From Syntrophales bacterium (GTDB taxonomy: Bacteria > Desulfobacterota > Syntrophia > Syntrophales > UBA2210): a DNA stretch of 64,000 bases. Each line of letters begins with the position of its first letter. The first letter of the stretch is position 1. The stretch is from positions 1,728,001 to 1,792,000 of the forward strand of contig CAXXKT010000001.1 in the NCBI GenBank assembly GCA_963662405.2. The letters run 5' to 3'. The notes under the pieces were generated by a model, which had not been told where the DNA came from, made no database searches, and saw only the letters and a list, made by a program, of their open reading frames with translations. The position numbers and the translations under genes are program-made. Shown in pieces: positions 1-64,000 of this stretch.

Positions 1-6
1 ACATCA

Positions 7-465
7 TTACGGATGTGAGGTGGTTACCCGAAAGGATCGCACCCGCTTTTTGAGCTCCGGCAATTTTCCGACCAGCCGCTGCACGTACCGGTCGTTCCAG
101 ACCCGGTCAAGCCTGATGACGGCCTTGCATGCCTGGAGCTTGGCGGGATCGTTCATCAGCTCTTCCAGAAACGGCCTCTGGCTCTTGACGAAGGCATCGA
201 ATTGCAGGAGGCTGCGCTGCTCGTTGGAGAAGGGCAGGCCACTGAGCTGCTCCACCTTCTCGGCGGTCAGGCCGGCGCCCTCAAGCATCTTGAGAAAATA
301 CTCGCCGGTGATGTTTCTGTTTCCCTGTGAAAATTCGCTGAACCGCTGCGGAGAAAGACCGGAGTCTTTCATGAATGCGCCCTTTGTTATCTTTCTTGAC
401 TGGGCGTACCCCCACAGAAAATCAAAATACTCGTTAAAATCTGTCTCTTTCTTTCTCGCTGCCAT
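7..465 (-). CDS. Hypothetical protein with possible N-terminal XRE-like helix-turn-helix
   Basis: 152-aa ATG ORF; ITKGAFMKDSGLSPQRFSEFSQGNRNIT resembles an XRE HTH. Confidence 0.45.
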   Translation of the reverse strand: MAARKKETDFNEYFDFLWGYAQSRKITKGAFMKDSGLSPQRFSEFSQGNRNITGEYFLKMLEGAGLTAEKVEQLSGLPFSNEQRSLLQFDAFVKSQRPFLEELMNDPAKLQACKAVIRLDRVWNDRYVQRLVGKLPELKKRVRSFRVTTSHP

Positions 466-605
466 GGCTGGAAATATACCACGATTGTTTCAAGTTTCAA
501 ATTAAATTGTGATACCGATCACATTATCATCTGAAAATGAAGAAAAGAGGGATAGAATCGTGTTGCGAAGCCGCTTGATCAATTCTGCTTGGGGGTTCCT
601 TGAAA

Positions 606-1304
606 CTATCCGATCCGGGTCAGGGAGTTCCACCGTTCGAGCTCGGTCCCGACGGGGAGGCCGCTTCGCTCTAGGAAGGCGATAATGGCGGGGTCGTTGA
701 ACCTGAGGAAGGGATTCATCGCGCGCTCTTCCTCCAGGGTCGAGAACACGTGCGCCGGATTGTACCGTTCGAGGAACGAAGGGATCGCCTCGTTTGCGGG
801 CTCGAGGTGTCGCGCGAAGACCAGAGAATCGCGGACGTAGTCATGCCCGGCGTACACGATAGTGGAATCAGGGAGGGCAAGCAGTTTCTTGATGGAGTGA
901 TAAAATCTATTCAGATCGCCGGAGAAACAGGTGCCGATGGTTCCATTGAAAAGGGTGTCGCCGGTGATGATGGTGTTTTCCGCCTTGAGGCAGATCGAGT
1001 CCTCTGTATGCCCCGGTGTGTGAATCACCTCGATCTTTTCACTACCCAGGTCGATAATTTGACCCGGGAACAGGGCCCGGTTGTCGATGAACTCCGCCCC
1101 GGTCCGGTCGATCAGCCCCTGGTTTCCAGAGGTATGATCCGGGTGCTGGTGGGTATTGGTGACGGACGTGAGGGTGAGTCCCTCCGACTGAATGAAGGTA
1201 CACATCTCATCGACGGCGCCGCCGTCCACGGCGAGCGCACACCGATCCGCGTACAGGAGATACCCGAAATTATCCGTCCCATAGCGAAACTGCCTGACGC
1301 GCAT
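606..1304 (-). CDS. gloB: Metallo-beta-lactamase-fold hydrolase, glyoxalase II-like
   Basis: THQHPDHTSG, HTPGHT, TGDTLF, AGHDY motifs and STLEEERAMNPFLR C-terminus; start set to ATG 1304 after a GAGGGG RBS. Confidence 0.8.
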   Translation of the reverse strand: MRVRQFRYGTDNFGYLLYADRCALAVDGGAVDEMCTFIQSEGLTLTSVTNTHQHPDHTSGNQGLIDRTGAEFIDNRALFPGQIIDLGSEKIEVIHTPGHTEDSICLKAENTIITGDTLFNGTIGTCFSGDLNRFYHSIKKLLALPDSTIVYAGHDYVRDSLVFARHLEPANEAIPSFLERYNPAHVFSTLEEERAMNPFLRFNDPAIIAFLERSGLPVGTELERWNSLTRIG

Positions 1305-1370
1305 GCCATCCCCTCGTGCCACCGGCAGCCACCGTTGATCCTTCCGGGTTAATCACGGGCGGTTTTTGTA

Positions 1371-2420
1371 TCAACCCTCCAGCCACCGCTTCATGAGCGG
1401 CAGTTCTTCCGATTCCCATGCGGGGGAGAGGCGCTTGCTCAGAAAGAGTGAAAAGAGGTTTTCCATCGTCTTCACGATGACCTCGGTGAGATAAATCCGC
1501 TCAAGGAGTTTTCCGTCCCGGTCTTCTTCATCCGTATCCGTCGGGATCGGGAGTTTGAGTGACTGGAAGGAGAAGGCGTCGGCCTTGAAAGTGAATTCGA
1601 ACTGTTCATTCCCCGTGCCGAGCTGGATGCGTGCCTCTGTTACCTTTTTCCCCTTGCGCAGCGCCGATTTGCCCTCTTCGAGGTCTGCATGGAGTCCTCT
1701 GCAGGCCACCGTCTCTGAGTACTCTCCTTCCCCCGATTCGAGGACGATTTTCCGGAGGAAAACCACCTCAATATCTCCTCCGATCTCGGGGATCATGATG
1801 CCGCCGCCACGCTCCTCGCTCTTGAACCAGAGCCAGGTGAGAAATTCCCTCCCGGGAAGATTCATGCCGTCGGGGAGAACGTTCGGGTCCCAGGGGAGAA
1901 AGGGGGAGAGAGTCAGATTGAATGACCGTTTAAACAGTTCCTTGAAGTCATCATTGACCTTTTCCGTAAGCGATCCGAAAAGGACCCGCTTTCCCGAAAC
2001 CGACCAGCAGGCCTCATAAAATGAGGGGACGGGCTGTGCCCTGCCGAGGAGTCCCAACTTGACGGTTTCTCTGATATCCTCACGTTGTCCCTTATAGAGT
2101 TTTTTCAGGCCTTTTTCCTCTCGGAATTCCTTTTCCGCCTTGAGTACCCGCAGTTTCAGGAGAGCGGGGGGTACTGCCCGGCGGTCGATACGGAGGGAAA
2201 AAACAAAATAGTCTCCCAGCGAATAGTTCACGTATTCGAACTCGGTATCCAAGACGTTGTCGAGACTGGTCCATCCCAGGGCCTTCTCATCCGTGCCGGC
2301 AGCGAGCTCTCTGAAGGCGAAGAGCTTGATCTGCCGGTCCATAAAATCCGCGAGCGCATCCGGTGTTTCTCCGGTGACCCGGTATTCGGTAAAGGTCAGT
2401 GTTCCCTTTGATAATCCCAT
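1371..2420 (-). CDS. rdgC: Recombination-associated protein RdgC-like (deltaproteobacterial type)
   Basis: GWTSLDNVLD, LRIDRRAVP and GREFLTWLWF segments; GAAGGAG RBS before ATG 2420. Confidence 0.65.
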   Translation of the reverse strand: MGLSKGTLTFTEYRVTGETPDALADFMDRQIKLFAFRELAAGTDEKALGWTSLDNVLDTEFEYVNYSLGDYFVFSLRIDRRAVPPALLKLRVLKAEKEFREEKGLKKLYKGQREDIRETVKLGLLGRAQPVPSFYEACWSVSGKRVLFGSLTEKVNDDFKELFKRSFNLTLSPFLPWDPNVLPDGMNLPGREFLTWLWFKSEERGGGIMIPEIGGDIEVVFLRKIVLESGEGEYSETVACRGLHADLEEGKSALRKGKKVTEARIQLGTGNEQFEFTFKADAFSFQSLKLPIPTDTDEEDRDGKLLERIYLTEVIVKTMENLFSLFLSKRLSPAWESEELPLMKRWLEG

Positions 2421-2581
2421 ACAGACTCCTTCCATGATGAAGGGCGGATGGATATCCGCCCGACGGGAAACCTAACGCAGTTTATGTGACGGTGTCAAGC
2501 GTTTCCGGTGTCTCAAAAGGCGGCTCACCGGTATACGAAACCGGTGGTTACGGTACTGTGGTAACGGATGGCATGACGCAT

Positions 2582-3028
2582 CTATTCGACGGGCGGCAGG
2601 GAACCCTGGGGCGGTCCATAGGGAGGAGGTGCCCCTGCCCGCCGCCTCACCTCCCTGATCTCACCGAGGGTATACCCCTTCCTTGGGATGCGCAGGACCT
2701 GCTCCGGGTAGATGCGGCCGGGACTATCAATCTGATCTTTGTTGACGGTATAGATGAGCGGCCACATGAAAGGATCGTTAAAGACATCCTCGTATTCCGC
2801 GATCCACCAGAGGCATTCACCTTTTTTGACAAGGTGTTCCCTCGCGAGAGTATCTTCATCCGGCTCAGCGTCCTTGTTTCCTGTATCGGTCTTCGCTTGA
2901 AAAACCGGCGGTTCTTTCGCGGCGGCTGTCCGGAAAAAATCCCGGGCATATGCCCCTGAGTAAAGAAGGCCGAGAAAGACCGTCGAAGCGAGAATAGCCG
3001 AGAACAACACGCCTTTCTTCATCTCCAT
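2582..3028 (-). CDS. Exported LysM peptidoglycan-binding protein
   Basis: Signal peptide MKKGVLFSAILAS...; LysM HLVKKGECLWWIA...WPLIY..N...I..PGRIYPEQVLRIP; AAGGAGG RBS. Confidence 0.85.
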   Translation of the reverse strand: MEMKKGVLFSAILASTVFLGLLYSGAYARDFFRTAAAKEPPVFQAKTDTGNKDAEPDEDTLAREHLVKKGECLWWIAEYEDVFNDPFMWPLIYTVNKDQIDSPGRIYPEQVLRIPRKGYTLGEIREVRRRAGAPPPYGPPQGSLPPVE

Positions 3029-3121
3029 ACCCTCCTTCTTGTGTGGAATTCCATGACGACACAAAGGGTGCGTTTTTCGACGAATATACACGGCCCCTGT
3101 TAATAAGGGCGAAGGCCCGAC

Positions 3122-4897
3122 CTATATAATCTTCAGCGACAGTTCGGCAAGCTGGTCGGCACTGACCTCCGACGGGGCATTGCTCATCAGGCAGGTCGCC
3201 TTCGCCGTTTTCGGAAAGGCGATGACATCGCGTATCGATTCTGCTCCTGCCATGATCATGATCATCCGGTCCAGACCGAAGGCGATCCCGCCGTGCGGCG
3301 GTGTCCCGTATCTGAGCGCGTCGAGAAAGAATCCGAACTTCATTTTCACCTCATCTTCCCCCAGGCCGAGCGCTTCGAAGACCATCGACTGAACGTCCGA
3401 CTGGTGGATACGGATGCTCCCCCCTCCGATCTCGGAACCGTTCAGGACGAGATCATAGGCTCGTGCCCTGACCCTGCCGGGGTCGGTTGTGAGGAAGGGG
3501 ATATCCTGCGCTACCGGGGAGGTGAAGGGGTGATGGGTCGTCATGTAGCGTTTCTCCGCCTCACTGTATTCGAACATCGGGAATTCGGTGATCCAGGTGA
3601 AGGCGAGGGCCCCCTGATCAATCAACCCCAGCCGGTTTCCAAGGTGCACCCGCAGGGCGCCCAAGGCGGCATGGACGACGTCCGCCGTATCGGCCACGAA
3701 GAGGATCGCGGCACCCGGACGGGCATCCGTCCTTTTTTCGACAAGACCCCTCTTCTCCTGATCGAAGAACTTCGCAAGCGAGCCGGTCCACCCCTCTTCA
3801 CTCACCCGTGCCCATGCGACCCCCTTTGCGCCGTAGGGGCCGACAATCTCACCTAAGGCGTCGAGGTCTTTACGGGATAAGGATGCCCCGTCCTCTATGG
3901 TCAGGGCCTTGATTGCGCCACCGTTTCGCGCCGTCTCCGAGAAGACGCGAAACTCCGAAGCTCCTGCTATGTCGGTAAGATCGATAATCTCAAGGGCAAA
4001 GCGCGTATCGGGATTGTCCCTCCCGTACCGGCTGATCGCCTCCCCATAGGTGAGTTGGGGAAAGGGGGGGGTAAGCGTTTTCCCGAGACAGGCTTCGAAT
4101 ATGTGTGTCATCATTCTCTCAATAATATCGATGATATCATCCTCCGATATGAAGGACATCTCCATGTCTATCTGCGTGAATTCCGGCTGACGGTCCGCGC
4201 GCAGGTCCTCGTCGCGGAAGCACCGGGCGATCTGATAGTACTTGTCGAACCCCGATATCATCAGGAGCTGCTTGAAGAGCTGGGGGGATTGGGGGAGGGC
4301 ATAAAAGCTCCCCGGTGTGACCCTGCTGGGGACAAGGTAGTCACGCGCGCCCTCAGGGGTACTCTTTGTCAGGGAAGGGGTCTCGACCTCGATGAAACCC
4401 GTCTCTTGGAGAAAGTTTCTTGTCTCTGCGGCGACCCTGCTCCTCAGGATGATATTCCGCTGGAGATCTCTGCGTCTCAGGTCCAGGTAGCGGTACTTGA
4501 GGAGGAGATTGTCCGACACCTCGGTCTCCCCGTCGAGGACAAAGGGGGGGGTGCTCGATTCATTGAGGATATCCAGTTCATCGGCGATCACCTCGACCTC
4601 TCCCGTTGCCATGGAGGTGTTGATCATATCGGCGGGCCGCTGGTTGACACGTCCCCTGATTGCCAGGACGAATTCATTGCGTATCGTATGTGCCAGTTCG
4701 TGAGCCTGCGGCCCCTGCTCGGGATCGAACACGACCTGGATCGTCCCTTCCCGGTCTCTCAGGTCGACGAAGATCAGCCCTCCGAGATCTCTACGCCGGT
4801 GGACCCACCCCATCAGGATGACCTCATTTCCCACGTCCTGCGCCCTGAGCGAACCGCAATAATGGCTTCTTTTTTGTTTTGTTATGAATTCAGACAC
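3122..4897 (-). CDS. aspS: Aspartate--tRNA ligase
   Basis: [62 protein letters not shown]. Confidence 0.98.
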
Positions 4898-4954
4898 AAC
4901 AGATACCCCTTCTCATTGCTTGTACTTATTCGGTTGTGAAACGCAACAAAATCC

Positions 4955-6214
4955 TCAAGCGGTAACCCGCTGCTTGAGGGCTTGAACGTCCTTGATATCA
5001 ACGGTTTCCTGAGTCCCGTCCTGCATATTCCTGAGCTGGGCGGTCGCTTCGGCCAGCTCTGCGTCTCCGATAATCAGCGTATGGGTGCAGCCGAGCTTGT
5101 TGGCCCGCTTCATCTGGCTCTTGAGACTTTTCCCCGAAAGGTCCATCTCCGCCCTCACCGCGGCTTGCCTGAGCGAATTGCAGAGGGAAAAGGCGTGCCT
5201 CTGGGCTTCATTGCCCAAAGCCGCGATAAAGACATGAGGATGTTTTGTATCGTGTCCGTCGGTGTCGGGGAGCATTGCGATGAGGCGATCGAAACCGATC
5301 GCAAACCCGATCCCCGATATGGCTGGGCCTCCCAGCATCTCAACGAGACCGTCATACCGCCCGCCTCCCGTGACGGCATTTTGAGCCCCCAGAGACTCGG
5401 TGGTGATCTCGAAGGCGGTCCGGGTGTAATAATCGAGTCCCCGCACCATCCTTCGGTTGACGACGAAGGGAACCTGCAGGAGTCCAAGGTACTCCATCAC
5501 CTTTTCGAAATGGCTCCTGCACTCGTCACAGATGAAATCGAGGATCAGAGGGGCCCCGGTAATGGTCTCCTGGCACGACTCATTTTTACAGTCGAAAATC
5601 CTCAGGGGATTTGTCTCGAGCCGCCTTTGGCAATCCGCGCACAGTTTATCCTCTCGCTCTTTCAGAAAGCCGATCGCTGTTTCACGGAAAGCCGGGCGGC
5701 AGATATCGCATCCCAGGGAATTGATCTCGAGCTTCAGGTTGCCGATCCCTACCTCACCCAGGAGGTGCATCAGCATCGCCATCAATTCCGCATCAATGCG
5801 CGGGTCTTCCTGCCCCAGGAACTCGACATTGATCTGGTGAAACTGTCGGAATCGCCCTTTCTGTGGCCGTTCACGTCGGAACATCGGTCCGATGGTGAAG
5901 AGCTTTGCAATGGGATCCTTTTCGTAGAGGTGGTGCTCTATGTAGGCACGGATGACACAGGCCGTGGCCTCCGGGCGCATTGTCAGATATTCATTTCCTC
6001 TATCAAGAAACGTGTACATCTCTTTCTCGACGATGTCAGTGGCCTCACCGATACCCCGTTTGAACAGTTCCGTTTTTTCCAGGACGGGGATTCGTATCTC
6101 CCGGATACCGAAATCATAGAATATTGAGCGGATTTTTTCCTCGACACGCTGCCATTTCGGTGTTTCCTCCGGCAGTATGTCGCGAAATCCCCGTACCGAC
6201 GTTATCTTTGCCAT
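4955..6214 (-). CDS. hisS: Histidine--tRNA ligase
   Basis: RPEATA, FRRERPQKGRFRQFHQ, VRGLDYYT, GGGRYDGL; start set to ATG 6214. Confidence 0.98.
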   Translation of the reverse strand: MAKITSVRGFRDILPEETPKWQRVEEKIRSIFYDFGIREIRIPVLEKTELFKRGIGEATDIVEKEMYTFLDRGNEYLTMRPEATACVIRAYIEHHLYEKDPIAKLFTIGPMFRRERPQKGRFRQFHQINVEFLGQEDPRIDAELMAMLMHLLGEVGIGNLKLEINSLGCDICRPAFRETAIGFLKEREDKLCADCQRRLETNPLRIFDCKNESCQETITGAPLILDFICDECRSHFEKVMEYLGLLQVPFVVNRRMVRGLDYYTRTAFEITTESLGAQNAVTGGGRYDGLVEMLGGPAISGIGFAIGFDRLIAMLPDTDGHDTKHPHVFIAALGNEAQRHAFSLCNSLRQAAVRAEMDLSGKSLKSQMKRANKLGCTHTLIIGDAELAEATAQLRNMQDGTQETVDIKDVQALKQRVTA

Positions 6215-6290
6215 AATACCGATCTCCCGTTTATTGAACGGAAAACCACTAGCATATATCGGGAGAAAAGGCAAAATGGAAAGGAGGAGA

Positions 6291-8834
6291 TCAGGGGAAT
6301 CTCACACCCTTTTCCGTTCCGGATGGGGGGCGGATAACCTCCAGTGTCTTTCCGTCCGTACGGATAACCACCGCCCCGTCCCGGTCCGTCCGCAGTACGG
6401 TTGTCCCGATCCGTCTGTATCGCTTGAGGACATCAGGGTGAGGAAATCCAAAGGTGTTATCCAATCCGCAGCTGATGACGGCGATTTCCGGACTGACCGC
6501 CCTGAGAAAGGGGGCGGTGCTGGAAGTCCTCCCTCCGTGGTGAGGTGCCATCAGGATATCGGCCCTCAGGCTGTGGCCGGAAGTGACGAGGCGGGCCTCG
6601 GCGGGTTCCGATATATCGGCCGGGAGGAGGATGCGTATCTTGCCGAAGGTGATCTTTATGACGATGCCGTTGTTGTTATAATCGAAACCGGAAAAATCGA
6701 TATCTCCCCGAGAGACCGGTCGCCGGGGATTCAGGATCCTGATTGAGGCACCTCCCACAATTCGCTCCGGTGTATCGGCACCGATGATCCTGTGAGTGAT
6801 CTTCTTTTTTTTGATGATTCCCTCCAGAAGTCTCCAGGATTCGTTCTCCGATTCCTGGCCGTTCGACCAGATCTCTCCCACCGTGAAATTGTCCGCGAGG
6901 AAGGGGAGGCCGCCGACGTGATCCTGGTCGGGGTGCGTAAGGACCATGATATCGATTTCCTTGATCTTCTTGCGCCACAGGTAGGGTCCCACCACGTGCC
7001 GCCCCAGATCGAAGCTCCTGTCATAGAAGCCGCCGCCATCCACCAGCATGACGCCCCCTCCGGGAAATTCAAGCAACGTGGAGCTTCCCTGCCCCACGTC
7101 GATGAAGGTTACTTCAAGGTGTCGGCGTTGAGCAGCGCACAGGTTTGTGTAGAAGGCGTCGGCGACGAAAAAGAAGACGATCAGTCCCAGGAGGAGCCCC
7201 AGCAGGGTGCGCTCCCTGATACGGTAAAACACGGTTAAGCGGTCGATCAGCGAGGGTGATGGCGGAATCACGGGAACCTCGGTTCCACGCGATCGCCACG
7301 TATCGACCAAACGGATTGCCGCCAGGACGCAGAGGTAGTAGAGGATAATCCCCCGTGGCGTCGGTGTCGTCACGGGGAGACTCGCGCAGGGAAATGACGA
7401 AAGGGCCTCGATGATAAAGGCGGCAATTCGGACGAAGAAAGAGGCGATTGCCACCAAAAGCGGTGCGATTGTGGAGAACGGGGCCGACACGATGAGCAGC
7501 ATCCCCACCGGGAGGACGACGAATCCGATAATCGGAATGGCAAACAGGTTGGATACGAGGGTGATGGTCGAGAGACGGTTGAAATAGAGGGCAATGAGAG
7601 GTGCGGTGCCGATCACGGCGGCGAGGCTGACCACGATAAGGAGCGCCACGGCATTTATAGCCCTCCGGCGAATTTCTCCCCCCGGTTGGGGGATCATACC
7701 GCCCAGCACGGGAGCCATGATCAGTATGGCGGCCACCGCTGTGAAGGAGAGTTGAAAGGAGACGTCAAAGAGTGACGTCGGGCTGATGATAAGGATTAAA
7801 AATGCGGCGAATGCCAATATATTGAAGAGATTTCGTTCCCTCCCGATCAGGAGGGCAAGGACGTAGCACAGGACCATGATCGCGGCCCGTATGGTTGATA
7901 TGCGAAGGCCCGCGATGAAGGTGTAGCCGATGACGGGGATGATGGAACAGATGGTTGACACCTTGAAGATATTGTATCTTAGGAGGAGGTATTCGGAAGA
8001 TCTCATGAAGATCCGTGCGATAGCGAAGGAAATGAGGGCTATGATTCCCACGTGAAGGCCCGATATGGCCAGGATATGAGATACTCCCGCCCGATTGAAC
8101 TGCTGAATGACATTTTCCGGGATCCCTTCCTTTTCCCCCAGTACAAGCGCTCGCAGAATTCCCCCCTCGGGTGAAGGAGCGTCATCCGTGATTCTTTTCC
8201 GGATGAGAGATCGATACCGCTCTATCATGGTTCTGAGGTGCCCTCCGGCGGTCTCTCGCATGATGACGATCTCCGAAGGCCTGCCGATATACCCGAGCAG
8301 GGAGATCTCCCGGAACAGAAGGTACCGCTTGTAGTCGAATCCACCGGGATTGTTGAAGCTGTGTGGATATCTCAGCGTCGTGTCCGCCCTGATGTAATTG
8401 CCATATTTGAATAGGTGATTGCTATCTTTGACGGAAAGGAGTATCTTTCCCGTCACGGGAACGGCGATTGCGTCTTTGATGATCCGTGAGGTATCGATGA
8501 CGAGTCGGGTCTTTTCCCCGACTGCCCGGGGAGGGGTGCAGACCAGCCCTTCAATGGTCATCCGGTCACCCCCTGCGTAATGTATTATATGATCTTTGCC
8601 GATAGATGGATAAATATACATCCCTATGTTGAGGATCCCCAGAAGAAAGAGGGACGCAAGGAGGCAGGGGAAGATACCATTCATCTTGCCTGAGGCGACG
8701 AGAAGGAGGAGTATCGCAAGAGTTGCCGCCAGTGCGGTGAGTGTCGGGATGCCGGGTATATGCGCATGGCTTCCGGCGGATATCCCTGCCATGAAGGCTG
8801 CCAGCAGGGGGATGATGGGGCTTCGCATCGACAT
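6291..8834 (-). CDS. comEC: DNA uptake competence protein ComEC/Rec2
   Basis: [25 protein letters not shown]-terminal MBL domain ([26 protein letters not shown]). Confidence 0.95.
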
Positions 8835-8921
8835 GGCACACCCTTACCTGTAAGGGGTTGGTGCATCATCGCTTGACGATTTCCGGGTCGGGACTTTTTT
8901 TTATACCGAAGGAGATTTCAT

Positions 8922-10592
8922 GTGAAAGAGGGTCTGCAGGGACACAAAAAACCCCGTGTGCAGCGGCTGATGTTTTTCAGGGTCGTGATCGCGTCGTTTC
9001 TGCTCGGCATTGCCGTTATAGTCCAGTTCCGAATGCCCGAGTCGCTCTCCGCCACGTCCCTCCGTGCGACCTATCTTCTCATCGCGGCGACCTACCTTCT
9101 TTCCATTTTGTACGTTTTCCTGCTGAAGTCAATCAAAAATATCTCCGTCAGTGTATATATCCAGGGTATCGTCGATATCCTCCTGGTGACCGTTCTTGTC
9201 TATGTTACGGGGGGGATAGAAAGTGTCTACTCTACACTGTATCCTCTTATTATTATATCTTCCGTCCTGTTTCTGGGGAAGAGAGGGGGGCTGTTCATCG
9301 CTTCGGTCAGCGGCATTTTGTACGGGCTTCTGGTCGACCTTGAGTTCTACGGTTTAATCCATCCGCTCTACAGCGGGGTGTACCAGTATAATACCGAGGC
9401 GGGGGATGTCTTTTTGCGTATCTGCGTTCACATCGTCTCCTTTTACGTCGTGGTTTTCCTGACCAGCTTCCTGGTGGAAATCGAGCGACAGACAAAGACA
9501 CTCTTGACGGAAAAGGAAAGCGCCTTTGACCAGTTGGGGATACTCCACCACCGTATCGTTGAGTCGGTAGGCTCCGGTATCATGACGGTGGACCTCGGGG
9601 GAAGGATCAAGACTTTCAACCGGGCCGCCATGGAGATTACCGGTTTGGCATCTCGTGATGCCCTGGGGAAAAGTATCGATGAGATATTCCCCGATTTCTC
9701 AAGAGGGATGGAGGACTTCAAAGGAGGGGCGGGAGATCCCTCGGCGCAACGGATCGAAGTTGTCCTTTCATCGAACGGGAACGATACGATATTGGGGTTT
9801 TCGGTTTACCCCCTCATCGACCCCGAGGGAAATGGGATCGGCAGGATATTCATCTTTCAGGATCTGACATCCATCAAGGAGATGGAACGAGAGATTGAGA
9901 GAAGCAGAAGGCTTGCATTGATGGGGGAGATGTCGGCGATCCTGGCTCACGAGCTGAGGAGTCCTCTCGCGTCGATCAGCGGATCCATACGACTCCTGAT
10001 AGACGGGCTCGACCTCAAGGACTCGGACAGAAAACTGATGGAGATCATCTTGATGGGAAAGGACCAATTGGAGAACCTCGTGCGCGATTTTCTCCTCTTT
10101 GCCAGGCCGGACACCGCGGACCGGTGCGTGGTGGACATCGGGGATCTTATCGATGAAGTGATCGGGTCCGCACGGGTTTCACTGGGGAGAAACCGGGATG
10201 TTGATATGATAAAGAACCTGTGTGCCGAAAACGAGGTCTACGGAAACAGGGGTGAGATTCGGCAAGCCGTCTGGAACCTGGTTCTGAATGCCTTCCAGGC
10301 TATGCCCGGGGGGGGGACCCTGGAGATCGAGACATGGACGGCTGTTGATAAGAGTAACCGACGCCTCCTTGAAATATCAGTCAGCGATACCGGATGCGGG
10401 ATAGAGGAGACGCAGATGAGCAAGGTGCACGAGCCCTTCTATACGACAAAGGAAAAAGGGACGGGATTGGGGCTCGCTATTGTAAACAGGATCATTACAA
10501 GCCACGATGGGGAGTTCAGGATTGAGAGCGACCCGGGCGAGGGGACGCGGTGCACCATTGTCCTGCCGGTTGCCGGTCGGGCTGAGGAATAG
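8922..10592 (+). CDS. pilS: PilS-like membrane sensor histidine kinase (PAS, HisKA, HATPase)
   Basis: N-terminal TM helices with VYVTGGIES; AHELRSPLASI H-box; DTGCGI, PFYTTK, GTGLGL; upstream of pilR and pilA. Confidence 0.9.
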   Translation: MKEGLQGHKKPRVQRLMFFRVVIASFLLGIAVIVQFRMPESLSATSLRATYLLIAATYLLSILYVFLLKSIKNISVSVYIQGIVDILLVTVLVYVTGGIESVYSTLYPLIIISSVLFLGKRGGLFIASVSGILYGLLVDLEFYGLIHPLYSGVYQYNTEAGDVFLRICVHIVSFYVVVFLTSFLVEIERQTKTLLTEKESAFDQLGILHHRIVESVGSGIMTVDLGGRIKTFNRAAMEITGLASRDALGKSIDEIFPDFSRGMEDFKGGAGDPSAQRIEVVLSSNGNDTILGFSVYPLIDPEGNGIGRIFIFQDLTSIKEMEREIERSRRLALMGEMSAILAHELRSPLASISGSIRLLIDGLDLKDSDRKLMEIILMGKDQLENLVRDFLLFARPDTADRCVVDIGDLIDEVIGSARVSLGRNRDVDMIKNLCAENEVYGNRGEIRQAVWNLVLNAFQAMPGGGTLEIETWTAVDKSNRRLLEISVSDTGCGIEETQMSKVHEPFYTTKEKGTGLGLAIVNRIITSHDGEFRIESDPGEGTRCTIVLPVAGRAEE

Positions 10593-10616
10593 ATGCGGGA
10601 CAGGGAGGATGTTTTG

Positions 10617-11993
10617 ATGGCGAGGATTCTTGTCGTTGATGATGATCAGGGGATGAGGGAGTACCTTGAGATCATGCTCTCCAGAGAGGGGTATGATGTG
10701 AACAGTGTGCCGGGGGGGAAAGAGGCCCTGACGCTTTGTCGAAAAAAGACGTTCGATCTGGTTATTACCGATCTCAAGATGTCCGGGATGAACGGGGTCG
10801 ATCTCCTCAGGGCCTTGAAAGAGTTATCTCCGGAGACCATGACGATCCTGATTACGGGGTACGCCTCCGGTGAAACGGCCCTCGCAGCGATGAAGGAAGG
10901 CGCGTATGATTACCTGGAAAAGAACTTCGAACCGGATGATCTGAAAACCCTGGTGCGTGAGGCATTGAGCAAGAAGGGTATCAGTGAAGAAGACGCTCAG
11001 TTCGTGAAAGACGTCAAGCGTTCGATCTCCTTTGGGGGGATGACGGGAAAGAGCAAGGGGATGCTCAAGGTGTATTCCCTCGTGAGGAAGATGGCGGATA
11101 CCCTTGCCAATGTCCTCGTCCTGGGGGAGAGCGGGACGGGGAAAGAGCTGGTAGCCCGGGCCATACACGAACACAGTTCCCGGAAGGATGGTTCCTTTGT
11201 CCCCATCAATTGCGGGGGGATTCCCGAGAATCTCCTGGAAAGCGAGCTGTTCGGGTATATGAAAGGCTCTTTTACCGGTGCCTATGCCGATAAGCCGGGG
11301 CTTTTCGAGGTGGCCCAAGGGGGGACCGTTTTTCTCGATGAGATCGGAGAACTGTCACCCTTCCTGCAGGTCAAGATCCTCCGGGTGGTCCAGGAGAAGA
11401 CCTTCAGGCGGATCGGAGGAGCGCGCGATATCAGTGTCGATGTCAGAATTATTTCCGCAACGAATCGAAACCTGGAGGAGCTGGTGAAAAACGGTGCATT
11501 CCGTGAGGATCTCTTCTACCGCCTGAACGTCATCCCCGTGGAGATTCCCCCTTTGCGGGAACGCAAGGAAGACATTCCCCTCTTGGTCGATTATTTCATA
11601 GAAAAATATTCCAAGGAATATCGTAAGAAAGTCAAAAAAATATCCCCGTACGCCATGGGCCTGATCACCCAGTACCCCTTCCCGGGAAATGTCAGGGAGC
11701 TTGAGAATATCATAGAGAGAAGTGTCGCTCTTGAAACAACCAATATCATTCTTCCGCAAAGGCTGGAAATCGGCGCTGTGGGCAGCGCGGCATTCCCTTC
11801 GGCCGATGATATAGAGATACCTGAAGAAGGGATTGATCTCAATGAGGAGGTTGCGCGATTCGAACGAACCCTGATGAAAAAGGCCCTTTTGAAGGCAGGT
11901 GGATCCAAAACGAAAGCGGCGAAACTCCTTCAAGTGAGCCTCGACTCCCTGCGATATCGGTTTGATAAGCTGGGGATGACGGAAAAAAATTAA
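10617..11993 (+). CDS. pilR: PilR-like sigma54-dependent response regulator
   Basis: Receiver domain; GESGTGKE, GSFTGA (GAFTGA variant), FLDEIGE, FREDLFYRLNV, FPGNVRELEN; Fis-type HTH. Confidence 0.92.
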   Translation: MARILVVDDDQGMREYLEIMLSREGYDVNSVPGGKEALTLCRKKTFDLVITDLKMSGMNGVDLLRALKELSPETMTILITGYASGETALAAMKEGAYDYLEKNFEPDDLKTLVREALSKKGISEEDAQFVKDVKRSISFGGMTGKSKGMLKVYSLVRKMADTLANVLVLGESGTGKELVARAIHEHSSRKDGSFVPINCGGIPENLLESELFGYMKGSFTGAYADKPGLFEVAQGGTVFLDEIGELSPFLQVKILRVVQEKTFRRIGGARDISVDVRIISATNRNLEELVKNGAFREDLFYRLNVIPVEIPPLRERKEDIPLLVDYFIEKYSKEYRKKVKKISPYAMGLITQYPFPGNVRELENIIERSVALETTNIILPQRLEIGAVGSAAFPSADDIEIPEEGIDLNEEVARFERTLMKKALLKAGGSKTKAAKLLQVSLDSLRYRFDKLGMTEKN

Positions 11994-12208
11994 CAGGTGT
12001 TTCTTCCGCACCGGAGGATATCTGTACCCCGGAAACTGTCATTACCCCTTTCCCCGTGAAAATTACGTATAGAAAGTTGAGGTTGCCCTCTTTTCTCGGT
12101 GTGTACACCGTTGGCGTGCCGGTGAAGAAAAATAACCTCTGATAAATAGTGCATGATATCGGAATGTTGTGGCAGGTAAAACCTGTGTCTCCTGAGCAAA
12201 AGAGAAAC

Positions 12209-12224
12209 TGGCATGCTCATTGCT
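12209..12224 (+). promoter_or_regulatory. sigma54 (-24/-12) promoter of pilA
   Basis: TGGCATGCTCATTGCT: GG-N10-GC spacing with TGGCA and TTGCT, 86 bp upstream of pilA and next to pilR. Confidence 0.85.
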
Positions 12225-12310
12225 ATTTCACTACACCGGAGCGTATCAGGATGGAGAGCACTCCCTCGTTATGGAAATAACAAAAATATCATCTTAAGGA
12301 GGAATGAGTC

Positions 12311-12688
12311 ATGTTGGTGAAGTTCAATGCAAAGAGAGATCAGAAGGGTTTTACGTTGATCGAACTGATGATCGTCATCGCGATTATCGGTATCTTGGCG
12401 GCGATCGCCATCCCGCAGTTCAATGCGTACCGGGAGAGGGGCTGGAATGCGACGGCACAGTCCGATGCACGGAATGCCTACACGGCGGCTCAGGCATATA
12501 TCGCGGAAAACCCGACTACGGCGACCTTGACGCTCGATAACCTCACGGCCAGCGGTTACCGGCAGTCCGCCAGCGTAACGACGACCGTAACATTCACCTC
12601 CGTTTCAGCCTTTACGATTGCCTGTGTCCATGCCAACGGTACGGTAACCTATACTATCGACCAGAACGGGGCGATAACGCAGGCATAG
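12311..12688 (+). CDS. pilA: Type IVa major pilin (13-aa leader, 112-aa mature protein)
   Basis: [27 protein letters not shown] prepilin motif; AAGGAGG RBS. Confidence 0.95.
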
Positions 12689-12752
12689 GGTACAAAGATG
12701 GCGGGTCGGGACAGTATGACTTGACGTGCCAAGACCACTCAACCGCTTGACG

Positions 12753-12781
12753 ACAAAGGGGGCTTACAGCCCCCTTTGTTT
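12753..12781. terminator. Bidirectional intrinsic terminator between pilA and the oxidoreductase operon
   Basis: ACAAAGGGGGCT-TAC-AGCCCCCTTTGT hairpin between convergent genes. Confidence 0.75.
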
Positions 12782-12801
12782 ATCTTTCTGTTATTGCAGG
12801 A

Positions 12802-13344
12802 TTACCCTGTGATCGTTGCCTTTCCCGCCTCGACCCCGAGGGCGAAGGCCTTTTGGTTCACCTCCAAGGCCTTTGTCGGGACATGGGGCTGTATCGCCTC
12901 CAGCGCGGATTTTTCCGAGATCATCCCGGTCATCCCCACAATGACCCCCAGGGAGACGATATTGGCGGTAATCGGTTTGCGGACCTGGTCGTGGGCGATG
13001 TCGGTGATGGGTACGGCATAGACCCTCTCGGGCAGCGAGCCGGGTTCGGCCTCGCCGTTGATAATCAGGATGCCGTCCGGTGCGAGGGTGGGCAGATACG
13101 ACTGGTAATCCCTCTTCGACATAATCAGCAGCACATTGGGAGAATCGATCTTGGGGTAAAGGATACTATCATCCGACGCAATGACGTACGATGTGCTGTG
13201 TCCTCCCCGGACCTCAGGACCGTAGTTCTGGGACTGGACCACGTTTCGTCCCTCGTGCATCGCCGCTTCGGCCAGTATGATGCTGACCGTCACCATCCCC
13301 TGTCCCCCCGTTCCGATCAGACGCACTTCCCATCGTTTACCCAC
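12802..13344 (-). CDS. korC: 2-oxoacid:ferredoxin oxidoreductase gamma subunit
   Basis: GTGGQG, YGPEVRGGHS, ANIVSLG; operon context. Confidence 0.88.
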   Translation of the reverse strand: MGKRWEVRLIGTGGQGMVTVSIILAEAAMHEGRNVVQSQNYGPEVRGGHSTSYVIASDDSILYPKIDSPNVLLIMSKRDYQSYLPTLAPDGILIINGEAEPGSLPERVYAVPITDIAHDQVRKPITANIVSLGVIVGMTGMISEKSALEAIQPHVPTKALEVNQKAFALGVEAGKATITG

Positions 13345-14167
13345 GGCCTGTATCTCCTTTCCTGACCCTCTCGATTAATCGGTCGTATTCTTCAACATAT
13401 TCCGGGATATCGGCCCTGTGGAGTTCGCCGATGACAAACTTATCGCTCCGTTCCTCATCGGTCATCCTCGCCGCTTTGGCTTGCCGGACGGCATGGTCTT
13501 TCTGCCACAGCAGCATGTCGACGGCGGTTTCAAGTTCATTTCTCCGTCCGAAGTTGACCGGACAGTGCGTAACGGCCTCGATGACGGAAAAGCCCTTGTG
13601 CTCGGCCCCGGCGACGATCAGGTCGGTGAGCATCTTTGCATGATAACTCGTGCCGCGTGCGACGTACGAGGCACCAGCGCCGATGCAGAGATTGGTGATA
13701 TCGAAGTGGGGATCCGTCGTTCCGTAAGGGGCGGTGGTGGCGTACTTCTCCCGATAGGTAGTGGGGGAATACTGCCCCCCCGTCATGCCGTAGATATGGT
13801 TGTTGAAGATGATTGCGGTCATATCGATGTTTCTCCGGCATGAATGGATGAGGTGGTTTCCCCCGATCGCGGTGGCATCACCGTCTCCCATGAAGACGAA
13901 CACCTTGAGGCGTGGTTTGGCCATCTTAAGCCCCGTGGCGAAGGCCAGGGCGCGCCCATGGGTGGTGTGCAGGGTGTTGAAATCCAGGTATCCCGTAATT
14001 CGTCCCGAGCAGCCGATACCCGATACTGCCGCTACGTCGTCCCTGTCATATCCCAATCTGTCGATGGCACGGATAAAAGATCCCATGATCGTTCCGTTCC
14101 CGCATCCGGGGCACCAGATATGGGGCAGTTTGTCCATGCGCAGATATTTTTTATGGATAGCGTCCAT
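13337..14167 (-). CDS. korB: 2-oxoacid:ferredoxin oxidoreductase beta (TPP-binding) subunit
   Basis: WCPGCG, SGIGCS, HTTHGRA, GDGD...IGGNH, NNHIYGMTGGQ. Confidence 0.92.
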   Translation of the reverse strand: MDAIHKKYLRMDKLPHIWCPGCGNGTIMGSFIRAIDRLGYDRDDVAAVSGIGCSGRITGYLDFNTLHTTHGRALAFATGLKMAKPRLKVFVFMGDGDATAIGGNHLIHSCRRNIDMTAIIFNNHIYGMTGGQYSPTTYREKYATTAPYGTTDPHFDITNLCIGAGASYVARGTSYHAKMLTDLIVAGAEHKGFSVIEAVTHCPVNFGRRNELETAVDMLLWQKDHAVRQAKAARMTDEERSDKFVIGELHRADIPEYVEEYDRLIERVRKGDTGRG

Positions 14168-14169
14168 AC

Positions 14170-15297
14170 TTATCGTATCTCCTCAATGAGATCACTGATC
14201 TCGTGCGGTGTGATGAGCTCGCCGTCGATCTTGTTGAGGGGGTAAATAGGTGCGACCCCGGTGATCGCCCGTTCCACCTCGCGAACCATTTGTCCCAGGT
14301 TCATCTCCGGGACAATAACAGCTCGTTTCCCGGACGCCGCCTGGCGAATTTCTTTATCGGGAAAAGGCCAGAGGGTTACCGGCCTCAGGAGACCGACACG
14401 CTTGCCGACCTTCTTCATGCTTCGGACCACCTCTTCGGCCGACCGGGCGACACTCCCGAAGGCGATGATCAGGATATCGGCATCCTCGACATCAACATAC
14501 TTGACCCTGACGATCTCATCGCGATAGCGGTCAAGCTTGCCGTTCATGCGCCTCATCACCCGGTCGACCGTTTCAGGATCGTTTGTCGGGAATCCCGTTT
14601 TGTCATGTATGAGGCCGGTGATGTGGTAGCGATATCCCTCACCGAAATCGGCGAATGGAGGTATCAGATCGTCGGTTTCTTCGTACGGGAGATATGGTGC
14701 CCCGGGTGTCGGTCCCTTCCGTTTGGCGTCCGTGACGATATCCTCCGCCTTGAATTCCACCCGTTCCCGCAGGTGCCCGATGATTTCGTCCATGAGGATG
14801 ATGACGGGAATCCGGTATTGTTCCGAGAGATTGACGGCCCGACCCGTTTCACGATAGGCTTCCCGTGCCGTATAGGGTGCGATTACGATAATTGCATGAT
14901 CGCCATGGGTTCCCCAGCGGGCCTGCATGAAGTCCCCCTGTGATGAAGTGGTGGGCAGCCCCGTGCTGGGACCGTATCGCATGACGTCTATGATCACACA
15001 GGGGATCTCGGCCTCCGATGCGAAACCGATATTTTCCTGCTTCAGCGAAAACCCCGGGCCGCTTGTTGCCGTAATCGCCTTCATCCCGGCGCAGGAGGCG
15101 CCGATCACCGCTCCCATACTCGCGATTTCGTCCTCCATCTGCATGAATTTCCCCCCCACCTTCGGGAGCTCCCGGGCGAAGATGTTTGCGATCTCCGTCG
15201 ACGGAGTAATGGGATACCCCGCAAAAAAACGGACCCCTGCCGCCAGAGCCCCGAACACGCTGGCCTCATTACCCGCCAACAATTTTGCATCAGCCAT
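14170..15297 (-). CDS. korA: 2-oxoacid:ferredoxin oxidoreductase alpha subunit
   Basis: GNEA, AGYPITPSTE, QMEDEIAS, TATSGPGFSL, GPSTGLPT, EMNLGQ; start set to ATG 15297. Confidence 0.92.
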   Translation of the reverse strand: MADAKLLAGNEASVFGALAAGVRFFAGYPITPSTEIANIFARELPKVGGKFMQMEDEIASMGAVIGASCAGMKAITATSGPGFSLKQENIGFASEAEIPCVIIDVMRYGPSTGLPTTSSQGDFMQARWGTHGDHAIIVIAPYTAREAYRETGRAVNLSEQYRIPVIILMDEIIGHLRERVEFKAEDIVTDAKRKGPTPGAPYLPYEETDDLIPPFADFGEGYRYHITGLIHDKTGFPTNDPETVDRVMRRMNGKLDRYRDEIVRVKYVDVEDADILIIAFGSVARSAEEVVRSMKKVGKRVGLLRPVTLWPFPDKEIRQAASGKRAVIVPEMNLGQMVREVERAITGVAPIYPLNKIDGELITPHEISDLIEEIR

Positions 15298-15502
15298 GGG
15301 TGGTATCCTCCTCGACATCGATACAATAGTCAGGGCACAAGAGCTCGCACTGCCTGCACCCGGTACACTTTTCCGGGTACGTGATGACCGCCTTGTCGTC
15401 ATGATCCGTTGTAAAAACCGAAACCGGACAGAAAGCGACACAGATGCCGCATGCCTTGCAGATTGTCCTGTCTACCGTTATCCTGAACTGTTTCTTGGCC
15501 AT
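15290..15502 (-). CDS. korD: 2x[4Fe-4S] ferredoxin (delta subunit)
   Basis: Two CxxCxxCxxxCP motifs in 70 aa; first gene of the operon. Confidence 0.9.
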   Translation of the reverse strand: MAKKQFRITVDRTICKACGICVAFCPVSVFTTDHDDKAVITYPEKCTGCRQCELLCPDYCIDVEEDTTHG

Positions 15503-16304
15503 AGAATCCTTTCCTCTGAGATGACCGCATAATCCGTCTCTGTCGTCACGAGGTTGTGGTGTCCGGAGAGGTGGGGGTGCTCCCCTGCGTGATTCGGCGT
15601 ATACCGGATTTCAGGTCGCCGATATCTCATATGTGCGAGCTCTGTCTAGGATGATGTCGTGTGGCTCGAATCGCATCATTCTCCCCCATGCGGCCTCGGG
15701 AGAGAAGCTCTTTCCGTTGTGGGTCTGAGCGACAAACATCGCAGGACCAGTTGATTTAATATCCTTATCGCCGGTTGGTTCTCCCGTTTCTCAGGCAGGC
15801 AGGACACCCTTGCCAGTCACTTCAGGGATCCGGAATATCAAGCAGCATCCCAGGCCTTCCCATTCTCCCGTATCGCGCAGCCTGATCCCGGCACGAGACA
15901 GAGAAAGGAAGCAACAAGATTCAGTATCATGCCCGGTCCGTACCCCCACCCGGGCTCAAAAGCCCTTCTGACTACCATATCGTGGCGCTTCGGTCAAATA
16001 AAAGTTACCATTCAGGGGCTATACGGTTCCTCTCCGGCCATGCCGTTCCTACTGTAACGTGACCTTTATGCCGGGTAGCCTCCACTCCAGGGGCTGTGGC
16101 AGTCATTTTTACTACCATATGGTACAATTCAGACACGGGCTGGTGGTCTGTTCGGTTGCCCGCGTGACCCACCCTCTTCCGGATATCGCACCGCCGGAAG
16201 GACGACAAATTGCTTTACATCCTTCGACAAATTGGTATAAGGAGTCACGGTGCTAGGTGTAGGAAGGTCAAGAGATATCTCATACTCACAGAAGGAGGTT
16301 TTCC

Positions 16305-17093
16305 ATGAAGCTACAAGATCTGTTCAGTCTCAACGGGAAAATTGCCATGGTCACCGGCGGTGGCCGTGGTATCGGAAAATTTATTGCCACCGGTCTTGCC
16401 GAGGCGGGTGCCGATGTCGTCATCACCTCGCGGAAGATGAAAAACCTCGAGCCTGCTGCCGAAGAACTTTCAAAGGAGTACGGCGTGACCGTTCTTCCGA
16501 TCGCCTGTGATGTGAGCAAGGAGGAGGATATCGATGAGATGCTGAAGACGGTCAAGGAGAAATTCGGCCGGGTTGATATCCTTGTCAATAACGCCGGGGC
16601 AACCTGGGGAGCACCGACTCTGGAATTCCCCCTGGAGAAGTGGGACTATCTCTTCGATGTCAATGTCCGGGGTGTCTGGATCATGGCCCAGAAGGTTGCC
16701 AATATCATGAAGGAGCAGGGGGGGGGGAACATCATCAACATATCCTCCGTCATGGGGTTCAGAGGCTCCGACGAGATGGCACATCCCGCCGTTCCCTACA
16801 ACTCGACGAAAGCCGCCGTTAATCTCCTGACGATGAACCTTGCCGTCAAGCTCGCGCCGCACAATATCCGGGTCAATGCCATTGCCCCCGGTTTTTTCGG
16901 TACCGATATGATGGCCTACATCGAAAAACCCGAGTTCGAGGAGGCCTATGAGGCGACCTTGAGTGTTATCCCCATGCACCGGATCGGTCGGATCGACGAC
17001 ATGAAGGGGGTTGCCGTCTTTCTCGCCTCGGACGCCTCGGCCTTTATGACCGGCCATGTCCTCATCAATGACGGGGGACAGCTCGCCAAGTAG
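16305..17093 (+). CDS. Short-chain dehydrogenase/reductase
   Basis: TGGGRGIG, NNAG, YNSTK catalytic motif; AAGGAGG RBS. Confidence 0.92.
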   Translation: MKLQDLFSLNGKIAMVTGGGRGIGKFIATGLAEAGADVVITSRKMKNLEPAAEELSKEYGVTVLPIACDVSKEEDIDEMLKTVKEKFGRVDILVNNAGATWGAPTLEFPLEKWDYLFDVNVRGVWIMAQKVANIMKEQGGGNIINISSVMGFRGSDEMAHPAVPYNSTKAAVNLLTMNLAVKLAPHNIRVNAIAPGFFGTDMMAYIEKPEFEEAYEATLSVIPMHRIGRIDDMKGVAVFLASDASAFMTGHVLINDGGQLAK

Positions 17094-17116
17094 CGGTTGT
17101 CCATCACAATATGGAT

Positions 17117-17165
17117 TCAAGCAACAAGACCCCTCGCTTGGGGAGGTGGGGGTCTTGTTGCTTGA
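17117..17165. repeat. Inverted repeat with 17-bp arms between convergent genes (probable bidirectional terminator)
   Basis: TCAAGCAACAAGACCCC ... GGGGTCTTGTTGCTTGA. Confidence 0.75.
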
Positions 17166-17207
17166 GCGTTGTTCTCGGAACCAGTTCTCTTGATCCGCCG
17201 TGCGATC

Positions 17208-17501
17208 TCAGATTGAGAGCATCTCTTCAAGGATCGACAAATCCATTTTTCCGTCGAGGAGCGGGGCCACCGCTACGGAGAATTCCTTGAAATGGGGGGT
17301 CGATGAGTGGGCTTGGATGGCCTCTTTATCGCGATACCTCTCGATCACGACCAGGAGATCAGGATTCCTGCTGTCGCGACACAGCGCATATCCAACCGTT
17401 CCCTCTTCTTGTCCTACCTTCGGGACCAAGCCCCGGAAGAGTTCGGTTGCCTCATCCATTTTCCCTTCCTTGATCTTCATCTTTGCAATCACTGCGACCA
17501 T
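17208..17501 (-). CDS. ABM-family (putative quinol monooxygenase) protein
   Basis: 97 aa; EEGTVGY...ERYRDKEAIQAHSSTPHF pattern. Confidence 0.85.
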   Translation of the reverse strand: MVAVIAKMKIKEGKMDEATELFRGLVPKVGQEEGTVGYALCRDSRNPDLLVVIERYRDKEAIQAHSSTPHFKEFSVAVAPLLDGKMDLSILEEMLSI

Positions 17502-17630
17502 GGTTTATCTCTCTTTCTTGCCGGTGTCCACCGGCTATTAGGGGTTATTGGCAACTGTTACGCCTCTTTCGGTTCCACACAAGAGGCGTGATACCCTTGC
17601 CCGGTTAAACCCACACACGCGCATCTAGGC

Positions 17631-17664
17631 AAAAAAAGACCACCCGAAGATTCGGGTGGTCTTT
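17631..17664 (-). terminator. Intrinsic terminator after the hydroxyacyl-CoA dehydrogenase gene
   Basis: AAAGACCACCCGAA-GA-TTCGGGTGGTCTTT hairpin with U-tract on the minus strand. Confidence 0.8.
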
Positions 17665-17685
17665 CCTGTGAGCCGATAATGCCGG

Positions 17686-18558
17686 TTACTTCTTGGTGTA
17701 ATCGTACCAGCCCTTCCCGGTCTTCTGGCCAAAATCGCCTTTTGCAACGCGCTTTACGAGTTCTGGCGAAGGCATCTGTGCCATGTCGCCGCTCTCCCTG
17801 AATCTCTCCATGCCGATGTCATAGGAGAGATCAAGGCCGGTCAGGTCGTTGAGGCGGAACGGTCCCATGGGGTGTCCTGCGCCGTACACGCACGCCTTGT
17901 CGATGTCCTCGAAGGAAGCGACACCCATCTCGAGGATCCAGAAGGCCTCACGCGAAATGGAGGCGAAGATCCTGTTAAGGACGAATCCCCAGACCTCTTT
18001 TTTGATGTGGATCGGAACCTTATCGATCTTTTCACACAGCTGCATCGATACCTGTGCCGTCTCGTCCGACACATGGGGACCCTGTACGACTTCCACAAGC
18101 TTCATTACCAGGGCAGGGTTGAAGAAATGCAGGTTACAGACCTGGGACGGACGTTTTGTCGCATCGGCGATCTTGGAACTGACGATCATGGAGCTGTTCG
18201 TGGCGAGGATGGCGTGGGCCGGCGCGATCTCGTCGAGCTGTGCGAAGACCTTCCTTTTGAGATCGAGTCTCTCCAGAATGGCCTCAATCACGTAATCGGC
18301 ATCCTTGGCCGCCTCTTTAATGTCACCGGTGAAGGAGATTCTGCCCCTGATTTCCTTCGCCTGTGCCTCCTCCATTTTGCCCTTCTGGACGCGGCCAGCC
18401 AGATAACTGTCGGCGAAGTCTTCGGCCTTTTTAAGAATCTCTGGAATGACGTCGGTGCATTTGACCGTATATCCTGAGATGGCGCACTGCAAGGCGATCT
18501 GGTGCCCCATGTTCCCGGCGCCGACGACACAAATATTTTTTACGTCTTCGATCTTCAT
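17686..18558 (-). CDS. hbd: 3-hydroxyacyl-CoA (3-hydroxybutyryl-CoA type) dehydrogenase
   Basis: VGAGNMGHQIA, EAILE, ATNSS, HFFNPA, GFVLNR, HPMGPF, GQKTGKGWYDY. Confidence 0.9.
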   Translation of the reverse strand: MKIEDVKNICVVGAGNMGHQIALQCAISGYTVKCTDVIPEILKKAEDFADSYLAGRVQKGKMEEAQAKEIRGRISFTGDIKEAAKDADYVIEAILERLDLKRKVFAQLDEIAPAHAILATNSSMIVSSKIADATKRPSQVCNLHFFNPALVMKLVEVVQGPHVSDETAQVSMQLCEKIDKVPIHIKKEVWGFVLNRIFASISREAFWILEMGVASFEDIDKACVYGAGHPMGPFRLNDLTGLDLSYDIGMERFRESGDMAQMPSPELVKRVAKGDFGQKTGKGWYDYTKK

Positions 18559-18627
18559 AGCTTCTCTCCTTCCGAACAATATTTACGGCATGGGTCTTGG
18601 ACCCATGCCTGATCTTATGAACGACGA

Positions 18628-19833
18628 TTACCGTTTCAGGTTTTCGATGACGGTGGCGACACCAAGTCCGCCGCCGCAGCAGGAACCGAATATCCCGTAT
18701 CTGCCGCCCCGGCGGATCAGCTCGCGCATGGCGAACATTCCGCACCGGGGGCCCGAGGCGCCGTTGGGATGTCCGAAGGCGATGGCGCCGCCGTTCGGAT
18801 TCCAGTTGTCCATATTGACCTTCTCACCGGTCTGGTTTTCGATCTCCATGATAACGGCCAGGTTCTGAACGGCGAAGGCCTCGTTGCACTCCATGACATC
18901 CATGTCCCCGAGTTTCAGACCGGCACGTTTGATGGCCTGCGGCATGGCGTAACCGGGGGCGATCCCCATGATCTTGGGGTCGACACCGTAATCGGCGCCG
19001 CAGATCCATTTCGCCATCGGCTCGTAACCCAGTTCCTTGGCCTTTTCAGCGGTCATCATCAGGACGAAGGCTGAGCCGTCGTTCCGTCCGGACGAGTTTC
19101 CCGCCGTTACGGTGCCGCCCTTCTTGAAGACGGCGGGCAGGGAAAGAAGAACCTCCATTGATGACAGACGGGGATGCTCGTCCACCTTGAACTCGATGGG
19201 GGGTTTCTTTTTCCCCTGGGGGACGGTTACCGGAATGATCTCCTCGTCGAAATAGCCGGCATCCATGGCCTTCTTGGCTAGGGTCTGGCTTCGGAAGGCG
19301 AATTCATCAGAGGCCTCGCGGGAAATATCGTACATGACCTGCAGGTTCTCCGCCGTCAGACCCATCCCGATGCACTCCTCGGGGACGGGGGAGAGCTGGG
19401 TCTCCAAAGGCATAGGGGGGTTCAACCGGTACGGCTGAACGCTCATGGAAAACTTGGCCGGGATCTGACTGTAACCCTCCATCCCGCCGGCGATAACGAT
19501 GTCCGCGTGGTTGCACAGGATCTTCCAGGCCGCGTGGTTGATCGAGTCGATACCGGAACCGCACTGCATCTCGATGTAGCTGGCGGATGTGTCGTAGGGG
19601 AGCCCCGCGTAGAGGGCCGCCCACCGGGCCGGGTTCATGGCGCGGGAGCAGTGTGCTGCCGATCCCAACATGACGCAGTCCACGTGAGCTTTCTCGTGGA
19701 TCTTCGTTTTTTCGATCAAACCCTTGATGCCGATACCGGCCAGTTCTTCGGCCGAGATGTCCCGCAGGGTCCCGCCCATTCTGCCAAAGGCGGTGCGCAT
19801 CGCTTCAACAAACACTACTTCTCTCTCACTCAT
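18628..19833 (-). CDS. Thiolase (acetyl-CoA C-acyltransferase)
   Basis: QCGSG, VTAGNSSG.NDG, NEAFA, NPNGGAIAFGHP, CCGGG. Confidence 0.95.
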   Translation of the reverse strand: MSEREVVFVEAMRTAFGRMGGTLRDISAEELAGIGIKGLIEKTKIHEKAHVDCVMLGSAAHCSRAMNPARWAALYAGLPYDTSASYIEMQCGSGIDSINHAAWKILCNHADIVIAGGMEGYSQIPAKFSMSVQPYRLNPPMPLETQLSPVPEECIGMGLTAENLQVMYDISREASDEFAFRSQTLAKKAMDAGYFDEEIIPVTVPQGKKKPPIEFKVDEHPRLSSMEVLLSLPAVFKKGGTVTAGNSSGRNDGSAFVLMMTAEKAKELGYEPMAKWICGADYGVDPKIMGIAPGYAMPQAIKRAGLKLGDMDVMECNEAFAVQNLAVIMEIENQTGEKVNMDNWNPNGGAIAFGHPNGASGPRCGMFAMRELIRRGGRYGIFGSCCGGGLGVATVIENLKR

Positions 19834-20321
19834 CTCTTCTGTATCCTCCTGTCTCGATAATGATTGTTTTTCCCTTCGCTTTCATGAAATATGTTCAAGC
19901 CGATCGTCTGTAATGTACGTACCGGAGAAGAGAACATAAGAACTGCCATAACCACGACATACGGCAACATCTAACCCCAACATTATCGGGGGGGTAACAC
20001 AACGGAGAAAAAGGATTGTAAAGTGATTTGTAAAGACTATTTGGTGATAATCACCCTCCTCCCCCATTGCCTGCGCTACCAACCCTTGCATAAAGCCCCT
20101 GAATTGTCCAGAAAAAATTTCCACGAATTGTGAGACACGAAGCAAGATGAATCATGCCGGTGAATGGCGACGCTAACATACCGGTATGTTTGTACCTTTT
20201 TGAATTCTCCCCGGGGGTTGGATGTCCCTGAGAGTAAACGAAATGGTTTGTGACAAAAGGTAAAATCGGATATATCTCCCAAAGATCGAATGTTGTAGTG
20301 GTGATCTCCAGGAGGAAGAAT

Positions 20322-21815
20322 GTGAGTCATGATCGTATTTTGAGAAAGGATCTCCTTTCGAAGGTAATGGCACCCCGGGAAGCGGCCCGACTGATCCGGA
20401 ATGGGATGACCCTGGCGTGCAGCGGATTTACCTCATGCGGATACCCGAAGGTTGTCCCCCTTGCCTTGGCGAAGCGGATCAAAGGGGGCGCTCCCATTAA
20501 AATCAATCTTATTACCGGTGCCTCGGTGGGTGAGGAATTAGACGAAGAACTCGCGTCGGTAGGGGGGATCGCCCGGCGCTATCCCTACCAAACGGGAGAA
20601 GTGATCAATCGGGCGATCAACGATGGTGCCGTGATGTACCATGATATCCACCTGAGCAGAGTGCCCGAGCAGGTCCGGTGCGGGTTTCTGGGGCACCTGG
20701 ATATGGCCGTCATCGAGGCGACGGCTATCTTGGAAGACGGCAGTATTATTCCCACCACCTCGGTGGGTGCCTCCCCGACCTTTGTCAGCGAGGCCGACGG
20801 GATCATCGTGGAGGTGAACATGGCGCAACCCATGGAATTGGCCGGGATGCACGATATCTATGTACCGAAGAATCCTCCTCACCGCAGTCCCCTGCCAATC
20901 ACCGATCCGTGCCAGCGGATCGGCCGTTTCTCCATCCCCTGTGATCCCGCAAAAATCATCGCAATCTGCCGGTCCGACAGCCTTGACAAGACAAGGCCCC
21001 TGGCGGATGTAAGCGATACGTCGCAGGGGATTGCCCGCCACCTCATCGATTTCGTCAACCGATGCATCCGGGGGAAGTTTTACGACGATCTGCCACCGCT
21101 GCAGTCGGGGGTGGGGAGTATCGCCAATGCCGTCATGGGCGGGATACTTGCGAGCGACTGGACGGACATTGGTCTGTGGGCCGAGGTCATCCAAGACGCA
21201 ATTTTCGACCTGATCGATGCGGGAAAACTCGTTTGTGCCTCGGGGACCGCACTCACGCCGTCCCCCGAAGGGCTGATGCGCTTTTACCGGAATATCGATA
21301 CCTATCGTGAAAAGATCATCCTCAGGCCCCAGGAGATCAGTAACAGCGCCGAGGTGATCAATCGGTTGGGTGTCGTGGCGATGAATACGGCGATTGAGGC
21401 CGATATATACGGGAACGTGAATTCAACCCACACCTTCGGGAACCGTGTCATCAACGGTATAGGGGGATCGGGTGACTTTTCGCGGAACGCCTTCCTCTCC
21501 GTTTTCATGACTCCCTCGACGGCCCGGGGAGGAACTATCTCAAGGATCGTTCCCTGCGTGACCCATGTCGATCATACGGAACATGAGGTCCACGTCATTG
21601 TGACCGAACAAGGGGTGGCGGATCTCCGGGGACTCGATCCCCGTGAACGTCCTGAGGTGATTATCGAAAACTGTGCCCACCCCGCCTATCGGGATCCCCT
21701 GCGGGATTACTGCCGCCGTGCGCTGCGGGGGGCGGGAGGACACACACCACTTCTCCTTGATGAAGTATTCTCCTGGCATGCACGCTATCAGGAAAAAGGA
21801 ACGATGCTTCCTTGA
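20322..21815 (+). CDS. Acetyl-CoA hydrolase/transferase family (succinyl-CoA:acetate CoA-transferase-like)
   Basis: SGFT..GYPKVVP, LQSGVGSIAN, EVIQD, NGIGGSGDF, HVDHTEH; GTG start after AGGAGG. Confidence 0.92.
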   Translation: MSHDRILRKDLLSKVMAPREAARLIRNGMTLACSGFTSCGYPKVVPLALAKRIKGGAPIKINLITGASVGEELDEELASVGGIARRYPYQTGEVINRAINDGAVMYHDIHLSRVPEQVRCGFLGHLDMAVIEATAILEDGSIIPTTSVGASPTFVSEADGIIVEVNMAQPMELAGMHDIYVPKNPPHRSPLPITDPCQRIGRFSIPCDPAKIIAICRSDSLDKTRPLADVSDTSQGIARHLIDFVNRCIRGKFYDDLPPLQSGVGSIANAVMGGILASDWTDIGLWAEVIQDAIFDLIDAGKLVCASGTALTPSPEGLMRFYRNIDTYREKIILRPQEISNSAEVINRLGVVAMNTAIEADIYGNVNSTHTFGNRVINGIGGSGDFSRNAFLSVFMTPSTARGGTISRIVPCVTHVDHTEHEVHVIVTEQGVADLRGLDPRERPEVIIENCAHPAYRDPLRDYCRRALRGAGGHTPLLLDEVFSWHARYQEKGTMLP

Positions 21816-22201
21816 GGTAGGCCCTGAGCACAATCAGAGAAAGAGGGGGTGTCGGTATGATATCAGATGCACCACAAGAGCCGTGAAGAAGAGCATCTTT
21901 TCGTCACGGAAGGTTTGATGGCTGAAGCGGGTGGGCCCCACGGGAGTCGCATTCATGCCCTGTCGGCTCTTATTCCATGCCTGACGGTTTCCTGCGGCGA
22001 GTCCTCTGAAGGTGACCGTTTCAATGGGGAGAGGGAACGGTAAGGTCCGGGTACCGGGAATACCGTTATATCGGGGATTGAAAGAATCGAAAAAAAATGA
22101 CTGTTCCCTCTCAGTCCCGGTGAGGATAAAAACACGTGTTCGGAGTGGTTCTTTTCCTCGCCCCGCGAAGAGAGAAGGACTCTCTTACATGTGTGGAAGA
22201 A

Positions 22202-22237
22202 ACAAAAAAAGCCGGAGGTTACTTCCGGCTTTTTTGT
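22202..22237. terminator. Bidirectional intrinsic terminator
   Basis: A-tract, GCCGGAGG-TTA-CTTCCGGC hairpin, T-tract. Confidence 0.8.
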
Positions 22238-22256
22238 CACACGTGACGGGATCGGT

Positions 22257-23372
22257 CTAATCTAAATACTTGGTTTGGACGCTCCGAAGGATGCCTTCCG
22301 TATCCTTCACCACTTTCCTGACCATATCATTAACCACGGGCATGTCTTTGATTTGTTGAGCCGCCTCGCCGGCGGCCATCATTGCCCTTTCCGGATTCCC
22401 TTCGCAAACGGTCTTGATGGACTCGATCTCGTAGTCGATCAGAGACGTATCTTCCATATTCATAGAGCTGTCGGGTGTTCCGAGGAACACGCCGGGAGAT
22501 TTCTGCAGGGTGTTTTTCTGGTGTTCGAGGCTGCGGGATGTTTTTACCCAGCGCGCAGGACCCACAACCCCCCGGGCCACGAGTGTGCCTCGGTCCGGGG
22601 CATCGACAACGGCCTGCTTCCAGATCTGATGGAAGTCGCTTTCCTGCGTCGCGAGGAACCGGGTTCCCATCTGGGCGCCATCGGCTCCCAGGGTCAAGGC
22701 CGCGGCCAGGGTTCTGCCGTCGCAGTATCCACCGGCACCGCATACGAGGGTATTCTCGTCGGAGACGGCTTCGACCACGGCAGGCAGCAGGATCATGGAA
22801 TGGACCGGTTCCCAGGACGTATGAAAGCCGCCTTCATGACCGGACGCCACGATCACATCCACACCCGCCTTTTTGCAGCGCAGGGCGCCTTTCACGGAGG
22901 GGACGACATGCATCCAGGTGAAGCCCACCCCCTTGATCTTTGCCTTCCAGCCAAGGGGATCTCCGGCGGAGGTGAAGATCACCTTGAATGGATTCTTCCT
23001 GTCAGGGTTTTCTTCTCGGACCTTAATGGCTGTGTCGATCATAACCTGTGAGTGTTGAACCAGCTCTGCCGATACCATGACATTGATGCCGAAGATGCCG
23101 CCCGTGTCCTTGACGAGACGATACGTCCGTTTCAGGACCGTCTCGAGCACCGTGGCCATGTCATCGTCACGGTTTGCTTCGCCGCTGTCCACGAAGGCGT
23201 TGTAAATCCAGGGTTGATCATCTTTGTGGAAGAGACCGCTGGTGGAAAGAAGTCCAAGGACACCCGCGTTGGCTACGGCGACACAGACAGTAGTGTTGCT
23301 GAAAGGGCCCATTCCCGCCTGGATGATGGGATATTTGATCCCGACCAGGTCACAGAGCCTTGACTTAATCAT
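22257..23372 (-). CDS. Nitronate monooxygenase/FabK-like flavin oxidoreductase
   Basis: YPIIQAGMG, GHEGGFH, AGGYCDGR, GADGAQMGTRF. Confidence 0.88.
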   Translation of the reverse strand: MIKSRLCDLVGIKYPIIQAGMGPFSNTTVCVAVANAGVLGLLSTSGLFHKDDQPWIYNAFVDSGEANRDDDMATVLETVLKRTYRLVKDTGGIFGINVMVSAELVQHSQVMIDTAIKVREENPDRKNPFKVIFTSAGDPLGWKAKIKGVGFTWMHVVPSVKGALRCKKAGVDVIVASGHEGGFHTSWEPVHSMILLPAVVEAVSDENTLVCGAGGYCDGRTLAAALTLGADGAQMGTRFLATQESDFHQIWKQAVVDAPDRGTLVARGVVGPARWVKTSRSLEHQKNTLQKSPGVFLGTPDSSMNMEDTSLIDYEIESIKTVCEGNPERAMMAAGEAAQQIKDMPVVNDMVRKVVKDTEGILRSVQTKYLD

Positions 23373-23604
23373 GAAAACTACCTCCAAACATTAATGTGTT
23401 ATCGTTGTGGCCCGGAGACCACGGCCCTGCATTCAGGGTGTCTCCCCTGTTCCAGAAATCTCAGCTAATGATTGTATATCGATTTTGTTTTCTAGAGGAA
23501 CGGCGGGTGGGGTCTGGTCATTTTATGACCAAGACTGGCTTCCTATACAGTGGAGGGACCCCTTTTGTCAAGTGAACAAACACAACTGAGTTGAGGAGAT
23601 TTCC

Positions 23605-25692
23605 TTAATCGAACACAACCGGTTCCCGGAGGATGGTCCTTCGTGCCGCGGCGGCCAGGGAGGCTTCCCGGGGATGCGTATCTTTGAGAGATGCTATCTG
23701 GTGAAGGCTGTCCGCCGTTCTTGATATCAGCATGGCCAGATCGCCGTCCGCTACCTTCGCCCGGTGAATGACACGATCCCAGGAGGCCCCCGCCGCCCAT
23801 CCGTAGATCGCAGCGGATGCCCACAGCGGAAGGGGTGCTATGTCGAACCCCGCCTCCGTCATCCTTTCTGCAAGGGGAGATATGGCCCGTGTGACGCGAT
23901 TATACGCCTTGTTGAGGCGTTTCGGCAGAGAGCTCTTGACAATTGTAACGGTGGAGCTCCTGTCACAGACAAAGGATGCGATAACGGCGGCAAGGAGGGC
24001 CTCATTGTCGCGGGGGAGGGCGTTCTCTCTCAGGCATTCCGCGATCAGGAGGGGTTGATCCAGCCTCAACTGTGATGCCCAGATCCCATCTTCCGTGAGG
24101 TGATTTCGTCCGTCCACGAATCCTTCCGCTTTCAGAAAATCGAGGTGCCGATTGAAATCATCCCAGAGGGTCGTTGTGCCCTGTCTCTTCCGATGCTGGT
24201 AATCCGCCAGCGAACGCTGGAAGATCTCTCCGATCTCTTCGGGGGTATGAGAGAGGAGGAGATTGAGAATCATCGAAAAATCACTGCGGAGACGACTTGT
24301 TATCTCTTCCGGTCCCCTGAAAAGGGTCTTTCTGATATGAACAAGGTCCATAAATCGTCCCGGGAAGGTTAACATAAAGCCTATCTTGTCCTTGCCTCTC
24401 CTGCCGGCCCTTCCGGTCATCTGATGGAAGGCGGTCGCGTCCAGGGGGATAAACTCGTGACCATTGAACTGGTCGGAGTTGAAAAGGACCACACTCCGTG
24501 CGGGGAAGTTCACTCCGGCGGCCACGGTGGATGTGGCGAACACCGCATCAAGGTATCCTCCGTTCATCATTGTTTCCACGACGGCTTTCCACAGAGGAAG
24601 CTGACCTCCGTGGTGGGAACCGACCCCGGCATGGCGCAGGGCCTGCAGTTGCTTGTGGTTTTTCAGGTAAGGGTGTCGCATGAGCATCTCGTCGAGGTCC
24701 CGCTCAAAGGGCTCCCGGTTCCGGTGATTTGAAAGGTGTGTGCACAGCTCCACCGCCGCATCACATTCCCCTCGTGATTTCAGGAAGAAGATCGCCGGGA
24801 GGAGATCGAACGCGCGCATGGTTTCTATGATGGAGTCGAAAGGGGGGAGTTTCCCCCTGGAGGAACGTCGGTGTCCCTTTTTCGCGAGCCACGTGGCAGG
24901 GGCCTTGTGGAGTCTGTCCTCGTCCAAGAGAGGTGTTATGAAACCCGGCGGATCGAGAAAAAGAGGGTACAATGGGACGGGTCGGATCGTATCTTCCACG
25001 ACGACGCATTCCTTGCCCCTGAGGGTACTCAGCCACCCGGCAATCTCCCGGTTGTTTCCGATGGTCGCGGAGAGGAGAAGCAGACGCACCCTGACGGGAA
25101 GGTAGATCATGATCTCTTCCCATACCACCCCCCGGTCTTTGTCTCCCAGAAAGTGTGCCTCATCCAGGATGACAAGGTCATAATCGAGACTTTCGCCCCG
25201 GTACATGGCTTCATACAGCTTGTTCCGCAGGATCTCGGTTGTCCCGACGATGATGGGGGCATCCGCATTTTCCTTGGTGTCTCCGGTCAGGATTCCGACT
25301 TGTCCATCTCCGAAGATATCGCCAAACTCGGTTCGTTTCGAGTTGGTCAGGGCCTTGAGGGGAGAGGCGTACCAGCAGCGTCCTCCCTCCGCGTGGATTA
25401 ATTGGATGGCCTTCTCGGCAATCCATGTTTTTCCCGCTCCGGTTGGTGCCGTTACGAGGCAGTCGGTTTGCCGTATGGTCTCGATGGCTTCAAGCTGGAA
25501 AGGGTCCGGGGTCAAAGGCGCCGGATCCGGATTCCCGATACGGGCAAATACCTTCTCTAACGCGGGATCCGCCTTCGGTTGAACCGCTTTTCGCTCTTCC
25601 CGATGTATGCGCGGGTTCTTGCCCGTGGAATGGTGGAATGGTTTTCCTGCTTTTCGGGGGATGGTGTGTATCTTTCGTTTGTATGTTGTCAT
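23605..25692 (-). CDS. SF2 DEAH-box helicase, Ski2/HelY-like
   Basis: APTGAGKT, SPLKALTN, DEAH, LSAT, QMTGRAGRRG; start set to ATG 25692 (uncertain). Confidence 0.9.
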   Translation of the reverse strand: MTTYKRKIHTIPRKAGKPFHHSTGKNPRIHREERKAVQPKADPALEKVFARIGNPDPAPLTPDPFQLEAIETIRQTDCLVTAPTGAGKTWIAEKAIQLIHAEGGRCWYASPLKALTNSKRTEFGDIFGDGQVGILTGDTKENADAPIIVGTTEILRNKLYEAMYRGESLDYDLVILDEAHFLGDKDRGVVWEEIMIYLPVRVRLLLLSATIGNNREIAGWLSTLRGKECVVVEDTIRPVPLYPLFLDPPGFITPLLDEDRLHKAPATWLAKKGHRRSSRGKLPPFDSIIETMRAFDLLPAIFFLKSRGECDAAVELCTHLSNHRNREPFERDLDEMLMRHPYLKNHKQLQALRHAGVGSHHGGQLPLWKAVVETMMNGGYLDAVFATSTVAAGVNFPARSVVLFNSDQFNGHEFIPLDATAFHQMTGRAGRRGKDKIGFMLTFPGRFMDLVHIRKTLFRGPEEITSRLRSDFSMILNLLLSHTPEEIGEIFQRSLADYQHRKRQGTTTLWDDFNRHLDFLKAEGFVDGRNHLTEDGIWASQLRLDQPLLIAECLRENALPRDNEALLAAVIASFVCDRSSTVTIVKSSLPKRLNKAYNRVTRAISPLAERMTEAGFDIAPLPLWASAAIYGWAAGASWDRVIHRAKVADGDLAMLISRTADSLHQIASLKDTHPREASLAAAARRTILREPVVFD

Positions 25693-26416
25693 AAGAGGAT
25701 AGTGCAAACTCCGATGTGTCCTATGGGATGACTGGTAGATATCACACTTTGAGGGACTTGTAAAAAAAGGAGATTGTCGTATGGCGATCCCCGACGGGGA
25801 AAGGGGGGATCGCCGGGAGCCGGCTTTGTCTCCCCCGCCGTTTCGATAAGACTTCATATGTTCGCAGTGGCCTGATCAACTTGATACCGGTACCTCGATG
25901 GATCATAACGGCCAGGGTTCGGATTGTCGTGGTCGGTTTGATGGCTGCGGATTTTGTTCGGACACCGACGAATGACGAATGCCCTCGTTTTGATTATCCT
26001 TTCACCGGTTTCCTCCGGATTCAGAGCGAAGACGAACGGTGCCGTATGGCCGAGATCGCGAGAGGCGGGTATCACTGTAAGGGCGGCTTCTTCAACAATC
26101 CAATCCGATGGTTTGGGACAGCGTACCGCTGTATTTTAACCACTGAAAATCAGAAAGCTAAATGATAACTATCTGAAATTATTAGACAGCTGTAGATGCC
26201 TGTCTTGCGGGCAATCCGGTATAAGTGAGAAGTTGAAGCACACTTGCGTTTCCTTTCAACAGCGTTATCAACAGGTCTGTCAACAGGACTGTGGATTGTT
26301 GGCGTTGTGTTTTGTCGTACTGGAAATTACATGAAATCTCCCCGGAGATATCCGCAATGAGAGATCCGTTGGGGAACCTCGAAAGGTGGGTGAACCGAAC
26401 GTGTAAGCGGGGTGTA

Positions 26417-26493
26417 TGGTGGGCCGTACCGGATTTGAACCGGTGACCAACTGATTAAAAGTCAGCTGCTCTACCAAACTGAGCTAACGGCCC
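26417..26493 (-). tRNA. tRNA-Lys(UUU)
   Basis: Minus strand GGGCCGTTAGCTCAGTTTGGTAGAGCAGCTGACTTTTAATCAGTTGGTCACCGGTTCAAATCCGGTACGGCCCACCA; cloverleaf, TTT anticodon, encoded CCA. Confidence 0.97.
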
Positions 26494-26644
26494 CTGATCC
26501 TGCCGTGATAAGCGCTGCTACCTAACAAGAAGAGGGCTCAAATGCAAGAAGAAAATGACAGTCCTGTTGTCAAGAGGTGGACAGTATGATAAACAATATC
26601 CGCTCTCGAGCGGTGTCGGATACCGATATGAGGATGGTCTGAAT

Positions 26645-27466
26645 ATGCACGATATACTAAGAAAAGTCCAGGTCAATGTGCCCTTTCGGATGCTGGTTGA
26701 CGGGTATCTCGATCTGATCCTGAAAGAAAGGATCAATCCGGAAATCGGCTTGGATTGTCTTGCACTTGACCGTTTCAAGCGGAGTGAATTCCGCGACGTG
26801 GCTGATGCCCTCCACGGTGCGGGGCTTTCCGTTACCCTGCACGCCCCTTTTTTTGACCTGAGGCCCGGCGCCATTGACCGAAAGATACGGGCGGTAACGG
26901 TGGAACGCCTCAGGCAGGCCTTTGATCTGGTCCCCTGCTTCAGGCCGCGGACCGTGGTTTGTCATGCCGCCTTTGACGAGAAATACTATGTGTCCCACGA
27001 GCGGGAGTGGCTGGAAAGCAGCAGAGAAACATGGCGTGATATCGTGAAGATGATCGCTGAAACGGAGACGCGGGTGGCGATCGAAAATGTATATGAGAGC
27101 AGTCCGGCGCTCCTCCGTCTCCTGCTGGACACATGGGGAGAATCGCCCGATATCTGCTTCTGCTTCGACACCGGACACTTCAACGCCTTTTCCCGGTCGG
27201 ATCTCGGTGCATGGATGGATGCCATTGGTCCCCGGATCGGTCAGATTCACCTCCATGATAACCATGGCGCATTCGATGAACACCTGCCGGTGGGGGAGGG
27301 GAGCTTCCCTTTTCAACGGTTCTTCGGGTTGCTGCGGCAAAGGAACATCGAACCGATCATCACACTGGAGCCGCATACGCAGGAAAACCTGTGGCGTACA
27401 CTGCAAAATATCAGACGAATGGGACTAGCCGGAGAGGTGGATCGCTGTGCTCGGATATATTCTTAA
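26645..27466 (+). CDS. Sugar phosphate isomerase/epimerase (AP endonuclease 2) TIM-barrel protein
   Basis: LHAPF.DL, IENVYE, CFDTGH, IHLHDN...DEHL, LEPH metal motifs. Confidence 0.85.
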
Positions 27467-28421
27467 ACGTCTGCTCCTTATGGTGCCTCTTCTCGTGGGG
27501 ATTACGATCGTTTGTTTTGTCGTGATCCACTTGACTCCCGGTTCTCCCACCGATATGCAGACGGATCTGAACCCGCGGGTCTCGGCAGAGGCGAAGGCGC
27601 GTCTCCAGTCGATGTATGATCTCGACAAACCCATCCACGAGCAGTACCTGCTGTGGGTCGGACGGCTCGCGACCCTTGACTTGGGACGATCCTTTTCCCC
27701 CGATCACCGGCCGGTTATCGACAAGATAGCGGAGCGAATCCCCATCACGATCATCATCAACGTTCTCTCGATGGGCCTGATCATCTTGGTTGCCATTCCC
27801 ATCGGTGTTCTCTCCGCGGTACGTCAGGACTCTCTCTTCGATAAGGCGACGGCGGTCATTGTATTCATCGGATTTGCCGTTCCCACCTTCTGGCTCGCCC
27901 TTCTCCTGATGATCCTCTTCGGGGTGGACTTGGGCTGGCTCCCCATATCGGGGATCCGGTCCCTGAACTATGAGTATCTTCCCCCCCTCGCGGCTGCTGT
28001 TGATCTCCTGAAACACCTCATCCTGCCGGTCCTTCTCTCGGCCTTCGGGGGGCTTGCGGGGCTCTCACGCTACATGCGTTCCAATATGCTGGAGGTGATC
28101 CGACAGGATTACATCACGACGGCGCGTGCCAAGGGGCTCAGCGAGCGGGTCGTTATCTATAAGCACGCGCTGAGGAACGCCCTTCTCCCGGTCATCACGA
28201 TCCTGGGGCTGTCAATCCCCGGTCTCATCGGGGGGAGTGTCATCTTTGAAACGATATTCGCCATCCCGGGGATGGGGCAGCTTTTCTACATGTCCGTCAT
28301 GTCACGCGATTATCCCGTGGTTATGGGGATCCTCTTTATCGGGGCGGTCCTGACGCTGATTGGAAACCTGGTGGCCGATATTTCCTATGCCGTGGCTGAC
28401 CCACGGATACGGGTCGCATAG
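27447..28421 (+). CDS. Peptide/nickel ABC permease (DppB/OppB-like)
   Basis: [50 protein letters not shown]. Confidence 0.93.
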
Positions 28422-28439
28422 CATGTCTCTTGAGGGGGA

Positions 28440-29279
28440 ATGAGCGTCATGAAAACGGATTTCTGGTACCGATTCTTCAGGAACAGGATGGCGGTGGCGG
28501 GAGGGGTGGTGGTTCTTATCCTCTTTGTCATTTCCCTCTGTGCTCCCTGGCTTTCCCCCTATGACCCGAATGAGATAAACTTACATAAGGTCTTGGTCTC
28601 CCCCTCCCACGCTCACCTCTTCGGGACCGATCAGTTGGGGCGTGATGTCCTGAGCCGGGTGATAGGGGGGGCCGGTATATCGCTCAAGGTAGGGTTTGTG
28701 GCAACCGGTTTCTCGCTGCTGGTAGGGGTCATCCTTGGTGCCCTTGCCGGCTATTACGGGGGGTGGATCGATGCGGTGATCATGCGCTTTGTCGATATCA
28801 TGCTCTGTTTTCCGGCCTTTTTTCTGATCCTTGCCGTTATTGCCATCCTGGAGCCTTCGATTTGGAATATCATGATCGTAATTGGCCTGACCGGTTGGAT
28901 GGGGATTACCCGTCTGGTGAGGGCCGACTTCATCTCTCTCAGAGAGCGGGACTTTGTGCAGGCGGCTCGTGCCATCGGGGCCGGTGACCTGCGCATTATC
29001 TTCCGGCATATCCTGCCCAACGCCATGGCATCCATCCTGGTGGCCGCCACCCTCGGCGTTGCGGGGGCCATCCTGACGGAATCGGCGCTCAGCTTTCTGG
29101 GGATCGGTGTACAGCCCCCCACGCCGAGTTGGGGGAATATCCTCACGGCGGGGAAGAACAATATTGACATTGCTTGGTGGCTTTCACTCTATCCGGGACT
29201 GGCAATTCTGCTAACCGTCCTGGGATATAACCTGCTGGGCGAAGGGATACGGGATTCCCTCGACCCGCGCCTTAGGTAA
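28440..29279 (+). CDS. Peptide/nickel ABC permease (DppC/OppC-like)
   Basis: HLFGTDQLGRDVLSR, FVQAARAIGA, RHILPNA, ESALSFLG. Confidence 0.93.
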   Translation: MSVMKTDFWYRFFRNRMAVAGGVVVLILFVISLCAPWLSPYDPNEINLHKVLVSPSHAHLFGTDQLGRDVLSRVIGGAGISLKVGFVATGFSLLVGVILGALAGYYGGWIDAVIMRFVDIMLCFPAFFLILAVIAILEPSIWNIMIVIGLTGWMGITRLVRADFISLRERDFVQAARAIGAGDLRIIFRHILPNAMASILVAATLGVAGAILTESALSFLGIGVQPPTPSWGNILTAGKNNIDIAWWLSLYPGLAILLTVLGYNLLGEGIRDSLDPRLR

Positions 29280-29320
29280 GAGCTTGTAGTCGGATCGAAT
29301 TGGAGAGGAAGGAGTAGTCA

Positions 29321-30097
29321 ATGCTGATTGATTCTCACGCTCATTTGGAGATGGATGACTTTGACGGTGATCGAGAGGCCGTTATACAGAGGGCACGGGA
29401 AGAAGGTGTCGACCGCATCGTGACGGTCGGACTGAATCTTGAGGATAGCCGGAGGGCGGTTGCCCTTGCCGAACGGTACGATGTCATCTATGCCTCCGTG
29501 GGGGTACACCCACATGACGTTACGGGGATTGATGGGACAACGTATGATTTGCTCAGTGCGTTGTCGGAGCATGAGAAGGTCATTGCCTATGGCGAGATCG
29601 GGCTCGATTTTTTCAGAAACTTGTCGCCGAGGGATCTGCAGATACGGCGGTTTGCCGAACAGTTGGAACTGGCTGGAGAACTGGGCCTGCCGATCATTAT
29701 CCACGACCGCGAGGCACACAGCGAGACGGTCGAAATGCTCGCGGCCCAAAAGAACGATCAAGGAGGGGTGATTCACTGCTTTTCGGGTGATTACGATATG
29801 GCCGCGAGATGCCTGGACATGGGTTTGTATATCTCCATTCCCGGGACGATCACCTTCAAGAAATCGGATGTGCTCCGGGATATCGTCGGGAAGATTCCCC
29901 TGGATCGGCTGTTGGTCGAGACGGATTGCCCCTTTCTTTCCCCCGAACCGAAACGGGGAAAGCGAAATGAACCGGCGTATGTGGCATACACCGCCCGGCG
30001 GATTGCCGAAATAAAGCACCTTCCGTTCGAAGAGGTGGCGGAAGCGACCTCTCGGAATGCCGAGGCTCTCTTCAAAATCCAAAAGAAACATACGTGA
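29321..30097 (+). CDS. tatD: TatD-family nuclease
   Basis: DSHAH, GVHPH, GEIGLD, IHDREAH, HCFSG, ETDCPF. Confidence 0.95.
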   Translation: MLIDSHAHLEMDDFDGDREAVIQRAREEGVDRIVTVGLNLEDSRRAVALAERYDVIYASVGVHPHDVTGIDGTTYDLLSALSEHEKVIAYGEIGLDFFRNLSPRDLQIRRFAEQLELAGELGLPIIIHDREAHSETVEMLAAQKNDQGGVIHCFSGDYDMAARCLDMGLYISIPGTITFKKSDVLRDIVGKIPLDRLLVETDCPFLSPEPKRGKRNEPAYVAYTARRIAEIKHLPFEEVAEATSRNAEALFKIQKKHT

Positions 30098-30275
30098 TGC
30101 CTCGCCAGGATATTCCCCTTCCTCGGTCATAAAATGAACATGATCGACTGGAGACACGCACCGGCCGATAAGATGCGTGGTGAGGTCGTCTACTCACCCG
30201 GAGCATGTTGCCCTGTAGGGGTTGAGATGCGCACTATTCCTGAACCGTAGTGGATTGCCAGAGGGGCTGACACGG

Positions 30276-30288
30276 CAACTGATTGATA
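30276..30288. promoter_or_regulatory. IHF consensus site upstream of the ABC/CoA-transferase operon
   Basis: Reverse strand TATCAATCAGTTG matches WATCAANNNNTTR exactly; ~70 bp upstream of TTGACA at 30355. Confidence 0.5.
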
Positions 30289-30354
30289 AGCCGGTTATAT
30301 TTTTTGGGTTACATATCGAACGCAAAAGTAATAAGGGATTGACGCACTTTTTCC

Positions 30355-30384
30355 TTGACACAGCAATTCAAGCTTTGTTATACG
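30355..30384 (+). promoter_or_regulatory. Putative sigma70 promoter of the ABC operon
   Basis: TTGACA followed at 17-18 bp by TGTTATAC. Confidence 0.45.
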
Positions 30385-30637
30385 TCCCCCACACTGAGGG
30401 AGCTTTGGTAGTGATACCCCGGGGGGGGATCTAAGCCAGTCGATATATACCAACCACATAATTAGTCCTAGAAGAACACAATATGCTTAAGTACATTGTG
30501 ATCTCTTATATAGCGTAGCGAATGATATAAACCGGGTGGTCCGTGGGATTCGCCCCCTTTATACATGGCGGTCCTCGATCTTATATTGAGGTAACCGGGG
30601 AAGTTACAAAATACCTCCGGAAAGGAGTTGAGGATTA

Positions 30638-31513
30638 ATGGTTGATACGATTTTGTTTGTTCTGGTTTTCGGTTTCCTAATGGGGGCCGTCTATCTGCTC
30701 ATTGCGCTGGGGTTCACTCTGATCTGCGGCGTTTTGAGAATCTTTCATCTCGGTTACGCCTATCTCTTTCCCCTTACCATCTACGGAACATGGTTCTTTA
30801 TGTCTGAGTTGAACCTCCCACTGATTCCGTCCATGGTCGGCATGGTCGTTGTCCAACTCATCGTCTCATATCTCATCTACGTTTTCATGGTGAAGCGGTA
30901 TCTGGATGATGAGATGACGCTTTTGACGGGGCTTCTCATCGTTGCCCTGATCGTCGATCAACTGGCAGCGTGGCGCTACCCGATTCAGGAGGGGGTGTAT
31001 CTTAATACAACACTGATGGACGGTATCTGGTCAGTCGGTCTTGCCGTGGTACCGAAACAGCTTGTCCTGTCATCGCTCATCGCCCTTGGTATGACGGGAC
31101 TGTTTGCTCTCTTTTTCATCAAGACGAGAGCCGGGCTTGCCGTCCGGGCCCTGTCCCAGGATATCCTGAATTCCCAGTTCGTGGGACTGAACGTTGAAAA
31201 ACTGTATAACCTGACCATGATGCTCGTTCTGGTACCGGTTATTGTCGCCATGCTTCTCATCGCACCGATCTGGACCGTGGAACCGGCTATGGGATGGCAG
31301 TACATGACCACCGCGATCCTGATCGCTGTGCTGGGGGGGCTTGGAAATATCAAGGGTACCATCATCGCGGCCTTTCTGATCGGCATCGACCACGCGCTTA
31401 TGTGTTTCGTGGTGGGCGAACCGCGGTTTATGAATCTATCGGCTCTGGTCCTGGTTATGGTGATCCTGGTAGTACGACCCCAAGGAATTGCGAGGAGTGA
31501 ATCATTATGGTAG
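30638..31513 (+). CDS. Branched-chain amino acid-type ABC permease (LivH-like)
   Basis: YLLIALGFTLICGV, TRAGLAVRALSQD, VLGGLGNIKG, RPQGI. Confidence 0.9.
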   Translation: MVDTILFVLVFGFLMGAVYLLIALGFTLICGVLRIFHLGYAYLFPLTIYGTWFFMSELNLPLIPSMVGMVVVQLIVSYLIYVFMVKRYLDDEMTLLTGLLIVALIVDQLAAWRYPIQEGVYLNTTLMDGIWSVGLAVVPKQLVLSSLIALGMTGLFALFFIKTRAGLAVRALSQDILNSQFVGLNVEKLYNLTMMLVLVPVIVAMLLIAPIWTVEPAMGWQYMTTAILIAVLGGLGNIKGTIIAAFLIGIDHALMCFVVGEPRFMNLSALVLVMVILVVRPQGIARSESLW

Positions 31514-32553
31514 ACGTTGAAATCAAAAGAGATCGGATCGTTATTCGGTGGAAGGAGAAAAAGTGGGACTGGATGATCGAGCCCCGGTACTGGCGGAATA
31601 CCATGTACTGGACGATCGCCATGATCCTCTTCCCCATATTTGCCTTTTTCTTCAGCCCCGGGCTCATCAATACAATGGTTTCGGCCAATATCTACGCCGC
31701 TATCGCCATTCCCCTGTCGCTGATGACCGTCGGAACGGGGCGGATCAACTTCGGCCCCAACTTTTACATCGGTGTCGGGGGGTATGTGGCGGCGCTTCTC
31801 AGCATCCATATGGGGTGGGGGCCCTTTGTAACACTCCCCGTTGCGATCATTGTCACGGCTTTTTCGGCATTGATCTTCAGCCCGTTGGTCGTCATGGCCC
31901 GTGGTCTCTACTACGTGCTCCTGACACTGCTCCTCCCCTTGGTGTTTCTGGAGATCACCTTCATCTATACGGGCGTCTTCAAAGGGGACGTGGGACTCTT
32001 CGGGATCGAGCTCTTATTTGATCTCGGGAGCGCGAAGTTCAACTTCATCGCGGCCGCCTATATATCGTCCGCCTTTGTGCTCCTTTTCCTCCTGATTTCC
32101 AATAAGATCCTCAAGTCACGGTACGGCCTGATTATGGCGGCGATCAATGACGATGAAGAGGTGGCTCACGGCATCGGAGTCAATATTAATCTGGTCAAAA
32201 TCCTTACCTTTATTGGTGCCTCCGCGATGATCGGTGTGATGGGGTGGTTTATGGCCCATTACTTCGGGACCTTCTCGGGTATTACCTACCTGCCCATGAC
32301 CTACATGCTCAAGATCCTCCTGGTCTTCATGGTGGGTGGTCGTGCACAGGTCTTCGGGTGTGTCGCCGGCGGCTATTTCGTCGCCTTCCTCGAGGAATTT
32401 CTGATCCGGGTCATGGGGGACTTCCAACCCGTTGCCTTCCCGATTATACTCTTGATTCTCCTTTTCGTGCTTCCGCGTGGAGAGGGGCTGTTCGGTCTTT
32501 ACCGTAGGCGGCACTACCGGGAATACATGCCGCAAATTCACGTGCGGAGGTAA
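31507..32553 (+). CDS. ABC permease (LivM-like)
   Basis: GRINFG..FYIGVGGY, SRYGLIMAAINDDE.VA..IGVN, VGG. Confidence 0.88.
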   Translation: MVDVEIKRDRIVIRWKEKKWDWMIEPRYWRNTMYWTIAMILFPIFAFFFSPGLINTMVSANIYAAIAIPLSLMTVGTGRINFGPNFYIGVGGYVAALLSIHMGWGPFVTLPVAIIVTAFSALIFSPLVVMARGLYYVLLTLLLPLVFLEITFIYTGVFKGDVGLFGIELLFDLGSAKFNFIAAAYISSAFVLLFLLISNKILKSRYGLIMAAINDDEEVAHGIGVNINLVKILTFIGASAMIGVMGWFMAHYFGTFSGITYLPMTYMLKILLVFMVGGRAQVFGCVAGGYFVAFLEEFLIRVMGDFQPVAFPIILLILLFVLPRGEGLFGLYRRRHYREYMPQIHVRR

Positions 32554-32559
32554 AAAACG

Positions 32560-33306
32560 ATGTCGGATATTCTCACATGCACCAATATCACCAAGCGGTT
32601 CGGCGGCCTTGTCGCAATCGATGACGTAGGCTTCAGCATAAAAAAGGGAGAGACGCTGGGATTTATCGGGCCCAACGGCGCGGGGAAATCCACGATGGTC
32701 AATGTCATGGGCGGGTATCTGAAGGCGGATGCCGGCAAGATTGTCCTTGACGAGGTGGATATTACCAAAATGCCCCCTCACAAGAGGGTGCATCAGGGGC
32801 TTGCACGGACCTATCAGATTCCCCGGCCCTTTCCTGAACTGACGGCACTGATGAGCGTGGAGGTGGCGAGCCTCTGCGGAAAAAGGCGGAAGAATCAGAG
32901 CTTGGAGGATGGAGCCGGTGATGCTACCCACTATCTTGAATTCGTCGGCCTTTTCAGCAAGAGGAACATCTTGGCTCGTGATCTGACATTCTACGAGCTT
33001 CGGATGCTGGAGCTGGCCCGTGCACTTGCCACAACCCCGAAGGTTCTCTTTATCGATGAGGTTATGGCGGGGCTCAACCCCGGTGAGGCAAGCGCCGCAG
33101 TCAAGATGGTTCTCAAGGCAAAGGAGCAGTTCGCACTGTCGATCTTCTGGATCGAGCACGTCATGGCGGTTCTTGTGGAAGCGGCGGATCGGATCGTGGC
33201 TATTGAGTATGGTCAGAAGATTGCCGAAGGGACTCCTGATGAGGTTGTGAATAACGACAGGGTAATTGAAGCTTACCTGGGTAAGGGGTGGAAGAACTAT
33301 GCTTGA
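32560..33306 (+). CDS. ABC ATPase (LivG-like)
   Basis: FGGLVA, GPNGAGKST, ARTYQ, DEVMAGLN, IEH, VIEAYLG. Confidence 0.92.
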   Translation: MSDILTCTNITKRFGGLVAIDDVGFSIKKGETLGFIGPNGAGKSTMVNVMGGYLKADAGKIVLDEVDITKMPPHKRVHQGLARTYQIPRPFPELTALMSVEVASLCGKRRKNQSLEDGAGDATHYLEFVGLFSKRNILARDLTFYELRMLELARALATTPKVLFIDEVMAGLNPGEASAAVKMVLKAKEQFALSIFWIEHVMAVLVEAADRIVAIEYGQKIAEGTPDEVVNNDRVIEAYLGKGWKNYA

Positions 33307-34003
33307 GGTAAAAAATTTATGCGCATCCTACGGGAACCTTCCCGTGCTACACGACGTTAGCTTTAACATTCGGCCTGACGAGATTGTCACCCTGCTGGGA
33401 TCGAACGGGGCGGGTAAAAGTACGATCCTGAATGCCGTTCAGGGAGTTATGAAACCGACTTCGGGGACGGTCATATTCCAGGGAAACGATATTACCGGTC
33501 TCCCTCCCCACGATATCGTCGAAAAAGGGGTTATCCATATTGCGGAGGGACATCGGGTTTTCCCCTACTTAACGGTGAAGGAAAATCTTCTCATTGGGGC
33601 CTATCCGGGAGATGCCTGGAAGGACAGGCTGCATGCCATGGAGTGGGTTGCGGAACTCTTCCCAATCCTGAAGTCTCGTGCCAATCAGGAGGCTCGTCTC
33701 CTCAGCGGCGGTGAGCAGCAGATGCTGAACATCGGCAGGGGGCTTATGTCCCATCCAAAGTTCATCATGGTCGATGAACCGTCGGTCGGTCTTGCCCCGG
33801 TCATTGTTGATGGGGTCTTTGAGGCCTTGGGTAAGCTTCGTGAGCAGGGGATTACCATTCTTCTCCCCGAGCAGAACGCTCTCCGGGCACTTCAGCTGGC
33901 CGACAGGGGATACGTGATCCAGGACGGGAAGGTCGTCATGGAGGGACCATCCGCGGATCTTATGAAGAGTGATCTCGTGAAAAAGGCATATTTGGGGAGA
34001 TAA
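33299..34003 (+). CDS. ABC ATPase (LivF-like)
   Basis: GSNGAGKST, LSGGEQQML, DEPSVGLAP, EQN, AYLG. Confidence 0.92.
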   Translation: MLEVKNLCASYGNLPVLHDVSFNIRPDEIVTLLGSNGAGKSTILNAVQGVMKPTSGTVIFQGNDITGLPPHDIVEKGVIHIAEGHRVFPYLTVKENLLIGAYPGDAWKDRLHAMEWVAELFPILKSRANQEARLLSGGEQQMLNIGRGLMSHPKFIMVDEPSVGLAPVIVDGVFEALGKLREQGITILLPEQNALRALQLADRGYVIQDGKVVMEGPSADLMKSDLVKKAYLGR

Positions 34004-34006
34004 ATT

Positions 34007-35362
34007 ATGGAAGATTATTTTTCGTATACTGATAAGTTGTTCAATCCGGCAGGCGTCAAGGACAAGCCGGAGGTGTTGAAAGGTCTCAAAGTATTGGACT
34101 TTACCCATGTTATTTATGGGCCCACCGCATCGAGGATCTTAGGTACCTATGGTGCCGAGGTCATAAAGCTGGAGCTTCCCTTCTATGGCGATCTCTGGCG
34201 GCCCGCCACCTACTGGGGTAAGTACTGGAAACACTCGAATCCGATCTGGCACTTTGTGACACAGAATAAATATTTCGTATCCCTCGATCTCAAACGTCCC
34301 GAGGCGAAGGAACTGGTGTATCGGTTGGCGAAAGAGGCCGACATTGTCCTCGAAAATTTTGCTCCGGGAACCGCTGAAGCGTGGAAGGTCGGTTATACGA
34401 GTATCAAAGAGGTCAACCCCAAGATTATCTACCTGAGCTGTTCGACCTACGGTCAATATGGTCCTATGCGGTCCTTTCCCGGATGGGATCTCCTTGCGCA
34501 GGCGGCCAGTGGGATCCTGACGTTGAACGGGTACCCCGACACGGATCGATACTACAAGCTTCCCGATTATCTCGGAGACTTTGTCCCCGGAAATTTTGGT
34601 GCCATGGTTCTGCTGATGGCCCTCTATCACCGCAACAAGACGGGGAAGGGCCAGTATATCGATCTCTCCCAGACCGATACGATGATGCGTTGTATGCCCA
34701 ATTTCACGTACAAGAGCGTGACAGGTGAACCCTTAGGAAGGGTGGGGCACACGGACCCCTCCATGGTTGCGGCATCCATATTCAAGACCCGGGACGGGAA
34801 ATTCCTGGGGTTGGCCTGTGCGACCGAAAAGCAATTTGAAGGGCTATGCAACGCCATGGGAAAGGAAGATCTCCTCAAGGACAAGCGGTTCAATACGTAT
34901 CTCGAGGCCCTGAAGGAGGAGAATGCTGAAGCGCTTCGTACCATTGCCGGTGACTGGATCCAGACGAAGGATTGCGATGAGATCGTCAAGCTGGCGAATG
35001 AAAAGTGTTTTGCCGCCGCCGAGGTGCAGGATGATGTGATGATATGTACTGATGAATGGCGGCGTGAGCGCGGAAGTGTCCTCTTGTTCAACGACGAGAT
35101 GTACGGTGAGATTGCCTTGGCCGGACCATCGGCACAGTTGAGCAAGACCCCGGGGAGACCGAAGTGGACGGCTCGGCCCCTCGGATATCACAACCGGCTC
35201 GTTCTGATGAAGTTTCTCGGCCTGAAGGAGGCGGACCTGGTAAATCTTGAAAAGAAAAAGGTGATAGGGACGTTTGATGACCTGCCGGGTCTCAAGGCAC
35301 CGCTCTATTACGATCTTGATAAGGATCCCATCTATAATTATGGCAGAGAGGTCAAGCGATGA
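34007..35362 (+). CDS. Family III (CaiB/BaiF) CoA-transferase, catalytic-type subunit
   Basis: GLKVLDFT, GAEVIKLE, ENFAPG, YGQYGP; catalytic Asp in YLGDFVPG; GKGQYIDLS. Confidence 0.9.
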   Translation: MEDYFSYTDKLFNPAGVKDKPEVLKGLKVLDFTHVIYGPTASRILGTYGAEVIKLELPFYGDLWRPATYWGKYWKHSNPIWHFVTQNKYFVSLDLKRPEAKELVYRLAKEADIVLENFAPGTAEAWKVGYTSIKEVNPKIIYLSCSTYGQYGPMRSFPGWDLLAQAASGILTLNGYPDTDRYYKLPDYLGDFVPGNFGAMVLLMALYHRNKTGKGQYIDLSQTDTMMRCMPNFTYKSVTGEPLGRVGHTDPSMVAASIFKTRDGKFLGLACATEKQFEGLCNAMGKEDLLKDKRFNTYLEALKEENAEALRTIAGDWIQTKDCDEIVKLANEKCFAAAEVQDDVMICTDEWRRERGSVLLFNDEMYGEIALAGPSAQLSKTPGRPKWTARPLGYHNRLVLMKFLGLKEADLVNLEKKKVIGTFDDLPGLKAPLYYDLDKDPIYNYGREVKR

Positions 35363-36699
35363 GTCTATTCCAAAAGAAGAACAAAGAAAAAGTCTATACG
35401 CGATACTCAAGCAGCGGTGCGAATGCCTCGGTGTGGAAGGAGACGGTTGAAAAACTCCAGACGCCCGAAGGTCGTCCTGAAGTTCTTGATGATGTCGTGG
35501 TACTGGATGCCAGTAAGGCAAATTTTTCCGGGATCGTTGCTGCGAGTCTTTTTGCCGAATTCGGAGCCGAGGTCATCAAGATCGAACCCGCCGAAGGTGA
35601 TCCCTGTCGCAAGATGACTCCCTACGGGAAAAACATTAAGGGGGTCGGCATCCCTTTTATGATGGAAGGGAGAAACAAACGGTACTTGACCCTTGATCTC
35701 GAGGATAACCCGGATGATCGGGAGACGTTTGCCGCCCTGGCGCAGAAGGCGACTGTGGTGATCGAGTCTTTTCCTGCGGGGAGAATGGATTCCTGGGGGA
35801 TCGGATATCGGCAGCTGTCCGAGAAGAATCCAGGCCTGATCTATATCGCCATTACGCCGTATGGCCAGCATACCAAAAAGGCCCGCGAGTTTGTCAATTT
35901 CCCCGACACGGACATCACGACCCAGACCGGTTCCGGTCTGTCGGCCCAGATCGGTGACTTTGCGACCGAGCCGGAACCGTATAACTGGCCTTTTAAGGCG
36001 GGTATCTGGATGGGGTGGTATGTCACGGGGATCAGCGCGGCCCTGGGCGGCATGATGGCGCTCATGTACCGTCAAGCCACCGGTGAGGGGCAGATGGTTG
36101 ACATCGCCGGCATGGATTCATACTCGTCGATGGTCGGTTTCCCCGCCACGATCGGATATACCTGGGATAAGTCGCGACCGCGGATCGGTGTTCTCGATTT
36201 CATCCTGTATCCGTATAGCCATTGGAGATGTAAGGATGGCTTGGTGGCGGTTGCGGCTTCACGGAATCAGGATTTCAGGGCCCTTTTGAAGATCCTGGGG
36301 AGGTGGGAGCTGGAAGATGATTTCAAGTTTTCACCTGACCGTATTCCCGATATCCTCGAGCAGGCGATGGAGCTGCACCGGGAGATCGGCAAAGAAACGA
36401 TAAAGTATACCGGCGATGAGCTTACCGCCAAGGCGCTGGGTTATGCGCTGAAGGCGGCTCGTTCGAAATGGCGGGGAGGCGGGGTTCCCATTGTTATGAG
36501 GATCATGACGCCCGAGGATACGGTAAACAATAAGCAGTGGGAGGTTCGAAAGTCCTTTAAGGAGGTTGAGGATGAAACGCTCGGTAAATTCATCGTCACG
36601 TCCGGGTTTGCCAAGATGACCGAATCGCCTCCGCAGATCAAATGGATGTCCTGTGATATCGGAAAGGATAATGAATACGTCAAGAAAAAGTATCTGTAA
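35359..36699 (+). CDS. Family III CoA-transferase-like subunit lacking the catalytic Asp
   Basis: GAEVIKIEP..GDP.R, RNKR..TLDL, ITPYGQ, GEGQMVDI; WMGWYVTG at the Asp position; 4-bp overlap with upstream gene. Confidence 0.85.
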   Translation: MSLFQKKNKEKVYTRYSSSGANASVWKETVEKLQTPEGRPEVLDDVVVLDASKANFSGIVAASLFAEFGAEVIKIEPAEGDPCRKMTPYGKNIKGVGIPFMMEGRNKRYLTLDLEDNPDDRETFAALAQKATVVIESFPAGRMDSWGIGYRQLSEKNPGLIYIAITPYGQHTKKAREFVNFPDTDITTQTGSGLSAQIGDFATEPEPYNWPFKAGIWMGWYVTGISAALGGMMALMYRQATGEGQMVDIAGMDSYSSMVGFPATIGYTWDKSRPRIGVLDFILYPYSHWRCKDGLVAVAASRNQDFRALLKILGRWELEDDFKFSPDRIPDILEQAMELHREIGKETIKYTGDELTAKALGYALKAARSKWRGGGVPIVMRIMTPEDTVNNKQWEVRKSFKEVEDETLGKFIVTSGFAKMTESPPQIKWMSCDIGKDNEYVKKKYL

Positions 36700-37098
36700 G
36701 GCAGACAGGACGGGTTGTTGTTCGTTCATTAGAACTCGGGAATAAAGAACATACTCTTTACTACTGAGAGTTAGTGAAAGCAATAGCCCCCCATCGTTCG
36801 TGAAGTTGATATCTCGCTATCCGGGGGGGAAGCACGTGGTATCAGTTTTATCCTGTAGTGCGGCGGTTCGGGCCGCGGTGGGAAGACTTTCGGCGGGAGG
36901 CGTCAAGAGACGTCTTCCGCACAGTTGCAGTTGTTCCACCGGAATACTCCTTATCAGAAAGATGATGGTACCGTTGTCGGCTGTGTATGTCCGATAGGGG
37001 ATGTGGCCCACAGTTTCTGCGGGGGTGTGCGGACGAATAATCAAGAGAGGATACATGCAACATTCGTTGCAGCAACAATACCAAAGGAGGGAAAGGTA

Positions 37099-38463
37099 AT
37101 GGTAAGAAGATCCAGATTCAGTTTGGTCGTTCTCGTGGTGCTTGCCCTGACATTCTGCTTCGCATCCAACGGAATGAGTGCCGCCCCGTCGGGAGAACCC
37201 ATTGTGGTCGGGTATATCGGGATGGTGCTTTCACCGGGGACGAGACCCTGCATGGCGATCCAGAAGATAGCGGTACAGGAAATCAACGAGGCGGGGGGTG
37301 TCCTCGGCCGTCCGCTTAAGTACGTGATTGCCGATAACAAGGGGGCCACATCACTAACGGTTGAGGGTGCACGGCGGCTGTTGATGGAGGACAAGGCGAA
37401 GTTTATCTTTGTTGAAGGGCGGACGGAGATTTGTCTGGCCGCGCAGGAAAACGCGGCGGCCATGGTAAAGGATTACCCCCATATCATGATATTCAACGGT
37501 CCCATGGGGATGGAACTGACCGACCGCGTCCTTGATGATTATGAGACCTACAAGTTCTGCTTCCGTGATTGGGACCCGGAGCCCTCTCAGTATGCCATGA
37601 TGCGGTATTTCTGGCGGGATACGTGGCAGGAGCGGTTCCCCGGAGGGATCCAGAAGATGGCGCTCCTCTGGGAAGATCTCGAGTGGACCAAGTCGTACCG
37701 CGAAGGTATTCCTTCACTTGATTTTCCCTCCTGGGAAGAGATGCTTAAAGATGATTTCGGGATCGAGGTTGTCTACAGCAAAAACGTGAAGCCACGGGGG
37801 ACAATGTACCTTCCGCTTCTCCAGCAGATTGCCGGGACGGGCGCACAGAACATCTTGTACGTGAGTTCCTGGTTCACCGACACGGAATCTTTTGCCAAAC
37901 AGTGGGCTGATTCGGCGGCGCGGAATGTCCCCGTCGATCTCTATGGTGGTGTTGCACAGACCTCTGATTTCTGGAAGCTGACCGGTGGGAAGGCCTTGGG
38001 TATTGTCAGTTCTTTTACCGATTGTATGATCCCCCTGACGCAAAAGACTATCCCCTTTATCGAGATGGCCAGAAAGCATAAGATCCCGACCCAGATCCAC
38101 GTTCACCTCGCCTACGCGGACATCTACTTCGTCAAAAAGGTGATCGAGACTGCGGGGGGTGTGGACGATATCGATAAACTGATCAAGGCGATGGAGACGG
38201 TGGAGACCTCGTATTCGCTCGGCAAGATGGCCTACGAAATGCAGAAGGCCAAACCCTACTTCCATTCCAAGATCAGGGTCGATCTCACCAATCCGATCGA
38301 CAAGCAGCTCCCGGGTGTCTATCTGCAGCCGATCGCTCAGTTCCAGAACGATGGAAAGATATCGTATCTGGGAGCATCTGCCAAGGAAAATGAGCCTGCA
38401 TTCGAGGGGTATGGCAAACCGTCGAACTATGTCATGCCGGCCGAGTTGAGAAAAAGAAAGTAG
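37099..38463 (+). CDS. ABC substrate-binding protein (Liv type), copy 1
   Basis: Signal peptide; EINEAGGVLGRPL..VIADNK; AAGGAGG RBS. Confidence 0.9.
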   Translation: MVRRSRFSLVVLVVLALTFCFASNGMSAAPSGEPIVVGYIGMVLSPGTRPCMAIQKIAVQEINEAGGVLGRPLKYVIADNKGATSLTVEGARRLLMEDKAKFIFVEGRTEICLAAQENAAAMVKDYPHIMIFNGPMGMELTDRVLDDYETYKFCFRDWDPEPSQYAMMRYFWRDTWQERFPGGIQKMALLWEDLEWTKSYREGIPSLDFPSWEEMLKDDFGIEVVYSKNVKPRGTMYLPLLQQIAGTGAQNILYVSSWFTDTESFAKQWADSAARNVPVDLYGGVAQTSDFWKLTGGKALGIVSSFTDCMIPLTQKTIPFIEMARKHKIPTQIHVHLAYADIYFVKKVIETAGGVDDIDKLIKAMETVETSYSLGKMAYEMQKAKPYFHSKIRVDLTNPIDKQLPGVYLQPIAQFQNDGKISYLGASAKENEPAFEGYGKPSNYVMPAELRKRK

Positions 38464-38494
38464 TCATTCTCCGGTATAAAGAGGGTTGACCGAT

Positions 38495-38530
38495 AACGGG
38501 CCCCGCTGCGATGCAGCGGGGCCCGTTTTC
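38495..38530 (+). terminator. Intrinsic terminator
   Basis: AACGGGCCCCGCTGC-GAT-GCAGCGGGGCCCGTT then TTC. Confidence 0.75.
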
Positions 38531-39075
38531 ATTTCGGGAATGCAACAGACAGGATATGGAACGCAGCTATTGATATGGGTAACCGGGCCGATCGGGTGGA
38601 TTGCCGACAGTGTCTTGTGCGTCACAACCGGGAATATTTCAACGGCGGGATTGTATTTTTTCTTGACAGGGGAATGCTGGACATGCTAGCAAGGATACAA
38701 GTAAAATTGGGGAATTTCTCCTTTTGTAACCCCGTTTTGTTGTCCTGAGTCCGTCCAGTAGTTCACGGGTAATTTGGGATTGGCGATATTGTTACTGTCC
38801 GGGGGGCTGTGATATTCGTTTTATCCTTCGATACCACAGAATCTGCAGTACCAGAAGGGGAAGCACGAGGTGCGATGTCGGTCCTTGGGTGTTGTCTTTC
38901 GGAACAATGCGCCGATACTTCTCCTTCTGTCCCTTTCGTGCTGATGGCGTACCGGTTTTTGGGGGTTAGGTATGTTCGTGATTGGGAACGGGTACCTTAA
39001 GACCTGCGGTGCTTGCGGTGTGTGGGTACGTGTGACAAATCAATGGGTAGCATGCAACGAAAAAAGGAGGAGAGG

Positions 39076-40449
39076 ATGATGGTAAAGAGATTGAGATTTG
39101 GCTTATTTGTCGTCGCTATACTTTCACTGACGCTCTGTTTTCCATCCACCGGGATGAGCGCCGCTCCATCGGGGGAGCCAATCGTGATCGGATACGTGGG
39201 GATGGTGCTTTCACCGGGGACGAGGCCCTGCCTCGCTATCCAGAAGATCGCGTGCCAGGAGATCAATGAGGCGGGCGGCGTTCTCGGTCGGCCGCTGAAG
39301 TATGTGATCGCCGATAACAAGGGTGCCACGTCCCTGAGCGTTGAGGGTGCCCGTCGTCTGCTGATGGAGGACAAGGCGAAGTTCATCTTTGTTGAAGGGC
39401 GGACGGAGATCTGTCTGGCCGCTCAGGAGAACGCGGCATCGATGTTCAAGGACTACCCGCACATCATGATCTTCAACGGTCCCATGGGGTCCGAGCTGAC
39501 GGCGCGGGTGCTCGATGAGTACGAGAAGTACAAGTTCTGCTTCCGTGACTGGGATCCGGAGCCCGCCCACTACCCCCAGATGCGCTATTTCTGGGGGAAG
39601 ACGTGGCCGGTCATGTTCCCGAAGACAAAAGGGAGAAGGGTTCAAGCGGCTTGGCTCTGGGAGGATCTCGAGTGGACCAAGCAGTGGCGTGATGGGATCG
39701 ATTATATGAACATGCCCCCCTGGGAAGAGATGATGAAGAAGGAGTTTAATATCGACCTAGTCTACGTCAAAGCGGTCAAACCGCGCGGGACGATGTACCT
39801 GCCCCTCTTCCAGCAGATGGCCGGAGCAAAGGCCGATGTGATCCAGTACATCAGTTCCTGGTTCACCGACACGGAGTCATTCGTCAAACAGTGGGCCGAT
39901 TCGGCGGCGCGTGATATCCCCGTCCTGCTGTACGGTGGCGTCGCGCAGACCTCCGATTTCTGGCAGTTGACCGGCGGGAAGGCTGCCGGGGTTGTTTCCT
40001 CCTATACGGAATGCAACCTTCCGCTGACGGAGAAGACCGTTCCCTTCGTGGAGATGGCCGTCAAGCACAGGATCCCGACTCAGATCCATGTTCACCTCGC
40101 CTATGCGGATATCTACTTCGTCAAGGAAGTGATCGAAAAGGCGGGGGGGGTGGATGATATCGATAAGCTGATCAAGGCGATGGAGACGACCCAGACCACT
40201 TACTCGCTCGGGAAGATGGCCTACGAGATGCAGAAGATCAAGCCTTATTTCCACTCCAAGATCAGGGTCGATCTGTCCGATCCTCTGAATAAGCAGATAC
40301 CCGGAGCCTTTATCCAGCCAATGGCCCAGTTCGGGAAAGGCGGAGAGATTCGGTACATAGGGGCCTCCTGTATGGAGAATGAACCGATATTCGAGCGAGT
40401 CGGCGCCGGTACGGCGGCAGACTACAAGTATCCGGAAGAGCTGAGGTAG
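39076..40449 (+). CDS. ABC substrate-binding protein, copy 2 (close paralogue of copy 1)
   Basis: Signal peptide; long identical stretches with copy 1 (e.g. VEGARRLLMEDKAKFIFVEGRTEICLAAQENAA). Confidence 0.9.
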   Translation: MMVKRLRFGLFVVAILSLTLCFPSTGMSAAPSGEPIVIGYVGMVLSPGTRPCLAIQKIACQEINEAGGVLGRPLKYVIADNKGATSLSVEGARRLLMEDKAKFIFVEGRTEICLAAQENAASMFKDYPHIMIFNGPMGSELTARVLDEYEKYKFCFRDWDPEPAHYPQMRYFWGKTWPVMFPKTKGRRVQAAWLWEDLEWTKQWRDGIDYMNMPPWEEMMKKEFNIDLVYVKAVKPRGTMYLPLFQQMAGAKADVIQYISSWFTDTESFVKQWADSAARDIPVLLYGGVAQTSDFWQLTGGKAAGVVSSYTECNLPLTEKTVPFVEMAVKHRIPTQIHVHLAYADIYFVKEVIEKAGGVDDIDKLIKAMETTQTTYSLGKMAYEMQKIKPYFHSKIRVDLSDPLNKQIPGAFIQPMAQFGKGGEIRYIGASCMENEPIFERVGAGTAADYKYPEELR

Positions 40450-40488
40450 AAGGAGGAATACCAGCAAAGACATGCTGATTTGATGAAG

Positions 40489-40530
40489 GCGAGTCCCGCT
40501 TGAGTTGATAACAGCGGGGCTCGTTTTTTT
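40489..40530 (+). terminator. Intrinsic terminator
   Basis: GCGAGTCCCGCT...AGCGGGGCTCGT followed by a T-run. Confidence 0.7.
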
Positions 40531-40681
40531 ATACCATCGAAGAGGGCGCAACCGGCGGGATGGCAATCGAAGATTCTCTGTGTATAAAGCTGATCGTACA
40601 TAAAGAAAGGTTCGGACGACCGCTCAAACATATGATTGCAAATCACAAGGGTATCACGTCGTTGGGCGTGGAGGGCACATA

Positions 40682-41661
40682 GTGTCTCTGCTCAATGATT
40701 GTGACCACATCATGGCCTTCAATGGCACCATGGGATGGGGGTTGACGGGCCTGGTCCTGAACGAGTGCGAAAAATACATGTTTCGCTTTCGTGACTGGGG
40801 GTCTGGAGTTCGGCCATTATGGCCGGCACGTTCTTTCAACGGTCTCAAAAAGATGTCCATCCTCTGGGAGGATCTTGAATGGATCAAACCCGGGTGGGAG
40901 GGAATCGCTGGTCTGGGCTTGTTCCCTAGGGAGGAAGTGCTCGCAAACGGCTGGGGTGTCAAAGTAACATGCAATAAAGCTGAGAAGCCCTGTGGGGCGA
41001 TGTGCCTGTTGCCTCTCCGGCCGATTATCGGGGCCGGTGCTGAGTTCGCCATTGGTGTCGGCTCGTGGTTCATCAATGCTGAGTCCTTTGTCAAGCAGTG
41101 AACGGATTCGGCCCTGCGGAATATTTCCCTTGACCTCTACGACGGTCTTTTGCAGGCCTCCGTGTTCTGGAAACTGATTGGCAAAACGTGTCTGGTTGTA
41201 ACGGGTTTCTTCATCGAAAGCCGGATTCCCCTGACGGAGAAGACCATTCCCTTCGTGGAGATGGCCACGAAACACAAGATCCCGACCCGGATCCACGTTC
41301 ACCTCGCTTACTCGGATATCTATTTCATCAAGAAGGTGATCGAAAAGGCTGGTGGTGTCGGTGACCTCGAAAAGCTGATCAAGGCGATGGAGACGACGGA
41401 GACCACTTACTCGCTCGGAAAGATGGCTTACGAGAACACGAAGATCAAGCCCTACTTCCACTCCAAGGTAAGGGTTGATCCGAGTAATTCTCAGCACAAG
41501 ACTTATCCCGGTGTCTTTGTCCAGCCGATCGCCCAGTACCAAAACGGCGGGAAGGTGTTATATCTGGGGGGTGTGTAGAAAATGAATCGGTATTCAAGGA
41601 TCTCGGTTTTTCGAACAGCGACTCTGTCGTTCCTGCAGAGCTGAGGAAACGTGAGGAATAA
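40682..41661 (+). pseudogene. Third substrate-binding paralogue, 5'-truncated and disrupted
   Basis: Homologous to copies 1 and 2; N-terminus and signal peptide missing; TGA at 41099-41101 replaces Trp of KQW; frameshift near 41570, then CVENESVF...PAELRKREE*. Confidence 0.85.
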
Positions 41662-41880
41662 GGATTATCTTGTGCCCGAAACGGTATTCGCTGAAACGGG
41701 CCCCCTGTACTACAGACGGCGGTGCCCGTTTCAGCATGGGACGGACCGCCTTCAGGTGTGCGGTACAAGGACTGACACCGATGGTCCGCCATACCGCGAT
41801 ATGTGCTGTGGGATGTGGTCGGACAGAGGTACCGTTTCGTAATACCGATGCCCGATATATGACGGCAGGATAGGAGAGAT

Positions 41881-42200
41881 GAGAAGAAGACGCGAATTCG
41901 GGCTTTTAACGGGAGCACGCGACGACAGGGTAATACCTTGATGATTATTCGATCAATGTTTGAAGGGGCCCGGTCGCAGGGTGCCGAAACGACAGCGGTA
42001 CGGCTCACGACATAGACATGAAGGGATGCATGGAGTGCCTCAGCTGTCGCGAAACCCCCGAATTCTGAAAACAGCGTGATCCCCTGATCGATCACCTCGA
42101 AGCCATCAAGGTCAGTGATGCGTTATCGTTGTCTGCTCGATTTACCGGTACCGGATCACCGGTTACATCCGATCATCAGTGGACCAACCGTCCAACAACC
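41881..42200 (+). pseudogene. Remnant of a flavodoxin-like/iron-sulfur flavoprotein gene
   Basis: Manual translation AFNGSTRRQGNT...EGARSQGAET, frameshift near 42005, then DMKGCMECLSCRETPEF*KQRD (CxxCxxC, stop at the fourth Cys); boundaries approximate. Confidence 0.7.
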
Positions 42201-42850
42201 TGTGAATACCGATCGTATGAATTCGGTTTGTCATTGGGTTGGTTCGATAAAAACCTTTCTATTTTTTCCTTCTGTGCCGAAAGCTCCTGATTTCAATATG
42301 GACAAGACAGCCATGCCAGGGACATTTCTTCCAGATGCCAAACCGGTTTTTGCCGCCGATGGTCTCGTAAGGATGAAGGGTGCTTGCTGACCAGAAAGTC
42401 GTTAAGAAGACCGGCCGGTCTTGGGGGTTCCCCCTCTGAAAAATGCCCCGCCTCTTTCCTGAAGCGAATGAAAAACCCCGAACAGGAGATGGGTGAAAGC
42501 TTCCTCCGCGCTTAATAAGGCCGAGGTCCGGTATCCTTCAAGGTGTCATGGATGTTTTTTCAGGAATCTTTTCCGGGATATGTGCATACTGACGGAGCCT
42601 CGAAAAAAATGGGCTTGTAGGATCGCGTGCGAAGGAATGCTTATCGCTCGCCCGGGAGACATTTCTTGACTTTCATGGCAAAGCAAGGAATACAGAAAAC
42701 GGGGGGGAGTAGACCCGGTATCCTCGTATATTCGCCACAGACAGTGTCTCCGGCAATGAGGATGCCTTCTCTCTTTTAATATCCCATGGAGTGTAATGCA
42801 TCACCGGTCTACCGATCGGGAACCCGGGCCATGTCGATCGAGAGAGTGAA

Positions 42851-43669
42851 ATGACATTTACACCGACGGATGCGGCAACGGTTATCCTCCTGCGTCAAGT
42901 CAATGGGGGAAGGCCGGGATTCGAGGTCCTTATGGTCCTCAGAAATGCCGGCAGTTCCTTTGTCCCCGGCTCCTATGTCTTCCCGGGAGGGCGAGTTGAC
43001 GAGGCGGATTGCCATCGAGATATGGAGCAATTCTGTGAAGGCTCCGAACTGGTCATGGCGCAGCGGGAGCTGGATGGAACATCAGCTCCGGAGAAGGCGC
43101 TGGGTATCCGGATCGCCGCTATCAGGGAGACCTTTGAAGAGGTGGGGCTTCTCTTCGCCCGTCATCAAGATGGGTCTCTCATATTGTTGGACGGTGGCGA
43201 TGCCGGTCATCGATTCCGATCCTATCGAAGGCGGGTTCACGGAGGGGAACTGCCTTTTATAGAGGTTTTGCGGCGGGCGAAACTGGTGCTGGCACTTGAC
43301 CGGTTGCACTACTTTTCCCACTGGATTACGCCCGAACTGTCGCCGATCAGGTACGATACACGTTTTTTTGTCGCCGAGGTTCCCTCCGGTCAGGAGGCCC
43401 TGCACGATGGGAAGGAGCTGACGCGACACCTCTGGATAAAGCCTGAAGAGGCGCTCAATCGATACCATGAGCGACGGTTTCATATGGTGGTTCCCACGAT
43501 CGTCACACTGGAGGAACTGGCTCATTTTGAAGCGATTGATGATGTGATTGATTCAACCAAAGGGAAGGGGATCACGGGTGTCATGACGCGCCTCGTTGTT
43601 GAGGGGGATAAGATACGGGAGCATGCCCCCGACGGACGGATTTTTAGAACCCTGGCTCCTCGCCGGTAA
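42851..43669 (+). CDS. Nudix hydrolase (NUDT19-like, possible acyl-CoA diphosphatase)
   Basis: AATVILLR, YVFPGGRVD, AAIRETFEEVG (split Nudix box), HWITP...RYDTRFF. Confidence 0.88.
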   Translation: MTFTPTDAATVILLRQVNGGRPGFEVLMVLRNAGSSFVPGSYVFPGGRVDEADCHRDMEQFCEGSELVMAQRELDGTSAPEKALGIRIAAIRETFEEVGLLFARHQDGSLILLDGGDAGHRFRSYRRRVHGGELPFIEVLRRAKLVLALDRLHYFSHWITPELSPIRYDTRFFVAEVPSGQEALHDGKELTRHLWIKPEEALNRYHERRFHMVVPTIVTLEELAHFEAIDDVIDSTKGKGITGVMTRLVVEGDKIREHAPDGRIFRTLAPRR

Positions 43670-43968
43670 GCGCGTATCGCGGGGGGCACGCGCATAATGA
43701 GAGTCGGCGTGAACAACGGACGAGAATACGGTGATGTCTCCAGAAGAGTCGGTCACCCGGTTTGTCGTCGATGGTGAGGAACTGATCTCTGAGATCTGTC
43801 GGGAGGGAAACCGGGGGAGGGACATCCTGCTCCCGGGCGGGTATCCCCAATGTCGCTGTCATGGTCAATGCGAGGTGTGGGGATTGTTTGGTCAGTACCT
43901 ATGTTTTGCATTCCGGTGTTGGGACAGATCGGCCGCTACGGAAACCTCAGCACCACCTGCATCGACGA

Positions 43969-45382
43969 TCAGGAAACGACAGGCCAGAGGGTGTTCCACG
44001 GGCGTGCCTTCTCGTAGGCCCGCGAAGCCTGAAGCACCAGTTCGTCCCGGTAGCGGGGGCCGATGATCTGGAGCCCCGCCGGCATCCCTTTTTCCGTGAA
44101 TCCCGCCGGTACGGATGCGGCCGGATGCCCCGAGAGGTTGAAGGGATAGGTGAAGGCCACCGCGTCGAAGATGGAGGTGGGGCGGCCGTCTATCACTGTC
44201 GGGGGGGGGCCTCCGGCGGCAAAGGCCTCCGTGGGCATCGTCGGTGTGAGGAGGAGATCGAAGCGCTCGAAGAGGTTCCAGAGAATCCGGTTCTGCTCGG
44301 TTTTGACCTGTTGCGCCTCAAGGAGCTGCTCGAGAGTCAGTGAGCGGGCCTCTATGAGGGTTGCCACCAGTGCTCTCCCCATCTCACTGCCGTACTTTTC
44401 CAGGTATTCATGCATTGTCCCGTAGATGTTAAGGCTGAAGAGTTTCGACCAGGCGTCGACCACGTTGGGCATTGCCTCCTCCAAGAGGACCACGGTATGT
44501 CCCCATCTCTTCGAAGGCGTGGACCGCCTCCTCGATGCGGGCCATGACGGTCGCGTTGAACGGTCGCATACCCCAGGGTAGGGCTGAAGGCGATCGTGAG
44601 ACCTTGGGGGATGTTCTCCAGACTATGGAGGTACGAGATCCCCGGGTGAGGGAGCGAGTCGGGTGCCGACGGGTGGTGCCCCGCCGTGCAGTCCAGGTAA
44701 AGGGCCGCATCCTCCACGGTTCTCGTCAGGGGGCCGAGGGAGACGATGGGATTCATGTTGAGGATCGGGAGGGGCCCCATGGGGATCCTCCCGTAGGTGG
44801 GTTTGATCCCGAAACACCCCGTATAGGAGGCGGGAATGCGGATTGACCCGCCGCTCGTCGGAGCCGGACGCCACGGGGATCATCCCGGCGGCAACCGCCG
44901 CCGCCGACCCGCCGCTGGATCCACCCGACGTTCGCTCGAGATTCCAAGGGTTCCGAGTAACCCCGAAGAGGCGGTTCTTGCAGAATCCCGTCGATCCGAA
45001 TTCCGGCGTGTTTGGTCTTGCCCACCACGATGGCACCGGCCTCCCTGAGGCGTGCCACCTGCACTGAATCCTCTGTTGCAACGTTGTTTCTGAAAGGAAC
45101 GGAGCCGAAACTGGTTACCATCCCGGCGACATCCTCGAGGTCTTTCACACCGATGGGCAGCCCTGCGAGGGGGGGTGGGGTCGCCCCCGCCGCGATCGAT
45201 TTGGTGAGACCGCTCGCCTCATTCAGTGCCCGATCGGCATCTATTGAGACGAAGGCGTTCAGGGAAGGGTTTGCCTTCTCTATCCGTCTCAGCGTATCTT
45301 CCATCACCTCCAGAGGTGTGAATTCCCCCGACATGATACGACCAATGAGTTCCCGCGCCGATGTGTACGAGATCAATGACAT
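43969..45382 (-). pseudogene. Amidase-signature enzyme with four +1 frameshifts (pseudogene or assembly error)
   Basis: [18 protein letters not shown] and [13 protein letters not shown] after removing single extra bases at ~45012, 44855, ~44550 and ~44502; corrected ORF is 469 aa with no internal stop. Confidence 0.85.
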
Positions 45383-45476
45383 GCCTTCCCCCCCTTTTTT
45401 TCTGTAGCGTATCGCTACCTACCGCCATACGCTAGTAAAAAAAGATTCTTTGGTCAAGGGAATAGGGAAGGAGCCA

Positions 45477-46118
45477 TCATATAGGGCCGGCGGCTCCGGT
45501 CTCATCGGCGCTTTTGAGGTGTGCCGAATAGCTGCCGTGGCGGAGCGCTTCAACCAGTTCCTTGTCGGTCATGATCGGAGAAGGGAAGAGGGTATAGGCC
45601 CGCCCCACCGTGAGTAGGCCGTGGGCGTCGGAGCCCCCGATTCCTTTGAGGCCCAACATTGCCGCCGCTTGGAGGGCGAGCCGGTTGTTCTCCGGGGAGA
45701 CGCTGGCGTTGGCGACCTCGATGGCGTAGAGCCCCTGGAGTGCCAGGACCAGATCTCCCAGCATCCCGCCGACCATGTCCGTCTGGTAGGGGTGGGCTGG
45801 GATAGCTACACCACCTCGAGTTTGGACCCAGTCGATCGCCTTCTGCATCGGGAGTCCTGAGAGGAGATCTCCTCGGCCGGCCTTGACCCCGAAGACGAGG
45901 AGGTGTCCCTCCGCCGCCCGGTACTCCATCCCCCTGAATATGGGAAAGCCGTTCTCTCGTGATATCTCCTCGAAGGGCGCGCTAAGGCTATGGGAATGAT
46001 GCTCGGTAACGCAGACGGCATCAAGACCCACCGCCCGGGCCCGCGGTACGAGATCTTCGGGGTTAATATTGGAATCGCCCCCTAGGGCGCTGTGGATATG
46101 GAGATCAATCTTAAACAT
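45477..46118 (-). CDS. PHP-domain metallophosphoesterase
   Basis: DLHIHS, VTEHH, GMEY, GHLL, AHPY, GGSDAH. Confidence 0.9.
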   Translation of the reverse strand: MFKIDLHIHSALGGDSNINPEDLVPRARAVGLDAVCVTEHHSHSLSAPFEEISRENGFPIFRGMEYRAAEGHLLVFGVKAGRGDLLSGLPMQKAIDWVQTRGGVAIPAHPYQTDMVGGMLGDLVLALQGLYAIEVANASVSPENNRLALQAAAMLGLKGIGGSDAHGLLTVGRAYTLFPSPIMTDKELVEALRHGSYSAHLKSADETGAAGPI

Positions 46119-46205
46119 GACACCCTCCCGCCACATGGAAGCGGGGCCTTCGGGTCCCGCCTATCCATTCTGACTGGAGCACCATAGAGAAAAGAGGGGA
46201 GGTTG

Positions 46206-47141
46206 TCAAGGAAGGAAGTCTTTAATAATCCGCTCGGCATTTCCTCCGAGGATGGCGTCGATCTCCTCCTCGGTGAAGCGGATCCCGTCAGGTGCCTCCT
46301 CGGGGAGAGACCGCATCATCTGTATATACTCTCCGGTCGGGATCGTGGGATCGAAGATCGGACCGTCCGTTCCGAAGAGGATCTTGTCACATCCGGCCTT
46401 GTCGATGGCTTCTCGCAATTCCCTGCAGAAGAGGGGGAAGTTCCGTTTCGCCAGGGTCTGCCACTCGGCCATGTCGCCGTAAAGATGCGGCTGTGTGTAG
46501 GCCAGCCCCGCCCAGTCGCGCCACCAGTACTGCCCCATATGGGCGGCGATAACGGTCATGTCGGGGAAATCCGTGGCAAGGGGATCCAAGAGTAGAGGAT
46601 GGGCATAGGTCCCCCCCTTCCCCGGGGGTATGATAGGGCCGGTATGGATGAGGACGACCCCTCCGGCCTCCTGGACGATCTCGTAGAGACGGTATGCCTC
46701 CTTGCCATTCGGGTAGTAGCCGTGGTCGGGATGGAGCTTGAGCCCCTTGAGGCCGTAGTCCTCGAGACAACGATGCATCAGATCCGTCGCCACGGGGCGT
46801 CGAGGATCGACCCCGGCGAGGCCGACAAACCGGTCGGGATGCCGTCGAGCGATCGCCCCCGTCCGTTCGTTGACCGTATCAGCCACCTGGAGGGTGCTCC
46901 CCTTGACCGCCGCATTGTCCACCGCGCAGAAAACGGTGACGTCGACACCGTCAGCGTCCATTTTCCTGAGCAGTTTTTCACCGTCCGGGTCCGCAAAATC
47001 ATCGTGTGCGAGAGCTGCCAGTGTTTCGAGATCGAGGTCGATTGCCAGCTTCTTCGCCGTCTCGAATGCCCATTGGGCGACGACGCGGGCCGCCCCCTTG
47101 CCGAGGCGATACATCATGTGGTAGTGAGTATCGATAATCAT
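46206..47141 (-). CDS. Amidohydrolase family 2 protein
   Basis: IIDTHYH, GLKLHP, IHTG, AHMG, FGTDGP. Confidence 0.9.
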   Translation of the reverse strand: MIIDTHYHMMYRLGKGAARVVAQWAFETAKKLAIDLDLETLAALAHDDFADPDGEKLLRKMDADGVDVTVFCAVDNAAVKGSTLQVADTVNERTGAIARRHPDRFVGLAGVDPRRPVATDLMHRCLEDYGLKGLKLHPDHGYYPNGKEAYRLYEIVQEAGGVVLIHTGPIIPPGKGGTYAHPLLLDPLATDFPDMTVIAAHMGQYWWRDWAGLAYTQPHLYGDMAEWQTLAKRNFPLFCRELREAIDKAGCDKILFGTDGPIFDPTIPTGEYIQMMRSLPEEAPDGIRFTEEEIDAILGGNAERIIKDFLP

Positions 47142-47248
47142 CGGTGCCGTTTCCCCCCTGTTTTGAATTGGACCGGATTTTCTGAAGAAAAGCTCTTTGA
47201 TTATGTACTGATCCGACTGGGGGAAGTCAAGAAGAGATAACGGGGAAG

Positions 47249-47277
47249 TTGACAGGGGTAAAACCTTTCACTATACT
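47249..47277 (+). promoter_or_regulatory. sigma70 promoter of the SDR gene cluster
   Basis: TTGACA-17 bp-TATACT, 46 bp upstream of ATG 47324. Confidence 0.75.
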
Positions 47278-47323
47278 CCTCTCGCGTACACAATTCGATA
47301 CACAGCGAAGGAGGGAGCGGTGG

Positions 47324-48085
47324 ATGGAAACGACATTTGATCTCAGGGGGAAGGTGGCGATCGTGACCGGCGGGGGGAGGGGAATCGGACGTGCGATAGC
47401 GCTTGGTTTGGCAGAAGCCGGGGCCTCTGTCGTGGTTGCCGGGAGGACCATTGAGCAGCTCGATGCGGTGGCACAGGAGATTGCCGTGCTCGGTGGCCGG
47501 GTGCTTCCTGTTGAGACGGATTTGACGGATGGGGATCAGATCGAGAACCTCGCCGCAGAGGCGGTCAAGAACTTTGGCAGGATCGATATCCTCGTGAACA
47601 ACGCGGCGCGGAGCTTTCTGCGAAGCCTCCTCGAACTGCGCGAGGACGGATGGGACAAGGTCTTCGACACGAATGTCAAGGCCGCCTGGCTTCTGAGTCG
47701 TGCCGTGGCACGTGTCATGATAGAGCAGAAGGGGGGACGGATCATCAACATCACCACGGTAGGGGCCGAGAAGGCGGAGTTGGGGATGGCCGCGTACGGC
47801 TGCAGCAAGGCGGCACTGAAGATGCTGACACGGTGCATGGCGCGTGAATGGGCCCCCTTCGGGATCCTCGTCAACGCCGTCGGTCCGGGGCTCACGCGAA
47901 CGGATTTCAGCAAGCCCATCTGGTCGAACCCGGATATCGCGAAGCACGTCGAATCCCAGCTTCCCATGGGCCGCCTGGCGGAGCCGGAGGAGATTGTCGG
48001 GTCCGTCTTGTTCCTGGCCTCTGACCTGGCCAACTATATCACCGGCCATTCCATCTATGTCGACGGCGGAGCGTTGACGACATAG
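47324..48085 (+). CDS. Short-chain dehydrogenase/reductase (DHRS4-like)
   Basis: TGGGRGIG, NNAA, YGCSK, PG...TDFS, YITG...VDGG. Confidence 0.92.
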   Translation: METTFDLRGKVAIVTGGGRGIGRAIALGLAEAGASVVVAGRTIEQLDAVAQEIAVLGGRVLPVETDLTDGDQIENLAAEAVKNFGRIDILVNNAARSFLRSLLELREDGWDKVFDTNVKAAWLLSRAVARVMIEQKGGRIINITTVGAEKAELGMAAYGCSKAALKMLTRCMAREWAPFGILVNAVGPGLTRTDFSKPIWSNPDIAKHVESQLPMGRLAEPEEIVGSVLFLASDLANYITGHSIYVDGGALTT

Positions 48086-48190
48086 CCTCGACTGTGGAAC
48101 GGGGAACGGTCTTGGTCCATCTGCGAAGTGGCGGGGAAGATTGTCTGTTGTGAAAGCCGGGGTGATCCCCGGATGTGTGGAGGAGAGTAT

Positions 48191-49681
48191 ATGAGTTGTG
48201 TTGAGCGGAAGCTGTGCGATGCCGATCAGTTTGATCGGATCTTCCATCCCGAACACCTGGCGATTATTGGGGTATCGGCGAAGGGAGGCGGATTCGGTGG
48301 GGGAATTCTCATGTCTCTCAGGGAGATCGGATTCGAAGGAACCATATATCCGGTGAATGCGCGCGGGGGAGAATTCGCCGGGATGAAGATATACAAAAAT
48401 GTCGAGGAGATTCCCACCGAAATAGACTTTGCCATTATCGCAGTTCCTGCCGGGTCTGTTCCTGACACCCTTGAGGCCTGTCGAAAAAAAGGGGCGGCCG
48501 GGGCGGAGGTCCTCTCCGCCGGGTTCAGCGAACTGGATACACCGGAGGGGGTTGCCCTGGAGGAGCGAATCCGAGAGGTCGCTGCGCGGGGAATCAGGGT
48601 TGTCGGTCCCAACTGTTTCGGCATTTACTGCCCCCGGAGCGGTCTGACCTTGCTGCCGGGTCCGGATCTTTCCCGCGAGAGCGGATCGGTTGCCTTTCTC
48701 GCACAGAGTGGGGGAATGTCGATCGATTTCTCACATATCGGGAAATGGATGGGGGTCCATTTCAGCAAGGTGGTAAGCTTTGGAAACGGGGCCGACCTGC
48801 GCGAGGTGGAGCTGATCGATTACTTCGGGGATGATCCGGAGACGACGGTCATTGCAACTTATACGGAAGGGGTGGAGGATGGCCCTGCCTTTATCGATGT
48901 CCTGAAAAGGGTGACGCGAAGGAAACCGGTGATTGTCTACAAGGGAGGGCTCTCCGAGGCAGGGGGGCGGGCCGTGGCCAGTCATACGGCCTCCATGGGA
49001 GGGAGCAGGGTCATCTGGGAAGCGCTCCTCCGGCAGTGCAACGCCGTCCAGGTTTCAAGTCTGTGGGAACTGGCCCAGACGAGCCTGGCCTTTTCGATGC
49101 TCCCCGAGCGGATCTACCGGGGGATCACCGTCGCCGGCGGGGGCGGGGCCTTGGGTATTGCCGCCTGTGACGCTGCCGAGACTATGGGTATCCAGCTTCC
49201 TCAACTCGATCCCGCCATTACCGATGCAATCATGGAGATTCTTCCCAAACCCGGGTCAAGTGCCAATAATCCGATCGATGTGGCGAACCCGCACGTGCCG
49301 CCGCATATCCTGAAGGAGACACTCCTCCGGGCGGCACAGGATGAGAATGTCGATCTCCAGATCCTGATACAACTCCTCTATCACTACAAGCCAATGGCCA
49401 TCTTTTCCGGCCAGCCGGTCAAGGAGGTGACTCCCTTCAGGGAACTGGCCGCCGCCGTCGGAGAAGTGGTGGCAACAACGGGTAAACCGGTGATCCTCGT
49501 GACCCCCAACGTCAAGCAGGGGATCGAATCACTCGATATCGAGGAAATGCTCCGCGAGGCGCGGGCCGCCTTCCTGGCGGAAGGGGTTCCCGTCTTTGAC
49601 GATCTCGAAGACGCGCTCCGGGCCGTCAACCACATATCCCGGTATCGTGCCCGAAACGAGGCCCGGGAACGGAAGACCTGA
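48191..49681 (+). CDS. NDP-forming acyl-CoA synthetase alpha-type subunit (no ATP-grasp domain)
   Basis: IYPVN, VGPNCFG, AQSGG, SFGN.ADL, ASHTASM phospho-His, NPIDV. Confidence 0.85.
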   Translation: MSCVERKLCDADQFDRIFHPEHLAIIGVSAKGGGFGGGILMSLREIGFEGTIYPVNARGGEFAGMKIYKNVEEIPTEIDFAIIAVPAGSVPDTLEACRKKGAAGAEVLSAGFSELDTPEGVALEERIREVAARGIRVVGPNCFGIYCPRSGLTLLPGPDLSRESGSVAFLAQSGGMSIDFSHIGKWMGVHFSKVVSFGNGADLREVELIDYFGDDPETTVIATYTEGVEDGPAFIDVLKRVTRRKPVIVYKGGLSEAGGRAVASHTASMGGSRVIWEALLRQCNAVQVSSLWELAQTSLAFSMLPERIYRGITVAGGGGALGIAACDAAETMGIQLPQLDPAITDAIMEILPKPGSSANNPIDVANPHVPPHILKETLLRAAQDENVDLQILIQLLYHYKPMAIFSGQPVKEVTPFRELAAAVGEVVATTGKPVILVTPNVKQGIESLDIEEMLREARAAFLAEGVPVFDDLEDALRAVNHISRYRARNEARERKT

Positions 49682-49750
49682 TGTGGGACCTGCATAATAT
49701 CTCTATACCAATTAATCTGTGATGCAGGGAAAAAAGGGGGGGGAACACCG

Positions 49751-51031
49751 GTGGTCTCTGGAGAAAAACCCATCGTCTACTACGGATGGTACATCGTCCT
49801 TATTGCGTTTGTTGCCAATTTCATGTCCGTGGGGACCAGTTTTTACATCTTCAATGCCTTCATGGAACCGCTGAGCGAGGCGCATGGCTGGTCAAGGACC
49901 GCTCTGAACATGGCCCTCGTCATGGGGATGGTTGCCGGATTTGTCGGGCAGTTTCTTGCCGGGACCCTGGTCATGAGAACCGGTCCGCGGATCCTAATGT
50001 TGATCGGCCCCATCTTTTCCGGTGGGGCCTGCATCATGCTCGGCTGGGCAGATGTCCTGTGGCAGTTCTATACCCTGTATGTTCTCTTGTATCTCGGGAG
50101 TATGACCTATGGCGGCGTGGTGGCCAACACGGCCGTTAACAACTGGTTTGTTCGCAAGAAGGGAAAGGCGCTGGGATTCGCCAGCGCGGGGATATCCTTT
50201 TCCGGTGCCGTTCTTCCCCTTATCGCCATGGGACTGATACTCCACAGCACGATATCGGGAGCCTTTCTGTGGATCGGGTTTTTGACCATGGCCGTCGGTC
50301 CTCTGTCGTGGCTCGTGATCCGGGACTGGCCTGAGCAGATCGGTCTTCACCCTGACGGTCTTCCATTGGCAGGCCTGCGCGGTTCTCAGGCCCTCGATGG
50401 CCAGCAGGAACGGCAGGTCGACGGTGTTGAAAGGGAAGAATCATGGACCCTTCGCCGCCTGATCGGATCGGGGACGTTCTGGAAGGTTGGACTCTCGCTG
50501 GGCTTGGCACTGACCAGTGTCGGCGCGGTGATGTCGCAGCTCAAACCGCGGTTTACCGATATCGGGTTCGATGATATGACGGCGATGTGGTTGATGGCGC
50601 TGACGGCCTGTATCGGCGCCATTGCGAAGTATCTTTGGGGGATGTGGTCCGACCGCTTTGACCCCCGGCGCGTCTTCGCCGTTCTCGTATCGATGATGGC
50701 CCTCGGCCTGAGTCTTGCCCTCGTCCACGATTCGCTTGTCGCTCTTGTCCTCTTTATTGTCATATTCGGTTTTGCCATGGGAGGGGTCATGTCACTTTTC
50801 CCGATCATCGTTGCCGACCTCTACGGCCGTGAATCGTTTGCCGCGGTCTTCAGGTATGTTTCCCTGATCGTAATCATCGAGGTCTTCGGTTTTGTCATTG
50901 CGGGGCAGAGCTTCGACCGGACCGGCTCCTACGACTTGGCGTACGTCATCTTTATCATATTGGCGCTGATTGCCGCCTATCTGATCGCGACGACCAGACG
51001 GCCTCAGATCGACGGCGAGACACAACGGTAA
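49751..51031 (+). CDS. MFS transporter
   Basis: YYGWYIV, ~12 TM segments, NWFVRKKGKALG, WGMWSDRF, FDRTGSY. Confidence 0.9.
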   Translation: MVSGEKPIVYYGWYIVLIAFVANFMSVGTSFYIFNAFMEPLSEAHGWSRTALNMALVMGMVAGFVGQFLAGTLVMRTGPRILMLIGPIFSGGACIMLGWADVLWQFYTLYVLLYLGSMTYGGVVANTAVNNWFVRKKGKALGFASAGISFSGAVLPLIAMGLILHSTISGAFLWIGFLTMAVGPLSWLVIRDWPEQIGLHPDGLPLAGLRGSQALDGQQERQVDGVEREESWTLRRLIGSGTFWKVGLSLGLALTSVGAVMSQLKPRFTDIGFDDMTAMWLMALTACIGAIAKYLWGMWSDRFDPRRVFAVLVSMMALGLSLALVHDSLVALVLFIVIFGFAMGGVMSLFPIIVADLYGRESFAAVFRYVSLIVIIEVFGFVIAGQSFDRTGSYDLAYVIFIILALIAAYLIATTRRPQIDGETQR

Positions 51032-51078
51032 TCATCATAACTCTCACCCTGGGGATGGTGACTCAAAAAGGAGAAAAA

Positions 51079-52266
51079 GTGGCTGGACCTTTGCGGGGAC
51101 TCAAGATTTTGGATTTCACCACGCTCCTTCCGGGGCCGTACGCGACTATGGGACTCGCGGATATGGGGGCCGATGTTCTTCGGATCGTCTCCGGTTCCCG
51201 CCCGGACCTCACCGCCCTTGCCCCGCCTTTCATCCCGGGGACGGATATCTCGTTCGCCACGGCTTGTCTTGGGCGGGGGAAGCGATGCATGACGTTGAAC
51301 CTGAAGGACCGTCGTGCCGTTGAAATTATTCATCGTCTCTTGGCGCGATACAACATCCTGATCGAGCAGTTCCGCCCCGGTGTGATGGAGAAGCTCGGAC
51401 TCGGGTACCATGCTCTCAGGGACGTCAATCCCGCCCTCATCTATTGTTCCCTCACGGGGTACGGCCAGACGGGGCCGTACCGTGGCCGGGTGGGGCATGA
51501 TATCAACTACCTGGCGCGCTCGGGGCTCATGGCGTACTCGGGGAGAAAGGAGGGGGGACCCACCCTCACGGGAATGCAGATCGCCGATGTCGCTGCCGGT
51601 TCCAACAACGCCGTCATCGGGATCCTCGCCGCGTTTATCGCCCGCCATGAAACGGGGAGGGGACAGCAGGTTGATGTCTCCATGACCGACGGCGTCATCG
51701 CCTTCAACGCCCTGGCGGGGAACGCCTGCCTGGTGGAGGAGGAGAACAATCCCGGTCGCGAGTCTTTCCTCCTGAACGGGGGGTCTCTCTACGATTTCTA
51801 CGAGACGATGGGTGGAGGATACATCAGCCTCGGGGCCCTCGAGCCGCAGTTCTTTGCCGCCTTCTGCGAGGGGATCGGCCGGCCCGACCTGGCGGCGGGA
51901 GGGATCTCTCCCGCGAATGTCGGGGAGGTCAAGGAAGAGATCCGGGCAATCATCCGGACAAAGACGCGCGACGAATGGACGGCGATATTCGAAGGGACGG
52001 ATGCCTGTGTCGAGTCGGTCCTGACCCTCTCCGAGGCCTTGGGGAGTGACCATGCCCGTGAGCGATCCCTGGTGATTGAAGCCGATCTCCCGACAGGGGG
52101 GACGGTGAGACAGATTGCCCACCCCATCACCTTTTCGGAGACGAGACAGGAATACCGGTCGGCCGGAGTTCACGCCGGGGTGCATACGAAAGAGGTCATG
52201 CGCGAGCTGGGATATGCCGACGCCGAGATAGATGCATGGGAAGAGGAGGGGCTTTTCAGCTCTTAA
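51079..52266 (+). CDS. CaiB/BaiF family CoA-transferase, alpha-methylacyl-CoA racemase-like
   Basis: GPLRGLKILDF, EQFRPGVMEKLGLG, GHDINYLA, QIADVAAG. Confidence 0.88.
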   Translation: MAGPLRGLKILDFTTLLPGPYATMGLADMGADVLRIVSGSRPDLTALAPPFIPGTDISFATACLGRGKRCMTLNLKDRRAVEIIHRLLARYNILIEQFRPGVMEKLGLGYHALRDVNPALIYCSLTGYGQTGPYRGRVGHDINYLARSGLMAYSGRKEGGPTLTGMQIADVAAGSNNAVIGILAAFIARHETGRGQQVDVSMTDGVIAFNALAGNACLVEEENNPGRESFLLNGGSLYDFYETMGGGYISLGALEPQFFAAFCEGIGRPDLAAGGISPANVGEVKEEIRAIIRTKTRDEWTAIFEGTDACVESVLTLSEALGSDHARERSLVIEADLPTGGTVRQIAHPITFSETRQEYRSAGVHAGVHTKEVMRELGYADAEIDAWEEEGLFSS

Positions 52267-52766
52267 ACATTCGGGATGTCCCCTTCTCCCGACCGGTCGG
52301 GAGAAGGGGCATATCTCATGACGTACTTGAGGGTATCTTCCTTGCAGGCTTCAAACCCGAGTCGCCGGTAGAGGGTGACCGCCGGATTGACCTTGTCAAC
52401 CTCAAATAAGACCTCTCTGTCGGTCGCATCCGCTTCACGGATGATCTCCCTCAGTATGCGGGAGCCGATACCTTTATTCCGGTAGGCCGGCAGCAATGAG
52501 AGATTGGTTACCCGGATACTCTGAAAATCAGAGTTGATCTGCAGCCTGCCGATCCGTTTGGATGCATGGACGATGACATGGTCTTCGGAAGAGGGGTATC
52601 GACTCTGGACGGACTGCTCAAAAGCGATGAACTGCTGTGCCATCAATCGTTCCCGGGCCTGTCGCGGCCAGGAGCCAGCGTGCAACTCGGCTGTTTTGAC
52701 CTCGCCGAAAAGCATCAAAAGAAAATCCGCGTCACGCTCGTCTCTCTTCCTCAGGCAAACGTCCAT
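52263..52766 (-). CDS. GNAT N-acetyltransferase linked to tail-collar genes
   Basis: LLPAYRNKGIGSRIL acetyl-CoA motif, NPAVTLYRRLGF; start 13 bp after the tail-collar stop. Confidence 0.85.
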   Translation of the reverse strand: MDVCLRKRDERDADFLLMLFGEVKTAELHAGSWPRQARERLMAQQFIAFEQSVQSRYPSSEDHVIVHASKRIGRLQINSDFQSIRVTNLSLLPAYRNKGIGSRILREIIREADATDREVLFEVDKVNPAVTLYRRLGFEACKEDTLKYVMRYAPSPDRSGEGDIPNV

Positions 52767-52779
52767 GTGCCGACATCCC

Positions 52780-53304
52780 CTACGGCCGTATCGGATAGGA
52801 GCCAGAGAGGCAGATGATGTAATGCAGACATGTCCAGGGCGGCATATTCTCATGGGAGTGTAACTTCCCTTCGTCGTTTATCATATCGGCCTTCATTGTC
52901 GGATTTCCCGTTGAATCGGAACCGTACCCGGGGCTTGTTTTTGTGGCAAATAAATTATTCTGCGGTGTATTTTTGAGCTGCCGCGCCGATGACACCGTAT
53001 CACACTGAACGGCATGGCTGTGGGCCGGTACGGTTAATTGGGTCAGTGGCACCTGCTCATATCCGCCCTTATCGCCTTGGTGACGATATGAGGTGCCCGA
53101 GCTCTGTCCCGTCCCCAACACGATGCGTCCGCGCAGATCGGGAAGATTAAACGTTGTCCTTCCGTCACCGCCGAATTGGGTGCCGATGATCGAATACAGC
53201 GCAGGATTTTCAGTGATGGAAAGAGACTGCCCGTCGCAGAATGCCCAGTTTGCCGGCGGATAGGGGCCGGCAAAATATTTGACCTCGCCTATGAATCCTT
53301 CCAT
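52780..53304 (-). CDS. Phage tail-collar domain protein (microcystin-dependent protein-like)
   Basis: FIGEVKYFAG..PP.NWAFCDGQ.L......ALYSIIGT.FGGDG.TTFNLPDLRGR; HSH; HENMPP; AAGGAGG RBS. Confidence 0.92.
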   Translation of the reverse strand: MEGFIGEVKYFAGPYPPANWAFCDGQSLSITENPALYSIIGTQFGGDGRTTFNLPDLRGRIVLGTGQSSGTSYRHQGDKGGYEQVPLTQLTVPAHSHAVQCDTVSSARQLKNTPQNNLFATKTSPGYGSDSTGNPTMKADMINDEGKLHSHENMPPWTCLHYIICLSGSYPIRP

Positions 53305-53342
53305 GATTACCTCCTTCCTATAAACGGTACCGGTGATGATGG

Positions 53343-53870
53343 TTAATCTCTCGGAGGCCACAGCCCTTCCGTGCACATGATGTACTGTAAACAACCCCAG
53401 GGGGGCATGTTATCGTGCGGTTGTCCGCCGCCGGATTCGTTGAGCATATCGGTTTTCATCAGAGGATTCCCTGTTTCATCGGCTGCATACCCCGTGCTTC
53501 CCTCTAATAGCGCCGGAAGATTGCCTTGAGGCGTGTCTTGGAGTTGTCTTCCTTGAGAGGTGATGTCGCATTTTACCGTATGTGTATGCTGGGGCATCTG
53601 AGCTGTTGTGAGGGTGACATTTTCAGCGCCGCCACGCTGACCGGCGATACGGGGTGTCAGACCGGGGCCTGTGCCGGCTCCCACCGGGACCCGTCCGCGC
53701 AGATCGGGGACGCCGAACGTTGTCGTGCCATCTCCGCCGAACTGGGTGCCTATTAAAGCGTAAAGAGACTGGTATTGAGCGACCGAAAGTAGCTGCCCAT
53801 GACAAAAGGCCCAGTTCACGGGCGCAAACGTTCCTGCAAACATCTTGATTTCACCGAGGTATCCATCCAT
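53343..53870 (-). CDS. Phage tail-collar domain protein, paralogue
   Basis: YLGEIKMFAGTFAPVNWAFCHGQ...FGGDGTTTFGVPDLRGR; HTH; HDNMPP; AAAGGAG RBS. Confidence 0.92.
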   Translation of the reverse strand: MDGYLGEIKMFAGTFAPVNWAFCHGQLLSVAQYQSLYALIGTQFGGDGTTTFGVPDLRGRVPVGAGTGPGLTPRIAGQRGGAENVTLTTAQMPQHTHTVKCDITSQGRQLQDTPQGNLPALLEGSTGYAADETGNPLMKTDMLNESGGGQPHDNMPPWGCLQYIMCTEGLWPPRD

Positions 53871-54182
53871 AACGTTCTCCTTTCTGTTGCGTGATTTGTT
53901 TTTTGTGAAACAGGAAACTGAATCCCTGAAAAGAATAGCTGTCCAAGCAGTATCGAGGACTATCGACCTGGATCCGGAAGATACAGCGTGTGAAATCAGA
54001 GGATCTCATGGCACTGCAAGAGGTCGCGAAAGAGATTTCACTGAAAATGTGGAACGGAATCGAAAGAGTTGTTGAAAAAAACAACTCACTATGGAATTAT
54101 ACGCTCCATATGCGATCCATACAACAAAAATATACGCACAGATCTTTGTGCCGATACTCTCGGTCAGAGAGGAGCAAGAACC

Positions 54183-54425
54183 ATGTCTGGGATGAACACA
54201 CATGTTCGAGCATTTTTCGGTTGCATGATCTTCTCTTCCATTTTCTTTGTGAGCGACATCCATGCCCGGGCATATTTCTTCTATAGCAGTGCCGACCCCT
54301 GGATATTCGTCCGGGGTGGGTCGGACGGGACGAATTCTCAATTCGTTTCCGCGGCATCGGATAACAAGATAAAAACCATCTCCACGAGCGACACTTCCTT
54401 GGGCGAGATATGTCGTAATGAGTGA
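54183..54425 (+). CDS. Possible small exported protein or remnant (80 aa)
   Basis: AGAGGAG RBS; hydrophobic N-terminus ending in ARA; no recognised domain. Confidence 0.3.
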   Translation: MSGMNTHVRAFFGCMIFSSIFFVSDIHARAYFFYSSADPWIFVRGGSDGTNSQFVSAASDNKIKTISTSDTSLGEICRNE

Positions 54426-54501
54426 CTCAATCGGTCTTTTGAATGATTCGCATAAATAAGCACATCAGGTTTCTCCAGCACATAATAGTGAGGGGAAGAA
54501 G

Positions 54502-57500
54502 ATGAATATGAATCGTGCACACCCATGCTGTACATTGAAAAGACATCTTTTCCATATATTTATCATCCTCATTCTCAACGCATCCCTGGCCGGTTATGCC
54601 TTTGCCTATCTCGATCCCGGCACTTTCAGCTCTCTCGGCACATTCAATCCCTCCAGTAACGTCGTCGTCAATATGACCACACGGTCGATGACCGGCGGGG
54701 TTACCGCGACCGGTGTTATGTCAGGAGACATACTCGTTTTTACCTTTGACAGCTTTAGCCTGGGGGCTGGTTACAGCATCTCCTTTTCGAATGTGGCTGA
54801 TAATGATGACAAGATCGCCTTTCTCTCAAAAGGGGATATGACAATAAGTGGAAATATTTACGCAAACGCCTCGGGTACCGCTCCCGGGCCTGGAGGGAGG
54901 AGAGGTGGCACTTCTCAACCGGAAGTCGGTCAGGGCACCGGTGGAGGGCAAGTTGGCTTAGACGCAGGCGATGACGACGGAGCCGGCGGCGGCGGGTTTG
55001 GCGGCGCCGGTGGTGCACACGGGTATGGCGCCCCCGGAGGAACAACATATGGAGACCTTGCCACGGCCCTCGACGGGGGAAGTGGTGGGGCCCGCTCCGC
55101 ATATTCGAGTGATACCAGTGCCGGTGGCGGTGGCGGTGGCGGCGCACTGGAACTGGGGGCGCTCGGTACGACAACCCTGAATAATGGCTGTAATATAGAA
55201 GCGAAAGGGGCGGCAGGTTCAAATGCCGATTTAACACCTTGCGGAGAAGATGGTGATGGAGGAGGCAGCGGAGGCGGCATACTGATTCACGGAAATGTTG
55301 TCACGTTCAATTCCGGGGCCAATGTCAATGCATCGGGCGGCAACGGCGGTAATGGAGATAATGATTCAAATTGCGGGCAGACATCTGGCACCGGAGCCGG
55401 TGGCGCTGGTGGCGGCGGCGGCGGCGGACGTATACGGATCGCTTACAATGGAAGCGGGACAAATAGCGGATCTGCTGTTGCCGCTAAGGGAACGGGGGGC
55501 ACTGATCCGGGACCGTATGGGAGTTATCCGGGTGGAGATGGCTCAGCAGGCGTTGTGCAATTCGTCCAGGACTCAAACGTGCCGGTGACCAGTTCAGGTC
55601 CCGAGATATCCGTATATGGAAATTCGGTATCGATCAACGATGGAGACACCACACCCTCCGTGAGTGACGACACGCATTTTGGCGATGTCGATAAGGACAG
55701 CGGTACGGCAACGCATACCTTTACGATAAAAAATACCGGCCCGGCCACACTGACCATATCGGGCGGGCCGAATTATGTCTCGGTTGATAATGCTGTTTTC
55801 TCGGTCACGTCACAGCCCTCTGATGTGAGCCTCGAACAGAACGAGACGACCACATTCTCCATTCAATTTGATCCGGACGGCATCGGTATTGAGACGGCGA
55901 ATGTATCCTTTGCCAATAATGACGATAATGAGAACCCCTTTAACTTTGTCATAGAGGGGAATGGGACGTCCGCTGCAAGCCTGTATCTCGATGGCCGTGA
56001 CTTTACCTCGCTCGGCTCTTTCAATCCTTCCTCTGATGTGACCGTTAATATGTCCACAGGCGCCATGACGGGGGGACTGTCGGCAACCGGGACGGTTTCC
56101 AATGGCATACTGGTGTTTACCTTCGATGATTTTACCCTTGTCTCTTCGCGGAATATCAATTTCACAAACACGGAGAATTCGACCAACAAGATAGCATTCT
56201 TATCGCTCAGTAACATGACACTGTCGGGGGCGATCAACGGGAGCGGTTCGACATACACACCCGGGCCCGGCGGTGGTGCCGGTGGTACGGCAAAACCCTC
56301 GGACGGGACCGGCGCCGGTGGCGGCGGAGGTAGTGAGGATGGAGCCGGCGGAGCCGGGTTCGGTGGTGCCGGTGGGGACAGTGGTAATGGTGTGGGGGGC
56401 GGTTCGACCTATGGTGACCTGGCGGTATCTCTCAGCGGCGGCAGCGGTGGCGCCAGGTCGGAGTACTCAAGCACGGGAAACTATGGTGGTGGCGCCGGTG
56501 GTGCCGTGCAGCTTGGCGCCCTGGGGATCATCACCCTTAATTCCGGCGCGAGCATCAATGCCAATGGGGTGGCCGGTCCTGCGAGTACCGGTGTTGACGC
56601 CGATGGAGACGGCGGCGGCAGCGGTGGCGGTATCCTGATCCATGGAAAAACGATACGGCATAATAGCGGGGCAACCATATCGGCGAATGGCGGAAACGGT
56701 GGTGGTACCGCCGGAGCGGGTGACGGCATCGGCGGCGGCGGTGGCGGTGGCGGAAGGGTGCGGCTCGTGTATCATACATCGGGTGCCGGTGATATCGTCC
56801 AAACAGGGACGATTACCGTGAGCGGTGGTATGGGGGGTGCGGATGTGACTCCGGGAGAGGCCGGTGCATCCGGAACCTCGGCCTGGGCGTCGGATGCGAA
56901 TGTACCGATCGGTGGCCCGGAAATCAACATCAAGGGCAACGGTGTCTCCATTGCCGACGGTGACACAAGTCCATCAACCGGTGATGACACGGATTTCGGC
57001 AGTGTTGATGTAACCTCGGGGTCGGATGAGCATACCTTTACCATAGAGAACCTTGGTGCGGAGACATTGAATCTGACCGATGCGAGTCCCTACGTGGCGA
57101 TCACCGGGCATACCGCGGATTTCACGCTGACGTCAACTCCGTCAGCTGCCATATCAGACGGGAGCACAACCCCCTTCGCGATCACCTTCGATCCCACGGC
57201 GGGGGGGACGCGTGAGGCGACGGTCAGCATCGCCAACGACGACTCGGACGAGAACCCTTATAACTTCGATATCCGGGGGACCGGGACCTATACCGCCCCG
57301 ACGACCCAGGCCCAGACGGTCACCTTTCCGAATATCGAGGCGACCACCATGACGATCGGGTGGACGAACGGGAACGGCACGGCACGGGTGGTATTTCTCT
57401 ATAAGGGAGGGAGTTTAGAGACCGCGAGCCCCGTTGACGGGACCACCTATACGGCGAATACGGCATTCGGCGCGGGGACGCAGATCGGCGCCACCGGCTG

Positions 57501-60500
57501 GTACTGCGTCTATAACGGGACGGGGACGTCGGTAGCCGTGACGGGCCTGATGCCGGGGGCGACCTACCGGGCGATGGTGTGCGAGTACAACGGGGATGCG
57601 GGGTATGAGTCCTATGTGACCGATACGGCGACGGGGAACCCGACGAATCAGACGATGGTCACCGTCATGATCAACGAGGTTGACGCCGACACCCCCGGCA
57701 CCGACACCCTGGAGTTTATCGAACTGTACGACGGCGGGGTTGGCACCGTCAGCCTGGACGGGCTGGTGCTGGTGTTCTATGACGGTACCGACGATCAGTC
57801 ATATAACGCAGCCCCCTACGCGAATGCGATCGATCTGGACGGTTACTCGACGGATGCGAACGGATACTTTGTGATCGGCAATGCGGGCGTGTCCGGTGTG
57901 GATATGACCTTTTCGGATAATGCCCTGCAGAACGGGGCGGACGCCGTTGCCCTGTATGTGGGGGACGGGACGGATTTTCCCGATAATACCCCTGTAACAA
58001 CGGTCAATCTTATTGATGCCCTCGTGTATGATACCGACGACGCGGATGATGCGGGACTCCTGACCCTGGTCTTGGCGGGGGGACAGATCAACGAGAGCGG
58101 GCGGGGAGGCAGCACAGGGCATTCCAACCAGCGGATACCGAACGGCACGGGGGGCTTGAGGAACACGACGGCGTACACCCAGCAGCCCCCGACGCCGGGT
58201 GCCGAGAATAACGCCTATCCCGAGATCACCTCCGCTGCGTATGACTATGGGACGAATCAGCTGGTGGTCACCGGCCGGTATCTGGTCGAGAATGATGGCG
58301 CGGACAACGACGTGGATGTGTCACTTCTGACCGTGACCGGTGAAGGGGGCGGCACGTACACCCTCGCGGACTCCGCTGATGTCGAAATCACCTCCGATAC
58401 GCAGTTCACCGTCACCCTGAGCGGGGCCGACATACCACAGGTGGAGGCGCTTCTGAACAAGGACGGGACGAGTGCGGACGATGATACCGTCTACAACCTC
58501 GCGGCGGCGGACAACTGGATGCCCGGCGCGCCCGCGGCGGACGATATCGCCGATGCGACAAACGGGATCACGGTCAGCAACTATACCGTCCCCATGATTA
58601 CCTCATGCACCTACGATGCCACGAGCGGCCAACTGGTCGCCACGGGAACGAACTTTGTCGTCAACAGCGGCCTGGCGAACGACGTCGATACGTCGCTCAT
58701 CACCTTCACCGGTCAGGGGAGTGGCACCTATACCCTGACCGACACGGGTGATGTGGAGATCACCTCGTCCACCCAATTTACCGTGACCGTGAGCGCGACG
58801 GACCGGCCCCATGTGAACGGACTCCTTAACCGGGCGGGGACACAGTCGGCGGATACCGTCCTCTATAACCTTGCCGCGGCGGACAACTGGATGCCGGGTG
58901 CGCCTGCGGGGAACGACACAGCGGACGCGACCTCCGGGATCACCGTCAGCAATGTCCAGGCCCCGACGATCACCGAGGCCGCGTATGATTACGGGACGGA
59001 TACCCTGACCGTGACGGGGGCGGCATTTGTCGCTCAATCCGGGGTAGCGAACGATGTGGACATCACGAAGCTGACCGTAACCGGCGAGGGGGGCGGCACC
59101 TATACGCTGGCGACTTCGAACAATCCCGAGATCGCCTCATCCACCCAGTTCACCGTCACCCTGAGCGGTGCGGACATACCGCATGTGGAGTCGCTCCTGA
59201 ACAAGGACGGGACGAGCGCGGCCGACGGGCCGGCCTACAATCTTGCCGCTGCGGACAACTGGATGCCCGGCACGGACCCGTCGGCGGACATCGCCGATGG
59301 GGCGAGCGGGATCACGGTGAGCGGCTATGCCGTCCCGCAGATCACCTCGGCCGTGTACGACGCCGGGACGGGGCAGTTGGTGGCAACGGGGACGAACTTT
59401 GTCGTCAACAGCGGTGCGTCCGATGTGGACGCCTCGCAGTTCACTTTCACCGGTCAGGGGAGTGGCACTTATACCCTCACCGACACGGGCGATGTGGAGA
59501 TCACGTCAGCTACCCAGTGTACGGTGACGTTGAGTGCGACGGACCGGTCCCAGGTGAATGGGCTCCTCAACAGGGCCGGGACACAGTCGGCGGATGCGGT
59601 CACCTATAATCTTGCCGCGGCGGACAACTGGATGCCGGGGTCACCCGCGGGGAACGATACGGCGGATGGGACCACCGGGATAACCGTCAGCAACGTCCAG
59701 ACCCCGACGATCACTGAGGCGACATATGACGCCGACACGGGCGTATTCACGGTGACCGGGACGAATCTGCGGGGGAATGCCGGTGCGGCGAATGATATCG
59801 ATGTCTCCCGATTGACCGTGACGGGCGAAGGGGGAAACTACACCATATCGGATGCGATTGCGGATGTAGAGATCACCTCGTCCACCGAGTTCACCTTTAC
59901 CGTCACGGGGACGGACAAGACCCAGGTGGATCTCCGGCTCGATCTCTTCGGGACACAGTCGAGCGGCGGGACGACGTACAATCTTGCCGCAGCCGATAAC
60001 TGGCTGGCCGCGGCCGATCCGGCCGCCGACATCGCCGATCTTACCAATAACGAGATTACCGTTACCGTCAATCCGCGGATCACGAGCGCGACCTATAATG
60101 CCGCCACCGGCGTCCTGGTGGTGACGGGATCCAATATCCGGGAGAACGGCGGGGGGTCCGATATCGATGCCTCCCAATTGACCTTTACCGGTGAAGGGGA
60201 TGCGACCTATACGCTCACCGATACGCCTGACGTGAACCGGGACAGTTCCTCCCAGTTTACCGTCACCTTGAGCGCTGTCGACAGGGCAGCCGTCAACCGG
60301 ATCATGAACAAGAACGGGACCGCATCGACCGGCGGGACGGCCTATAACCTTGCCGCGGCGGATGACTGGTGCACCAATGTCACGGCCGGCAATACCGCCG
60401 ATCCGACCGGCAACGGGATCACCGTCAGCAACGTGCCGCTGCCGATGGTCACCTCCGCCACGTACAACGCGGGGACGGGTGTGCTGGTCGTGACCGGTAC

Positions 60501-62049
60501 GGGACTGGTGAAGAGGGACGGTGCGGCCAACGACATCGATGTCTCCCAATTGACCGTTACCGGCGAAGGGGGAGAGACCTGTACGATCCAGAACACGGCC
60601 GGTGTCGAGATCACATCCGATACGCAATTCACGGTGACCTTAAACGAGACGGACCGGTCCGCCGTCAACCGGATCCTGAACAAGAACGGGACGAGCTCCA
60701 CGTCGGGGACGACGTATAACCTTGCCGCCGCGGAGGACTGGGCGGCAGGGGCGGATCCGGCGGTCGATGTTGCCGATGAGGCGGGGAACGGGATTACGGT
60801 GAGCGGTGTGACGGCGCCGGTGATCACCTCGGCCTCGTATCAGTGGAGCACCGGGGTATTGACCGTAGCGGGGACGGGCTTTCTCAAGAAGGCGGGCATC
60901 GCCAACGACATCGATGCCTCGCGATTGACATTCCGGGGTGAGGGAGGGGTGACTTACACCCTCGTGGGCAGCGCGGATGTTGACATCACCTCCGATACGG
61001 AGTTTTCGGTGACCCTCGACGCGACGGACAAGGCCGCCGTGAATCCGCTTCTCAACAAGGCGGGGACATCATCGGAGGATGACACGGTCTACAACCTTGC
61101 CGGGGCGGAAGACTGGGCGGCGGGGGCGGACCCGGCCGTGAACGTCGCCGACGCCACCACCCCGATTACCGTGGGTGGGTTTACGGTCACCATCTCCGGG
61201 ACGGTGACGGACGGGGTGAATCCCATCGAAGGGGCGACCATCACCTTCTCCCATGACGGTCATACGGAGCAGACCGCCGCCGACGGGACCTACTCGTATG
61301 TTGTCTCCGCCGGGATCACGACGACCGTGATACCGACGCATCCGGGGTACGCCACCTGGGACCCGGCGAATCGGACACTAACGAATGTAACCACCGACCA
61401 GCTCGGTCAGGACTTCACCGCCACCTCCGACACGGACGGGATTCCCACGACGGAAGAGAACGGTCCGGACGGGACCGATCCTGCCTATGACGGGAACAGC
61501 GACGGGATTCCCGACGGCAACCAGCCCCATGTGGCCTCATTCCATACGGCGGACGGAGAGAACTATGTCACTCTCGCCGCTCCCGACGGGACACTCCTCT
61601 CGGGTGTTCAGGCCCTCCCCGCGCCGGATAACGGGACGTTTCCGCATACCACCTACTTCCCCTACGGCCTGTTCCGGTTTACGGTGACCGGCGTGACACC
61701 GGGGGGAGCCACGGTGGTGCAACTCTTCCTCTCCGGGGAGACGACGATCGAGTCATACTGGCGGTACGGTCCGGAGCCGGGCGATCCTACCATGCATGCC
61801 TATGAGTTCATGCTGGACGGGGGGACGGGTGCCGAGATCGCGGGGCATGTCGTCACCCTGCACTTCATCGACGGCCGGCGGGGGGACGATGATCTTGACG
61901 GCGGGAACGGGGTGATCGTCGACGACGGCGGCCCCACTGCCGCGACTCCGGTTATTCCGGTCCTGACAAAGAATGGAATAGTCGTCTTTGTAGTCATTCT
62001 GTCCATTCTTGCCTGTCTGGTTATCCGGTCACGGCGACAGCCGGCCTAA
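54502..62049 (+). CDS. 2515-aa secreted modular surface protein/adhesin with IPTL-CTERM-like anchor
   Basis: Signal peptide (AFA|Y); 2x[beta domain + Gly-rich + Ig-like]; FN3-like; lamin-tail-like (INEVDAD...EFIEL...PTPG..N); 8 tandem repeats; carboxypeptidase-regulatory-like; choice-of-anchor U-like; IPVL + TM + RSRR tail. Confidence 0.9.
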   Translation: MNMNRAHPCCTLKRHLFHIFIILILNASLAGYAFAYLDPGTFSSLGTFNPSSNVVVNMTTRSMTGGVTATGVMSGDILVFTFDSFSLGAGYSISFSNVADNDDKIAFLSKGDMTISGNIYANASGTAPGPGGRRGGTSQPEVGQGTGGGQVGLDAGDDDGAGGGGFGGAGGAHGYGAPGGTTYGDLATALDGGSGGARSAYSSDTSAGGGGGGGALELGALGTTTLNNGCNIEAKGAAGSNADLTPCGEDGDGGGSGGGILIHGNVVTFNSGANVNASGGNGGNGDNDSNCGQTSGTGAGGAGGGGGGGRIRIAYNGSGTNSGSAVAAKGTGGTDPGPYGSYPGGDGSAGVVQFVQDSNVPVTSSGPEISVYGNSVSINDGDTTPSVSDDTHFGDVDKDSGTATHTFTIKNTGPATLTISGGPNYVSVDNAVFSVTSQPSDVSLEQNETTTFSIQFDPDGIGIETANVSFANNDDNENPFNFVIEGNGTSAASLYLDGRDFTSLGSFNPSSDVTVNMSTGAMTGGLSATGTVSNGILVFTFDDFTLVSSRNINFTNTENSTNKIAFLSLSNMTLSGAINGSGSTYTPGPGGGAGGTAKPSDGTGAGGGGGSEDGAGGAGFGGAGGDSGNGVGGGSTYGDLAVSLSGGSGGARSEYSSTGNYGGGAGGAVQLGALGIITLNSGASINANGVAGPASTGVDADGDGGGSGGGILIHGKTIRHNSGATISANGGNGGGTAGAGDGIGGGGGGGGRVRLVYHTSGAGDIVQTGTITVSGGMGGADVTPGEAGASGTSAWASDANVPIGGPEINIKGNGVSIADGDTSPSTGDDTDFGSVDVTSGSDEHTFTIENLGAETLNLTDASPYVAITGHTADFTLTSTPSAAISDGSTTPFAITFDPTAGGTREATVSIANDDSDENPYNFDIRGTGTYTAPTTQAQTVTFPNIEATTMTIGWTNGNGTARVVFLYKGGSLETASPVDGTTYTANTAFGAGTQIGATGWYCVYNGTGTSVAVTGLMPGATYRAMVCEYNGDAGYESYVTDTATGNPTNQTMVTVMINEVDADTPGTDTLEFIELYDGGVGTVSLDGLVLVFYDGTDDQSYNAAPYANAIDLDGYSTDANGYFVIGNAGVSGVDMTFSDNALQNGADAVALYVGDGTDFPDNTPVTTVNLIDALVYDTDDADDAGLLTLVLAGGQINESGRGGSTGHSNQRIPNGTGGLRNTTAYTQQPPTPGAENNAYPEITSAAYDYGTNQLVVTGRYLVENDGADNDVDVSLLTVTGEGGGTYTLADSADVEITSDTQFTVTLSGADIPQVEALLNKDGTSADDDTVYNLAAADNWMPGAPAADDIADATNGITVSNYTVPMITSCTYDATSGQLVATGTNFVVNSGLANDVDTSLITFTGQGSGTYTLTDTGDVEITSSTQFTVTVSATDRPHVNGLLNRAGTQSADTVLYNLAAADNWMPGAPAGNDTADATSGITVSNVQAPTITEAAYDYGTDTLTVTGAAFVAQSGVANDVDITKLTVTGEGGGTYTLATSNNPEIASSTQFTVTLSGADIPHVESLLNKDGTSAADGPAYNLAAADNWMPGTDPSADIADGASGITVSGYAVPQITSAVYDAGTGQLVATGTNFVVNSGASDVDASQFTFTGQGSGTYTLTDTGDVEITSATQCTVTLSATDRSQVNGLLNRAGTQSADAVTYNLAAADNWMPGSPAGNDTADGTTGITVSNVQTPTITEATYDADTGVFTVTGTNLRGNAGAANDIDVSRLTVTGEGGNYTISDAIADVEITSSTEFTFTVTGTDKTQVDLRLDLFGTQSSGGTTYNLAAADNWLAAADPAADIADLTNNEITVTVNPRITSATYNAATGVLVVTGSNIRENGGGSDIDASQLTFTGEGDATYTLTDTPDVNRDSSSQFTVTLSAVDRAAVNRIMNKNGTASTGGTAYNLAAADDWCTNVTAGNTADPTGNGITVSNVPLPMVTSATYNAGTGVLVVTGTGLVKRDGAANDIDVSQLTVTGEGGETCTIQNTAGVEITSDTQFTVTLNETDRSAVNRILNKNGTSSTSGTTYNLAAAEDWAAGADPAVDVADEAGNGITVSGVTAPVITSASYQWSTGVLTVAGTGFLKKAGIANDIDASRLTFRGEGGVTYTLVGSADVDITSDTEFSVTLDATDKAAVNPLLNKAGTSSEDDTVYNLAGAEDWAAGADPAVNVADATTPITVGGFTVTISGTVTDGVNPIEGATITFSHDGHTEQTAADGTYSYVVSAGITTTVIPTHPGYATWDPANRTLTNVTTDQLGQDFTATSDTDGIPTTEENGPDGTDPAYDGNSDGIPDGNQPHVASFHTADGENYVTLAAPDGTLLSGVQALPAPDNGTFPHTTYFPYGLFRFTVTGVTPGGATVVQLFLSGETTIESYWRYGPEPGDPTMHAYEFMLDGGTGAEIAGHVVTLHFIDGRRGDDDLDGGNGVIVDDGGPTAATPVIPVLTKNGIVVFVVILSILACLVIRSRRQPA
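58219..61179 (+). repeat. Eight tandem ~370-bp (121-125 aa) intragenic repeats
   Basis: Units start at 58219, 58591, 58963, 59335, 59704, 60073, 60442 and 60817; consensus P.ITSA.Y...TG.L.VTG...ND.D...LT.TGEG..TYTL...VEITS.TQF.VTL...LN..GT.S...YNLAAA..W. Confidence 0.95.
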
Positions 62050-62431
62050 GGGCAACCGCATCGGTTCATGCGCGCAGAGGGGATCTCCCTCCTGTGGCTC
62101 GCACCCCGGGCGGGTGGGCATGCCGGGGTGTGCTGCAATCCGAAGCCCGCTGCCCCGCCGCTGCACGGGGCGGCGAAGGATCTTCCCGGGTTACCGTGAT
62201 GAATGGAGCGGGCAGATCAGAAAACGGTTGCGTATTCCAGCAAGTTATGTAATCTACGACAGAATCTGTGCCGTTCCGGCCGGGACCGGTACCATCTCGG
62301 TTGTAACCGCCGATACGGAGAACGGAACGCACAAAGGGCGGGCCGTCCGCGCCCTGTGGCGCTTGATGGCATCGCTGCGGCTGTGCACGCGGCGATGCAA
62401 TATGAGAAATCACACGAAGGGGTCATACGTT

Positions 62432-63613
62432 ATGAGACATGCAGCACGGGTCGTGATCATTCTGTCGTTCATCCTTTTTGGGGCGGATACCGGCTCTTCC
62501 GAGGAGACATCCCTGACCCTCCCCACCGCCGATTCCACCAGCAGCTTCAGGGTGTACAATAGCGCTTCGGCCAATCTGTTCACGGTGAGGGGCGATCTTA
62601 AAGTGGGGATCAGGCAGCCGAATCCGCGCGCCGAGCTTGAGGTCGGGGGGACCGACGGCATCCTCTGCACCGGGACCATGAACAGCGGCACGGTCCGGGC
62701 CCTGGGGGCCGGCGTGCGGTTTCACTGGTATCCGCGGAAGGGGGCCTTCCGGGTGGGAATGGCCGAGAGCTCGTACTGGGACGACAACGGGACATCGACC
62801 CCGAACCTGGCCCTCTATTCCATTGCCATGGGATACCAGCCGCGGGCGACGGGGGTCGCCTCCACCGCCATCGGCGCGTACAACCGAGCGACAGGGGATT
62901 ACTCGCTGGCCCTGGGTTCGTATAACCAGGCCACCGCTTCCCACGCCGTCGCCATCGGGACCCAGGCCTTTGCCACCGGGATCTACTCTTTTGCCCTGGG
63001 CTGCGGCGCCGACACCAACGGCAAGGACGGCTCTTTCGTCATCGGGGATGATACGTATTTCCAGACGGCATACGCCAGCAACGACAATCAGCTCACCATG
63101 CGCTTCTCCGGGGGGACCGTGGCTGACGATTCCTCCGCCCCTGATTACGTCGCGGGCGAGCGGAAAGCCTACCGGTTCTGGACGTCCTATCCTGACTGTG
63201 CCGCAGGCGTCTACATGAACCACGGCGACAGTTCGTGGCGCTCCTATTGCAGCCGGGACCTCAAGGAGAATTTCGCGCCGGTGGACGGCGAGGAACTCCT
63301 CGGCAAGATCCGTGATCTCCCCGTTACGCAGTGGAACTACAAGGCGGTGGACCCCTCCGTGAAGTTCATCGGTCCCGTGGCGGAGGATTTCTGGGACGCC
63401 TTCCGGCTCGGCGGGACCGATAACAAGGGGATCAGCAACTTTGCCATCGCCGGGGTGAATATGGCCGGGGTGAAGGCCCTTGAGAAGCGGACCGGGGACA
63501 TGAAGGAAGAAATGGCGGAGATGAAGGGGGAGATCGATCGGTTGCGGGCCGAGATCGCGTCCCTCAGGGCTCAGCTCGCCGCCGCCTGCGGCCCCCGTCT
63601 CGCGGCGCGGTAG
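62432..63613 (+). CDS. Secreted tail-fibre-like protein: YadA-head-like repeats, peptidase S74 chaperone, coiled coil
   Basis: Signal-like N-terminus; 14-aa repeats (ATGVASTAIG, ATGDYSLALG, ATASHAVAIG, ATGIYSFALG); CSRDLKENF...WNYK...IGPVAEDF; heptad C-terminus; alternative start 62402. Confidence 0.85.
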   Translation: MRHAARVVIILSFILFGADTGSSEETSLTLPTADSTSSFRVYNSASANLFTVRGDLKVGIRQPNPRAELEVGGTDGILCTGTMNSGTVRALGAGVRFHWYPRKGAFRVGMAESSYWDDNGTSTPNLALYSIAMGYQPRATGVASTAIGAYNRATGDYSLALGSYNQATASHAVAIGTQAFATGIYSFALGCGADTNGKDGSFVIGDDTYFQTAYASNDNQLTMRFSGGTVADDSSAPDYVAGERKAYRFWTSYPDCAAGVYMNHGDSSWRSYCSRDLKENFAPVDGEELLGKIRDLPVTQWNYKAVDPSVKFIGPVAEDFWDAFRLGGTDNKGISNFAIAGVNMAGVKALEKRTGDMKEEMAEMKGEIDRLRAEIASLRAQLAAACGPRLAAR

Positions 63614-63684
63614 CACGAACCGGGCGGGTTCGCCCTGCGATAAAGGCATATGCACACCGAACAGACACGAGGAAAAGACGGCTT

Positions 63685-64000
63685 GTGAAAAAGATACCCT
63701 TCGTCTTTGCCGCATTCCTGATGTTCCTATGGATCGTCCCGTCGGTCGGCGCGGACGGCCTGTCGATCTGCTCAGGCACGGTATTTTCGCTCGGCTCTTC
63801 CACATTCAGCCTGAGCGGCGACTGGTGCAACGCCGGGATCTTTACGGCAGGCTCGGGGACGGTTGTCTTCAACGGAGCGAGCGGTAACCAGACCATCACC
63901 GATCCATCCGGTGAGACCTTCTATCATATGACGGTGAGCAAGACAGTCGGCGACGTCCTCCTGTATACGGATGTAACCGTCAACGGGACACTCACCGTTA
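63685..64000 (+). CDS. Secreted beta-rich protein, 5' part only (runs off the window)
   Basis: Manual translation from GTG: MKKIPFVFAAFLMFLWIVPSVGADGLSI...GDWCNAGIFTAGSGTVVFNG...VTVNGTLTV; GAGG RBS; open to window end. Confidence 0.8.
   Translation, partial: MKKIPFVFAAFLMFLWIVPSVGADGLSICSGTVFSLGSSTFSLSGDWCNAGIFTAGSGTVVFNGASGNQTITDPSGETFYHMTVSKTVGDVLLYTDVTVNGTLTV

Follow-up and report, generated by a model that had tools for sequence, protein, structure and literature searches.

The window, a 64,000-nucleotide stretch of a Syntrophales bacterium contig, carries towards its end a group of divergently oriented genes. An ORF and Pfam check of this locus recovered all of the genes described in the original prediction. 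The minus-strand arm consists of GNAT, collar2 and collar1, which are separated by 13 and 38 bases; the genome (G000) has no further collar gene. The region between the arms has a G+C content of 45%. Promoter and terminator scans of the locus gave hits at the level of shuffled sequence (6 versus 5.6 and 9 versus 8.3). The following features were assigned.

52263..52766, minus strand: GNAT acyltransferase, 167 aa, without signal peptide (PF13508, E 1e-10; family relatives; conserved positions)
52780..53304, minus strand: collar2, 174 aa, without signal peptide (PF07484, E 1e-27; tree)
53343..53870, minus strand: collar1, 175 aa, without signal peptide (PF07484, E 4e-28; T4 gp12 match; tree; complex model)
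53871..54501, no strand: divergent intergenic region (homologous to the matching region of the related locus L007)
54183..54425, plus strand: 80-aa stub ORF (DNA alignment; L007 N-terminus)
54502..62049, plus strand: 2515-aa secreted, C-terminally anchored, adhesin-like stalk protein
54607..55593, plus strand: stalk, Gly-rich head 1 (structure model)
55975..56916, plus strand: stalk, second copy of the Gly-rich head (53% identical to head 1)
56917..58218, plus strand: stalk, choice-of-anchor D, fn3-like and LTD segment (also found in the stalks that adjoin the most closely related collar cassettes)
58219..61188, plus strand: stalk, eight YNLAAA-type repeats
61432..62046, plus strand: stalk, choice-of-anchor U, IPTL-like sorting signal and transmembrane helix
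62402..63613, plus strand: S74 fibre, 403-aa ORF with likely start at 62432, separate module (YadA_head and Peptidase_S74)
63685..67968 (window part 63685..64000), plus strand: 1427-aa anchored Ig-rich protein, separate module

The locus is made up of two modules, not one: the collar/collar/GNAT cassette with the 2515-aa stalk, and the S74 fibre with the 1427-aa protein.

The collar unit comprises a collar, an HxH needle, a variable head and a return strand. Both proteins score 96-98 bits against PF07484 (cut-off 24) and are 53% identical to each other. The PxHxH motif is present in 153 of 172 cellular collar units, including both collars here. Collar1 matches the T4 gp12 tip (1ocy, E 3e-7) and, in 299 records, shows 37-38% identity to phage minor tail proteins in alignments that span 92-96% of its length. 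In a quick tree with weak deep branches, limited to 172 units of at least 130 aa, collar2 clusters with the third gene of related triplets (support 99) and collar1 with the first and second genes. In structure prediction, a trimer of two collar1 chains and one collar2 chain reached a score of 0.88 against 0.00 for the best of three controls, although the controls included no homotrimers and the score may stem from likeness to the solved gp12/gp37 trimers. Runs agreed in 98% of contacts and the pLDDT was 92; of 78 solved complexes 51 passed the mark applied to complex scores, as did 2 of 108 mismatched pairs. Both collars are predicted to fold as one three-chain fibre tip of this composition. 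The likeness to T4 gp12 (1ocy, 1pdi, 5iv5) and the gp37 tip comprises the collar domain, PxHxH and the predicted trimer; unlike these, the collars here are stand-alone 175-aa proteins of a cell genome, form two different chains and have no shaft and no virion. By analogy to gp12/gp37, the HxH motif would form what is presumably a metal site. Relatives carry the label COG4675 "microcystin-dependent protein" or Pfam Collar, which gives no function, and in the portions of the literature consulted this family appears in tables only.

The layout recurs in Bacteroidota and Ignavibacteriota relatives. In four loci (L007-L010), which are also the tree neighbours of both collars, a stalk with choice-of-anchor D lies divergent from two or three collar genes as it does here, and GNAT is present in the three whose contigs extend that far. 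The anchor D/fn3/LTD segment of our stalk matches L007 at 83% over residues 807-1029 and L010 at 65% over residues 806-1634. When loci were picked by the stalk repeat alone, a collar gene was found in 27 of 73, in 17 of the 31 with at least 4 kb upstream, and in 8 of 20 clusters formed at 80% identity. The background rate is low, with a collar1 match anywhere in only 10 of 300 phylum genomes. Collar matches of any kind occurred in two of 60 relatives, which makes the distribution of the locus patchy. The stalks that most resemble this one (L089, L090/L160 and L091) had no collar in the flanking DNA examined; the cassette is therefore optional. For the metagenome records L089, L091, L093 and L131 the collar search covered the fetched flanks. 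Starting from 78 collar loci, the stalk repeat was found in only four. An ORF at least 750 aa long, with Pfam matches of the Ig, cadherin, adhesin-type or export-tag kind, is present in at least 27. These large partners use five export or anchoring routes and share no single domain, so that no docking site was identified. The collar cassette is spread across many phyla, and its carriers include the culturable non-pathogens Pseudoalteromonas aurantia (L051), Dyella flava (L059) and Acaryochloris; a search covering open literature found no description of a collar/GNAT/DUF6916 cassette.

Collars and stalk parts are also found in single chains. In L077, one ORF encodes a signal peptide, three collar units, two stalk repeats, choice-of-anchor U and IPTL-CTERM. 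In fusions of this type the three collar units of the chain are circularly permuted and lie ahead of the stalk repeat and anchor. The L077 collar region had 744 protein matches at E 1e-40, and among the best 120 of these, four carry the repeat with anchor U and three carry anchor D. In the same 120 the collar block always ends at the HxH half, and a tail of more than 60 aa follows it in 109. The order C-N-C-N-C-N, read with HMM halves, was seen in 92, a uniformity that is biased because the fusions were found with a permuted query. L031 is an unpermuted collar triple with no tail. Since the break in the fusion chain lies within the variable head and the stalk exits at the needle end, the collar end likely faces away from the cell.

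The GNAT contains the sequence RNKGIG, which we take to be the acetyl-CoA motif. Comparison with NCBIfam returned generic families only, all under their cut-offs, and these assign no substrate. Relatives of the cassette GNAT family were found in 28 of the 78 collar loci. DUF6916 was present in 21 and hence is not universal; it gave no match in this genome in a search that had no positive control. GNAT or DUF6916 adjoins signal-less collars in 38 of 86 loci (neither was seen in the remaining 48) and signal-bearing collars in 0 of 16, where signal peptides were called by a heuristic with miscalls (L083 is phage-like and L065 looks signal-bearing) and many of the signal-bearing loci are close kin. 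In nine further loci the corresponding figures were 5 of 6 and 0 of 3. Because the signal-bearing and fused forms do without it, the GNAT is linked less to the stalk than to the collars. For Acaryochloris, one expression table groups an acetyltransferase with three collar genes that lie side by side (PMC11633204).

The 2515-aa stalk consists of a signal peptide, two choice-of-anchor D domains, fn3-like and LTD domains, eight repeats of 123-125 aa and choice-of-anchor U, and ends in a hydrophobic helix with a basic tail. The repeat is predicted to fold as a beta-sandwich with one helix; its model gave no clear match among solved structures (best Z 3.7), which is not proof of a new fold. Head 1 was modelled as a short beta-helix followed by a polyglycine-II bundle (pLDDT 94). 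The model resembles the EtpA secretion domain (Z 12.2, rmsd 3.0, 161 aligned residues) and a springtail antifreeze protein (Z 8.5, rmsd 3.8, 118 aligned). Foldseek returned nothing for the head at E 0.001, only unnamed clusters were found in the Atlas, and no phage gp38-type polyglycine protein was among the matches listed. The stalk shares with exosortase-anchored IPTL-CTERM/choice-of-anchor proteins the signal peptide, anchors D and U, and the hydrophobic, basic-tailed C-terminus. Unlike theirs, its C-terminus misses the IPTL-CTERM model: at E 0.1 neither C-terminus encoded from the window was reached, with 17 other matches in the genome, so the IPTL-CTERM label given originally rests on the pattern of the sequence and on the choice-of-anchor U next to it. 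The genome has two exosortase-family genes, of which the XrtH-like one scores 67.9 against a cut-off of 86. No collar partner of IPTL-CTERM/exosortase proteins was described in the literature searched.

The 80-aa stub ORF ahead of the stalk gene had gone unnoticed in the original prediction. It encodes a signal peptide and the opening residues of a head, and the adhesin of L007, a protein with a DUF5050 propeller, begins with a homologous sequence. From this homology we infer that the stub is the scar of a head replacement in a former adhesin. It suggests a recent rearrangement, one that could have uncoupled the two arms.

We tentatively favour, with somewhat less than even confidence, the reading that the signal-less collar trimer caps the 2515-aa stalk as a binding knob and that the GNAT acylates or chaperones the collars, the S74 pair being separate. 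Two collar1 chains and one collar2 chain would form the tip, and free trimers would dock by their head end with the conserved collar end pointing out. Display of free collars on a stalk would mirror an arrangement seen only as gene fusions in other bacteria. The action of the GNAT on the collars is suggested by their co-occurrence, and a polysaccharide would be a conceivable ligand by analogy to virophage DSLV2. No export partner for the signal-less collars was found. A wider version of this reading is doubtful: a plug-in knob used in many phyla, in which a domesticated tip without signal peptide has its own acyltransferase to license export or docking, is clipped to giant surface proteins of any secretion route and is mounted backwards, the permuted fusions and signal-bearing singles being hard-wired, GNAT-free versions. 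If true, arming adhesins with a tip taken from phages would be a general strategy, and it would imply an unexplained export route for the signal-less trimer. The present locus is the minimal version of the cassette, with two collars, one GNAT and one stalk. Four points are new here: the collar doublet, the geometry of the fusions, the pattern of GNAT occurrence and the head-swap scar. With the fused forms, a single-chain protein for use in ligand screens and a predicted geometry of docking are already at hand, so that the question can be tested directly.

The trimer could instead act inside the cell, where, in the role of adaptor or chaperone, it would deliver modifying enzymes (the GNAT in this locus, sulfotransferases or hydroxylases in others) to the adhesin before export. 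The absence of signal peptides from the collars fits such a role, as do the many export routes of the partners, which a cytoplasmic helper need not share. Collar loci also often contain ORFs for Asp/Asn hydroxylase, PhyH and formyltransferase, and others that we take, from a motif, to be sulfotransferase-like. However, an extracellular location of the collar domain is indicated by single collars with a signal peptide and by hundreds of forms that are fused, anchored or RTX-tagged, and the GNAT, which is lacking from these forms, goes with the collars more than with the stalk. We regard an intracellular adaptor as unlikely.

Less probable still is a trimer that is released free, through vesicles or lysis, and serves as a polysaccharide lectin, a cell bridge or a mask of phage receptors, co-regulated with the adhesin and not bound to it. 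The near full-length match of collar1 to phage minor tail proteins would suit it, and many collar loci have no recognisable large protein in the DNA examined. A precedent is DSLV2, in which adjacent small collar genes yield products that co-purify as a heterotrimer and are reported to bind LPS (PMC12724248). That system is viral and capsid-mounted, has three genes, and its head is proposed as the binding end (PMC12724248). The present one is cellular and combines two collar genes with a GNAT and a stalk; judging by the fusions, its orientation would be reversed. Unlike a DSLV2-type tripartite tail, with three adjacent collar genes beside capsid genes, this genome has two collar genes, and PHROGs showed no capsid gene in the locus. 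The fusions to the same repeat and anchor, together with the divergent layout kept across three phyla, point to a tethered role.

The S74 fibre is a secreted protein with a YadA-like head, an S74 chaperone domain and a C-terminal coiled coil. The Peptidase_S74 domain lies at the C-terminus and scores 31.9 bits (cut-off 22), and the YadA-like repeats match 3ntn with E 2e-5. The Lys is present, and five residues before it lies a Cys, presumably at the position of the catalytic Ser; the same arrangement was seen in 91 of the 117 family members that could be matched among 120 examined. YadA-like repeats and S74 domain are shared with UspA1/YadA trimeric autotransporter heads and S74 chaperones; unlike trimeric autotransporters, the fibre has no detected beta-barrel anchor and is paired with the gene of an anchored partner.

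The original prediction had joined collars, GNAT, stalk, S74 fibre and 1427-aa protein into one appendage. The adjacency of the genes, three of them on the plus strand, is in line with this, as are the 848 bases at the 3' end of the stalk gene, which match the end of the 1427-aa gene at 85% identity, and locus L091, where stalk genes are followed by a gene with the S74-gene leader and a 1427-aa-type gene. Yet a model that recovered five of five control genes found S74 in none of the 78 collar loci and in none of the 73 repeat loci. The S74 and 1427-aa genes recur together, at 83% and 74% identity, in genome G025, which has no collar match. Each of the other two S74 genes of this genome lies ahead of a different anchored protein and has no collar near it. 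The genes of the S74 fibre and of the 1427-aa protein form a pair of their own, independent of the collars, and a single appendage is very unlikely. The link of the collar/GNAT arm to the 2515-aa protein is supported by L007-L010, the well-flanked repeat loci and the fusions; the inclusion of the S74 fibre in the same system is not supported.

The earlier view that this is neither a prophage nor an injection locus was upheld. Among 51 ORFs of the window and downstream DNA, PHROGs detected no capsid, terminase, portal, sheath, tube, baseplate or integrase family; the sheath/T6SS families PF04984 and PF05943 were absent from the genome (100% complete), with positive controls. The reading of collars and S74 gene as prophage leftovers lying by chance beside adhesin genes, for which their phage families, the tail PHROGs matches of collar1 and the patchy distribution of the locus could be cited, is largely refuted by intact ORFs, the lack of phage core genes, a conserved non-phage context (phage tail neighbours were identified only in L083) and the two weak phage matches of the S74 protein against 244 mostly cellular-looking relatives. 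The proposed origin from phage parts applies to the collars and the S74 domain, whereas the stalk, its heads and the head of the fibre resemble cellular adhesins. Inside the locus only the two collars matched PHROGs tail families. The downstream ORFs listed read by eye as housekeeping genes. Far upstream, ORF 2585-3091 gave a partial-length endolysin match in PHROGs (E 4e-9), and residues 570-834 of ORF 6294-8834 matched a phage tail protein (E 1e-40).

All genes listed in the original prediction were present as described. Two small signal-less genes of the phage-fibre-tip family PF07484 (collar1 and collar2) and an acyltransferase gene (GNAT) lie on the minus strand with small gaps between them. 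The plus strand carries a 2515-aa anchored ORF (the stalk), then a 403-aa ORF with YadA_head and Peptidase_S74 domains, and then a 1427-aa ORF that extends past the window end; 3′ of the latter, a PEP-CTERM-type gene, a LuxR-type regulator, and transport/metabolic genes were recognized by eye among the ORFs listed.

Features of the locus (window coordinates)
52263-52766, minus strand, GNAT
52780-53304, minus strand, collar2
53343-53870, minus strand, collar1
54183-54425, plus strand, 80-aa putative stub left from an earlier adhesin and homologous to the N-terminal end of the adhesin of locus L007
54502-62049, plus strand, stalk
54607-55593 and 55975-56916, the two Gly-rich heads of the stalk

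The prediction had reported no capsid, terminase, integrase, sheath, tube, or baseplate gene in the window, and the searches agreed with it. Membership of a DSLV2-type tail (a virophage tail with tripartite collar proteins) failed. Membership of an injection system failed: sheath and VipB gave no match in the source genome (100% complete), whereas controls matched. Prophage membership failed as well, the comparison of 51 ORFs with PHROGs having yielded no family for head, packaging, sheath, tube, baseplate, or integrase proteins. The stalk domains had no phage-family match in PHROGs, and collar1 and collar2 are the only two collar matches in the source genome.

The recurrence of the collar cassette was surveyed by scanning species genomes, which yielded 78 loci with 192 collar ORFs, many of the loci being shortened by contig ends. 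Three collar units were present in 44 loci, one in 18, two in 10, and four or six in 6. The family GNAT occurred in 28 of the 78 loci and DUF6916, another family found beside collars, in 21. A Pfam scan covered all 70 ORFs of at least 750 aa and 114 selected smaller ORFs. By our own count, at least 27 of the 78 loci encode a large protein in which Ig, cadherin, adhesin-type, or export-tag domains were recognized; the tags were T9SS (L009, L038, and L078), RTX (L035), autotransport (L046, L059, and L062), S-layer binding (L040), and exosortase (L077). L083 was the only locus with recognized phage tail neighbours. The closest collar relative (81%) was found in L007, a Syntrophaceae record. The four closest loci, L007-L010, have the divergent layout in common, with stalk parts 61-83% identical. 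In a tree, collar1 clustered with genes one and two of the triplets in L009 and L010, and collar2 clustered with gene three (support 99); the doublet of L008 grouped in the same way. The cassette is rare among kin: collar matches were obtained in 2 of 60 relatives, one being a long phage-like fibre, and collar1 matches in 10 of 300 phylum genomes. Transfer of the cassette between phyla is likely. No description of it was found in the literature searched.

The link to the stalk was assessed in loci picked by the 123-125-aa stalk repeat alone (72 metagenome loci and genome G180). Collars were present in 27 of the 73 loci, in 17 of the 31 with at least 4 kb upstream, and in 8 of 20 clusters at 80% identity. 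The stalks most similar to that of the window (L089, L090/L160, and L091) had no collar in the flanking DNA covered, which counts against the reading. S74 was absent from all 78 collar loci and all 73 repeat loci, and the same model recovered 5 of 5 control genes. The observation behind the original prediction was confirmed, and its interpretation as a single system was right in part. The linkage of the collar arm to the stalk is well supported and quite probable, given the 17 of 31 repeat loci, the L007-L010 layout, and a fusion in L077; inclusion of the S74 fibre was not supported. ORFs labelled sulfotransferase-like on the basis of a motif lie just upstream of repeat stalks or beside collars, with collars present or not (L096, L119, L133, L134, L154, and L177).

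In L077 a single chain comprises a signal peptide, three collar units, two stalk-type repeats, choice-of-anchor U, and IPTL-CTERM. Of 8000 candidate proteins, 744 matched its collar region at E 1e-40. Tails among the best 120 of these included IPTL or PEP-CTERM, RTX, Hint, DUF4214, dockerin, and Ig; repeat plus anchor U occurred in 4 and anchor D in 3. To read the unit order, one model was used for the front part, from collar to HxH (N), and another for the return strand (C). The order was C-N-C-N-C-N in 92 of the best 120 and N-C-N-C-N in 21, with N last in all 120, a uniformity biased by a query that was itself permuted. A tail of >60 aa followed the collar block in 109 of the 120. Because both chain ends of gp37, the T4 fibre tip, belong to the collar (PMC12724248), while the fusions all end in N, the fusions are opened in the variable head, with the head shortened and the stalk exiting at the needle end. 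The collar end would then face outward. Hint_2 stands at the C-terminus of permuted triplets (P0125, P0127, P0129-P0133, and others), where it might free the triplet or link it to another structure.

A model of two collar1 chains and one collar2 chain scored 0.88, whereas the best of three controls scored 0.00; contact agreement was 98% and pLDDT 92. Of 78 solved complexes, 51 reached the score mark, as did 2 of 108 mismatched pairs. This score may reflect likeness to solved fibre tips and is compatible with homotrimers. The DSLV2 collar paralogues co-purify as a heterotrimer (PMC12724248). Of 86 loci with signal-less collars, 38 had GNAT or DUF6916 next to them, versus 0 of 16 loci with signal-bearing collars, which include close kin, signal peptides being called by a hydrophobicity heuristic with known miscalls (L083 and L065); two unclear loci had neither. 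With a 1.5-kb flank required, the values were 32 of 61 versus 0 of 12. Among nine further phylum loci, an adjacent GNAT/DUF6916 was found in 5 of 6 versus 0 of 3, one of these three having a generic-looking GNAT match 3.2 kb off. Because GNAT/DUF6916 accompany signal-less and not signal-bearing collars, the distribution points to the collars rather than the stalk as the client of GNAT. In Acaryochloris, AM1_3688-3690 (reported collars), AM1_3687, and AM1_3686 (reported acetyltransferase) appear together in one expression table of PMC11633204. We read the locus as working like a tip-on-stalk adhesin made from a phage part. The full mechanism, with collars docking on the surface and GNAT acting on them, is a tentative proposal, possible but short of probable. 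Single signal-bearing collars are followed by a ~325-aa protein with Sel1-like repeats (by eye) in L099, L100, L104, L112, and L173, and in four of these the pair precedes a large repeat protein.

The stalk begins with two Gly-rich heads (residues 36-364 and 492-805; mutual identity 53%), followed by choice-of-anchor D, fn3-like, LTD, eight repeats, choice-of-anchor U, and the membrane anchor. Head 1 (pLDDT 94 with 56 aligned sequences) is predicted to form a short beta-helix, with the EtpA secretion domain as structural match (Z 12.2), bearing a polyglycine-II bundle that matches a springtail antifreeze protein (Z 8.5). The head domain has 394 representatives at E 0.001 and commonly forms the N-terminal part of other secreted proteins; a PEP-CTERM-type tail ends four of six that were inspected. 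It is without a name or Pfam family and is often the sole domain besides such a tail. The source genome has two exosortase-family genes and 17 IPTL-CTERM matches at E 0.1. Because the intergenic DNA aligns with its L007 counterpart and runs on through codons 1-80 of the adhesin gene of that locus up to a stop at 54425, the old head appears to have been cut away and new heads installed behind a new gene start, the stalk and collar arm being retained; the stub is a likely head-swap scar. A lone fragment at G000:C1:677402-677779 in the source genome, 65-68% identical to the stalk end that holds choice-of-anchor U and the anchor, is a remnant of another stalk-type gene.

The S74 gene has a different partner. 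In genome G025 its homologue (83%) directly precedes an orthologue (74%) of the 1427-aa protein, with no collar match, and in L091 the same partner follows a gene with the S74-gene leader and a different body. The other two S74 genes of the source genome lie upstream of anchored proteins of 2077 and 891 aa. This pairing is common and not universal, because three of four more S74 loci in relatives (L165-L167) show no partner of this kind downstream in the DNA covered; L168 stops at the gene. The fibre head matches UspA1/YadA. Named relatives are mostly from Ignavibacteria and Bacteroidota, and the two phage matches are weak. Surface genes of this cluster have 3′ ends in common. We infer that the S74 protein forms a trimeric fibre, that its anchored neighbour holds it, and that the pair was set beside the collar-stalk module in a surface-gene cluster. 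The anchored partners have an N-terminus that looks like a short beta-rich cap, and the pair is possibly an undescribed fibre-plus-holder system. Secreted fibre genes directly upstream of anchored-protein genes recur at G000:C1:706438-714369 and 1997807-2002234, L164:7573-11839, and L091:13883-17012. At window 63248-63265 (plus strand), the S74 domain has Cys at what we take to be the catalytic Ser position; 91 of 117 matched family members have Cys and 26 Ser. A Cys-Lys self-cleaving variant is possible.

Elsewhere in the window, minus-strand ORFs at 2585-3091 and 6294-8834 gave partial PHROG matches (endolysin and tail protein) and had no phage neighbours. An amidase-like gene (by eye; 43969-45382, minus strand) seems split into three frames (44753-45382, 44352-44780, and 43969-44493), apparently by a frameshift or assembly error.
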